Assembly: GCA_050084985.1 (NCBI GenBank)
Contig: JBITNC010000001.1
Coordinates: 17,980,001-18,044,000 of the forward strand
DNA length: 64,000 nt
Reading direction: 5' to 3'
Source: Nageia nagi
Lineage: Eukaryota > Plantae > Pinophyta
Positions 1-64,000 of this stretch are shown in pieces. The notes beneath the pieces were generated by a model. It was not told where the DNA came from, did no database searches, and saw nothing but the letters and a program-made list of their open reading frames with translations. Made by a program: the position numbers and the translations under genes. The number at the start of each line of letters is the position of its first letter. Position 1 is the first letter of the stretch.

Positions 1-1457
1 ACTATTCAACCATGAATCTTGCCATTCCTTCATCTCTCATACTTAGGAATCTAATGCTCTTACATTCATACCTTGATACAGGAGAGGTCCCTTTGATTTC
101 AACTCTAGGTTTGTTTATATGAACGCTGCTGATAGCATGAACATAGTAGAACGTTGTTAACAACGTAATTTTTACTTCAACTGCTTTCCTTCATTTGATG
201 TAGGTACCTACAAAAAGTGTTAAACATACCCTGCATAAAAATATTTTGGATACATAATGAGTTATGTCATCCATGGATGATGAGTCAATGCCAGCAAGCT
301 ACTTACGGTTGCATTGTTGGTTTACTTTATAGTGAGTGAACTCTCACTAGCCATTTTTAGGGTCATTGTTGATCATACGTTTTATGTCTATGATCTAGGA
401 TATTATGCTTTTTTTTTGTTCTCTTTTTTTTTATGCCATCTATCCACCATCACACTGTTGACAATGTGAATCCTTATCATATTCATTCAGAAATTCTTTG
501 TGCACCATTGTACCATCATTCTAGGAAAATTCTGCTATCAAGTTTGCAATTGCTTTTCCTTTCACAAATTTTTGTTTGACTACATTGATATCGAATATTT
601 GTAGTAACATTGCCCCCAAGTAAAATAATGTAGCCAATAAGGATAAATACACTTCTTTCCTAAAATCCATTAGAATTAAACTCTAACTATATCTCAAAAA
701 TCCATCTTTGAGAGATAATTTATCATGACTAGCTATACTATCTACCATCATATCAACATGTAGCAATGTACAATCAACTCTTATTCCTCTAGTAGGCATA
801 GTAACTAGTAGTCCATTAAAACTTGGAATCACATTTGCTTCCTCATCTTCTTGAAATGCTTTATTGGCTTTCATTTCCTGTCCAAAATTTTCATACTCAC
901 TAAGGATATAATCTGCCTTCATTATTTCATTTGACTTAGACAATTTTGAATATACACCCATGTGTTCTAAGATATCATCATCATTAAGGAAATCAAATTC
1001 TATTGATATAGTATCATCAATCCATAAAGCCTCATCAAACTTAATAGGTTTAGTATCATCGAACCATAAATCCTCATTATTGTCATCATCTTTATACACA
1101 AAAGAATATGGAAAGGAATTACTTGTTGTATCTTTCATATAGGTAGAGTAAGAACCACCATTTTTCATACTATTTTTATGCTATTGACAACGTGAATCTT
1201 TTACATAATTCTAGCAAGATCTCACTGGTAGGGCAAGATTAATTGAAATAGTTGGGTTCACCAAAATGTAGACTAAAAATAATACATAAGTAATAAATCA
1301 AAGCACTATTTTTCCACAATGTAATATTGAAGCATATATTAGAAACACGTCAATAAATGAACATGACAAGTGAGGTACCTTCATCATATCCATATCATTA
1401 CCAAGTAACACAAATCATACATCAAACATGATAACTCATTATAAGAAACACACACCA

Positions 1458-1646
1458 TTAACAACCTTAACGAAGTAGATTTACATGCACAAATTGAAGT
1501 ATGTAGAACAAGACAAAGGGTATTGTAAATCAAAATTCAAACATGATGACATACTATGCATAATGAACATCGTTAACAACCTTAATGAAGTATATCCATG
1601 CACACAAATTGAAGTATCTAGAACAAGATGAAGGGTGTAGAAAATC
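1458..1646. repeat. Diverged tandem duplication (about 115-bp period)
   Basis: TTAACAACCTTAA(C/T)GAAGTA..CACAAATTGAAGTAT(G/C)TAGAACAAGA occurs at about 1458 and about 1573. Confidence 0.7.
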
Positions 1647-2522
1647 TATGAATAGGTGGTGTTACAAAACACCTTTGTTGGTTGGGTAAAATGATATTGC
1701 ATGTTTTGACCTTTCTCTTTGGATCTTGACCGTTATTTTTATGTTGCCTTTGCTATTCTTTTATAACAACATTTTGATCCTCTTTGATTCTTGGGATCAT
1801 TACATATTACATTCTTTGTAGTGTCTTTCTTGATATTTGACATCTCTTACATTATACAACATATATTTTAACCCTTTTTACAATAAATATTCCTTGATGC
1901 TATAAAATGAATTATTTAATTCAAGGAAATTCATTTTTAGGCATCTACAATGCACTAGGAAATAGTTTCATAGTTATGTTTTGGCATTATAAGATTAATT
2001 TTTAGTTTTTTTTATCAAAATGCATAAAAATTAGACAATCCTTATAAAGATGTCTTAAAAATTTTGCATTGCCATTCTGTCTATAAGAATCTAACATCAT
2101 TTAGATTTTATCATTAGGTGCATTCTCATTATGTCTACCCGATGCTTGCGCTAGAGCATATTACATGCATTTTTATATATGTTGTGCATTTTCATTACTT
2201 ATATATTGTAAAAATACAACAAAAATATTTGAAAAATATTCAAAATCTAAAAAAACCATTGCATGCATATAAAATAATTTTCGGATCCATAAAACCATGT
2301 TTTCATTTATGTATTGAAAGTGGTCCAAAAGCTACATATATGTGTGTTTAGGAGCTTTTAGCCTCCCTATGAACACTTTGCTCAATGTGTGTTGTTTTCT
2401 TGCTACCAGTTATCCTAGATCTAGATATTGACCTAAAAAGGTTTGAAAATTTTGTGTTTGTATCTCATTCAAGTAAACTCATATTTATGGATCTCTTGCA
2501 GCATACCAAGCATGCCATTTTT

Positions 2523-4214
2523 CTAATTCGTGTCTAGGGCCTTCATCATGTATTGGACCACTTTTTGTTTAACCTCAAGTTCCTGCTTTAGATTGACTAT
2601 TTCTTCATATTTGTCTTCTATAGTTTCATCCTTGTTTACCATTGTCTCCCTTAGTTTAGCCAACTTGTTATCTTGAGTGTTGTATTTTTCTTTCAAACTA
2701 TCAAGTTTCTCCTTCAAGCTAGCTAGAAACAAAAGTACAAAGGCACATATTATATCAACATAATGAATGCATATATATACATTTTGCAAAGCTAACACTT
2801 TGCAAGAAGAAAGATGAAATAACTTGCCAAGCTCAACACTATGATCCATTGGTACAACATGGGGAATACCACCAAGATCTTTGCACCATCCCATTCACCC
2901 TAGATGTCTACATGTGTTCCACATTAGGGCATCTTCTTCATCCTCCTTGTCACATCTCGGTTCATAGGTTCATCCTATTCATTGCTACATCACCCTCACT
3001 TCATCTTCTTCACTGTCCTTTCCTTCTTGCAAGGCTAACCTGCTATGTCTTATCCATATATAACCTAGAGGAATGCATCTTTGTGTCCACATCTGTACAC
3101 TTAGTATGCTCTACCACACTTTCCTCCTCATCTTCATCTTTGTAATCATCATCCTATGGAGGGGACCAATTCATTGTCCACCTTGGAACAACCTCAACAT
3201 CAAATAGACATAGATTTATTGTATATCTCACAATTGTGTAAATTACTAATCGATAAGAAAGAGGCATCATTTTCCTGCATCCAAATTGAAGTTACACCCT
3301 ATTAGGTTTGTATGTCCTTATGAACCCTTTCCTTGTTTGGTGATAACATGGAGCCTTTTGCCAACTTAGCTCATAAGTGCATTCCTTCCACCTCACCCGC
3401 TAAAATGGATTGTAGATTACATCATCCTCAATAAGCATATCAATAACTTTTTGCCACTTGTTTAGAGTGTCATGTACCCATATCACCTGCTAGATAATAA
3501 CCCACTTGCTCTAATTTGGTAAGATGTCATGCTCAACATTTATGGGCGGTTCCAATAGTTGGAATATTGTTATGTGCTTAAGATCCCAATAGTGTAAAAC
3601 ATAAGTATGAACCACTCTTCAACCATTCTTTAGTACTGATACAAAATTGTGCAAATCATGATATATTTGAGCAATAATGCATGGTGCCCAAGCAAACCTA
3701 TGACCCTTCACCATTTTTTTCACAATGTGAACCATAGATAAAGGAAATACCTTATTTTTCTTATCTATATAGATGATATTATCAATGCAAGCAATCATTA
3801 TAAGTCTAGGATATATTTTTTCCCTAGGTCCATCACAAACCACTTATGAATATAAGCATCCTTCTTCCCTTCATGTACTCCTTTGAACTGGTCATCCATT
3901 TTCCATTATTTTCATGCCTAAAGAATTCAAATTATCCTTCACATGCAACATGGTACCTTTCACAAGAACCCTTAGAATTTGAAACACATCTTCAAGGATT
4001 ATAGTCATTTCACCTATAGGAAGGTGAAACATGTTAGTAATATCCAATCACCATTCAAATAGGGCATTCAACATGTGTTTTTCTACTTTCAAATAGGTCA
4101 TATCCAATAGATACCCACCTTGACATGTATTAGATTCATTATCACCTTTTGGTTAAGTTCTTCATACCATGTGTGGGCTATTTCCCAACTTTTATTTTGT
4201 GGCTTAGGTACCAT
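2523..4214 (-). pseudogene. Plant mobile domain (PMD, MAIN/MAIL-like, PF10536-type) pseudo-ORF with acidic and coiled-coil C-terminus
   Basis: Manual minus-strand translation of 3960-4080 gives LNALFEW*LDITNMFHLPIGEMTIILEDVFQILRVLVKG, matching the PMD motif ALxERWxxETxTFHLPxGEMTITLEDV. ORF 3619-3843 has GHRFAWAPCIIAQIYHDLHNF (PMD W..A.LA.LY..L motif). Coiled coil in ORF 2523-2894. Stops and frameshifts present. Confidence 0.75.
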
Positions 4215-5532
4215 AATGTATGAATGAACATGCATCAACAAATGAACACACATGTAAGTATGCATACTTCCATAGAAAATATTTATTTTGTATATTTATT
4301 TATATTTAAGGTGTAATTTGCATATAGATAATCACACAAAAGTACTGACCTATTATTTACCTAATGCTAGCATTGAATTACATAACACCCTAGCACTAGG
4401 ACTACTCATCCTTCACGAAACATAAATAAAACCTACAGTGCACTTTACAAACATCAAAACACCTTTATAAAATAATTCTCAAATAAAACAAACAAGAAAA
4501 AAACAAGTTGATGCCTTAGGTTTTCACAATTCGTTAGCTTGTTACACAAAAATTACACTGTGAAATTCAAAATAATCTTGATCTTTACCATGAAACATGC
4601 TAAAATAAACACATTTATGGTATTTAGAACTCACCACATGATACAAATCTGGGTTAGGTTGCAAAACATAAGCCTTCTATCCATCTTGTTTCGTAATTCT
4701 TACCTACATAGCCTCTATTAACTCATGAATAACTTACACTAGCCAAATCAACAAGAGTACCTCCAACCAGTTGTATCAAAATCAAAAACCACAAAGATCC
4801 TTCTCACAAGCAAACAAAAATTGAAAATGAAAAATGAAAATGACCTAACCCTATTTAAAACTCAAAAGAAGATACACATTTTGAGACAAATTTAATTTTT
4901 TGTAACAAATGACTAGCGTTTTCTTCAAAGATATTTTAATGATATCTCCAGTGCAAGACATGATGCTTGATATAAAATTCAATAAAACTATCTTAAACTC
5001 ATCAATGTTAATGCTAGTGGCAAGACTAGTGCTGGCATGTAAGTATTAATGATTACTAAGTTTCTTAAAATATAAAGATAATCACAAAACATTGCTTCAT
5101 ATTTATTACTTAAAAATAAGATGTTATGATCATATCTCAGAGGTACTTCAAAGTTACAAATGTTCCTCAACTCTAATGTTGGGAGAAACAATAGGTGAAT
5201 GCAATATTCTTTAAAGAAAAATACCTAGGAGCATGCCTCCAAGAATCTCACTTTGCACCTTTACTTCACAATACACTACTATGACTCCTAAGTATTTTTA
5301 AATGCACTTGATCTTTAAAATTTCTATAAGTTCTTGTGTTGATTTCTTAAGTAAATTGAATCTCTAATATGGTTATCTTTATTTATGTTCTTATCTCATT
5401 GATATATCTTTGGATGATGAACGCTTACCAATTTCTTATGAGTTTCTTTCATTTATTATGTTTATGCCTAAGAAAACTCTATGGAAAATGAAGGTTCTTC
5501 TTTTCTAATGTTCGAACATTCTATGCTCACAT

Positions 5533-5794
5533 CCTTTGTTGGTTGGAAAATAATTAACCATCACTAGTGTGCACATATCTTCTCGACAATGACATAATTC
5601 ATTATGATGAAATTTCAAATGCTTTATGAACATCTTTGTTGGTTAGGTTATTAACCATCACCTTTTATGATCACTTTTATTGGTTGGTTTATTAATCATC
5701 ACTATGTTCATTTTATGGTGCCTTTTATTAGTTGGATTATTAACCATCACTTAATGATCACCTTTGTTGGTTGGGTTATTAACCATCACTATGA
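5533..5794 (+). repeat. Degenerate tandem array, unit core CTTTGTTGGTTGGGTTATTAACCATCAC (5 copies)
   Basis: Copies at about 5534, 5635, 5674, 5722 and 5762. This kind of array is typical of Tat/Ogre 3' non-coding regions; PPT-like AAAGAGGGGGCAAA follows at about 6028. Confidence 0.75.
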
Positions 5795-8380
5795 GTGTTG
5801 TTATGAACAATATCTTGGAGCTTCATTCATTAATATATCTTGTATCAATGTTATATCTATGGATAATGAAAGCTCTTAGATATATTATTAATTTCATCTT
5901 TGCTCTTAATTGCTTTTTTTTTTTAACATGAAATACACAATGCTCTTAAAATATTTGGAGGGTATTTATATTTTTCCACAAGTTTTTGTAATTGATTTTT
6001 GTTGGCCACTCCAACAACAACCAATGCAAAGAGGGGGCAAAGTACATCACCAGTAAATTGTTGATTCTATAAAGATCCAAGAAAAACCAAGAAGTTTTTT
6101 TTTCCTCTTCTCTTTACTTTGTAAGCATTAATTTCAATTTACTTCATTAAAACTTGCAAAGGAGGGTCATGTGTTAACACATAATTTGGCATCTTTTTTG
6201 AACCAAACTATTTATCATATAACCCTCTCTATGTTATGATCAATATGATTTTATGCTATATTTTGAATATCGCTAATGAGTTACCAAAGTTACTTCTCAT
6301 GTGTAATTATCTTATTTTGTAGGTTGAACCATTAACATCGATGCTAGCATGCAAAGGTACATTCAGGTATATTCCTAAACCTATAAATTGAGAATCATGA
6401 GAAGACTATGAAGATTTTATCTCAATAGCATAGTGCATATTTGTCATAAACTTACTAGTGTTCTTCAACACCACCTATTGAGATTATAATTTGTTACACT
6501 CAAGAGTTATCCTTTAATTAGCCATTATTTTAGAAGAGGGTCAAATGACATCAGTGCCAAAATGAGCAACACATATTCTTGGGATTCCTAGTGCCAATGC
6601 TTTGATACATGCAAGATATCATCCTAAGATTTGAAACCTAAGTCCTAATGTTTATCTACCTCCATCCAAGTATTCCTTCTTTGTCTAGGTACGTAACATG
6701 TACACATCTATCATTCATTATCTCATAGGTTAGGACATGCCATCTTATCGCTTCAATTCTATTCACAGTTATTTTCATTGGTTACTAAGTGATCGAAGAT
6801 AATTAAATTCTTTTGGTCATTAATTAGAGTAGATATAATTGTTTCATCATTTACTACATTTTAAGGTTGCATTTTATCTACACTAGTCACAAATTTTCTT
6901 TTTTAAATAATACTAAAACGTTTGTTGAGTAAAAGGAAAATCATAATAGTTCTATAATTAGATGGATTATTCTTGTCTTTAGTTTTGTGATAGGTATAAT
7001 TAAGCTTGTAGTGCATTGTTTAGAGAATTTTTCTTTAAAAGGTGTTGAAAAGGGTTTGGATGAGGGTCAAGGGTAGGGATCTCAATTTATAGAAGTTTTG
7101 TTTAGTATCATTTTATGTTTTTGGCCTTTCTTTTTGCTAAAGGGAATATCAAAAGAAACTTATACCAATGGCTAATCATGCCATCTCAAGTACTTTTTAC
7201 CATAAAAGCATGGCTCTTCATTGCTAATTTCATGTGGAAGTTATAAATGTTTAGCATTAAATACAATGGTCAAGATCATGCATGGATAAAGCCATGTTAA
7301 GATTAATGTTTGAAATCAATCACAAATATGAAATTGGAAACAAATTAAAATATTTAAAATTTAATATTAATGTCCACAAATGAAAAATGTCCACAAATTG
7401 GAATGATATCAATTGAAACAACTAATTTTCAAAGGTCAATCCATTGTTTATGATAAATATGGAACATATGTATTTTACAATAATGTTTTTGGAAAAGGTA
7501 ATTAAAAGCTTTTAGAAGCATTCAAGAAAAAGAATTTGATGCAATTATCATAGTGTGTCAATTGCAAAATCTTATGAAAGATGGTTTAGAATGGAGTTAT
7601 TTGTTGATAGAAACACATGTAATCATATATATGATAAAATTATTGATGATTTAAAAATTACAATTAAATATTTGTTTGAGGAATTTTATTTCACATAAAT
7701 AGTTGTAATTTTATATTATTTATTAGTTTTACTAATATCAATAATTTAATTTATTTTGAACTACAATTATAATTGAAAGTACAGTGAATAATATTCTCTT
7801 GTAATTATTTTTACTAATACAAAATCATTTATAAAATTTTCACAAATTATACATTATTTATTAATTCTATAATTAGTAATTTAGTTCACTAACAACTACA
7901 ATTGACAATAGTCTCTATGAACCATGTTCCTATGTATTTTGTTGATTTATAACATATTAATTATTAAAATAAATAAATTATATTCTTATAAAGCATGGGA
8001 AGATTAATTATAGGTTTTCTAGGGGCTAACCTTCCCTAGATAAGGAGATTTAACATTACATATTATTTTCATATTTTTATCACTAGCTCAAACAGGTATC
8101 AATCTCAAGGCATCAATTTCATTTCCTAGAAGCATGATTTCAAGATAAACATCTCAAAGTTGATACCTCTTGACTTTTTTAGATATATATCTAAGTTACT
8201 ATAACCTCTTTATTCAATTAATCTATATATACCAATTTCTTAAGGAAGTTGAAAAATCTTTTTTATGAAATGAAGCACAAAAATATGGTTTCATAAAATT
8301 ACAAATTTAAGAGGCTATGATATGTAGTGCTATATATGAAAAAATCATACATCAAATAACTTTCATATTAGAATATTAAA

Positions 8381-8395
8381 TAATATATATATATA

Positions 8396-8466
<71 letters not shown>
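8381..8466. repeat. (TA)n microsatellite
   Basis: Seen directly in the sequence. Confidence 0.95.
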
Positions 8467-10399
8467 ATAAAACATGTTTTTTGGACTTAACAATAGTTTT
8501 CTTGGAGTTTGTTGAAATTGGAGGCATTCCAAAGAGAAAGGAGCATGTCAAAGAAAAGTAGTGAATGCATTACAATTTAAAAATAATATTTTCACGAGTT
8601 TTTGCATATGAATTTTATCATAAAAATAAGATGCTTTTACATTAATATTGCAAGCAAATTTTATCACAAAATTAAATGATTAATAAAATTATAAATAGAT
8701 TTCATCATCAAAATGAAACAATTTTATAATAAAAATATGAACAAAATTTAACGTCAAAATGAAATAATTTCGTGATAAAATTGTGAATAATTTTCACCAT
8801 CACATATTAAATTTATGACGCAAATATTAAAGGCAAACATAATACAATAAAATTTCTGATGCAAATATTGAATATATTTTGAGACATGCCTAGAAGATTA
8901 GACTTCCTAATTTGCTTTCAATAATTCTTACAATGCAAATGCTAAATGATTATAAAAAGCCAAGGGAAATGCTTCGAGATGAAATGGTTACAACGACAAA
9001 TGTATAGTGGAAATTATTCTGATAATGCCATACAAAATGATTATAAAAAAACAAACAAGATGCTTACAATGAAAATTCTAGTGAAGTGTGAAATGCATAA
9101 AAATATAGAAGAGATAGAAGGGAATGGTTTGTGACTTATTTTGTAATGTGAAGTTGCTAAATATATCCTTTTAAAAATATTTACAACTAATATAATAGCT
9201 TGAATACTTGATTTTTTTTTTAAAGTTGAATAATGTTTTTGATTTCATTTTTTTTAAATAGTTACAAATGAACATTTGAATCTTACCCTTGACTATCATT
9301 ATAGTACACCTCTCAACATAATAAACATAATAGTTAAAATCCAACACTACATATTATTTTTATGTTTTTATTATAAGTATAATAGTTTTTAAATGTTATA
9401 TTTTTAGAGAATACAATCATTAAAAAAATTAATATATTTCATTTAGTTCAATGTCAAATTTTAGTAAGAAAAATTTTATATCACACTTACATATATGTTA
9501 CAAACATTTTGACCTTTAAAAAAGGAAATTAGATCTTCAATTTAATGAATGTAATCATTGTCAAATTTAAATGTTCGTAGCATCAAGCTTTTAAGACTGG
9601 AACCCAACATTCCTTGAAATTTCCAATTAATTGAATGGTTGAACATGAAGAATTCATTCTTGCTCTAATTTATAAATAGAGACTTCATATAAGAATTCGA
9701 GATGATATATAAAAATATAAATCTCTAGTTTCTTATTGTTAGGTTGAGAGATGTTTTTACAATAATAACAAGAATAGGAGGAGATACTTGATGTTGTGCA
9801 AATTTATCATAAGATCATATTTAATAATTAAAATTAATATATCATAGCAGATATCATATTTTAATAATAATCAAAACATCATATTCAAATCATAATTTTA
9901 TTAACTTTTACTTAACTTCCTATAATCCACCAGGCAATGGATATTATTGAGGTAAACACAAAACAAAAAGATTCAATTATCAATCATATTAACAATTTGC
10001 CAAGGATACATGAGGACACACTCTCTTTAAATTTGGGTTGTTTATTGTCCCTTATGCTTCTCAAGTTTGAAATTTCCAAAAAAAACATTTCTTGGACCAT
10101 CCTCAAGTGGAAATCGCAAAGAAAATTGTAAAGAAATGGCTAGAAGATTTGAGAAACATTTTTGAAACATCCCAATTGCTTCTAAAGCATTTCAAAGACT
10201 CTTAGGCATCCCCAAAGCTTCTAATTCATTCTCAAAATCTCCCAACCATCCCGGAAGATTCCCCAACCATCCCCAATGCAACTTCCATGGTTGAGGCATG
10301 CACCCAACTAAAAAACTTGAACTTTTACTTAATTTTTGGAAAAGTGAAAGGGGGTGGTCGACCCCAACAAGGCCCCTCCACCCCTTTTAACCTAAAACT

Positions 10400-10578
10400 C
10401 GTTAGTATTATTATGTCATTCATGGATCACTCATGTCTAATTTGGGTTGTTACATTGTGATTATCTTGCCAAAGTTCGTTATTTGTCACAAGATTTGTCA
10501 TTGTCACTATGTATAAATATGTCCCATATATAATAGAATAGCATGGCAGTATTCAAAAATCTTACATGGTATCAAAGC
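10400..10578 (+). mobile_element. 3' end of an LTR plus tRNA-iMet-type PBS (truncated element)
   Basis: Ends ...AAATCTTACA (10566), followed directly by TGGTATCAAAGC. 10417-10566 is homologous to 30485-30639. Confidence 0.7.
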
Positions 10579-10901
10579 AAGTTAAACGAAGAACCATGGG
10601 CTGGCGAGATTAATCTCCCACCCAATTATGTGGAGAAATACAATTTTATTTTTTTTGCTCTAACATTATGTAGATAGATAGGTATAGTAATAAACATCTA
10701 TAATTAAATTGCAATAGTTTGAATAGAGCCATGGTGAAAAAGATATTACAATAATTGATCCTTTGCGTATTTGATTGTGCCCTTCCTCACTCCTTCCTCT
10801 CTAGTTCCCATTCATGCTCTTAGATGATGGTTATTTGAACAATATTAACTGCACGTAGTATGCAAGATTAGAAGCTTTCGGGTGACATGTTCTTATAAAT
10901 T

Positions 10902-13900
10902 TGATCTATAATTTAAAAGATTAAATTTGAACTTTAATCCTTCCCAAGAATCAATTTCACACTTAATTAAATTAAATGCTTTTAATTAGAAGATTTAGAG
11001 AATTAGAACTAGAACCATATGCAAAACCAGAGAATAACAAAAAAAATCACACCACATAGAGACAAATCAATTCGCTTGGTTCACCCAGTGTGGGCTACAT
11101 CCAGCAACCAAAGCTCTCTCCAATCAATGGGTGAAATGGTGTACAATATCCTCCACATTCTTTCAACACCTCTCCTCACATTCACACAAACACCACAACT
11201 CTGAAACATACAGAAAACTACACTCCAACTCTCTACAATCCTTCTCCCCAAACACTTCCAAATTATCTCATTTTATAAGAGAAAGACAAGCTCAAATTTG
11301 GAGTGTTTTACAACAATAAGAAACCATAAAATCATTATTTACAAATACCCAATATCCTTCTCTAGTTGTAGTTCAAATTTGGGCTCAAATTGTTGAGCCA
11401 ATCTCTCATAATAGGCTTTCGAAGTTTAAAATACAGGCTCTTTGGATAACAGTATTAACAAGTCTGCAAATAAACTTTATCCACCAATAAAAATATTCCA
11501 TACATATTTAAAAACACTCAAATCTTGCTAAAAATACTAAACATGGCGGATCTAATAATATGGCGCCACTTGGTGGCTTGTAATCTGGCCTCCAAAATAC
11601 CCCCTCATAATTTGGCAAACTTTTGATCATGAAGTCAGTTTCATGAACCATAAAAAGTACTGAAGAGAAGACGATGAGCTATACAACATAATGTACTAAT
11701 TTTTTTTTGCCTTTTTGTATTTTTTAATTAAAAAATACTCAAACTTTGAAAATACATTTCTCACACATACGGGATCGAATTCTCAATTCGGAAGAAGTGT
11801 CACGAAGCTGGAGATAAATTGAACACAATGAACTAGAAAGAAAGAAAGTAAGAAATTATATTAATGTTCACAGATGACTAAAAGCGATCAATGGGACTGA
11901 AGAGTGTACAAGTCTAAAGCAGCATGAAGGGCATACTGGCCCTCATTCAAAGCAAACTAAAAATCTAAGAACAAAATGGGGACTAGCCCCTAGAAGGGGG
12001 TAAGTAGTCAAGTAGAGAAGCATAAGAGCAAAGGTCTCTCATGATCTATCTAACCGTACCCTCCTAGATTGATTTGTGCTTATGTTGACATCGTTGCAAC
12101 TAAAGAAGGTCATGATCTGTTGCAACCTCACAGAACTAGGGTCGACGTGCACCCTTTGTTTGGTACATCAAGTATGCTAAGGTGGGTCGTCAATCCTCTA
12201 CCTACAAACTCCCTCACTTGAGGCAATCTAGAAGAAAGAGGTAATCAATCGATCTCCTGTCAGGTGCTAGGAGTCAAACAATAGATGCTTCCTGAGAAGG
12301 AAAGTCTTTCTGAGATAGAGTGCTAAAACATCGATGGTTTGGGAACTAGAAGAATGTCAAGATCAAGCTATGTGCATCCAGAAAAATACAGTGGTACTGC
12401 CCCCAAATCTCATAATAGATCGAACATCAAAAGATGAAATGATCTTCAATCTCAGGCTCTATCAAGCATAACCGACATACTCAAACTTCACGCGCCAAGT
12501 GGTGATCCAACTCAATTCGAAGCTGATGGGAGCACACTTTGAACTAGCCTAGGAACATCTGCAAGCCAATAGAGAGGTGTGAACTAACGTAAGTAGGAGG
12601 TCGAATCAACCCTCTATGAATCCCCAAGAAGTGATGTGAGTAGTGCAATAGCTTGTGTTTGAGGGGAGATTAGGGGGTAACCCAAGTGTGCTGAATATAG
12701 ACCTTGTAAAGCATGTCTTTGATCAAAGCCAATGTAACCTCAGGATACCTGTCAAAGTCTCTTTGGGGTATAGGTAGTTGGGCCAATGAAAACTCGAAGC
12801 GATGTAAAACCTAAGAGACCTCAGAGAACCAACACCAACGACAACCCTAAACTGTCAAGTCCATGGATGATGCCAAGGCTCTGTAGGGGATCGGTTACCT
12901 CGCCCTATAAAAGCAAAGGTGTGGATACTGTGGAGAAAGAGGACCATCAATGCAACGAACCGTATTTGTAAAGGCGGGTAGCCAAACTCTGCTAGCATAG
13001 TGTGGTGCAGAATAGACCTCTTGCTTCGAATAGAGTGAGATAGGGTGCCAACTAAAAGCCTCTCGACTGTGGCCCAATCTAAGCTCCTCAAGCTAAGGCC
13101 CCAAACCTTAGAACCATATAATATTGTGGGAGTGACCAAAGAGTGGAATAACTGGAGCTTGGTTGGTATATCCTGAACATGGAGTTGGACACACTGTCTT
13201 TCCATGGAGGAAACTGCTACATATCCATGCTAAACTCTGGGTGGGGTTGTCGCTTGCATAGAGAATCGAGGTCCTATGAAGAGCACTCCCAAGCAGGTGT
13301 AAGATGTGGTGATCTCAATAGCCCTATCTCTATAAGTGATATGAGTCTGATTAAAAATGACCTTCTAGGTGTTGAAGACCATAATATTAGTTTTATTGAG
13401 ATTAGCCACGTCTTGTCTGGTGCTGAACAACTCAAGGGTATCCATCAAACACTGAAGACCTTCTACGGTGTGGGAGAGTAGTACAATATCATCGGCAAAG
13501 AGGAGGATGGGGACATGAGTGCGATGGAGAAGACCCGTTGTTGATGCTCGCAGTCTTGAGTATAAGTGACTCCAGCTCGTCAATATAGAGATTGAAGAGA
13601 GTCGAAGAAAGCAGGCAACCTTGTTTCACCCCGATGGTGTTGTAGATCATGTCAGATAGGCCCTTTGCAGTACACACCCTCCCTGAAATCAACTCATATA
13701 GGGTCAAGATGGTAGTATTGCCTAGCTCGAGGATCCCCAATCGTCTGAGTCTATCCATGAGTTTATGATGCGGGACGGTATCAAAAGCCTTCCTGAAATC
13801 TACAAAATAGCTAAAAACTAGGGTCTTCCAAAATCTAGCCTCCTCAATGATTGCTCGAAAAGTAAGGATGTGGTCAGTGATGTGGTGATCTCTATGGAAA

Positions 13901-15231
13901 CCTACCTGTCCTCCTACCCTAAAGCCTTTAGTATCTGCCAACTGAGAGATGTAATGCTCGAGAGTGGTGGCATAAAGCTTGGCCATAGTGTGGCCAATCA
14001 TGATGGTACAGTAATTGCTCAGGTTACAAGGGTCACCTGATTTGCAAATGGGATGGATAATGTTCAAGGTCCAGGGGGTGGGGAAGCCAGTGCAAATGAT
14101 GGTGTTGAAGAGATGGGAGAGGAAGGGGCATGATTGAACTAGCGTATTTGAGATATTCAGCTTGAAGGTTTTCAATGTTAAGCGCTTTCCTAGAACTAAG
14201 CGTACAAATGGCTTTATGGACAAATGGAGGGTAGAAGAAGTCGAAGGAGGAAGGGTAAGTGATAATGAGTGGAGGGATGTGGTTTGGAATGGTATAGAGC
14301 TTAGAGGCATAAGTGTTCCAATCTTGAAGAGTGATGAGGCTAGTGTGATGGCGTTTAGGTGAAAAAGAGCACCAAAAAGATTTAGGGTTGGTGTGGAGTG
14401 TTGAGATGATATCTTGTCATCTTTTAGCCAAGAAGTGGCACTTCTTGGTCCTCAAGAGTCGACGGTAACAACGATGTAGGGAATGAAGTTGCGCTTCTTG
14501 GTTCATTAGAAAGTGACTAGGACGACGAGGGCGGGGTGGAGGATGAGTGGTGTGAGGGAAAATCTGCATGACAGTGGTGTGCAGGGTCTCGGAAAGGAAA
14601 AGTGCTTGGTCATCGATGGAAGAAAAAGAGTGCATGAGGGGAAGTTTTTGCTTCAAGGCAAAAATATAATTGAGGGAAAGATCTCAATCAAAGTGGATGA
14701 CTGTACGAGGTGTGGGAGGGGCGAGGTGATGGGGGCAAAGTCCATGAGCGAAAGTGTCAGTGGGCATGGTCAGCAAGGGGGAGACAAGGGGCTACATAGA
14801 AGGCCTGACATAAGGGGACAAGTGAGGGGCTCACAAGGATGTAGTTGACAACACTGGACCCACCTGCGTGAGGAAAACATGTGTGATGATAGTCGTGGGT
14901 CTCCCCAAGCTCAAAGAGAGATCTCCCATAGGAGGAAGTAGGCATAGTATCATCGGATGCTTGTTGAAGCTCAACATCCCTCGTTAAGGTCCTAAGGTGT
15001 AGAGGATCCACTTGCTTATCAAAATACTATCTAAAGACTCCCTGTCCTACCATTGAAATCCCCTACCAAGATGATATCCCCTTGTATTGCATATCTAGAG
15101 ATCTCTAGGAAGAGGTCCAAGAATTGAGACTCACCATCTCCATGGATGACATAACATGAAGTCACTAGAGGGAAATAACAACTTGTTATGTAGAGCATGT
15201 TGAATATTAAGAGGATCCAAATTTTGGATCA
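10902..15231 (-). repeat. 3' LTR of element A, split into 10902-11837 and 15191-15231 by a LINE insertion
   Basis: The 5' LTR sequence AACTAGAGCATCTTCAATATTAAGAGGATCC is split here at AACTAGA (11837) and TAGAGCATGTTGAATATTAAGAGGATCC (15191). Confidence 0.9.
11838..15190 (-). mobile_element. 5'-truncated RTE-like LINE (APE endonuclease + RT), copy 1, inserted in the 3' LTR of element A
   Basis: GDIILVGDFNG at about 15050-15082; SVVNYIL..DH (endonuclease); NYCTIMIGHTMAKLY, FVDFRKAFDTV, GVKQGCLLS, LLFADDIVLL (RT); 3' (TTTC)n tail at about 11836-11850; TAGA present at both junctions. Confidence 0.9.
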
Positions 15232-15239
15232 TTTCTCCC

Positions 15240-18200
15240 CATTGAGAGAGCTTTTGACCCCAAAAGTATTTAGGATGTTGGAATGAGGTAAGGATAGAGC
15301 TTGACCATAAATCAATTCAATGTTGGCCCTTCAATCTGATACGCCACACCTCATGTTCACCACTGCGAGATGATCTTTTCTTCTTTTCAAATACTACATC
15401 CTCAAGCAAAACACTCATGTGCTCAAGGGCTAAATCCTCAACTGATGGTTACATAATCCCTACATCTTTTACAACCAAAGTTGGTTCGTACAACTTCAAA
15501 TTCTCAACATTCATAATGGAATAAATCTACATATAAGGTGGAAGATCTAACTGGAATTCATTATCACCAATTTGAGCAATAATAGTAAATGGTCCATACC
15601 TTATTGGTTTCAATTTTCTCTCTATCCCATGTTGTCTTTCCTTGCTAGGATGAAGCCATACCTGATCCCCAACCTAAAACTTGTGATCCAATCTATGATG
15701 ATCATGCTTCTCTTTGTCCTTAGCTTGACTCTTCTCCAATTATTCCTACACCTTTTGATGTTTCAACTTTATCCTCTCAATAAAATTCTTAGTCTGCTCC
15801 TCCTCATTATGAAGAATGGCATCTCCATTACGAGATGAAGCAAAAGCCATATCAAAAGGTGACTTTGGAAAATAACCAAAACATGTCTCAAAAGAAGATT
15901 CGTTAGTATAAGAGTGTAAAGCCCAATCATATGCATGTTGTATATAATTCAAATGTTCATTCCAAATCTTAGGATGCTTACCATAGTAACCTTGTAAAAG
16001 ATGTACCACTATCTTGTTTACCACTTTAGTTTTTCCATCTGTTTGCGGATAAAAAGTTGTGCTCCTCTTTAACTTAATATCTATCATTTCTCACAAAGAA
16101 ATCCAAAATTTTTCAAGAAACTTGAAATCCCTATCAAAAATAATAGAAGTAGGAAGACCAAAATGTATCCACACATAAGTAAAAAAAAGATTAGCTGCCT
16201 CTTGACCTGTCATAATCTTTTTATATGGTATTAGAATACACATTTTACTGAATCTACCCACAACCACATACAAATAATCATATCCTCTATTGGAAATAGG
16301 CAAACCTCTAATAAAGTCCATAGAAGTGCTTTCCCATGGTCGTGTAGGAACTGACAATGGCATATAAAGACCAAGCTTCCTGTTATTGGATTTGCTAACA
16401 CTGCATAGCATACACCCTTTGATATACCTGGATACATTTTCTTGCAATTTAGGCCAATAACAATACCTTTGCAAATTAGCAAGAGTTTTTCCAACACCGA
16501 AGTGTCTCAAAATATGAGAAGTGTGAGCTTCCCTAATAAGATCATTTCTCTCACCATTATGACTACAAAACTTGCCTAAATGAAAAAGTAATCCATCATG
16601 CATATGAAAGTCCATATTTCATTTCCATTACCATGACTCAATCTATGATAGATACTTTGGAAATGAAGATCATCAACATATTGTTCTTTATAACCTTCAT
16701 GCATCAAATAACTATTTTGTAGGATTATATCAACAACTACAATAGGTGGTCTAGACAACATATCAACAATCTTATTTTGTGAACCCTTTTTATACTTAAT
16801 CATCAAATGAAATTATTGCAAAAACCTTATCCAATAGAAATGTCTTGATTGTTGCAATTTAGATTGTGATTGAAAATATTGTAAAGGTTGATGATATGTA
16901 TGTATTATTATCTCTTTACCCACCAAATAATGTTTCTATATTTTAACACTTTGAACTAATGCAAATAACTCTTTATCATACGTGGGATAGTTTCTTACCG
17001 TACTATTAAACATCTCAGAGTGATAACAAACCGAATGCCTTTCTTGTAACAAAACTACACCTATAGCATAATCATTTGCATCAATTTCAATTTCAAAAGA
17101 TTGTTGAAGATTAGGCAAAGCAAGTATTAAAGCATTACTGGTTTTTCTTTTAAGCAAATCAAAAGCATGTTACTATTTTCCTTCCCACTGAAACCCATGA
17201 TTCTTCCCTGTAATAGCATGGGGTGGAGAAGCCATAAAAGAAAAACTAGCAATAAACTTATGTAAATATTACACAACCCCAAGAAAACTCTCTCTGTCAC
17301 TTTAGTGGGTGTTGGCCATTGCACAATAGCCTCAACTTTGGTAAGATCTATCTTCAATTGACCTCCACTTACAATGTAACCTAGATAGATTAAGTTTTTT
17401 TTAAAAAACTCACACTTAGATATTTTCAAATAGAGGTTAGCTTCCCTTAATACTTCAAACTCTTTTCGAATGAACATCACATGATCTTTCCAATTATTGT
17501 TGTAAATAAGAATGTCGTCCAAATACACTAACAAAATCATCAAGAAAAAGTTTGAAAACCTCATTCATCACTCATTAAAGTAGCAGGTGTATTGCATAAA
17601 CCAAACGGTAAAATCAACCACTCAAACAATCATTGTTTAGTTTTAAAAGCAATTTTCCAAACATCCTCATCTCTAACCCGCACTTGATGATAACCACTCC
17701 TTAAATCAAGTTTTGTAAAAAGTTTAGCTTTTTGTAATTGGTCCATTAAATTATCAATGTGTGGTAATAAATAACGATTCTTTACCCAATCCACACACAT
17801 ACGCCAAGTTCCATCTTTCTTTAGAATTATAACAATATAAGAACCACATGATGAAGTGCTAGGTCTAATGACTCCTTGATCTAACAATTCCTTTACTTGT
17901 TTCTTAATTTATTCACTTTCTATGATAGAATGTCTATATAAGCCAATATTAGGAAGTGCTACATCTTGATGCAATTGAATTTCATGTTGAATATTTCTTT
18001 TAGGTGGAAGTTCTTTAGGTATTTGAAATAAATCATGAAATTCAAAAATCACCTCTTTAACTTCTTTGTAATGAGGATCACATTCATCAAGAGCTTTAAT
18101 AATTTTCACTTCATTTTGAGATCTCACCATTGCAAAAGCAAACATTTGTCCTACATTAATAAATCTTTTTGTTTGTCCTACAGTAATCAAAGAAACACTT

Positions 18201-19742
18201 TTTACCTTGATTCGATGAGCATTAACCATATATTTAACTCCATCCTTAACGAGACTATGTTTGTTTTCCTTTCTATAGAACAAAGCATCTCTATCCCATA
18301 CATAAGGACTTCCTAGCATAATCCTACAAATATCCAAAGAAACAACATCAAGTAAAACTTCATCAATGAAATCCCTATTAATTCTAAAATTCAATTTGCA
18401 TTGTTGAATTACCTTTAACTTGGAATTTTTATAAACTCATCCCAATGGATATGGATGTGGATGTCATTGAGTAGTTAGTGCAAGTGATCTTACATATTTC
18501 TCTACAATCAAGTTAGCTTGAGAACCAAGATCAACCAATGTATCAATTCTAGTTTTCTTAAATTGTACCTTCATATGAAAAAGTTCATTTTGTTTCTTTT
18601 TCATATCATCATTATGTGTATCATGCAAGACCATACATGCCATTTTATCATCTACATCATAACCACCACCTACTTTTGTAATAATGGCTATTTGCTTCTT
18701 TTTTTCTTGTCATTTAGACTTAGGGCGTAATTTAGAATGTAATTTCCAACACTTTACCTCTAAATGACTCTCTTTTTTATTACGAGTACATAGTTCTTTA
18801 GATTTCTCTTTTTGAACCATAGAAGTAGTTTTTTATTTTTCTTTCCCATTTGCTTTTTCTTTTTCAGAATTATTTTTAGAAGAATTTTTCTTGTTTCCAT
18901 CCCTTACAAAATTTCCCCTTTTTTTTAAGTGTGTAGCTTGAACATAAACATTATCCAACTAAGTTGGATTAAACATCAATAGTGTATGCCTTAGATAATT
19001 GTGCAAACCACCAACATACTTAAAAAGAGTCTTGAGAATTAAGAGAAATACCTAGCATTGTAGCTCTTTTTTGAAACTCCGTAATGTATTCTTGCACACT
19101 TTGCCCTTCATTTTGATAGAAACTTTGCCATTCCTTAACTGCCTTTTGTCTATAGCCTAATGGATAAAATTAATCTCTTAGCATTTGTACAAAATGGTCC
19201 CAAGTAGCAATAAAAGCCTTAAGTGATTCTTTTTGTCTTTGTAAATGGATTTCCCACTAAATAAGTGCAATACCACCCATTTTAATGGTTGCTAATTGAA
19301 TTTTATCTTCATCATTTACAAAATGTGTATTCTACAATATACTTCAATTTATTCAATAATCTAACTTCTTAGCATTTACTTCACCAATAAACATAGGCAA
19401 ATCAAATTTTACTTATAATTTCAAATAACTTTTAAAAGGACCTTGTTTCTCATTATTACCTTCACTTATTTCAACTCTAGTTTTCTTTAATTTTTGTTCT
19501 TGAAAATATTGAAACTATAGAGATATTTTTTGAAACATTGTTGTGAGATCTGCAAGTTGCTTCTCAACATTAGCTCCACCTTCACCAAACATGGCTGCAA
19601 GCTCTCTTTGTTTCTTCAACCAAATCTTGGAACTAATTTCAGGATCTCCTTTCACAATATCCCCTTCTGTTTTCTTGCTTTGTAATTTGGTATTCATACA
19701 AGAACAATTCCAAAATACCCAACAACAAACTAGCAAAAACAA
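15240..19742 (-). pseudogene. gag-pol of element A (gag, aspartic protease, RT, RNase H, integrase), with many stops and frameshifts
   Basis: KLDLRSGYHQVR, VYLDDILIY (RT), EIDANDYAIGVVL and YDKELFALV (RNase H), integrase HHCC and MDFIRGLP, FYPQTDGKT (ORFs 15746-18394). Confidence 0.92.
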
Positions 19743-19782
19743 AAGTTAAATCCCAAGCATATAACTACTCTAATACCAATCT

Positions 19783-20798
19783 TGATCCATAATTTAAATG
19801 ATTAAACTTGAACTTTAATATTTTTAGAGAATCAATTTCACACTTAATTAAATTAAATGCTTGCAACTGAAGATTTACAAAATTAGAAATAGAACCATGT
19901 GCAAAACCAAAGAACAAAAAAAATCACACCACACAGAGACAAATCAATTACCCTGGTTCACCTGGTGTGGGCTACATCTAGCAACAAAAGCTCTCTTCAA
20001 TCAGTGGGTGAAATGGTGTACAATGACCTCCACAATCTTTCAGCACCTCTTTTCATATTCACACAAACACCACAACTATGAAACACATAGAAAATTGCAT
20101 TCCAACTCTCTACAATCCTTTTTCCCAAACACTTCCAAATTGTCTCATTTTATAAGAGAAAGACAAACTCAAATTTGGAGTGTTTTACAATAAGAAGAAA
20201 CCATAAAATCATTATTTACAGATACCCAATATCCTTCTCTAGCTGTAGTTCAAATTTGGGCTCAAATGGTTGAGCAAATCTCTCATAATAGGCTTCCGAA
20301 GTTTAAAATACACTCTGGATAAAAATTTTAACAGGCCTACAAATAAACTTTATCCACCAATAAAAATATTTCATACACATTTAAAAACAATCAAATCTTG
20401 CAAAAATCACTAAACATGGTGGATCCCATAATATGTCACCACTTGGCAGCTTGTAATTTGACCTCCAAAATACCCCCTCGCAATCTGGCTTCCAAAACGT
20501 CCTCCATTTCATTAAAAAAATTGCAAACTGCAAAATGCAATAACTTTTGATCATGAAATTGGTTTCACGAATCGTAAAAAGTGTCAAAAAGTGGACGATG
20601 AGCTCTACAACATAATGTAATAATTTCTTTTTGCCTTTTGTATTTTTTAATAAAAAAAATACCCAAACTTTGAAAACACATTTCTCACACATATGAGATC
20701 AGATTCTCAATCCGAAAGAAGCATCACGAAGCTGGAGACGAACTTAACACAATAAACTAGAGCATCTTCAATATTAAGAGGATCCAAATTTTGGATCA
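19783..20798 (-). repeat. 5' LTR of element A (1016 bp)
   Basis: Homologous to 10902-11837 plus 15191-15231 (ORFs 11019/19899 and 11131/19861 are near-duplicates). Confidence 0.93.
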
Positions 20799-21838
20799 AA
20801 ATTATTAGTGGCAAGCGCACTAGAAGCAAATGTGTTTGTTGTAACAATGTTGAGGGTTGTCACCTAAGAATTCCATGTATTCTGATCATTGTTGGAACTT
20901 CAAGTGATAATGTGAGGAGTTTTTTTTAAGAGAGGAGAAGATGTCTAAGCACAAAAGGGAGATTATTGCAATTTACAAGTATACAAATGCAACAAATATT
21001 CGTGTGATCATTAGCACTTATCCATTCTTATAGCAACTACATGCTTTTCGCCTACACACTTCATATTGTGTGTGTTTTCAGTGGAGGCAAAGCAAATACA
21101 GTTCAAAAAGAGGGATCACTGATTGGTCAGGTGATGTGTAATATGTTCTATGATCTCAGCAATGACATGAAATTCCATTTCAAGGATCTAAATAAGTTTG
21201 AGTGTTTCAAATTAAGTGGACAAGCCATGAACTTCCTTTTTATGTTCAAGATGCCAAGTGACAAGCAATTATTAGAACCGCCCATATATATTGTTGTTTA
21301 ATATTTTGTATGGTTGTTTCGATTTGATTGTTACGATTTAAATATATTTAGGTATTTAGAATTGTATATAAGAGAAAGTGGTAATAATATTTAAAATAAA
21401 TAGTACATGAAATTTACTATTTAAAATTAAAAAAGAGAGATTTAAAAAAAATAACAATACTAATTTTAATTACTATTGTTAAAATATAAAAGGGCATGAT
21501 CGATGGTACTTGATACTCCAAAAATTAAAGTTCACATCAAGGGAGGTTGATATATTCTTCCTTCATACAATGTGCATTGGATTTAGAAGAATGTTTCAAG
21601 TTGTCACAGACATCAGAAGAAAATAAAACCTTGACCTTCAACCGATAGAGTGAACCTTATATGCAATAATTTACTCTATTACACTTGGTGGTTGCTACGA
21701 TTGTTAATCCATGCAATTTGACAAGATGAGGAAATTACTATAAGGATGCTCAAAGACACTCATTGTGAAAAAGCAAGCTTAAAAATTGTATCGGTAAATG
21801 AAAAGATATACACTATTTATTATTGATGGATGCATTTG

Positions 21839-23022
21839 TGTGATGCCCCCCTTGCATAAATGGAAATAATTATGGTAATCCAATGGATTCCCCTTTTGTA
21901 TTAGATTTCATTATTGTTATGGTGCTTAAAGTTGGGACTTGGGATAGAAGACTTAATGGGTCAATGGACCCCACTGTGAGCCCCAAGTGGGACGTTTCCC
22001 TCCCAAGCATAGATTAGGAGTTTTATTGTACTTGGAGGTCCCAATAATGATTGTGGGAATCCCAAGGTTTATTTAGCATTTAGATGAATGGATGAGCACT
22101 TATGTACATGTGCTAGCCTTGGGGAGACTCCTAGACCCCCATATTGGCCCATGATGACACCTAGCCCCCACACGACTCCTAGACCCACGTTAAGCATGCG
22201 TGGCACTCTAGACCGCCACGTTGGCATTTATGGCACCTGGGCACCCACATTGGACATGCCTGACCCTTAGGCACCCACATTGGGCATTTTGGCCCCCTAG
22301 GAGGCTAACATTGGATTAGAGGAGCTGGTTAATGACTCCTATGTGAGATCCAAATCTAGTAAAGTGTATAAAAAAGCATTGGAGCCTCATAGTTGGATAT
22401 ACTTGATTATTATTACATTTGATATCATCCAAAGGACAAGAAGACTTAGCCCAATGCTAAGCAAACCCCTAGGTGCAACATCTATGAGGATTAGCAGGTT
22501 GAGGGATCTTGTTAGTCTACGACGCTGGTGTAGCACCCTTGCCCATCCAGTGGTATTCCAAGGTTACGCTTCTACCATTCAGTTGGTCACTAGGATCAGA
22601 GGAGGGCTCCTTCGATGGAGAGGATTTGGGTTTTGAGGTAGCAAAATTGGCCCATCCTTCCATCCAGCTTGAGAACATTGTTGTGCCCTAGTTGGCTCCT
22701 TGGAGGCCAACATCCAGCTCTAGGAGCTTAGTATTGTATCATTGTTCATTTCATATCATTATACAACCATTAGGCCATTCAATCTCTAATTTACACTATT
22801 TACTTGTTCATGTTTGCAATGTTGAGTTATCTTTGCATGTATGCGATTGTATGAGCCCTATGTTGGCATTTTGTAGTGTTGTATATTGTTATCTGTCAGT
22901 TTTTGCTAGATGTTGGCATTGATGTGTTATGCATGCATTATCTAGATGCCCTAGACCATACGTTCCGGTTTACTTGTGTGTTTTAAGCATTTTGCACTTG
23001 ATGTTGTATTTGGATCTTTATA
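21839..23022 (+). repeat. 5' LTR of element B (1184 bp)
   Basis: Starts TGTGATGCCCCC; homologous to 29104-30015; contains short CTAGACCC/GCACCCACATTGG repeats. Confidence 0.92.
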
Positions 23023-26000
23023 GTGGTATCAAAGTTGAAGATTTTGTCGCCTGAGGAAATGGAAGCGAAATCTACAACCACAGTGAAGAAGTCAGAATTT
23101 GGAAGGGTAGTTTTCTACCAACTTCAAAAATTTGAAAATAATAAGATCCCTTTGAAGCAAAGGGAGAGGCTCTTATGGTTCCTAGGTGAACAACATGAGG
23201 AGAAGATGTGCAAGAAGAGAGGGCATACGTGGAACCCAGATTTGTGCCTCCGCACAAGACTCTACCAAAGATCGAAATCTTGCTCCAAATCTACTGGGGA
23301 ACTACCAAAGGGTTCCACATAGACATCACCTTCCAGTTGTACCAGGATCTTCTAGGGAATAGAGTGGTGGCATGGCAAAAAACCAAAGTTAGGAAGGAGG
23401 AGGCAACCAGGATCGCAACGTTTAGATTAGGGCCACCAAGAGGAGCTAGGGAGGTGGATACCCCATTGGATCGGAAGAAGAGGGTCGAGCGGAAGTTGTC
23501 ACTTAGATTTGATGCCACTAGTAGTAGACTAGAGGCCGTCACGCAGATGGTATCGACCAAGAAGATGAGCGCTATCATCCGAAAAGGGTAGATCGAGTGG
23601 GGCTATGTTTTCACTTTGGCCAAGAGAGGCCCCACGTTGCATTTTGGGGAGCCCAAAGAGCAGCCGTTGGAGGTCCAACACATCTTGGACTAGTATTCGA
23701 ACATCTTCGAAGATATGACCAAGGGCTTGCCACCATCCAAAGGGTTTAAGCACACAGTTGAGTTGGAACTGGAAACCAAGCCTGGTTTGATCACTCCTTA
23801 CAGGCATCCAAAGATCTACAAGGATGAGATAGAGAAGACAATCAAGAAACTGCTAGATATGGGATTGATACGACCTAGCTCTAGTCCTTTTGCCTCTTTA
23901 GTTGTGCTAGTCAAGAAGAAAGATGGGACTATGAAGATGTGTATTAACTACTGATTGCTCAACAAGAAGACCATCAAAACCACGTATCACATTCCTAGAG
24001 TGGATGAACTCATTGATGAATTGTATGGGGCCAAATACTTTTCGAAAATAGATTTGAGATCCGGATACCATCAAATCAAGATGAAGGAGGACATCCACAA
24101 GACGACATTCAAATGCCATTTTGAGTTTCTAGTAATGCCTTTCATATTGAATAATGCATCAGCCACCTTCCAATCAGCTATGAACCAGGTTTTCAGAGAG
24201 CAACTGAGGAAGTTTGTGTTAGTCTTCTTTCATGACATCCTAGTATACAACAAAACATGGGAAGAACACCTCAATCATCTGGACCACGTTTTGAAGACAT
24301 TGCAGGATCAGAAATTTTATGCCAAACAATCCAAGTGTGACTTTGGTATGATTGAGATTCTATACCTTGGTCACATCATCAACTATGAGGGAGTTAGTGT
24401 GGATGAGCAAAAGATTGTAGCTATCCAGAAGTGGTTGGCACCCACGTCCTTAACATAGCTAAGAAGGTCTTTGGGGCTATGCAACTACTACATGAGGTTC
24501 ATATGTGGTTTCTCCTACTTGGCTGCCCCCCCTAACACAATTGCCAAGAAGGATGCATTCGTTTGGAGTGAGGGTGCTCAAAAGGCCTTTGAGACACTCA
24601 AAAGGGTCATGTGTTCCTGTCCTTGTTTAGCTATACATGATTTCTCAATCCCTTTCACAGTGGAGTGTTATGCATCCAAACTTGGTGTTAGAGTTATACT
24701 CATGCAAAAGGGGCAACCGATTGCATTTGAGAGTAGGAAATTATCTAATGCAAAGCAAAGTTTCAGTGTGTATGATAAGAAGATGTTGGCCATCATGCAT
24801 GCATTGGAGATGTTCAAGCAATACCTAGTTTGTGGTCCATTCATCATAAAAAATGACTACAATAGCTTGAAGTACTTTCTCAGCTAGTTAGATTTGAGTG
24901 AGAAACAACAAAGATGGGTAAGTAAGCTTCAATCCATTGATTTTGAGATCCAATACATCAAGGGAAAGAAGAATATAGTTGTTGATGCATTATCCAAAAA
25001 CCCATCCTTTTACTCTCTTCTGTCACTAATAATTAGAAGAAAACGTTAAAGTTTGAATACACTCATGATGAGTTTGCTCAAGGCATCCTAAGTGGGACGA
25101 TGAAGAACAAGAGGTACATGGTTAAGGACGGATTGATCTTGAAAGGGAATAGGATATTCCTAAGTCCTAAATCTGAGGTGAAGAAGAAAATGCTCCATGC
25201 CTTGCATAACACCCCTTTTGCAGGACATCTAGGCATAACCAAGACCTACAAGGTAGTGAGAGAGAGGTTCAAATGGAAGGGGCTGAAGCAAGACGTTTTG
25301 AGGCACATCCAGGAGTATGTGCAATGTTAGGAAAACAAGGGGGAGCATGTGAAACCAACAGGGTTGCTCCAACCATTATCTATTCCTCAGCAGAAATGGT
25401 AAGACATCTCCATGGACTTCATCACTGGTCTTTCGAAGGCACAAGGCAGAGATAACATCTTTGTGGTGGTTGATAGGCTCGCCAAATTTGCCCATTTCTT
25501 TGCCATCACTATCACATATACAGCAACACAATTGGCCGACCTATCCTTCAAGGAGATTTTCATATTGCATGGGTTGCCTAAGAGGATTGTGAGTGATAGT
25601 GACAACAAACTCATGAGCTTGTTTTGACAAGAATTGTACTGGTTAAGTGGCACCAACCTCACCCCAAGCACTAGCTACCATCCACAAACAGACGGGTAGA
25701 TAGAAATCGTCAACAAGTGGATGGAAGGGTACTTGAGACACTATGTGATAGGGCAACAACATACGTGGGCCAAGTGGCTCCATGTTGGGGAGTATTGTTA
25801 TAACTCCACCTATCATGTGTTGATCAAAATGTCTCCCTTCAAAGCTTTGTATGGTTATGATCCTCCTAACTTTACAGACTTGATTTTTGATGAAGGTAGG
25901 TCTCAAAAGCTAAAGATTTCTTGCAGGAATACCAGGACATCATGAGAGCATTGAAGGAGAACCTGCAGATGGCCCAAAATCGATGAAAAAGGTACTATGA

Positions 26001-26180
26001 TTATGTTAGGTCCCTATACATTATTATTGTTAGGTCGGCTATGGTTATTATTATTTCCTTACATTATTATTGTATGTCGGCTAGTGTCCTTTCATTGTAG
26101 TGGCACCCCTTGGACTCCTATATATACTAAGGAGGTATTATCATTTGAAGATGTCTATTGTTGTGTAATTGATGTGATGT

Positions 26181-26246
26181 AAAGGAGGTTGCCCCCTCGA
26201 AGTGGCTTATTACAAAGGAGGTTGCCCCCTCGAAGTGGCTTATTAC
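26181..26246 (+). repeat. Perfect 33-bp tandem repeat inside the element C LTR (also present in the 3' LTR)
   Basis: AAAGGAGGTTGCCCCCTCGAAGTGGCTTATTAC x2. Confidence 0.95.
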
Positions 26247-27361
26247 AGATTTTATCTCTTATTCAATGCGTTGAGCTCTCTCTTTGGTGATTTTATGCTA
26301 TTTTGGGAACTTTGTTCATAACATTTGGTACCAGAGCAGACGATTCTAGGGTTTCACAGCTCAAAACTAGTCATCGTGGCATTTTCGCTACCAATTGTTT
26401 TTCGGGAGGATTCAGATTTTGAAATTTATTGGGTTTTTTGAAGACATAACGAAGAAGTTTCGGTTAAAATTTCAGCTCCTAATTCGCTATATTTTTTAAG
26501 TTACACTCAGGGGAAGTTAAGGTTTGTGACTAGTCGCAAAAGCAGGTCTGAAACAGGTGTTCTAGCTAAAAAGGGTATATCTGAAGTTTTACAGCTCCAA
26601 AATAGGTGAAACCTATTGTATTGGTTAGGTTATATACTAAAGTTTATTTGTTACAATTTTCAAGGTCTGAGAATAAACAGGTGACACAAGGCACTTCATA
26701 CAAGTTCGCTCTTCAAAAAAATCCAAAAATCAGCACATTTTGGGAAAATTGCAGTCATTTCCTCTTGGACTATCAGAATTTGACGAAATATGTGGCATTG
26801 AAAAGAAGACATCTGAGGCTACCATAGGTATAAATTTAAGACTCTAAAGGGCCAAAATTTCATATTTACATCAGTTGGAAGGTTGGATAATAGAACAGTC
26901 TCCAAATCACGATTTAAAAAGGTACAATTTATTTATTTATTTCTTTAAATTTGCATATATTTTGATTGGAAGGTCTATTTGGGGTGATTCATAAGCTATT
27001 GGAAAGAAAAGAAAGAGTAGATTCTTTTAGGTATAGATGTGTTCTGGCATCTTTAAACATAGGAGCTGTCGTTACTTTGCCAGCACTGCATCCCGAGGAA
27101 TTGTGGTCTCCTACAACGTACTCGCAGTATATCGCTTAGGCCACTGTTGGATTCTCTCACGTACCTTTGAGTATATAGAGAGGCCATCATGCTCATGCAC
27201 GTACATGGTATATAGAGAGGTCCTTTAGGATTCCCTCACGTACCGCGAGTATATTAGCAAGGGCCCTTTTCGAACGGTTGTGCATTAGACAGCACTAGCA
27301 CAGAATTGAGCTCCCACGTACCTGGCGTATATAGGGAGACCCCCTAGAATACTTAGTCAAA

Positions 27362-28287
27362 ATGCCACCGAAAAAAATTGCTACACCAACTAGACCTCTA
27401 GAGGGTTCATCCATGACTACGGCAAAAAGTGAAGACATATTCTTTCGAATATCCCAAGTGGAAGAATTGGTTAAAGAGTGTGTAAAAAAGGGTGATATGG
27501 AGGAATTAAAAAGGATTTGACAAAAGAGTTGGCAACTAAAATGGATCAATATATGGAAAAGATTTTTCAACTCATACAAAACCCAGAGGTAAATATTCCT
27601 AAAGATGTTGATATGGCCCAGGGTTATCAGGTAAATAATGATATTATTCAAGGAGATAAACCCTTCATTAATAAGCCTAATTCAGGAGGATATGCTTCTA
27701 CTGATGGAAGTAATCAAGCATGGTTCTCAAGGGGAATCCAAATCCCCAAGATCGACATGAGGAAGTTTGATGGAAGGGACCCCATCACTTGGATATTTCA
27801 AATGGAGCACTTTTTTGATCTACACCAAGTACCAACATCACAAAAAGTAACTATTGCATCCTTGTATCTAGAGCCTGAGCAGGTGGTATGGTACCAATGG
27901 CTTTGTGAACGTAAAAAGGGTTCTATTATATCTTGGTCCATTTTTACAGAGGAACTGATAGCCTACCATGAGGATGTTAAGAATAATTCCTTCTTTACTC
28001 AATTGATAAATCTAAGGCAAGAAGGTTCAGTGATGGAGCACATTCAACAATTTCAAAAGTTGAGTCTTAGAGTGAAGGATATACCAGATGATAGATTTTT
28101 GGATCTCTTTATGGGAATCTTAAAGGATAAAATTCAACATGAGGTGCATCTATTTGAACCAACATCCTTAGAGATGGCTTTTAGGATGGCAAGGAAGGTT
28201 GAAAGTAAAAATATGGCAATGGCTGAATATTCCACATGGGAAGATGAAAAATTTCTACAGAAGCATCCAGAACTACTAAAATGTTGA
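27362..28287 (+). CDS. Retrotransposon Gag (retrotrans_gag domain) fused to the last residues of an integrase chromodomain; 1-nt frameshift near 27510
   Basis: ATG 27362 (MPPKKIAT...) reads to the AAAAAGG run; ORF 27517-28287 contains PKIDMRKFDGRDPITWIFQMEHFF, LINLRQEGSVMEHIQQFQKL and ends EYSTWEDEKFLQKHPELLKC. Confidence 0.8.
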
Positions 28288-29103
28288 GGACAACATTTTT
28301 TTGAAGGAGAGGGGCATGTTAGGTCCCTATACATTATTATTGTTAGGTCGGCTATGGTTATTATTATTTCCTTACATTATTATTGTATGTCGGCTAGTGT
28401 CCTTTCATTGTAGTGGCACCCCTTGGACTCCTATATATACTAAGGAGGTATTATCATTTGAAGATGTCTATTGTTGTGTAATTGATGTGATGTAAAGGAG
28501 GTTGCCCCCTCGAAGTGGCTTATTACAAAGGAGGTTGCCCCCTCGAAGTGGCTTATTACAGATTTTATCTCTTATTCAATGCGTTGAGCTCTCTCTTTGG
28601 TGATTTTATGCTATTTTGGGAACTTTGTTCATAACAGATTAGAACCAAACAAAGAGAACATTTGAGGTAAGAGACATGGTGTACTTGAGGTTGCAGTCAT
28701 TCCGACAATCTTCACTCAAGAAGAGATCAGAGAACTTGTAGCCTAGGTTCTTTGGACCATACAAGATCCTACGCAAGATAGGAGAGGCTACCTATGAGTT
28801 GGAGATGCCCCACGAGAGCAAGATCCACAACACCTTCCACATCTCACTCCTGAAGAAGGCCATGGGACAGCAGAACGTTTCTTCCACTACTCTACCCTCA
28901 CTTGATGATGAGGGATGGCTGGTTTTGGTTCCTGAAAGAGTGCTGGAGACTAGGATCAAGAAATTAAGGTCCAAATAGTTTTAGGAATACATGATCAAAT
29001 GGAGGGATTTGTTGGATGAGGACTCCGCATGGGAAAGAGCAAAGATACTTGCACATCCTGCATTGAATTGCTTGAGGGCAAGCAATCTTGAGAGGGGAGG
29101 CTT

Positions 29104-30015
29104 TGTGACGTCCCCCTTGCATAAATAAAAATAATTATGAAATCTAATGGATTCCCCTTTTGTATTATATTTCATTATTGTTATTGTGCTTAAAGTTAGG
29201 ACTTGGGATACAAGACTTAATAGGTCAATGGACTCCACTGTGAGCCCCAAGTGGGACGTCTCCCTCCCAAGCATAAATTAGAAGTTTTATTGTACTTGGA
29301 AATCCCGATCATGATTGTGGGAATCCCAAGGTCTATTTAGCACTTAGGTGGATGGATGAGCACTTATTTACATGCACCAACCTTGGGAAGACTACTAGAC
29401 CCCCACGTTGGCATTTATCATCCAAAAGATAAGAAAACTTAGCGCAACGCTAAGCAAACCCTTAGGTGCAACATCTAGGAGGATTAGCAAGCTGAGGGAT
29501 CTTGATAGTCTACAACACTGGTGTAGCACCCTTTTCCATCCGATAGTATTCCGAGGTTGCGCTTCTACCATTTAGTTAGTCACCAGGATCATAGAAGGGC
29601 TCCTTTGATGGAGAGGATTCGAGTTCTGAGGGAGCTAGACTATCCCATTCATCCATCCAATTTGAGAACATTGGTGTGCCCTAGTTGGCTCCTTGGAGGC
29701 CGACATCTAGCTCTGGGACCTTGGTATTATATCATTGTTCATTTCATATCATTATACAACCATTGGGCCATTCGATCTCCAATTTACATTGTGCACTTGC
29801 TCATGTTTGCAATGTTGAGTTATCTTTGCATGTATACGATTGTGTGATCCATACGTTGGCATTTTGTAGTGTTGTATATTGCTAACTACTAGTTTGGGCT
29901 AGACATTGGCATTGTGGTGTTGTGTATGCATTATTTGAATGCCCTAGACCATACGTTAGGGTTTACTTGTGTGTTTTAAGCATTTTGCACTTGATATTGT
30001 ATTCAAATCTTTACA
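29104..30015 (+). repeat. 3' LTR of element B (912 bp)
   Basis: Starts TGTGACGTCCCCC and ends CTTTACA. Confidence 0.92.
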
Positions 30016-30929
30016 ATTTGTCTCCATTCACTAGATGATGCATGTGATTAGATGTGTTGTCTCCAATCATGGTAATTGGAGATTATGATTGGATATGTGT
30101 TCGCAATCATAATGGATAGCTGTGTTTATCCTTGTTCATAAGTTTGATGTTGGATAGATGTGTTTGTCCTTTACCACATTTGTTGTATGACCTTGGATAG
30201 AAGTGTTCGTCTCTATCCATGGTTCCTTAGGTAGATGTGTTTGTCACTATCCAATTTTTGTGATGAATCATGGATGTTTGAGTGTGTCCCTCATCAAATG
30301 AAGAAACATAGTGAGGTGAGTTCCACTATTGCTTATCATGAGTATATGTGTAGGTCTCTACTCATACCTTGTGTTTGTTGAACTACTTTGTGTTCATCAA
30401 GTATTACACTATTCCCATTTAGAGATTGATGTAATAAAAGGGGTATTAGTATCATTACATCATTAGTGTGTTTGTTGTATAGATTCATTCATGGATCACT
30501 CATGTCTAGTTCATTAGGATTGTTACATTGTGATTCTCTTGTTACAGTTAGTTATTTGTCACAAGGTTTGTCATTATCACTATGTATAAATATGTACCAT
30601 CTATAATAGAATAACATGACAGTACTCAGAAATCTTACATGATAGTTATGAGCCCATCTATAAACTAAATTCAACTACATCTGAAAACTAAAACCCTAAA
30701 GCTTATTCATTCTACACAGCAAGAAGAAAAGAAGATTACAACAGCAAAGAGATATTAGAAAAGAAGACTACAGAGCAAAGAAAAAAGAAGACTACAACAG
30801 CAAGGAGACTAAAATGAAGCAAAACACATATATGAAGTTATGAATAGATTAGAAGCATATTGGAGTTACACTGTTTTCACTTTTTAAGCTTTGTACACTC
30901 AGAAGTGCAATCCTCATGCTATAATACAA

Positions 30930-31370
30930 CAATTCATATGGCAACAATCCATATGCTAACGTCAACGGTCCATATGTTGATGACAACAGTCTATATGCTA
31001 ATGACAATAGTCTTTAATTGTATGTTAATGACAACAGTCCATACTTATTATAGTATTAGTTGTAGTTGTATGTAATGACAACAGTCAATACTTGCATGCT
31101 AATGACATCAGTCAATATAACAGCAGCCCATACTCTATGCTAATGAACATAGTCCATAAAAAAATATCTGTCCATAATTTATGCAAATCATAAGAGTCAA
31201 CATGGCAACAATCCATCCTGTATGCTAGTGATAACAGCCCATATAACATAAGTCCACACCATATGATGACATCAGTCCACACTGTATGCAACTGAAAATA
31301 ATGAACAATCCATAGGCTTATGACAGTAGTCCATAATAACAGTTGCCATAATGACAACACTCTTATGACT
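30930..31370 (+). repeat. Degenerate minisatellite, about 21-bp unit ATGCTAATGACAACAGTCCAT
   Basis: Many diverged copies visible. Confidence 0.8.
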
Positions 31371-32899
31371 AAAGTTTATGAAGTATGCTAAAAACAATAT
31401 TCCACACCCGTATGCAAATGGCAATATGTTAATAAAAATCTTTTGTATTTAATAAGTTTTAAACTTTTTAATTTTTGTTAATAAGTTTATATATATATAT
31501 ATATATAGCCATCCCCTTCTACCGTCCCTTAAAATGGGTTCCCCATATCTCTGTCCCTGAAGCTTGTCACCCTGTCTTCTGCCATCCTCGCTTCCAAGAA
31601 TCCACGGAACCTTGCAATTTGCAATCTAGGTAATACTGTTTTCACTAATGGGAAGAAGATTGAATCTTCAAAATCAAGATGAAAATGTGGTGTTTCATTT
31701 GAATGTGGGGTTGACCTTTCCATGTTCAATACCCATGGCGTAAAGAATACTCTTTGCATGTGCAATAGTGGTGAATCCTTGGGAGGCAAGCATCAAATAT
31801 CTAGATGAGTGGGCTATGACTACAAAAAGGTATGCTTTAAAAAACAGTATATTCTTACCTCTTCAATTGGATTATACACAAAATCAATATTTTAACTGGC
31901 CAATATCTGAAGTAGAAGACCTTTGATAGAGTTTTTGGCATATATGGCTATGAAAGCTTTAAAGAAAATAGCATTGAGCAATTTTGTATCGAATTTGTGG
32001 ATGAGAAGTTGCAACAACATTTTGATTAAGTTCTTTTTAAAATACAGGAGTATAGAGGAGAATAAATTAATTGGAGCTACATTGCTTTATAGATAATCAT
32101 GATTCATGGTTTTCTAGATCTTATAGTTGTATGCTTATAAGATTAACAAGTAAATAATTTACCCAGAACCTTGACACAACCTTAGGCAAGGTTTCCCAGG
32201 ATTGATTTCACTAATGCTTCTTATCATTTTTTACACAACTAATCAGCCTTATAAATATACATATCATCTTTCTTCATGTTTAACACAGAACGCCATTACT
32301 GTTAAGAAGTTACAATATTTAATTATTAGCATTGTTTTGAATCATAACACAACTCAAAACATGAACTTACATTTTGAAGGGAGCTTCTTGACACGGAATA
32401 AAGCTGGTGATTCTTAAGGCTGTCATGCCATTGGAAGTCTCGCAGAAGGAATATAAATCAGTCATTATCAAAACAAGCACTTTTAACAACCCAAAGATTC
32501 CACTTATAGCAAAAATCACCCCCGCCCAAAGAAAACTTAGAATTTTCCCTTTTTTCTGTAGCTGTCAACTCGAAGGTAGTTTTGACTCTTAAGCATTAAT
32601 GGTCCAATGGTGTACTTGAGATTTGCATTATCCATCTTCCAACAAATCAAAAGTTTTGTCACTCGCAAGATAATTACAGCTCCCCTTCAATGCAGGTGTT
32701 CAGAAAGCTAATTATCAAGTTAGCTGCATTAAACTCCATTATCATAAGGTATCCCATGAAGACTAGATAGCGAATGGACAAGAAACCTTTTCCATCATCC
32801 CTAAAAAGCAGATAGCAATGCCAACATGACAAAATGAATAACTAGAAACAGCTTCACCATTTAACTTCATGGCATCTCCCCAGCTCAAATCTCTGAGCA

Positions 32900-33560
32900 A
32901 TTTATAAGTCACTTATTTGCTAAAACTTACATCCTTGTAGGACAAAAGGTTTTGAAGACAAAAGATTGCTGTTCCACATTTCCCATGGCCCTGATTTAAC
33001 ATGCTTTCATTTATAATTCCATGTACACATCCATCTCTGAGTCTCAACCATGCTACATGGAAGGTAGTTGTTAACCAAATAAGCAAACTGCGTCATGAGG
33101 TTATACACATGATAGGGCAAACTATCAATTCTTATAAAAAAATACACTCCATCCTCCATGTCTTAGACCAATCATAGATTCTCCTCTATATCTCTTTCAA
33201 CTCAATGACAAATTTGTAAAGACAAACATATTATCTGCAATCAATGCCAGCAGCAAAGCCAAATTGAGAATGATAATGCTTAAATCTTGAAGATCTTTCG
33301 TTATATCATTTTGTTAAAAGAGGGTGGAAGAGGTCAGACACCTTTGTCCAACTCTCTTCCTAACTTATAAGAGATTAAATCCTTGTGTGCTGGACCTATA
33401 AAACTATTTTGCAACTGGATGAAGGGCACAACCTTACCACTCACTCCTTAAGCTCACAAATTCTTCATTTAACCTTGTGATGAACCATGCCATAAGCCTT
33501 CTTTAAGTTAGTAAATGGCACATGTTAGTTTATTAAATTTAACCTTCCTCTTGACAAGTT
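32900..33560 (-). mobile_element. Highly decayed LINE RT fragment
   Basis: Minus-strand HVPFTNLKKAYGMV (F.D..KAYD-like) at about 33480-33525; GCAL(H)P motif at about 33420-33440; ADNMFVF at about 33220-33240. Confidence 0.45.
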
Positions 33561-34106
33561 ATTCTTCCTGAAGCAACTGAAACAAAGTTTCTATAATCTG
33601 ACTCTGCCTCTATTCCCACCGTTGGTTTGACTCCGATTGTAAAGATTCCCATTGCCGCTTCTACTGTTATCTCCTTAGGACTAAGAAACACCACTTCAAA
33701 AGGAGATTAGAGGTCATTTCCTCCCTCCATTCCAATCCCATATCAGTTTGGCACTCCTTCCTTCCTAAGAAACACATCATGAGTTCCATCTCTCTTCATA
33801 CTTGGAAGGACTACGCCTCTAGCCTTTACACTATCATCGGACATTCCCCTCCCACTGCTGACCTCTTACTTTTGACTTCTGCTCGGCCCCCCTCATCCAT
33901 TCCACCATTTTAGCGACTTAATTCTGGAAAAACTCCCGAAATTGAAAAACCTCCAAGGCGAGTTCCTCAAGCATGCTAAAGCCACCCTTATCTCTCGAGG
34001 CTCTTCAACAATGTTATCTGCTCAAGTTTTCCATCTTCTTGGACCTCCAACATCATCCACCCTATCTTCAAATCCGACGATCCCAGCAAACCAAGTAATT
34101 ACTGCA

Positions 34107-35015
34107 TGTAATGTCCCCATTTTTGGCATCCCTTTCATGTAATGTACTTTAATGTTTGACTTGATCAACATGGAGTGGGACGTCCCCCTTGTGGGAATAA
34201 ATAGGTATGTTTTTATTATAACTAGGTGTATTTTTTATAAATAATAATGAGGCATCATAATGTCTTTGTTTAGTGTTGTGTTTGAGATCTCAAGGAGAAA
34301 TTAAAAGATCCTAGAAGGGACACCCAACTATAAAGAGGAGCATCCCACGTTGAGGGATGCTTTTGGATTTCATTTCTGGACTTCAATTGGAGAGAGCAGT
34401 TGAATCAGTTGTTTTACCTTTCCTATGGACAAAATCCTACAGAAGCAAGATCTAGAGGATGAAAACCCTCTTAGATATGAGATCTTAACTTAAAAACCAA
34501 AACCCTTGAGATCTCCATTGGTGGATCCATCCTTGGTTCACATTTGAGCTTACTAGTATTTTCTACATTCAGGTCTGAGTTTTCTAAGGCCCATAGTTAG
34601 ACGTGCATCCTTGCGAGAGTCAAATTGTCTTGAGGCATTCCAGCCTTGCCCATACTCAGACATCCACCAGTTTGAAGGTTTGGAAGCAGTTTGTGAGCAT
34701 TCAACGCTAGGATTTGTGCCCCACAAGCCCAACGTTCAGCCTTGAAGACAGTTTGGTGCATTTCACTTCAGATCTGTAATTGGAGGCATTTTGATGGTAT
34801 TTCTTGCCTTGATTTGGGCTGTACTAAATTTTCTCATTAAATAAAGCTTGGTGTTGTGTTGGATCTGCAAATTTTGTGTCCAAAATACCTAAATTTGATT
34901 TGGTTTGCTTAGATCTGTATTTTTCTTTCAGTATTATTTCAGAATCCGCAATTTAGGCTTGAATTTTAGTAGATCTGCATGCCCAGGGTTTGTATTTCAG
35001 TTTGGGCACATTACA
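34107..35015 (+). repeat. 5' LTR of element D (909 bp)
   Basis: Homologous to 39128-39989 with scattered substitutions and indels. Confidence 0.93.
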
Positions 35016-36365
35016 GTGGTATTAAAGCATAGATCTTGCCAGCCTGTGAATCATGGATTATGATGAAGAATCAAATCATTCGAAGATAGGATTGATCGAA
35101 TGAACAATCTAATGAAACAATTGATCCAGGGCATACCTGTGCAATCCCATGTGGCTACATCATCTCAGCCAGCTTAGGGTGAGAGATTGACAATACCTAC
35201 CAAATATGGGCCTACACACCTAACAATTCATGTTGCTACACAAGATCAGGGAGGTTAGAACTCAGCTGCTCATTCTTTACCCATGTTTCTACGGAGATTG
35301 TTGTTAGGAAAGCCAAGCACACAGATCTACAATTAATGGTGACCATCAGCCACAAGAAGAGGTAGAACAAAACAGAAATTTTGACAAGGGTTGCTCTTTA
35401 TATGGAGCTGACATCAAAAAATTGAGTCTGATCCAGAGCTTCAAGTCCCAGTCGATCAGCTCGTTGAAGGTCATGCTAGAATCGAGAGAACAATATCTCA
35501 TTTAGAAGATACAAGTGCAAAAGAGGATGAGGAACAAAATGACAAGACAGCCATGCACACTGAAGATTTTAATGATCTGCAATTGCATAAAACTACAGGC
35601 ACAAACATATCTTCTTTCTCTTTTGAGGAAACTAATGGTTTGAGATTTGAAGATGTTGAGGATGTAAATACTGCTACCTTGAGTATCTACACCCAAAATG
35701 TTGAATTGGTTGAATCTAAAATTAAAAATGATGCAGTGGATATAGTGCCTAATACCAATGGTAAAAATGTTGCATTTGATACATTGTCTGATCCTGCAGT
35801 CATTGCCAAATCTGAGATCAGAGATGGCCTTACAGTTGTGCCCCAATCTGACCCTAGTTCATTATTTACATCTGAATCTGCAAATCATGCATCTCCTTTT
35901 GTTGAATGTTGTTTTGAAACCAAATCTGTTCACGACATCAATGTAAGTAACGGTGTTTCTCAAACACTGTTATCAGAAACTGGTGCAACATTTCAGAATG
36001 TCGATAGAGTTCTGTTGTTTTGCCTGTTTCAGGGTCAGTTTCAGTGAATTTTTCTTCTGATACCCAGAATGCTGAAATAAATTTTAAAGAGGGAGAGAAT
36101 TCCATGGAAAGAACTCCAGCAGTTTTTGATATTTCTCACTAATCTTACCGTAGTGATACTATAATACCAGAACCTCCCTTAAGTGTCTGAAACAGTACAA
36201 ATTATTACTGTTAATGATTTTAGTGAATCTGTTTAAATTCAAAAACTTAGTGCAAGTGGGGTTAATAAAACAGATGATGCTGTTAATTTAGTGGATGTGA
36301 ATGGCATCGATTTGAATAGCAGAATATCTACATTTGAGTCCTTGATATCATAAGATTCTGAATGT

Positions 36366-36512
36366 TCCTTCCCATCTATTCAAGAATTAGCAGAGGCTGG
36401 ATTGATTTCTTGCAAGTTACCAAATCATTTTCTGTTCTCACCTGATAGTCCACTTGCGAAACAAGACGTAATCAGTTGGAAGGTCGCTTTAGGAAAAAAA
36501 CAATTACCAGTG
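36366..36512 (+). pseudogene. Captured fragment of an S-layer-homology (SLH) domain plastid protein (At5g23890/At5g52410-like)
   Basis: Manual translation SFPSIQELAEAGLISCKLPNHFLFSPDSPLAKQDVISWKVALGKKQLP resembles the recalled FPxIQGLAEAGLISSKLS..FSPESPLSRQDLVSWKMALEKRQLP. Confidence 0.7.
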
Positions 36513-36679
36513 GATTCCAATGCTATTTCATTGAAGCCAGAATACACTACAGTAGAGAAAGTGAATTTTTTATCAGCCTAAGAGGAAATATCTTGAAGAA
36601 AAATCAAGAGGAAAATACATGTGATTGTTCAGTTCCATATCTGCTTTGCTTGTTGGCCCCTCGGCCAATTGGTTCAAGA

Positions 36680-37497
36680 GTGCAAAACAGGTGATTGGCT
36701 TGCATAGTGGTGCATTACTAGGTGTTTTGTATAGGATGCCTAGGCGGGTAACCCCAGGATCTACAACTGTTACTTCAGTTATGCAGTCATCTTCTTTATC
36801 AAGCCTTGCTCCAAATGGAAGTGGTATGCTTTCATCCTTTGGAGCTGTGGAAGATGGAACATTTGCATCTCTGAGATTTCCAGTTGGTGAAGGTCCAGTC
36901 AATTTCTGGCTTTATAGTCAGGAAACATTCCAACCAGTAAGTGGATTCCTTCCTCAGCCGGAATGGACTGCAGGGATGAAACAGTGGAGTACTGTGCTTT
37001 TGCATATCAACAGTATATAGTAATTGCTTCACTTCGACCTCAATTTCAGTTAGTTGGAGATGTAGCTATTGTTGCTTATACAGGAGGTGTATGGCATTGC
37101 CAACAACTGTTTGTAGCTACGCCTACTACAATTGAATGTGTCTCTGTGGATTCTGATGTAAGGAAGTAGAAGGAAGAAACGAGAGGTAATGAAGTAGCTA
37201 TTGCTGGAGGTAGTGTCTGTGTGGCTGTTAGTCGCTTTACCCCAGAGCAGAGACATCCTGTTGGGCCTCTTCTTGTTGGTGGTGTTAGGGATGGAGTCCT
37301 CTAGCTTGTTGACAAATATATGAATGCTCATGTTATCAGTCTTACCTATGCTGGCATTTGTTGTCACTGTCTTGCTGCATATGGAGATGCTGCTGAGTGC
37401 TAGACTTGGTGGAGAGCATTATGATGATCTGGCACAGTTTATGATTGGTATGGGTTATGCAACTGAAGCCCTTCATTTTCCAGGAATCGCTAAAAGG
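36680..37497 (+). pseudogene. TWD40-2: Captured fragment of TPLATE/TSET complex WD40 subunit (At5g24710-like)
   Basis: KQVIGLHSGALLGVLYR; FLPQPEWTA|DETVEYCAFAYQQYIVIASLRPQF..GDVAI..TGGVWH.QQLFVATPTTIECV; EQRHPVGPLLVGGVRDGVL; HYDDLAQFMIGMGYATEALHFPGIAKR; frameshifted and internally deleted. Confidence 0.85.
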
Positions 37498-37499
37498 AA

Positions 37500-38040
37500 A
37501 CACTACATGCAAGTTAATTTGGATGAAGCACTTGGTTCATTGTTGCCCTCAAATCAAAAGAATGATGAGATATGTTCCATAACATTTAGCGTTCTTCACC
37601 TTTGCCATCAGATCTTAGAAGCAAATACAATTTCAGCAGAACATCTGACTTTGCAACAGCAGGTTCATTTAGATTCGAATTTAGACTACCCATGGCTATT
37701 TCTGCTTAGACATTTATCTGATCCCATAAAGACTACTTTTGCTTCTCCTATACTGACCCACAGTAATAGCAGCTGTTACAAAACTGTACTGACAACTGAA
37801 AATCAGATCATGCATTCAGCAGTGGCAGGGTTACAGGAATTGGCTTTATTTCTAGGATGTCTTTCACCCCTTTCGGAAGACCAATACAGAAATGTTTTAC
37901 CGCTCTTAGTTTCTATTCTGTTAAAAGAGCATGATAAAGTTCCTTTATGGGAGCGTGTGTTGGAGGCACTTGGCTTGATTGGCACATCACTGGAGAAGTT
38001 CAATGATACTAGAATTTTATGTTTCCTGAAGGAAGTAATA
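37500..38040 (+). pseudogene. MMS19: Captured fragment of MMS19/MET18 (cytosolic Fe-S cluster assembly targeting factor)
   Basis: SAVAGLQELALFLGCLSPLSEDQYRNVLPLLVSILLKEHDKVPLWERVLEALGLIGTSLEKFND resembles the recalled plant MMS19 GVKGLQILATF.G..P.S...FENIL..L.SII......LW.LALKAL..IGSFI.R. Confidence 0.65.
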
Positions 38041-38485
38041 TCAGCACTTAAATCAGGCAGTGCTGATTCAAGTTGCTTGGAAACATGTGTTCCTGCAAGT
38101 CTTGCACAAAGCAAAGTGGAAGATTCCTGTTCACCCAGATCAGAAATGTGTCAAAATTCTGGAAAAATAATGCTCCCTAGTCATGCAGCCGTTGAAACTG
38201 TCATTGTAGTTGAAAGAACATCTAATCCTCAATCATCAAATTCAGTCACAGTAATTTCTGAATCTAAAAATACAAGTTCACAGGTCCAGAATTTTAGGCG
38301 TTGCAACTGATCTGTTAAAAGATATTGTATATGGTGATTTGACTATGTCAATTATCAGCCTTGGAGTTGTCTCCTTTCCAGCTGGGGAGGTTGCAAAAAC
38401 AGTGACTGTTCCTGATTTAGTGATTTTCAACAACATGTTGGATCTTAATCACTACCACCAAGAGAAGTTCATAGAAACAGTTGGA

Positions 38486-38775
38486 CAGCAAATGGTACTG
38501 TTCTCAATGGTTGAGCTTGCTCATAAAAGGATACATGAGGCTACTGCTCTTAAAAAGATAGATATTGGAACTGCAAGGTGGCCGAGTATTGCTGTGACTA
38601 AGGGTGCTTCTGATATGGTGTTAACTGATGATAATTTTGCCTCCATTGTTATTGCAGTTGCAAAAGAGAGGGCCATATACAATAATACTAAACAGTTCAC
38701 TGCTATATGATTTATTCAAACATTGAAGTAGTGTGTATATTTGTAGAGGCAATCCTTGGAATGCGAGACTTGTCA
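38486..38775 (+). pseudogene. ECA3: Captured fragment of P2A-type Ca2+/Mn2+-ATPase (ECA3-like)
   Basis: QQMVLFSMVELAHKR..ALKKIDIG..AVTKGASDMVLTDDNFASIVIAVAKERAIYNNTKQF then YMIYSNIEVVCIFVEAILGM. RAIYNNTKQF and VVCIFV are diagnostic of ECA3 rather than ECA1. Confidence 0.85.
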
Positions 38776-39127
38776 ACAGAAACATTTTCAGAAGATTATC
38801 AAGGTGAAAAACGACTATGGCAGAGGAAATGAAGGTTTTCTGATTCTGATTTGAAGACAGCAATGGGATTCCAAAGAAATGTCATTGCTGCATCATGTAA
38901 AACAGGTTTACATGCAGCATGGCACAAGTGTCTAAAGTATGAACGGCAGACCTCTGCATTGGCTGTGCCCAACTTGTCAACCTCAGCTAATCAAAACAGT
39001 GTTATCACAAAATACTTGGTGAGATGGAAGGGTTTGCCAGCAGAAGATGCCACTTGGGAAGGACCTGAAATCCTTGCACATCATACTTTGAATTGCTTGA
39101 GAACAAGCAATTCGGGAGGGGCAGACT

Positions 39128-39989
39128 TGTAATGTCCCCATTTTTGGCATCCCTTTCATGTAATGTACTTAAATGTTTGACTTGGTCAACATGGAGTGGG
39201 GCATCCCCCTTGTGGGAATAGATAGGTGTGTTTTTATTATAAATAGGTGTGTTTTTTATAAATAATAATGAAGCATCATAATGTCTTGTTTTCAGTGCCA
39301 TGTTTGAGATCTCAAGGAGAAATTAGAAGATCCTAAAAGGGACACCCAGCTATAAAGAGGAGCGTCCCACTTTGAGGGATGCTTTTGGACTTCAATTGGA
39401 GAAAGCAGCTGGATCAGTTGTTTTCCCTTTCCTGTGGATGATACCCTACAAAAGCAAGATCTAGAGGACAAAAACTCTTGAGATCTCCATTGATGGATCC
39501 ATCCTGGGTTCACATTTGAGCTTACTAGTATTTTCTGCATTCTGATCTGAGTTTTCTAAGGCCCATAGTCAAACGTCCATCCTTGGGAGAATCAGATTAC
39601 AGTCTTGAGGCATTCCAACCCTGCCCATACTCAGACACCCACCAGTTTAAAGGTTTGGAAGCAATTTGTGAGCATTCAACACCAGGATTTGTGCCCTAGA
39701 AGCCCAACAACCAGCCTTGAAGACGGTTTGGTGCATTTCACATCAGATCTGTAATTTGCAGCATTTTGATAGTATTTCTGCTTTGATTTGCGCTGTACTA
39801 AATTTTCTGAATAAATAAAGCTTGGTGTTGTGTTGGATCTGCAAATTTTGTGTGCAAAATACCTAGATCTGATTTGGTTTGCTTAGATCTGTATTTTTCT
39901 TTCAATATTATTTCAGATCTGCAATTTAAGGCTTGAGTTTTAGTAGATATACATGCGTAGGGTTTGTATTTCAGTTTAGGCACATTACA
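39128..39989 (+). repeat. 3' LTR of element D (862 bp)
   Basis: Homologous to 34107-35015. Confidence 0.93.
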
Positions 39990-42900
39990 CCGCACCATCA
40001 TGATTGGTCACATGTTGGCCAAGTTATATGTCACAATCATTGAGGAGTACATTACACAAATGGCCAATGTCAGAGGGTTCCGAGCAAGAGGGCAGGCAGG
40101 CTGTCATAGAGACCAAAACACCACCAACCATATTTTTACTCTCAAAGCGATCCTTGAGGAGGCTAGATTCCGGAAGTCACAAATCTTTTGTTGTTTTGTG
40201 GACTTCGGGAAGGCCTTTAACTACATTCCTCAACAAAGGCTCGTGTATCGACTTCGATGATTGGGAGTGTCGGAGATGGGACTCTTAGCCATATTGACTT
40301 TGTATGAGACTCTTTCAGGTTGGGTTCGTACCTCTACGGGTGAAGTAGGGTTGCCCTTTCTCCCTGATTTTATTTGATCTTTACATTGATGCGCTGAAGT
40401 CCTTTATCAAAGAGACCACAGATCCCGAGTTAGGTTTCCTTCTCTATGACAGCCACTGCCCATCCTAATTTTTGTTGATGATATTGTGCTACTTTCCCAG
40501 TCAATGGAGGGAATATAGGGCTTGACAAACGCTTTGGATGCTTTCAATGCTAGACAGGAGCTTGTGGTGAACCTTAGCAAGACTAGGGTAGCAACTTTAA
40601 TGTATCGAAGGCCACACTAGACCAGATCCAAATTACCTTCTACAGTAATACCATTGAGACCACCTCCTTTTATACATATTTGGGGGTGCTCTTTTTGGGC
40701 CCCAGGTTCTCCATGAGGACAACCCCTCCCAGGGTCTGTCAAGGTTATGTGGCAGTATCCACCTCAGAGAGACAATGCATCCAACTACACTTTCAAGACA
40801 TCCGGTCCAAGTTAGAGCTATTCCAGACTTTGGTCATACCCACAGTGCTATATGGGATTGAGGTTTGGGGTTCTTGCTTGGGAGAAGTAGATTGGACCAC
40901 GATAGAGAGAATTTTGTTCACCTTTCTATCCCATTTTATTTGGAGTAAGATGGCAGTCCCACACCTTATCATACTTGCGGAGTTCAATTGTCAGCCTCTT
41001 TAGATCTGGGCCATTGCTTCCATAGTCCTCTTCCTCTATCGCCTTCAAACTCTATCAGATTGAAGAGGCAATATAGCTAGATTTCCTATGAGAGCTTTGG
41101 CTTTCTCGATTGATCTAGCTACATAGGGTTATCATTGATGTTGGTTTGCTGAGGTTATAGAGATGCTCCAGAGATTTGGTTTCTCCAAATAGATTACCTT
41201 TACTGTTAAAGGACTCACACAAAACCTCAATGAATTATGTTTGTGATTTGAGAGACGATCTGCAGGGCCTTCATCCAAACCACTTGGGTTTTTCCTCTTC
41301 ACTAGTTGACACCCAAGTTCGATTGTTATGCATAACATTATCTCCAGATCGACAAAGGTTTGATCCCTCCACCTGGCAACATCATTCTACATCTCCCGCT
41401 TTGATTGAGGATGTCCCTTGGACAATTTAGAGTTTTCTCTCACCATCTAAGGATTGAGACAAACCACCACATATCCCAAGATCTTTGAGTCTATTGTCTT
41501 TGTTCTTTGGAGCTTGATTCCGAAGACCATTTTGTATTTCGATGCTCGATCTACTATGAGATCTGCAATGGATACCACTATCTTCCGAGATTCACACAAC
41601 TCTTTAGCTATGCTACGTTCCTCCAATACCCAGATCAGCATTGCTTAGCTCTTTATTTTTGAGAGAAATTCCTTCTACAAAGACGCCTTCTATCTTGCGT
41701 CCAACAACATATTGAGGATCGACGTATTACATCATTTTTTCGAGCCTCTTCTCCTGAGGGGGCTTATAGGAGACGATGAGATGATCATCCACACCCCTTA
41801 AATAGTACCAAGAGGTGTATTCAGGGCGCTCAAGTTTCGTTGAGGACCTGGAAAATTACATGCTTCTTCTTTTCTAGCAGCAGTACCTTGGACTTACCCC
41901 CCCGAGTCCAGTGTGATCACTCCCCGAGGCAAAGAGCATGGCCATATTCTCCCCTCGAAGAGGTCCATGACGACCTCCCTTTGGATAATTCTGATTTTGT
42001 TCCTCCACCTCTTTAGGGTTTGGATCTTTTGTACGGTTGTATTTGCTTATGCTCTCTTTTATGCTTTATTTAGGTGATGCCTAGTAGGGGCTTTGTTGGT
42101 TTCCTACACATGTTTGTACTTACTAGTCCCATTGACCACTTTTGGTCACCCAAGGACATTAATATACTTTCCTTCTTTTCTTTCTTGATAACCACACGAC
42201 TGAGAATATTAAGCATAACATTGATTACTCAAACTCTGTTGTAGTTGTCATGCAAAGTCAAGAGTCCTTTCTTTGAGATGGAAATTAAAATAGCTGCATT
42301 AACCAGGAATGCTACCAAATTTGAAGGACTGTTGACTATTGTTGATAACCTCAATAAAAGCTTCTGCAACAGCACTTCCTCAAGTGGTAAGGCTCAAGAT
42401 TCAAAACGAGGCAGCACATTTGCCATCTCTAAAAGACAAACACTTGCAATGGAATCTATTTCTACCCAAAGTCTAATCATGTCAACTCTGAATTATATGA
42501 CATTATCTGCTTTGGGAAACGATTAAGATGTTTACTTAATAAAGATTCTGTCATTTTTATTAATGTCTGAACCATCATAGCTATAGTTTTTTGTCAAATT
42601 TGACACTGATTACAAGGATGGGCTTTCTGTAAGAGGTGCAAGATACATCATGCATTTAATATAAGACACTACTAATGGCTCTAAACATCAAACATAAGCA
42701 CTTTTAATTATCTACTCACACATATCAACTTCATTAGGACAAAAAACATGGATCAGATTCCAACTGTGCCCTGTATAGTTTAAAAAAATAATGGAAACAC
42801 TAAAATAGCAGAACTTATCCAGGCATCATACATGCTAAATAATTCACAATCAGAGAAAGCAGATAAAAAAAGCACAATAAAAGAAACTTGCATGTTAACT

Positions 42901-42996
42901 ATCAGTGGATCAGTAATTTGTTCAATTTAAAAGTTAAATGTATAAAAAATTGACTTAATACATAGAAAAGCCTACCCTGTATCTCAACTGGCATTG

Positions 42997-44144
42997 TCAT
43001 CGTTTCAATTTTGCTTTCATTCTCTCAACAGCCTTTTTCAATGTGTCTTCATCTTTGGCAAATGTAAATCTTACCATGTTTTTGCCATCATTGGGGTCCA
43101 AGTAGAATACACTGGTTGGTATGGCAACAACACCTACATTTTCAATTAGATGCTTGCAAAAATCAATGTCCCTGTCAAAGCCAAATGGAGTGTGATCAAC
43201 CATTACAAAGTAAGTGCCTGGTGAATCATAGACAATGAAGCCCACGTCTTTCAAACCATCCACTAAAATCTCCTTCTTAGCCCTGTAATCTTTCTCGAGT
43301 TCTTGATAATAAGAGTCTGGAGCCTGCAGAGCAGTCACAGCTGCCCATTGCATAGGGGTTGATGTGGCAAAGGTCAGAAATGAATGTGCTTGCCTCACTC
43401 CCCATGTTAGATGAGGAGGTGCAATTGCCCAACCAATCTTCCAGCCTGTTAAAGAAAATGTTTTGCCCAAGGAGTTCATTGTGACAGTTCTCTCATACAT
43501 TCCTGGAAGTGAAGCCATGGAAATGTGTTCTCCTTCAAAAACCAACTTATCATACACCTCATCAGTAAAGGCCCAGGTATCATTCTCAATGCAGAGTGAA
43601 GCTATAAGATCTAGCTCTTTCCGAGAAAACATCTTTCCAGTGGGTTGTGTGGAGTGTTGATCATAATGGCCCGTGTCTTTTTGGAGAAGGCCTCACGAAG
43701 CTCCTTTTCAGGCACTGCAAAGTCAGGTGGCCTCAATGTTACAGTCTTAATTTTGGCTTCTGACATTGATAAAGTTGCTTCATATGAATCATAGAATGGG
43801 GCAAAAAGGATCACTTCGTCTCCTGGATTGATCAAACCCAACATAGTTGCAGCAATGGCCTCTGTGCATCCAGAAGTAACAGTTACTTCTTTCTCAGGAT
43901 CAATTGTCAAACCGGTATCCTTTTTAAATCTTGCAGCCACTGCAGAATTTAGCTCTGAGACACCATAACCACGTGCATATTGATTTTTGCCTTCTTTTAT
44001 TGCCTGAATAGCAGCCTCCTTGACAAATTCAGGACCATCGAAATTTGGGAAACCTTGACCAAGATTTATAGCTTGATGTTTCACAGCCAGGCTGCTCATT
44101 TGTGTAAAAATTGTGGTCTTAAATTTCTCCAAGCGGTGAGATAC
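42997..44144 (-). CDS. GTK: Exon 2 of PLP-dependent aminotransferase class I/II (glutamine transaminase K / kynurenine aminotransferase-like, At1g77670 family); 1-nt frameshift at about 43643
   Basis: Acceptor TTGTAG|GTATCT at 44145/44144; VSHRLEKFKTTIFTQMS, INLGQGFPNFDGP, NTPHNP(TG), DEVYDKL, SLGKTFSLTGWKIG (PLP lysine), VRFTFAK; stop TGA at 42999-42997. Exon length 1148 nt is one short of a multiple of 3. Confidence 0.93.
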
Positions 44145-47100
44145 CTACAATTGACATTCAGCCACATAAGATAACAAAAATTTCAGTGGGAATGCCTTTC
44201 AAAGTTTCAAGGAATATCTAGTTAAGAAGCTAAAAAATACATAGTTAAGAGTAACTACACTTTCAAGATATTCAACAGGATATTACTGAAATCATAGTTG
44301 AATTGTCAATGATGGCTAATATTACACCAACATTTGCTTTCATGGTAAACAAATTTGTATCAAAAAATACATCTTTAACTTATTTGACAAGGATGCAGTA
44401 CGGATTGGAAACTATTCACTTAAGGAAAGTAGAAAAAAATGTACACAAACAGAGAAACTAATACTTGTTATTAAAATCTGGCACGTCTAAAAATTAAGTC
44501 AACATGGAAAGAGCTTGACCATAGAGGAATGTAAGCACATTATTAAATGGAATCCAAGTCTAGCCAAGCTTTGCACTTGACTATCATCTTCTAGTGATAC
44601 TTGGGCAAGGTGTAAGCAATTGGATGTGAAGTAAATTACTGACATCTTTGAACATCAAAGAAAAAGGCATTTCAAATTGGTCACGAAATTTCAACAAAGT
44701 CAATAGAAAGTGAATAATTCATTCTTAACCATTGCTTATTGTCCTCATCCATAGTATTTGTATAACATTCTAAATTTTTTACAAGATTCTTGTATGCTAA
44801 AATTGGAGAACAGAAGGATTATATGTAAATTGAAAAGGGTATTAAAAGATGTCTATGTTATTGCAGATGAAGTTCACATCCTCTGAATTTGTCTACTTTT
44901 GATATCCTCCAGGCTCTTTCCAATCTGGAAAGAAACCTATGCAATTATTCCCAATTGAATATGTCTCTTATATATTACTATCATATTCATTAAGTGTAAA
45001 AGGTTTTAGAAAAATTGGTAAGATTTACAACATTTTGGCATCAATATAACAGTTCATTTTTTAATAATCAATTCAGTGAAAAAGTGATCATAGCGGTAAC
45101 TGTTGTTAATTTTGAATGTATCAAATATGAATATCAATGTTGTCTAGCATAAGTAAATATTGGACACATGCAATATATTTATGGATTTCAAAGCGGATCT
45201 CTTATCAATATATTCTAATAATATCAGTTTGTCATGTACACTGAGTAGTTACAAATAATCAATTTTTATAAATTGGAAGCATGAAAAGTTGATGAATATG
45301 TCTCACATGTATTGCTGCTTGTCGTTTATTTATAAAATTTCAATGTGGGGAATGTGAGGTTAGCATCAGCCAATATATAAATTTATATAGAATTCCTCCA
45401 TTTCAATAGATAATATCCATTGTATTAATCTCTGGCCTATTCCTCTTTATCAAGTGGTCAGCATGTAACAATGCAAGTTGTCTAATGAATGAGAAATGTC
45501 ACTGAAATCATCTGGTTTGCAGTTAACAACAAGATATCAACTCAAGATAAACTGCAAGAAGGGTATTTGAAAGACCATCATGGGACTGCCTCTTTATAAA
45601 GAGTGACTAAATGTTCATATGTTAATGGAATGTGAATATACAAGGTACATATAGAGAAAACTATCAATCTGGACAAACTTTGGATGGTGCATGCCAAGAA
45701 AATTGGACAAACACTATGTTGTCCTAGATGTGACACTAAGAAAGAGGGTGAATCAGTGTGTTTCATAATTTTAACTTAGCTATGTAAATTATTTGCAACT
45801 CAGCTAATCTGATAGTGAATAGCAAACAAACAATCACAACACCAAGATTTATAGTGGAAACCCAATGTGGGTAAAAACCATTGTGCCAAATGGGTTGTTT
45901 GATCTACCAATCAAATCCAACCTTGAAAGTGTTTGGTCTTTACAACTTTGACAGCACCCACTGCTAGAATTAGCTATTACTAACCCTTATAATCTGCAGC
46001 ACTCATTGCAAAGGCTCCAACCTCTAATCAAGCACCAACTTGAACTTCAAACATATTACCAAATACAACATAAACACATGCCTTCACTGATACAGAACTT
46101 TTTTGCAAGAATGCAAGTTCCAAAGCACAAATATTCGAATCAAATCTGCATAAACATACCCTCTGCTCTATTCTCTTCAATGCAGCTCAACGACATTCAA
46201 CTCAATAATCTTCTGCAGCTCAAAGATGTTCAGTCCAATAACATTCTACAGCTAAACTCCTTTTTCTTTTCACCTCAACTTCCAACAGTCAACAATCTGG
46301 TCTCTACCAACTTTACCTCAACATTCTTCTTTTCCTTTCTCTGCAACACTTCTGTTGTGACTAGCACAACATGCCCCACAATCTCGCGATTTTGGAGACC
46401 CAAGTACTTCACCCATGTTTCATCGTATAAAACCTAGAACTTCACATACCTGGATATTGCACTCATCATCCCGTTTAGAATTGAGTATCAAGCTTTCCCC
46501 TAGTAGTCTAAGTCTAAAATTTCCTAGAGAATGACTACATCTGGAAATAGGAATTCGAAATTAGGTGAAAATACGGAACCCAAGTCAAGTTTGAAGCAAA
46601 GCAAAGTGGAGTGTAGCCTCCAAGAGGCCAGTGCATGTCTCCAAAAGACAAGTCTTTGATTTTTTTTTGGCATGCACCAAGAGGAAGGAGCCTTCTAGGA
46701 CAAGTTCGAGGTCAAATCAACCAAGCGCAAGACACCAAGAAGTTGGCATACGAGATAAAAAAGACAAAATTATAACTTTATTTGGCATGCGCCAGACCAA
46801 ATGGGCCACCTGAGAAAAGAACAAAGGGTGAAAGTGCAAATTGGGCTTCCCAGAGACCCAACGCATAACTCAAAAAGTCATGATTGTGTCTTTTTGGGGC
46901 ATGTGCCAACCAGTAAAAGAAGCACAGGTTGAGGTCAGGGCAAAATTTGGGAAAGTGAAGCACCCAAGAAGCTTGCGCTAGGGTCTTGAGCAAGAAGGTA
47001 TTTTGGAGGTGGACATTTGGCTAAGGCATAGAAGAAGACATCAAGTTGCACCTATGTCCACCACTCAGGCGACCCAATGCATGACTCAAAAAGTAATGTA

Positions 47101-48017
47101 TGTGACTTTTTGAATGATGCTCCAAGATCAAACATGCATCCAAGGCTAGCGCATGAGTTCAAAAGACAAAGAGGTGACTTTTTTTGGCATGCGCTAAGCC
47201 AAGGAGGAGGTCTAACTTGTTTCGGAGATGAAAATTAGCCAAGTCTTGTGCATAAAATTCTAAAATCAAGTCAAATTGGGAAAAGGAAGGCTAGCACATG
47301 ACACAAAAAGACAAGATTGTCACTTTATCTGGCATGCACCCAAACTGGAGAGACAAGCAAGCCTAGCACATGAAAAAGAAAAGACAAGATGGTGACTTTT
47401 CTGGTATGCGCCAAGTTTGGGAGGGCTCCAGGAATGTTTCAAAGTGAAATTTTGAGGAGAATGGCTCCAAGAAAAGGTGAAATCACAAAGAAATTGAAGC
47501 TAGAAGGTTGGCGCAGGGGTAAGAGAGGCAAGTTGAAGGACAAGCAGGCTTGCGTAGGGTCCCATAAAGCCCCTAGACTTGGCGCATGAGGAAAAAAGGC
47601 AAAATGATGATTTTTTTTGGCATGCACCAGCCCAGAAGACCTCCCTAAACCCCACGTTGGACCCCCAAGTGATAATTTGTGAATTCCTAGCACGCATGCA
47701 TCCCTAGGTCAGCCAAATTGGAGGGATTGGATTATTTTACCTCCATTTTGCCTAATCCTAGCTGACTAGGGTTTTGAGAAACCTAATTTTTGCTATATAA
47801 AGGTGACAAATGTGCTCATTTCTCTAAATCCAAATATTTCTGCTCTTCCATTTTTGCACCAAGGAGGAGTAGAAGAATTAGGGCATCATTTCGAAATTAT
47901 CATCCACTCAAGCTTGTGTGGGAGTCCAAGAGGAACTAGGGCATCATTTCGAATTCTCTTCAAACCAAGCTTGTGTGGGACTTCAAGAGGGCATTAGTCA
48001 AATCACACACCTCCGAA

Positions 48018-51000
48018 ATGGCAGCTTCAAGGAGTGATGCGGCCAAGGAGTATGCCAAGGAATTGGAGTGACTAAGGAGAGATAGCATCATAGACATGTT
48101 CATGAGGGAAGAGGCCTTGTATCAAGGGGCCAAGTTCACCAAAAATGGATTCGCCACCATTGGGGACATGGATAGGCAAAACATTGATCTGTTCCAAGTG
48201 AGGGCGAAAATCAAGAAGATAGACCCCAAGGTTTTGAAGCGAGACATCTTGTTCTTTTTGAGCCTCATGACAACTACGACCATTCCCTTTGAAGTCCCAT
48301 TCCCTGAGTTGTGCGTGGAAGTGAGTCAACATTGGAAGATTGGTGAGAGGGTGCTTTGAGACATTAATGGAGAAGTCGTCATGGATTTTAACCCAGAAGC
48401 GTTGAAGAGTGCACTTCAGTGGACAAGTGAAGAAGACTATGAGTACAACAAAGCAAAATCACTAGCCCTTTACCAAGCCACCAAAAAGTTGGCAAACATG
48501 ATCAAGGATTAGAAATTTGAAGAACATCATGAATTGAAGGGCAATGCTCTCATCAATGCTAAGCGCAACAACTTTCTCCCCATTGTCGACAAGATGATCA
48601 GCATGTTGTCCCGAGTGCTAGGCAAGGAAGACAATAGCAAATTCAAGGAGTTCTTCGGCTTCATCAAGATGATTAGCAAAGGGAAGAGAATCAAGTGAAG
48701 TAAGGTCATCAGTGACACCCTCGTTGATCACCTATCGTCGATTAGTACCACCAAGAAGTTTTACATGAACTCTTATCTGGTGTACTTGCTACCCCATGGC
48801 AAGTATAGACCTACGTCTCTTGGTGAGGAGACCATGACACAAGAAGGGAGTCATGCGGTTTGGAAGTGTTACCCCAATGGAGAGTCGACAAGAAATGGAA
48901 TAGCTACTTCATGAGGAATGACGGCTAGGAGAATGAAATCTACAAAGAGTTAAAAGGAGAAGTCTCAATCTCATGGATCTCCAACTCGAAAAAAGATGCA
49001 CTTAAAAGATATGGGGACTTCTTTCTTCAAACCCATCATTTCTCCTATATCCGAATTTATGGGTCTTCCATGAAGCCCTACCAGTTGCCTAGGTATGTCA
49101 ACAATAGGCTAATCTTGATGGAGATTATGAGGCGATTCGCATACTTGCATGAGCATGTATGGCAGAAGAAATCGGCCACTACCAACCTACCAATCATAAT
49201 GGAAGAGTACCAGTGTCAATTCTGGGCAAATGTGGATACCATGAAGGAAGAACTTGAGAAGTTCGATTTCAAAATCATAAGTAAAGCTGACCACTATTAT
49301 TCAGATCACAAGATTCACAATTTCTTCATGAAGAAGCAAAAGAAGGCATACAATCACAAGTCACTTGGAAGTGAAGAGTTGTTTAGAAATGTGAGTAGTG
49401 AGTCTGAGATGAAGAGAATCCATGCTCAATTGCATGGTGAGGCAAGAACAATGCAAAAAATGGTGGAAGAGAGGATAGATAGATCCTTGGCATCTAACAC
49501 GAGGAAAAGGCAAGAAGAGTTCACTTCACAGGTCACTCAATACCCTTTGGACAATGAGGAACAAGTAGGACAGTATGCTTCTATGCGTGGAGGTCACCCA
49601 GTAGATAGGGTCATGAAACAAGAAAACAGTTGGTGAACCCATATTGGAAGAGTTGGAGGCAATAGCTATGGACAAGAGGACGAGATGTGTAAGGAATGCG
49701 ATAGAAAATCCATCACCCATAGACCACCCTATCAAAAGGACAACTCAACCTCCTACTTCAGCAGTACCATCACCCGACTACCCATCTTCTTCACCACTAT
49801 ACGAAGTACCGAATGAGGATGAGGCGAATGATCAAGCCGACGAGGAACAAGTAGAGAGTCAACTCACCCTATGGATGTAGAACAAGAAGAGAAATCACTA
49901 GAGATATTAGGCGAGAGGCCTAAGCCCCCACCTTCAAACCCTTCCTCATCCAAGAGAAAAGGGAAGAGTCATATCTCACAAGAGGCACCAAGGAGAGTGC
50001 AACAAACAAAGACACCACGCCCATAGTAGTTGATTGAAAGAGGTGATGAAGAGCATTCGAGAGAGGAGATAAGGCAACCAAAGTGACAAAGGTTAGATGT
50101 AGTGACCACTCAAGAGCCCATTACGGAGACATATCAACCTACAAGCAGAAACAAATGGGGTATAGATGTGGATGAATGCCTTGACGTCTTCAGGATGGAT
50201 GTGGGAGATGAATTTGAAGACCCCAATGAAGATCACCTAGTAGGAGAGACTTCCACTCAACCTGGAAAGAGCTAGACTTATGTTCACATGACCGACAATG
50301 CAATACATATCAAGACAGTATATGCTAACAAGGCAAACCCTCAGAATCAAGGAGACGTAAAGCAAATCAACCAGATAATCAAGATGGGGCCAATTGGGAT
50401 TGTAGAAAGAAAACATTCCATCATAGCCCAACACATATGCCATGACAAAGGATGGGTTGCAAAAAGAAAAAGAAATCAAGAGCTTGAAGAACAAATTGGC
50501 CACCCAGAAGAGATTCATGAGGGAGATAGAGATGGCTAGGATGACCCCCAATGAGCTCAGGAAGCAAGTACCATTGAAAGAGGGTCTAGTGGCAATCAAA
50601 GAGAAGTTGATCGATGAAGTCATTAAGGTGGTAGCGCGATTTGTAGAAGTCCTTCGAAAGGTTTCCATAGAAGAAGAAAAAGTGAAGGGGTTCTTGACAA
50701 ATAGAGTTGAGTTTCTTCAGCAATTGGAGGAACAAAGAGTTATTACAAGATCTCTACCAGCAACAATGGATAGTCAAGTAGATGTCAATTTCTGTAGGGA
50801 ATATTGGTTCCATGTGGGGTGGTTACGACAATCAAGATCTTGGTGTCAAGAATTGAGCAAGGAGTTGTTGAAGGTAAAAGATAAGGTACACTCTCGAATG
50901 GAGGCAATGCAGTATGAAAGTTCCTCAAAGAAGATGATGTGATCAGAGAGGCCAATGAAGTGGCCACAGAGGTGAAACACTTGATTAAGGGTTTGCTTTT

Positions 51001-51300
51001 GACAAATGATGTAAATGCTTATCAGACCAGGAGCCATGCTAAGCATATGATGAAGGTGTATGCCAGAAAACTAGAGATGGAGCAAACCGTTCACAAGGTG
51101 GACGACTTCATTGTGAAGAACAAGGAAGCACGCAGTGAGATAGTCTATGGATTGAAGGGATTGAAGCTCGTCACAAGATGGAGCAAACCGTTCACAAGGT
51201 GGACGACTTCATTGTGAAGAACAAGGAAGCATGCAGTGAGATAGTCTATGGATTGAAGCTCGTCACAAGATACTTGGATGATGATTTCGAAGACCACATT
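48018..51300 (+). pseudogene. Degenerate retroelement accessory ORF (unknown function) with acidic linker and coiled-coil C-terminus
   Basis: ATG GCA GCT at 48018; collinear ORF pieces 48096, 49070, 49644, 50442 and 50939; motifs KFYMNSYLVYLL and FSYIRIYGSSMKPYQLPRYVNNRLILME. Confidence 0.6.
51075..51271 (+). repeat. Near-perfect about 100-bp tandem duplication
   Basis: AGATGGAGCAAACCGTTCACAAGGTGGACGAC...CTCGTCACA x2, with AGAT junction microhomology. Confidence 0.9.
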
Positions 51301-52859
51301 GTTGCCCTAGCGCAATGTCCATAGATTACTTTTATTATTATTTTATTTTCAGCTATAACTATTTTTAGAAATTCAAATAATTAAAATTTTATTTAATGCC
51401 TTGTGAAGGATGAGGATTTAATCCCACATGTGTTGGAGTTAATCTTGTAATGCCATGTGGCAAGTTTTTTTTGGACCTTTGTTTATTTTCTTAAGATTCC
51501 TATTAGGGTTAGGGAAACACTTAGGGTTGCCACCATAACTATTTATAGCCCCTAAAAGCTCATTTTGGAGAGGGATTAGATAGTTTTAAAATTGCAGACT
51601 TAATAATATTTCCTAGCAAACAAGTTTGTGCTAATTGTGAATGTGTAATAATTTTCTAAGTATTGTGTATGCTCTTATTACTTGTGACTATGAACATGTG
51701 TGGTCGCTCATTGAACATGTAACGTGAATGAATGTTATTGATATTGCCATCTTGTATTGCTTTGCATTACTTAGAGCATTTCATAAATCTTGTATGAGGT
51801 GGATGAAAGAGTGCTTGAATATCCTTTGAAGTAATTTGAGTAGTGCTTGAATGCAATAGTTCATAGTTTGCATAATAGACTTGTGTATTTTGGAATGGCT
51901 CCCTATGTCGCTTAGCTTAGGAGCTTCACTCCCATGCTAAAGGCTTGCCCTTGTTTCACCAAACCCATCATCGCCTCAGCTTCACGCTCCTTTCACTAGA
52001 CCATTCGTGTTGTTGGCTAGTGAAGTGGATTAGGAGTGCATGGAACCTATTACAAGTCCGAGAAAGTCGACTTCCAAACCTTGCACCAATCGGTGAGAAG
52101 CCTTACACTAGAGCTGAACTAATATACCCATTGTCCATCCTACACTTTTTCTTTTATTTTTCATTTTCTTTGCACAGCATTTGCACCCCCTTTTACGTAA
52201 TATTCAAGAAACTGCCCTTATCAACGTATTGAGGCAATTTGAGTCCTTGATAAAATAAATGTTATTTGAGTTGGTGATAGCTTCAAACATCTTAGCCAGT
52301 CTCTAAGTCCCGTTCTTTCATATCCACAAAAGAGACTTTTGAGGTAACCAAGCGGAGAAGGGTAATGCCTTCTCACCTAAAGTGTTGGTGTCTTTGCTGG
52401 CATTACAACTTATTTGCCTATCTACAAGGTAGGAAAGAAAAACTACCCAACAACTTCAATTTGGTCTCTGCAATTAAATCTAGTCTTTGCAATCACCAAT
52501 TTGAACTCTGCTTCAATTTTTTGCAACAAGGTTCACTTCACCTCATTTTTCTACAACTGGGCTCTCATAACCTCAACGTTGTACTCTCCTCTATCTCTAG
52601 CCCAAGCTCAATGTGGAGCCTTCTTCAATCTCCGCTCTTTGCACTTCATCTCAACACCTTGTTTTCCCCTATCTCTCCAACCTCACGATTATTCTCTTGA
52701 GATTGCAGCAAATCACTTCCTTGAGATCACAACAGATCACTTCCTTCTTTAGCCGCAGCAGCACTGAGACAGTCTCATTGGCCACATCACAGCAGGAGAA
52801 CAGTCAAGTTGATTGATCTCCACACAAATTGGACATGTTTTCACTAGATCTTTTGTTCA

Positions 52860-53043
52860 TTTTTGAGTTTCCTTGCTAGGGCTTAGCCCCTCTATTGTTT
52901 TCAGCAGGTCACTTTGTTTTTGTTTGTATTTAGGGTCTCTTGGGCCCTGCATGCTGCTTTGCACACTTGTACCTTCTAGTCCCATTGACCATTTTTTGGT
53001 CACCTGTGGACGTTAATATATTTTCTTTCTTTCTTTCTTTCTT
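52860..53043 (+). mobile_element. 3'-terminal fragment of the RTE-like LINE family (copy 3) or a LINE-tailed SINE
   Basis: CATGCTGCTTT..TTGTAC..AGTCCCATTGACCATTTTTTGGTCACC..TTAATATATTTTCTTTC.. matches the 3' ends at about 42110-42186 and (minus) 11838-12000. Confidence 0.8.
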
Positions 53044-53701
53044 GCAGTCCGTTGCAAAATACAAAAAACAACCTACTATCTTTTTGTTCCCATGCAATAA
53101 TCAATTCACATGTTTTGACACTTTTCTCTTTTTCTATTTACTATGCTACTTCAAAAAAATAGAAAATGATGTCTTTTCAATGAGTAGTTACTACTTGTTA
53201 CAGCACATTTTTCCAAAGTCCAAGACAAATAATAGGTTTTTCCAAGCAAAGTCATATTTCAACCTTCAAGCAATTGCTACCATGGGCTATTACAAACTCA
53301 AAAACACAAATATAGGTCGACATTCAATAATTATGTTCCTCTTGGCATGAACAGGACCAAGATTTGTGATTATGAACTCTATGCTAATCCAATCATATAT
53401 TGCTTCTATTATAGGGTTTATTGGAAATTATTTTTGTGATATTTGACGCAATCTAGGAGTTTAGTTAAAGGGTTTTGGTTTGACTTGCATTAAAATTTAT
53501 AACTATCAATCAAAGGAGAGAAGAGTAACTATAGATTGAATCAACAATTGTTAACTTACAGTGCAAAATAATAAAGTAAATGATATTTGAATGCCAACAA
53601 ATTGGACAAGATTAAGGATAGGTGACTGCCCTTTTTCATATATTGGTGTGGAAATTTGTTATACATGTAGGATGATCATGTCTTTTATTTTATGAGCTGG
53701 G

Positions 53702-53837
53702 TGACTAGTTACTAGCTTAGTTATCTTAGACATATATCTAAAAACATCGAGAGGTATCAACTTTATGGTGCCTAAGTCTTTTCTTATAAGTGTGATTTCG
53801 AAGATATATGTCTAAGATATCTAAGCTAGTTACGTCA
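53702..53837. mobile_element. Small MITE-like inverted repeat element
   Basis: 29-bp arms ACTAGCTTAGTTATCTTAGACATATATCT (53711-53739) and AGATATATGTCTAAGATATCTAAGCTAGT (53802-53830), one mismatch. Confidence 0.75.
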
Positions 53838-55656
53838 TAATTAAAGTTAAAAATATTGAAGAAATATATGTTATTTCTAATTCATTGAGAATATTGTACA
53901 AATACGCTTGAAACAAAATATATTTTAATATTATTTTATAATTTTAATGAAAACTTTAATAAATGAACTTCCGTAATTTGTTATTTCTAATTTTTATATT
54001 TTCAATAAATATATATATAATTATTAAAGCTATGGCAGCTTCTAGTATTATATTTTTCTAATTAGATTCTATAATTTATTATTTTTAATTTTTATAGATT
54101 CAATAGTTTTAATAGATTTTATTATAAAAATTACATTTTTTAATAAAGCAATTTATGATTTCAACAAATATCATTTTGAGATCTATTTTATAAAGATTTT
54201 TTTCAGTTTTTATTATCATTTTGTTATGGATAGATCTATTATTTTAATGTTATGTAGATCTATTAATAATTTATTCATTTATTACTCATTTTCACTTTAT
54301 ACCATCTACTTTTTATATTTTGGTTGCAATATATAGATCAATAAAAGGTTTAATTTAGTTGATTAAATGAAATACATACAATTTCTAATTCCAATGTGGA
54401 TTATTAATAGTACATACAAACATACTTGATATATTTATTTGCTTATATATAGATATCAATTATTATTATATAATATTTTATTTTATTAAAAGGTTGTTAT
54501 TCTTAATTTTTTAATTTTATTATCAGTAATAAAAAAATAATTTATTTCTCGTAATATATATATATATATTGAAAAAATAATATCCAAATTTGAAATTATT
54601 TCTACATATTAAAATAATGTTAAATTTATATATTTAACATATAAATAATTTAAACTCATAAATTTACAAATCATTTAATTAAAATGTATTATTTAAAAAT
54701 AATTTTAATCTGATTTAAAATTTATTATAAAAAAATTTTACCAAAACAATTATTGAAAAAACTCATTACATGATATCAGAATGTCCATAGTTTGTAATCT
54801 ATAATAATGAGCAACGAAAAATATTTGAAACAGATGATAATGTGATAATGCACGTAACGAAAAATGGCGAGCTCTATGAAGACATTTAGTGGAAAAATAT
54901 CTAGCAACTGAATCTCCCTGGCTGGACTTACAGCCTTATATCATGACCATCAACCACAATAGCATAAACTGCATGACATTGAGAAAGGAGTTGAACAACT
55001 CTGGTTACCATGCAAATGGGAAGTCCAACAATGTACGACCTAAAAGATGCCCAAGACGAGCTTTTCATTCCATGAAAATATGGAGACTCTCATCAATATT
55101 TTGATAGCTGTTAGTTATCTGTAGATTGTTAAGTTGTTAACCAAATTGATCTGTCATGCAAAATTATTGTTGATTGGCTGAAGGACAGATGTGTGGAAGA
55201 GAAGTGATCTTCAAAAACTAAATGATTTTACTCCCAACAAAGTGCAGGAGATCAGCTAAACAATAATTTGAGATGGATGCCCTTCATTTCACATCAATTT
55301 TGAATGCACTGCAATCTACTTTGCAATTGTACAGAAACAATTCATTTGCATACCCATAAACAACAATTTTGGCAATATGAACACCCATAATAAATATATG
55401 TTATCACTATTCTGTAAATTAATGTGAAAATATCGAAGATATGTTTTGTTCATAATTTTTATATTTATATAACACTAAATTAAAAGAATTCAAAGTCGGT
55501 CAATATTTTTTAATTAATCCCCTCCCCCAGCTGCCATTGTACGATGCCTCTAGGCATAATAAAAAATCACCAAACCTTGTAAATTGGATACTTTTTATTA
55601 GGATCATGCCAGATATCTTGGGTAAAAGTTGTTTTTATCTATGAATTGATAGATAA

Positions 55657-55890
55657 GGGAGTTGGAGAGGTGGGTAGTTCAAAGCTCTCGGATACGGGAG
55701 ACCCAGGTTCAAAACTTTCTGCCCTTAAAAGTTGAACATACCTAAAATCCTATCGAGTTGATGGTAGATGCAGATAAGATGCGGATCGTGCCCCCCGTGG
55801 ATTTTGATGGCGTGGATACCCCTCAATCGCGGCTCTAAGCTTAAGAGGTCATGGTGGTCTATATCAGAGAACAAACTCCAAAAAAGAAAA
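55657..55890 (+). mobile_element. tRNA-derived SINE candidate
   Basis: GGGAGTTGGAGAGGTGGGTAG (A-box-like), GGGAGACCCAGGTTCAAA (B-box-like), GC-rich body, A-rich tail, flanking AATTGAT at 55644 and 55889. Confidence 0.6.
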
Positions 55891-56399
55891 TTGATTTTAT
55901 TTTTATGAATACATATAAATGATTAACTTTATCTAGCAATATGATAACAATCATATCTTTATGAAACACCTATATTTGAAACAGTCTGCCGTAATATTCA
56001 TAATCAAACTTCAGATGCATCAGATCTTGAATGGATCAGAGAATCCTTAAACAGATCCCAGTAAAACGACATAAATCAGCTTCAAACAGACGAGATGATC
56101 TATTTGTAGTCCATCGCCGTTGATTAGTTAAAGGATATTTCAAGTTTTAAATATCAATGACTTAAAGATATGCAGCAGTTAGCTGCTGAAAGGAACTCAC
56201 ACAACAAAACCTGATTGATCACAACATCCCAACCAATATATAGAGTCACCAGTGTAGGTTGACTCGACCACATGTGACTCTCCAAATGACTGGAATCACA
56301 ACTTTCAAACCCGGATTTAACCCCCGAGGGGTAAGCACTCCATGGAAATTCCACCAGAGACCTAGATCTAGATATTCAGTTTGGCATAAAGTACCATAA

Positions 56400-57470
56400 A
56401 TTCCACTTCAAAATCAATAAAAGCGAAATGATTGAAATTCATCATACCACTGAAAACCCCCTCAAAATCAATAAAAACTACACCTGATTGCTTAAATCCT
56501 CCACAGAATCAATGAAAAGTGGCACAATCCATGGTTGGAATCCATCATACTACTGAAACACACAACAGAATCAATCAAAACAGCCACATATATCAGCTGG
56601 AATCCAACATGACACCGAAACTTTCTTCAAAATCAACCAAACAAGGCTCACCCTATTGTTGGGATCCACCATATTAGCGAAACCCACAATAAAGCCAATC
56701 AAAAAGAGGCAAACGAATTCTATTGAAGATATTGCAACACTAAAAGCCAACTGAACTGGTCAAAACCTCGGTTGACTGGTTGGACACCCACCAATATCCA
56801 AATTCCAATGATGATGTTACAAATATGATGCTCTTTACAATGATGATGCTAATAACTTAGAATAATGTCTTGCAATGATGATGCTCGCGCTTTCATGGAT
56901 GATATTAAAGTATGTGAATGCGACTATAAAGAGCTTCTAGATGACTCTGAATTGTGCAGGTCAGGTGGGTGTCTGATATTATAAATCCCCCATTTACCAA
57001 CCCAAAAACAATTATATGAACTGAAATCAAATTAAGTAGAAATCCGTATGCTACTAAAACCCACCTCAAAATCAACATAAATACAAGCCACTTGTCAGAA
57101 TTCACCGTGACATTTAAACCCACCTCAGAATTAACCAAAACAGGCAGACACAATTGTTGCAATCCTCCACAGTAATAAAACCCACCACAAAAGCAACCAA
57201 AATAGACACAAACAATACTAGTAGTCCATCATAGAACTAAACCCCATCTAAAATTCAATTAAAAAAAATTGTAGGAAAAACCTATTTTACAAATCCCACT
57301 TCAAATAGAATCAAAACAACCACACCCAATTTTTGCAATCCACCATAACACTTAAACCAACCCCACCCAATTGCTGAAGTTTCCCACATTAGTAAAACCC
57401 AACTCCTAAATCAAATCAAAGCCATCACACTCAGCTCTACTCCAATTGTTAAACGCATCCACACATTCAA
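56400..57470. repeat. Ancient degenerate tandem array (about 55-60-bp unit) at the 5' end of intron 1
   Basis: Recurring AAATCAA(T/C)(A/C)AAA..CAC..TTG.TG.AATCCA.CATA..ACTGAAACCCAC. Confidence 0.6.
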
Positions 57471-57504
57471 CTCCCAAAAAAAAATGAAGTTAACACCAGC
57501 ATAC

Positions 57505-57744
57505 CTGCAATGGAAGGTGCTCCGAAACATTAGCTGCAGCCTGATCTGAGCCAACACTTGTTACAGATGAGGCAGCCATGACTCTCACAACCCAAGGTGC
57601 CTTCAACTTCTGATGCTTGATATCTCTCAAGAATGACAATGTCATGTAAGATCTGCACGAATTTTCTGCTAGGCCAAGGTTCATCCCCCTTGGCACCATT
57701 ACTACTGTAGTGAATCTAAGCACCTTTGAAATACTCCTAGTCAT
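57505..57744 (-). CDS. GTK: Exon 1 of the aminotransferase gene (80 codons, organellar transit-peptide-like N-terminus)
   Basis: ORF ends ...SEHLPLQ|GTATGC (phase-0 donor at 57504), joining VSHRLEKF to rebuild the family P(L/V)QVAKRLEKFK junction; Ser/Arg/Lys-rich N-terminus with few acidic residues. Confidence 0.85.
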
Positions 57745-57751
57745 GGACCAT
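57737..57751 (-). promoter_or_regulatory. Overlapping out-of-frame uORF (MVHD*) across the first ATG of the aminotransferase
   Basis: Minus strand CCC ATG GTC CAT GAC TAG; the main ATG (57744-57742) lies inside it. Confidence 0.55.
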
Positions 57752-57854
57752 GGGTTGGCAAGGTCTTTTATTCCCCAAGGACTTTGACTGATGTGTGGAT
57801 GCTCGTTTTAGCCTGTGTTTTTCATACCCGTTTCGATCAAATTTGTGATAATTA

Positions 57855-58229
57855 GGTGTGCATCCTAACTCTATGACTATAATTTTAAATTTTTTATAGT
57901 TTCTTCTTTATCTAGTTATATATTTATAATTAAGGTTTCAAGTCCTTATCATCAAATTTGATAGATTAATTACATATTGTTAGAAACTATTTAAAATAAT
58001 ATTTTTTAAAACTTATATATATAAGTGTCAATTACAACCTTTCATCAATTACACTTGCACGATTAGTTAAGCACTAAGTCATATATATGATTAATCTATC
58101 AAATTTGATGATGATAACTCGAAACTTTAATTATAAACAAATAACTAAGTGACTAAGAAGCTATAAAAAATTTAGAAGGATTCAACTTTATTAAGTCGGA
58201 TTTTAAAGGATGTAAAGTTGAAATGCACC
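57855..58229. mobile_element. Foldback/MITE-like element in the proximal promoter
   Basis: About 90-bp imperfect inverted arms (57883-57975 vs 58085-58177) sharing ATCATCAAATTTGATAGATTAAT; outer GTGCATCCTAACT / AGTTGAAATGCACC. Confidence 0.7.
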
Positions 58230-59299
58230 ATTATGAGATCTTTTCCCCTATCAATGATATATTTAAAATAAATTTAAAATGATTACTTATAATGTACTTA
58301 TTAACACAAAAATTTATAAAAGTTGATAATTTAATGCACAACTATTGGACCAAATATATTTTATGAGTGGACAAATATATGACATAGCCATTGGTACGCA
58401 CTCACCTATTGGATCCTCTCCCCTATGATATGATTTATCAACGTTTAGAATAATGTGTTCCATGTCATGAAGATGTCATGCATTTTAAGTGATTAAAGTT
58501 ATAAAAAATGTTTCATAATTTCAACAGTTCATTTATACAAATGTTAGTTTAGTTATGAGTTGCAAATTAATTTCAATTGTTAAAAGATGAATATAATAAT
58601 TAAGTTTTTATAATTATGTGGAGAGGCATTCTATAATGGTAGTTGGGAGGCGAGGATTTAAATATATCTTCATAAATATTTTTAAAAAAATAAATTCATC
58701 GATTAAATAGAAGTTTAATATTATAAAATTAAATTATAGCCGACTAATACATATGAAATTATAATAAAAAATTTATTTAAAAAAAATCAATGATTACAGT
58801 TCAATTTCGTTGATCTACCTTTCTAGGTTAAGTGGAGAATACATTTCTTCTTTACTTTTGTCTTCCCAAGATCTTTATATGCCATACACTTTGGCTTGTG
58901 TCTTTTTTTTATCTATGGGGGATACTCCCACGCTAGTTTGCAACTTCTTACTATCTATCTTTTTTTTATACTCTTTGACTTTTATTTTGCAATTGCTTCC
59001 AACTTTGTGCGTAAATAACTTATTCTTCCACTATCATTTGAGATTCTACCTATATTTTGGATCGTATTGTCTCCAATAATTTCCTCATTATAATTCCCAT
59101 ATTCTTTCCACTATTCCAAATTCCTCCTTAAAAATTATGTTGTTACATTCCAACCATAACTACCACTAAATAAAGCTCATTTTGAGCTACTAAGCTATTC
59201 TCAAAGTTTTGGATTAAAAACTATTATATGACCAATAATCCCATAATTTTTTTTATGAAAAAGACATTTTAATTAAGTAAAAAGTTTTTAACAATTAAA

Positions 59300-62200
59300 A
59301 AAAAGTTATGGGTGGTAGATTGCAAAACCCAAAGACAAATTCACCCAACCCTAACCATAGGGCTTGTAACTAACACAATCATTAAAACATGAACATATTA
59401 ACCCACACCTCAAGTTAAGATAAGCAAAATAGAGAACATCCTAACTAACAGAATGTATTCACAAAGAAACTACATAAGAAAACTGATAAAGATTAGGTTG
59501 CCTCATGAGAGGAACCCTTATGAGGTGTTTCCAAATCTATCATGTGTTTCCATTTATTAGAGGGGATAGGCCACAAATCCCAACCATCATTTGCATGAAA
59601 AGAAATTTTCTCTTTTCCCACCTCATCTACCCAACTCGTGGTAGGTTAAGTGGGAGAAGGTGGTTAAGACCACCCCCGTTACACAGGGGGAGTAATGTCA
59701 TGTGACATAATCTAGTCTACAACTAACACATATGGTGGTGGCATGTCCTAACCACTAGGAGTACGAGAGGAGCTCGTCCAAGGTTGAGACTAATGATGGT
59801 ATGCTCGTTATGACCACAAACGTAATGGAGGATGTCAGCATGAGCAGGAATGTGAACGATCTTGAGAGGCATTGTTGGGTGGTAACTTGTTGATCACATA
59901 AGGAGCATTACGCCAATACTCCATAAGGGTATGTATGTGTAGGAGCTTGAGCTCAATTTTATGAGCTTGGTCAATAATTTGTAGACATACATCAAAGAAA
60001 CTTTTATCTTATCAAAAAGAGAAAAATTAATGGAAGAAGCAATATTTTGAAAGATAATATTATTTATAGAATTCCAGATATGAAAAAGTAAACTAGTACA
60101 AAAAATATATCAAACTTCCCACAAGGGCAAAGTAAGGGTGAAAGAATCCCTAGTAAAGCATGTTGCTATAAAAATGGAGTGGGCATGTGGGGGAAAAAAA
60201 GTAAGAAACCCATTCCCATCCAAACTTGGAATGTTTGCAAGTCCAAACATTATGCATACAAGACTTTGGCTCATTACAAAAAGAACAACGAGGTACTAAC
60301 ACTCCTAGGTGATGGATATAGGACCCTAAAGGAAGACCCTTATATATTATTAGCTCAAAGCAAAAAGATATCTTTTAGGCTCAATATAAGATTCCCAAAC
60401 AAAAGAGAAATGATGTTTCCATCATGTGTGCCTTGAAATAAGATCCCATTTCTCATCTAATTGAGGAATTATGGGTCAATCTAGCCAAAGCTAGTTGTAG
60501 CTAAGGGAAGTTATCTAGATGATAATAGGGGTATTAATATGCCAACACCAGTCCTTCCACTAAGGTTTATGAGAGTGGACACATATGTTATGAAAAGTGG
60601 AATATGATTTGAGCTTCAGAATGATATCATATGTATCCTTTCCTACATTAGTTAGAAGAAAAGTACATTTGAAATTATCCCAATGGATCCAATCCCTCAT
60701 GTACTTAAAGAAGAAATTGGTAATTGAAATAATGCCTCTCTTGTAAAACTTTCTAGCATGAACCCATTGGATTTGCATGAAGGTTGTGCCTTTGTAGTAA
60801 AAGAAATAAGGCCACCAAATGTTGATCTTCTTAACAGATAAGCCTTTGTGCAAACTATTTCCTTTCCATTTGATCCACAAAATAATTTGATGCCATACCT
60901 TCCAAATGCTTTTACCACAAAAAAGCTTAGAATCTTAACAATTACTAGAGAAAAGATTAACTAAGGGAAACTTGTACCTTTCCAAGCTTTTCGATTGAGA
61001 GGTAAATTGATAGAGATAAAGTGTCAAATAAAAATTTATCATGCTTCTAAGCCTTTTAGAGCTCAAATGATCCATTTAGTATAAATATCCATACCATGTC
61101 ATTTGCATTCTAGCAATCCCACACCACCCAACTCCCTAGGGAGGCAACAGGTACTCCATGCAACTCTACAAAATCCTTTTTTCTCAGTATTACTAGTCCA
61201 TAGGAAGTCTCATAAGAGTTTTTTCTAGCTTATTATAATATGCTTATGAAGTAACCCAACAAGAAGAATAATAGACATTATGGAAGCTAGAACTTTATAA
61301 TAGATTTAAATTTTTTTCAACTAAGGAAAGCTTATTATAGTTTTAATAATCTTGTTTTTTTCATCTTGTTGATCACATAGCTCCACATCTAGGAAGGAGA
61401 CCCATGAAAAGAAAATAGAATCCTTAGGATTTTGAAAACTTATCTAGGGAGAATCCAATTCCATTGGAATTTTATGAGCAATATGGGCTTGGGAAAAGGA
61501 GATTATCTATAGAAAAAGGTGTTCTTCCATTAAATGTTAGAACTTGAGGCCTTGCAAAATGTTTCTAGGAACTCTATTGCTTCAGAGATAGATTACTCAT
61601 CTTCTAGAATGGTAAGGAAGGATTCATTTGTAAAATGATCATTGATGAGATAACCTTGGATATCAAGCAAGGCTATCCCTTAAATTTTTCCTTTAGAATA
61701 ATATCAAGCCAGGAGGTATCCAAAAGCTTATGCTACTAAAACAACACATCCTTGCCTTACAAATCGATTAACCCTATTGGCTTTTATTTAGAAAATTTTT
61801 AGAGAAAGAACTATAGACACATATCAAAACAACATCTAAATTAACTTGATGAATTAAGGTCCAAAACCTAAAGCCTCCAACATGGAGAATATTAACATTC
61901 ATCCAATTCGATCATATGGCTTCTCAAAATATAGCTTAAGGAAGAGGGCATGTTGGTTGGACATGTGAGACCATTAAATGCCTTACCAAATAATAATAAC
62001 ATTATTTAGGATTTATCTATTATGAATGAAACCAATTTTCTGATGGAAGATAATAAATGGAAGTAAATAACTAATTCACAAGGCAAGTGCCTTAGCAATA
62101 ATTTTATAATTAACATTCAAGAGAGTGATAGGTCACCAATTGATGATGAGCTTTAGGTCCCCTTACTTGGGGATAAACTTGTTGTTATCCTTATTAACGA

Positions 62201-64000
62201 TATTACCAAGAGAACCTATTTGTAATGCTTATAGATAGAGTTTATATGAATCAAGGCCAACAAGACTTGTAAAATTCATAAAGGAATCCATCTAGACAAG
62301 GGATCTTATTATCTATCATTTGAGAAAGAGATTCATTTATCTCTTTAAGGGATATGAGTTTATTGCACTCAACTTGAAGATATGGCAAGAGACGAGATGG
62401 TACAATATCTTTGCATCGTTGTAAAGGTTGAGTCATGTTTGAAGTATAGGGCTAAGTTGCAAACACTTACATGTAGTGATGAATGAAGAAATTTGCTATA
62501 TCTAGAAGAGAAGTTAGTTGGATACCATTCTCATGAATAACTTTGAATTAGGTAGCTTGTCTCTAAGGTCTTAACCTTTGAAAAAAAAATTTAGATACCT
62601 TATCCCTAACCTTGAGCTAGTGCAAACAAGCCTTGATTTGTGCTCCTTTGGCTTCATAGAGTTCTATCAACTGGAGCTCATACTTGATTTACTCAACATG
62701 GGATTGCAGGTGAGAGCTAAAGGGATGGAATATAAGTGAAAAAAATCTTTTATAAGCTCATCTCTTAGAGCGTGGATGGAGTGATAATGAATTTGCATAA
62801 CCTTCTTACCCAACCTATGAAGAAGAGTATACGTACAAAAGATTACATCATTTTACCATGCAATCCATTTCAATTCTCTTGAAGGTTTGGGAACCACATT
62901 CTAAACTCTATGTATATGACATAATATGGCATCAATTTGAAGAAAATATGTATTGGGAAAGAAGTGGGATATATAATATCTTTGTAGAAGGGAGGCTATC
63001 TCAATTATGAATGTAATGGGGGAATGATTAGAGGAGATGAGTCATGGAATAGTCTAGATAAAAGGAGCAAAGGATAAACATCAGGTAAAGGAAACTTCTT
63101 GATTATGGGATAACATTTCATGATCAAAATATTTGAAAACTCTTGCATGGCCAACTTGTAAATTAGACCACGTGTACCATAAGTGTTTTAGGAAGTGCTA
63201 TACCAAAAAGCATGCATTAGGGTATGACAACCTAAGTTTATGCTTCATAAAGAACCATGTTTCACATTCCCTAAGGGCCCATTTATTAAGGGTGAGGTTT
63301 TTTTTTATTAGTTGCATTTTCAACCATATTAAAATCCCCACCCATAAGTCAAACAATTGGTGGAAGGGACAATGCATACCACTTCCATAAAGTGCATCTT
63401 TATAGGGCCTCATCTAAGACATAAATGTTAATTATTCTAAATGACAATCCATCCAATTCAAGCAAAATCCACATCGCTTAATTATTGGGATTCATTCCCC
63501 ATGTAATAAAATTAATTTTTCATCGATTGACTAATAGAATGAGGATGCCACCACTTCCATGGGGATGATTGGTAACGTACATCTAGCTTTTAGGTCAAAG
63601 AAGAGAACATGTTAATTGAAAAGTAGAATCAAATACTTTAACCTCTTACAAACAAACAAATCAATACAATAAAATAACTAAGAGCAAGATATTATTTCAT
63701 ATTAAACCAAGTAACATTGGACTAGATCCATCAACCCTTTGAAAAAATTCATTCATGAGTGTCAAGGAGCATACCTCCATCAAACTCATTAGCAAGCTCC
63801 AAATTACAAAGATACTAGAAAGAGTTAGTAGAGAAACTTTCTTGCTCTTTATTTAAAGGACTAGTGTGTCAAGGCTTACCATATTTAACAAAGGGAATTC
63901 CTCAAGGAGGGCTATGGGAACATAAATCCTATGCTTGAGTGTGCACACCCTCTTCCTTTTCCAACTGCTAAATATTTGTAGAAACCAAAAGAATCCCATC
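59300..64000 (-). mobile_element. Degenerate L1/Tx1-type LINE (ORF2 endonuclease + RT); boundaries approximate
   Basis: GDFNMVE at about 63320-63340; NKIPCLDGFLYEFYKSCWP (62251-62436); NW*PITLLNVNYKIIAKALA at about 62085-62145. Confidence 0.8.

Follow-up and report, generated by a model that had tools for sequence, protein, structure and literature searches.

In maize, capture of host genes by LTR elements is documented for Bs1, which has three donors, and for 425 elements; it is also documented in rice and sorghum. Template switching is the proposed source of the Bs1 cargo, and retroviruses transduce oncogenes by the same route. Pack-MULEs, Pack-CACTA elements and Helitrons capture genomic DNA, keep the donors' introns, and have TIR or Helitron ends.

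Here we analyze an LTR element at positions 34107-39989 of a 64,000-nt window (the whole stretch of DNA that was examined) from the conifer Nageia nagi. According to PMC13317346, maize Bs1 (Jin & Bennetzen 1994; Elrouby & Bureau 2001, 2010) has three host-gene donors. By the same account, Bs1 and our element are both LTR elements without a polymerase of their own that carry sense-oriented cargo from several unrelated donors; a P-type ATPase is among the donors, no fragment is full length, and a hybrid ORF was formed. Our element differs from Bs1, as described there, in having four or more donors (a TWD40-2-like gene, MMS19, a Ca-ATPase, and an unnamed gene), a chromovirus backbone with a chromodomain tail, and about 10% divergence between its LTRs, so it is old. 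Furthermore, that account has expression and translation of Bs1 shown, while the hybrid ORF of our element is known from its sequence.

In gymnosperms, a study of Platycladus orientalis (2026) put the number of captured coding fragments in each genome in the hundreds of thousands, called the capture events ancient, and found that 13.7% of the host TEs, on average, contain at least two fragments (PMC13477047). The legend of its Fig. 7E gives capture examples for both Ty3/Gypsy and Ty1/Copia elements. The best MMS19 match of our element is a conifer protein, which would fit a genome of this kind. The survey was BLAST-based and did not resolve the mechanism, whereas we address the apparent spliced origin, block order, junctions, and relative timing of a single element. 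A previous reading of this locus from the sequence alone (the sequence-only reading) suggested an undescribed exon-shuffling and gene-silencing system, but LTR capture is already documented in maize, rice, sorghum, and gymnosperms (PMC13477047), and neither siRNA nor a function found support in our analysis.

Two other kinds of element are also similar. In acutely transforming retroviruses, as is proposed for our element, coding sequence is swapped for spliced cellular mRNA by reverse transcriptase (RT) recombination, and the product is replication-defective and helper-dependent. Our element differs in being a plant LTR retrotransposon with several unrelated cargos and no evident selected function. 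LARDs and TRIMs, too, are LTR elements that code for no proteins and are moved in trans, but TRIMs are tiny and LARDs have a non-coding interior that is conserved within the family, whereas the interior of our element appears to derive from host mRNA.

A complete LTR element at a possible non-LTR target site

Positions 34107-39989 of the window are a complete, old, and inactive plant LTR retrotransposon. The 5' LTR (34107-35015; all features are on the plus strand unless noted) is 909 nt long with ends TGTAATG...CATTACA, and the 3' LTR (39128-39989) is 862 nt long. These are direct repeats with TG...CA ends, as in LTR retrotransposons generally. The primer binding site (PBS), TGGTATTAAAGC (35017-35028), begins 1 nt past the 5' LTR. 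Ten of its 12 letters agree with TGGTATCAGAGC, the canonical PBS for the plant initiator-Met tRNA, and both mismatches are transitions; the initiator-Met label comes from this comparison. The polypurine tract (PPT), GGGAGGGGCAGA (39114-39125), stops 2 nt short of the 3' LTR.

The target site duplication (TSD) is CTGCA on the left (34102-34106) and CCGCA on the right (39990-39994), with no strand assigned to either copy. Its length is within the 4-6 bp that is usual. The copies agree at 4 of 5 positions, which decay of about 5% in each could account for, but we count the mismatch against our preferred explanation. All of the parts that the sequence-only reading had listed for a complete element (paired LTRs, TSD, initiator-Met PBS, and PPT) were thus located, and the position of the TSD at the element's ends agrees with its view that the mosaic integrated as a unit.

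If the flanks are joined across the target site, they read NYRTIMIG, a motif of non-LTR reverse transcriptases that is split by the insertion. The host LINE of the sequence-only reading is suggested by this motif: the insertion may lie inside the remnant of an old non-LTR reverse transcriptase. The surroundings are rich in TEs.

Loss of gag-pol

Neither Pfam nor tblastx detected gag, RT, RNase H, or an integrase core in the 4.1-kb interior. As a positive control, Pfam did detect RVT_1, RNase H, and gag in a neighboring chromovirus and the element nested in it. This agrees with the previous observation that RT, RNase H, and the integrase core are missing. Across ten interior segments, the sole Pfam match was a Chromo domain at 38992-39084 (PF00385, E = 3.6e-7, above the gathering score). 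Similarly, when the whole interior was compared to the window with tblastx, the sole match was the chromodomain tail of the neighboring chromovirus (28985-29100). The chromodomain, which lies 30 nt upstream of the PPT, is apparently what remains of the original integrase C-terminus, as had been proposed. Given this integrase chromodomain, by which we place a copy that has no RT or integrase core, the element appears to be chromovirus-derived (Ty3/gypsy).

At the other end of the interior, the sequence-only reading had seen a gag-like start (35053-35390), but this found no support from Pfam or tblastx. No homolog was recognized by these tools for the whole leader (35029-35529); depth is shallow there in all runs, and contigs from related elements depart after about 35045-35048. 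The stretch just upstream of the chromodomain (38761-38991) may be residual integrase C-terminus or may come from another donor. Deep contigs cover 38835-39031.

Four host-derived blocks

The interior contains four host-derived blocks (D1 to D4), all on the sense strand of the element. Each is collinear, at 86-88% identity, with its own long (2.4-3.9 kb) and deep contig from two other samples, and beyond the block ends these contigs continue as unlike sequence. (Our guess is that the runs with the donor-like contigs are probably RNA.)

D1 (35530-36510) appears to be a fragment of an unnamed host transcript and contains an acidic ORF. It is collinear, at about 87% identity, with a deep 3866-nt contig from run X3 and with a 971-nt contig from run X2; in the element, 7 nt (36175-36181) take the place of 117 nt of the transcript contig. 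Searches for protein homologs of D1 found none. The sequence-only reading had noted an acidic piece of no known family, and the 3.9-kb contig from another sample bears this out. It had also named an SLH-domain protein, for which we have just a weak lead from ESM-Atlas at 36354-36578 (0.94, 166 shared features); Pfam was blank. No donor was recognized for the next 170 nt or so (36511-36679).

D2 (36680-37497) is a TWD40-2-like fragment (WD40 and COPA/B-TPR). It corresponds to residues about 596-760 and 828-948 of a fern homolog (P0043), with two frameshifts, and its protein matches are WD40 and COPA/B-TPR proteins of about 1370-1445 amino acids. A stretch of 268 nt in the transcript contig is represented by 13 nt (37160-37172) in the element. 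At the D2/D3 boundary is an 8-nt filler, AAACACTA (37498-37505). D3 (37506-38055) is an MMS19 fragment that corresponds to residues about 419-602 of MMS19 from Cryptomeria japonica (58% identity over residues 431-602, E = 4e-47). The TWD40-2 and MMS19 pieces had both been named correctly by the sequence-only reading. About 385 nt (38056-38440) without a donor match follow, and the portion within an ORF has no homolog in 1.84 billion representative proteins.

D4 (about 38441-38760) is a fragment of a SERCA/ECA-type P-type Ca-ATPase (SERCA residues about 680-785). The protein match is to 38516-38701 (E = 3e-12), and a 3664-nt contig is collinear with 38535-38744. D4 seems to have a gap inside it and is frameshifted near 38700; the stretch past the frameshift was assigned by eye. 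ECA3, the subtype that had been proposed, cannot be asserted, but the assignment to the SERCA/ECA type stands.

By these matches, no fewer than four unrelated host transcripts apparently contributed, in sense orientation, to a mosaic interior, as had been claimed: the four blocks match four different contigs or proteins. The donors would be the gene for the acidic protein, a TWD40-2-like subunit of the TPLATE complex, MMS19, and the Ca-ATPase. As in a Bs1-like element, gag-pol has been replaced by cellular-gene sequence, and there is more than one unrelated donor, in sense orientation. With the gaps around the blocks (8, about 170, about 385, and about 230 nt) and about 500 nt from the PBS to D1, roughly 1.3 kb of the interior has no explanation, which we count against our preferred reading.

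Evidence that the cargo came from spliced RNA

We located intron positions indirectly, from homologous genomic ORFs. A break at residues 915/916 of P0043 and another after residue 948 are shared by at least 10 such independent ORFs; in one of them, the frame runs on through an intron of roughly 100 nt at 915/916. D2 holds both sides of the 915/916 site without the intron, and its 3' end and the conserved 5' splice site that follows residue 948 are no more than 1 nt apart. D3 is unbroken across an inferred intron site near MMS19 residue 523, where five genomic ORFs start or end. Because D2 and D3 run through conserved intron positions, we infer that the cargo, which lacks introns where tested, came from processed RNA. 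This is consistent with the mRNA capture proposed by the sequence-only reading. Its statement that the pieces abut without introns holds for the introns, where tested, but not for the abutting, since spacers of 8 to about 385 nt intervene. Genes transduced by retrotransposons are usually in sense orientation (PMC7264820).

The block ends have no poly-A tract, and runs of A or T there stay below 7 nt; a single A7 occurs at 36494, internal to D1. The marks of LINE retrocopies (a 3' poly-A and a target duplication for each copy) are not seen at the block ends. Pack-MULEs, Pack-CACTA elements, and Helitrons resemble the element in being mobile mosaics of fragments from several genes, with the potential for chimeric transcripts and siRNA cross-talk. 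However, the TIRs and retained donor introns of Pack-MULEs and Pack-CACTA elements were not found: the element is bounded by direct LTRs, a PBS and a PPT lie next to them, and introns are absent from the cargo where tested. The label "Pack-type" from the sequence-only reading fits the look of the element but is a misnomer for the mechanism, because Pack elements take genomic DNA and the cargo here seems to be RNA-derived.

Capture predates insertion

The two LTRs align over 858 sites with 83 differences and 5 indels (p-distance 0.097, K2P 0.105). Dating by the LTR pair, which the sequence-only reading had proposed, gives the insertion an approximate age of 4-24 million years, a range set by the substitution rate that is assumed. 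Divergence from the donor transcripts is homogeneous (13.2% for D1, 11.9% for D2, 13.9% for D3, and 12.4% for D4) and exceeds the p-distance between the LTRs (9.7%), which implies that capture predates insertion at this site. Furthermore, the equal divergence of the four blocks fits one burst of captures or a single event, and argues against the serial accumulation that had been envisaged. Since its insertion, the element has decayed through frameshifts, stops, and internal deletions, and it is now most probably non-functional.

How the mosaic may have arisen

We think it likely that this is a non-autonomous, chromovirus-derived LTR element whose gag-pol was replaced by reverse-transcribed pieces of mRNA and which was later mobilized in trans. 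During minus-strand cDNA synthesis in a virus-like particle, RT would have left the element's RNA for host mRNAs packaged with it and then returned. The captures would have been close together in time, possibly in a single particle, and only the parts that must act in cis (the two LTRs, the initiator-Met PBS, and the PPT) would have been kept, along with the adjoining chromodomain tail. The completed mosaic would then have moved in trans, with proteins from an autonomous relative, and inserted here with a 5-bp target duplication, into the apparent non-LTR reverse-transcriptase remnant, and decayed since. A single full copy was seen; that mobilization followed assembly is indicated by the TSD, by captures that are older than the insertion, and by a second version of the D2/D3 junction in run X4, which is 3.3% diverged and is found beside an identical one. 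We infer template switching as the capture mechanism; it has left no unique signature in the element.

The end of D2 within 1 nt of a splice donor is not expected from random template switching. It would instead fit a chimeric RNA, formed by splicing from a DNA-level mosaic (of Pack-MULE, CACTA, or Helitron type) or from read-through, that entered the LTR element by one recombination. The D2 exon ends in ...AAAAG and all of the genomic ORFs then have T-initial codons, as for a GT intron, and the equal divergence of all four blocks also fits a single event. Exons on DNA transposons are known to be spliced into new combinations (PMC1947982). However, D3 starts (at MMS19 residue 419 or so) in the middle of an uninterrupted 245-amino-acid genomic ORF (P0002, residues 279-523), so its start is not a conserved exon start, and it ends (about 602-608) short of the inferred boundary (about 646). 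With some three ends testable, a single coincidence would arise by chance with a probability near 0.07, and we saw no TIRs or Helitron ends. Overall, we consider such a chimeric RNA unlikely.

It is also conceivable, but we think highly improbable, that a chromovirus lost its gag-pol after integration and that the gap was filled by double-strand break repair (with cDNA or filler DNA) or by successive LINE retrocopies. The spacers and short fillers do look like repair junctions, and the setting is TE-rich, with an intronless aminotransferase copy 3 kb downstream of the element, so retrocopies do arise locally. But the block ends have neither poly-A tails nor secondary target duplications, the four fragments share one orientation and one age, and that age, being greater than the insertion's, is hard to square with later filling; nor would such filling be expected to yield the diverged second D2/D3 junction in the same run as the identical one. 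Finally, we give almost no credence to an assembly chimera or chance similarity, in which the mosaic would not be one molecule. Nothing specific favors this, although no contig in the runs compared spans the whole element. In independent studies, the D2/D3 junction (X1 record 6 and X4 record 26) and the end of D3 (X2 record 13) are bridged by short contigs of 97-100% identity, which contradicts an assembly chimera at these junctions. The E values of 4e-47 and 3e-12 exclude chance, and the LTR pair, PBS, PPT, and TSD are in proper register.

A chimeric open reading frame

Across the D2/D3 junction, an ORF of 328 codons is open (37324-38310). Codons 1-24 are TWD40-2 out of frame and codons 25-58 are TWD40-2 in frame; MMS19 sequence takes up codons 62-249 or so, and for the last stretch (codons 250-328) there is no homolog. 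Element-like contigs (97-100% identity) are present at low depth in runs that we guess to be RNA.

The capture process itself is already known from Bs1 and from surveys of gymnosperms; this element is notable for its four donors and its 328-codon chimeric ORF. Two further ideas about the mosaic are, taken together, quite doubtful: either the TWD40-2::MMS19 ORF has been kept open by selection and is expressed, or the fragments were spliced together in a precursor before capture, as the D2 3' end at a splice donor may hint. We know of no description of a two-stage shuffling route in which a spliced chimeric RNA enters an LTR element. If the fragments were spliced before capture, this would be such a route, from a DNA-level or read-through mosaic to spliced RNA to an LTR element. 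If the ORF is selected and expressed, it would be a new chimeric gene, similar to that of Bs1, in a plant with a large genome.

A complete LTR retrotransposon without its own genes

The element at 34107-39989 is a complete LTR retrotransposon, as indicated by its pair of long terminal repeats (LTRs), their TG..CA ends, a primer binding site (PBS), a purine tract, and the flanking 5-mers. A repeat finder identified a single direct-repeat pair (34107-35015 and 39128-39989), and both repeats start with TGTAATG and end with CATTACA. The PBS, TGGTATTAAAGC, begins one base past the 5' LTR. It agrees with the canonical plant initiator-Met PBS at 10 of 12 positions, and the other two are transitions. 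The purine tract, GGGAGGGGCAGA, ends two bases short of the 3' LTR, and the outer 5-mers are CTGCA (left) and CCGCA (right).

Global alignment of the two LTRs covered 858 sites, with 56 transitions, 27 transversions, and 5 indels (p-distance 0.097; K2P 0.105). A sequence-only reading of this DNA had proposed that the LTR pair be dated. The K2P distance corresponds to an insertion about 4, 7, or 24 million years ago, depending on the rate (1.3e-8, 7e-9, or 2.2e-9 substitutions per site per year).

Two segments at the LTRs stand out in sequencing data. In two DNA runs, the 50 nt at 39089-39138 (the end of the chromodomain, the purine tract, and the first 11 LTR nucleotides) have a summed depth of 248-415, with 0-5 elsewhere; this segment is common to related elements that are very abundant and whose sequences diverge to either side of it. 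Within the 5' LTR, 34499-34700 matches a contig from run X2 with a depth of about 19, which continues upstream with over 255 nt of unlike sequence. Either an expressed sequence has a fragment in common with the LTR, or the contig is a transcript bearing a related transposon piece.

The element had also been described as sitting in a LINE. Pfam had no match in either flank, including for the claimed LINE, and 40587-41000 had no match in a PDB sequence search. The best PDB hit for the flanks was an R2 reverse transcriptase (E = 0.67), in an alignment that passes through the FVDxxKAFD region. When the pre-insertion sequence is joined over the target site, the downstream frame reads ...NYRTIMIG..., which is the N-Y-R-P-I motif of non-LTR reverse transcriptases. 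Because this motif reads across the target site, the insertion probably split an old LINE reverse transcriptase, and we rate the LINE host as suggestive overall.

Among ten open segments of the interior (35016-39127), the sole Pfam match was a chromodomain at 38992-39084 (E = 3.6e-7, above the gathering score). Similarly, when the whole interior was compared to the rest of the window with tblastx, the sole match was the chromodomain tail (28985-29100) of a neighbouring chromovirus. As positive controls, the neighbouring chromovirus gave clear RVT_1 and RNase H matches and a small element nested within it gave a clear Retrotrans_gag match, so decayed versions of these domains in our element would have been detected. 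The "gag-like start" that had been read at 35053-35390 has neither Pfam nor tblastx support. Pfam also found no host domains in the interior segments; the fragments are too short or decayed.

The neighbouring chromovirus (21877-29990) is larger than our element and has LTRs near 21877-22722 and 29141-29715 (86-90% identity) and remnants of reverse transcriptase and RNase H. The nested 2.6-kb element has 300-nt LTRs that are 100% identical (26003-26302 and 28316-28615) and a gag-only ORF with the Retrotrans_gag domain (27517-28287); it is a very recent insertion.

Four blocks of host-gene sequence

We aligned contigs from four public sequencing runs (X1-X4) to the element. X2 and X3 are small assemblies. 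Their gene-like contigs (2-4 kb) have depths of 12-76, and their transposon-like contigs have depths of 2-3. This pattern resembles RNA-seq, and the two runs are presumably from RNA. Four separate long contigs each match one block of the interior and run on into sequence unlike the element. These blocks, all four on the + strand, are D1 (35530-36174 and 36182-36362, reaching about 36510; a 3866-nt contig), D2 (36690-37159 and 37173-37497; a 2440-nt contig), D3 (37506-38009; a 3232-nt contig), and D4 (38535-38744; a 3664-nt contig).

Protein searches gave names to three of the donors. A 328-aa ORF (37324-38307) that includes D3 matches residues 431-608 of MMS19 from Cryptomeria japonica (1169 aa; E = 4e-47, 58% identity). 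Residues 5-62 of the same ORF match proteins of about 1370-1445 aa with WD40 and COPA/B-TPR domains, which is the architecture of the TPLATE-complex subunit TWD40-2. For D2, tblastn with a fern TWD40-2-like protein (P0043) placed residues 596-760 on 36682-37184 and residues 828-948 on 37149-37497, with two frameshifts and about 67-85 residues of P0043 skipped internally. The D4 region (38255-38707) matches SERCA residues 699-760 (E = 3e-12), and it matches Na/K-ATPases from about query residue 63. Judging from these similarities, D4 is a SERCA/ECA-type pump. The sequence-only reading had named the same three donors; its TWD40-2 and MMS19 labels stand, the former as TWD40-2-like, and its ECA3 label holds for the pump type but the ECA3 subtype cannot be asserted.

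The fourth block, D1, is without a name. A search for protein homologs of its segments was blank, which is uninformative owing to the length window of the search, and its 211-aa ORF had no usable match in the ESM Atlas. At 36354-36578, where an SLH-domain protein had been proposed, the ESM Atlas gave a weak SLH lead and Pfam was blank; we do not accept this identity. PDB sequence searches were blank for the 328-aa ORF and for 38692-38829. No origin is assigned to 35029-35529, 36511-36679, 38056-38440, or 38761-38991, and the part of the ORF at 38056-38307 had no match among 1.84 billion representative proteins. Just upstream of the chromodomain, 38835-39031 is covered by deep contigs from X2 and X3 (summed depth 20-32), which may come from a fifth donor or from chromovirus integrase tails that are expressed.

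The cargo was apparently copied from spliced RNA

We located intron sites from short unnamed ORFs on long assembled contigs (HMMER matches), that is, from homologs rather than from this genome's donors. At least eight of these ORFs (P0003, P0004, P0005, P0008, P0010, P0011, P0013, and P0014) hold ASRLGREHHDDLAQFMLGMGYATEALHLPGISKR, which corresponds to P0043 residues 916-948, with unrelated residues on either side; P0009 and P0017 extend a few residues beyond it. After ...GISKR, all of the ORFs continue with a T-initial codon (S, Y, C, F, or L), as expected if the exon ends in ...AAAAG and is followed by a GT intron. Furthermore, the reading frame of P0003 comes from the preceding exon and continues through an intron of about 100 nt. 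Together, the ORFs indicate two conserved intron positions, 915/916 and 948/949 (P0043 numbering).

In the element, both sides of 915/916 are directly joined, save for a deletion of 14 nt that are present in the transcript contig; this implies that D2 came from spliced RNA. (The deletion begins with GT, as an alternative splice site might, but there is no AG acceptor in register, and we consider it an ordinary deletion.) In D3, the element is continuous and open at MMS19 residues 519-527, where five genomic ORFs begin or end. There is no poly-A tract at any block end, which argues against retrocopies made by a LINE. Taken together, these results indicate that the cargo is derived from processed RNA, as the proposal of mRNA capture had held, with intron positions taken from homologs and not from this genome's donor genes.

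At two sites within the blocks, the element is shorter than the transcript contigs: it has 13 nt in place of 268 nt at 37159-37173, a site flanked by GAAG-rich short repeats, and 7 nt in place of 117 nt at 36174-36182. These shortfalls could reflect exon skipping in the captured RNA or slippage deletion.

Timing of the captures and the hybrid ORF

The blocks differ from their donor transcripts at 91 of 691 positions (D1, 13.2%), 95 of 795 (D2, 11.9%), 70 of 504 (D3, 13.9%), and 26 of 210 (D4, 12.4%). These distances are homogeneous (chi-square about 1.1, 3 degrees of freedom), and, despite the slower evolution of donor exons compared with neutral DNA, they exceed the 9.7% between the two LTRs. 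This suggests that the four captures happened at about the same time and were all older than this insertion, in which case the assembled mosaic would have undergone at least one later round of retrotransposition. Homogeneous distances of 11.9-13.9% do not support the slow serial accumulation of donors that had been envisaged.

At 37324-38310, an open frame of 328 codons fuses TWD40-2 sequence, MMS19 sequence, and 79 codons for which no homolog was found; the other blocks have frameshifts and stops. In a rough simulation of neutral decay, with substitution and indel rates calibrated on the element's own LTR pair (the indel rate from five events only), a 984-nt frame stayed open since the insertion with a probability of about 0.02, or perhaps 0.07 once several possible positions are allowed for. 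The open frame is mildly unusual and is no evidence of selection.

Elsewhere in the window, the - strand of 43000-44000 has homology to class I/II aminotransferases (PF00155, E = 2.6e-36). The homology spans two overlapping open segments (about 330 aa in total); it lacks introns and seems to shift frame near 43614-43692. Either a processed pseudogene or an intronless copy of a gene may be present here, possibly extending past 44000.

How the mosaic formed

It is unlikely that the mosaic is a chimera of the assembly, because contigs from independent studies bridge two of the block boundaries at 97-100% identity. Each of the four runs (from three samples and four studies) has short low-depth contigs with this similarity to the element. 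The D2/D3 boundary is bridged by record 6 of X1 (37393-37606) with 0 differences and by record 26 of X4 (37438-37683) with 8 differences, and the end of D3 is bridged by record 13 of X2 (37905-38191) with 3 differences. In X4, one version is identical and another has diverged by 3.3%, suggesting more than one copy or allele. In a metagenome scan, a 22-mer from the D2/D3 junction had 0 matches. (A 24-mer from the LTR had one match, L001, a bacterial contig with subtilisin-like ORFs, but only 25 nt are shared and this match is irrelevant.)

Given the anatomy of the element and precedent from other elements, the best explanation for a genuine mosaic of this kind is retroviral-type transduction. 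A reverse transcriptase copying element RNA would jump to co-packaged host mRNAs and then back; this template switching would remove gag-pol and leave the cis elements at both ends, and an autonomous chromovirus could then provide proteins in trans. Published accounts of maize Bs1 and of template switching provide the precedent (PMC13317346). Alternatively, the fragments might have been joined by splicing of a chimeric precursor RNA. The 3' end of D2 (region 37494-37506) lies no more than 1 nt from the conserved 5' splice site that follows residue 948 of the TWD40-2-like gene. Random template switching does not predict such a breakpoint, although given the number of testable ends, such a coincidence would arise by chance with a probability of about 0.07. 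An 8-nt filler, AAACACTA, lies between the end of D2 and the start of MMS19. Moreover, D3 does not start at a conserved exon boundary: its start lies midway in a single, uninterrupted 245-aa ORF of a homologous genomic contig. We therefore think it improbable that splicing made these joins and prefer retroviral-type transduction.

Relation to known cases of gene capture

To our knowledge, few clean and fully dissected cases exist in which a plant LTR retrotransposon has transduced several genes. The textbook case is Bs1. Three host segments, one of them from a P-type ATPase, have been transduced by maize Bs1 and are fused as a hybrid ORF (PMC13317346); our element also has a hybrid ORF but has four donors. 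In a survey of maize, 425 LTR elements contained gene fragments and none had more than one donor under that study's conditions (PMC2774510), in contrast to the four donors here. Hundreds of LTR-captured genes are on record in rice and sorghum (PMC3726574), and transduced genes are usually in sense orientation (PMC7264820). For gymnosperms, a 2026 study reported about 400,000 captured fragments per genome, with at least two fragments in 13.7% of host transposons, Ty3/Gypsy examples included (PMC13477047).

The element thus reveals no new kind of system, and the suggestion of an undescribed one does not survive these reports from maize, rice, sorghum, and gymnosperms. "Pack-type" describes its look but not its mechanism, as the cargo appears to derive from processed RNA. 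Its value lies in the combination of four donors and spliced cargo with a long hybrid ORF and LTRs that can be dated. Such an element is well suited to studying how frequently exons are shuffled by retroviral-type recombination in giga-genomes, and whether the cargo feeds siRNA cross-talk with essential donors (MMS19, a TPLATE-complex subunit, and a Ca-ATPase).
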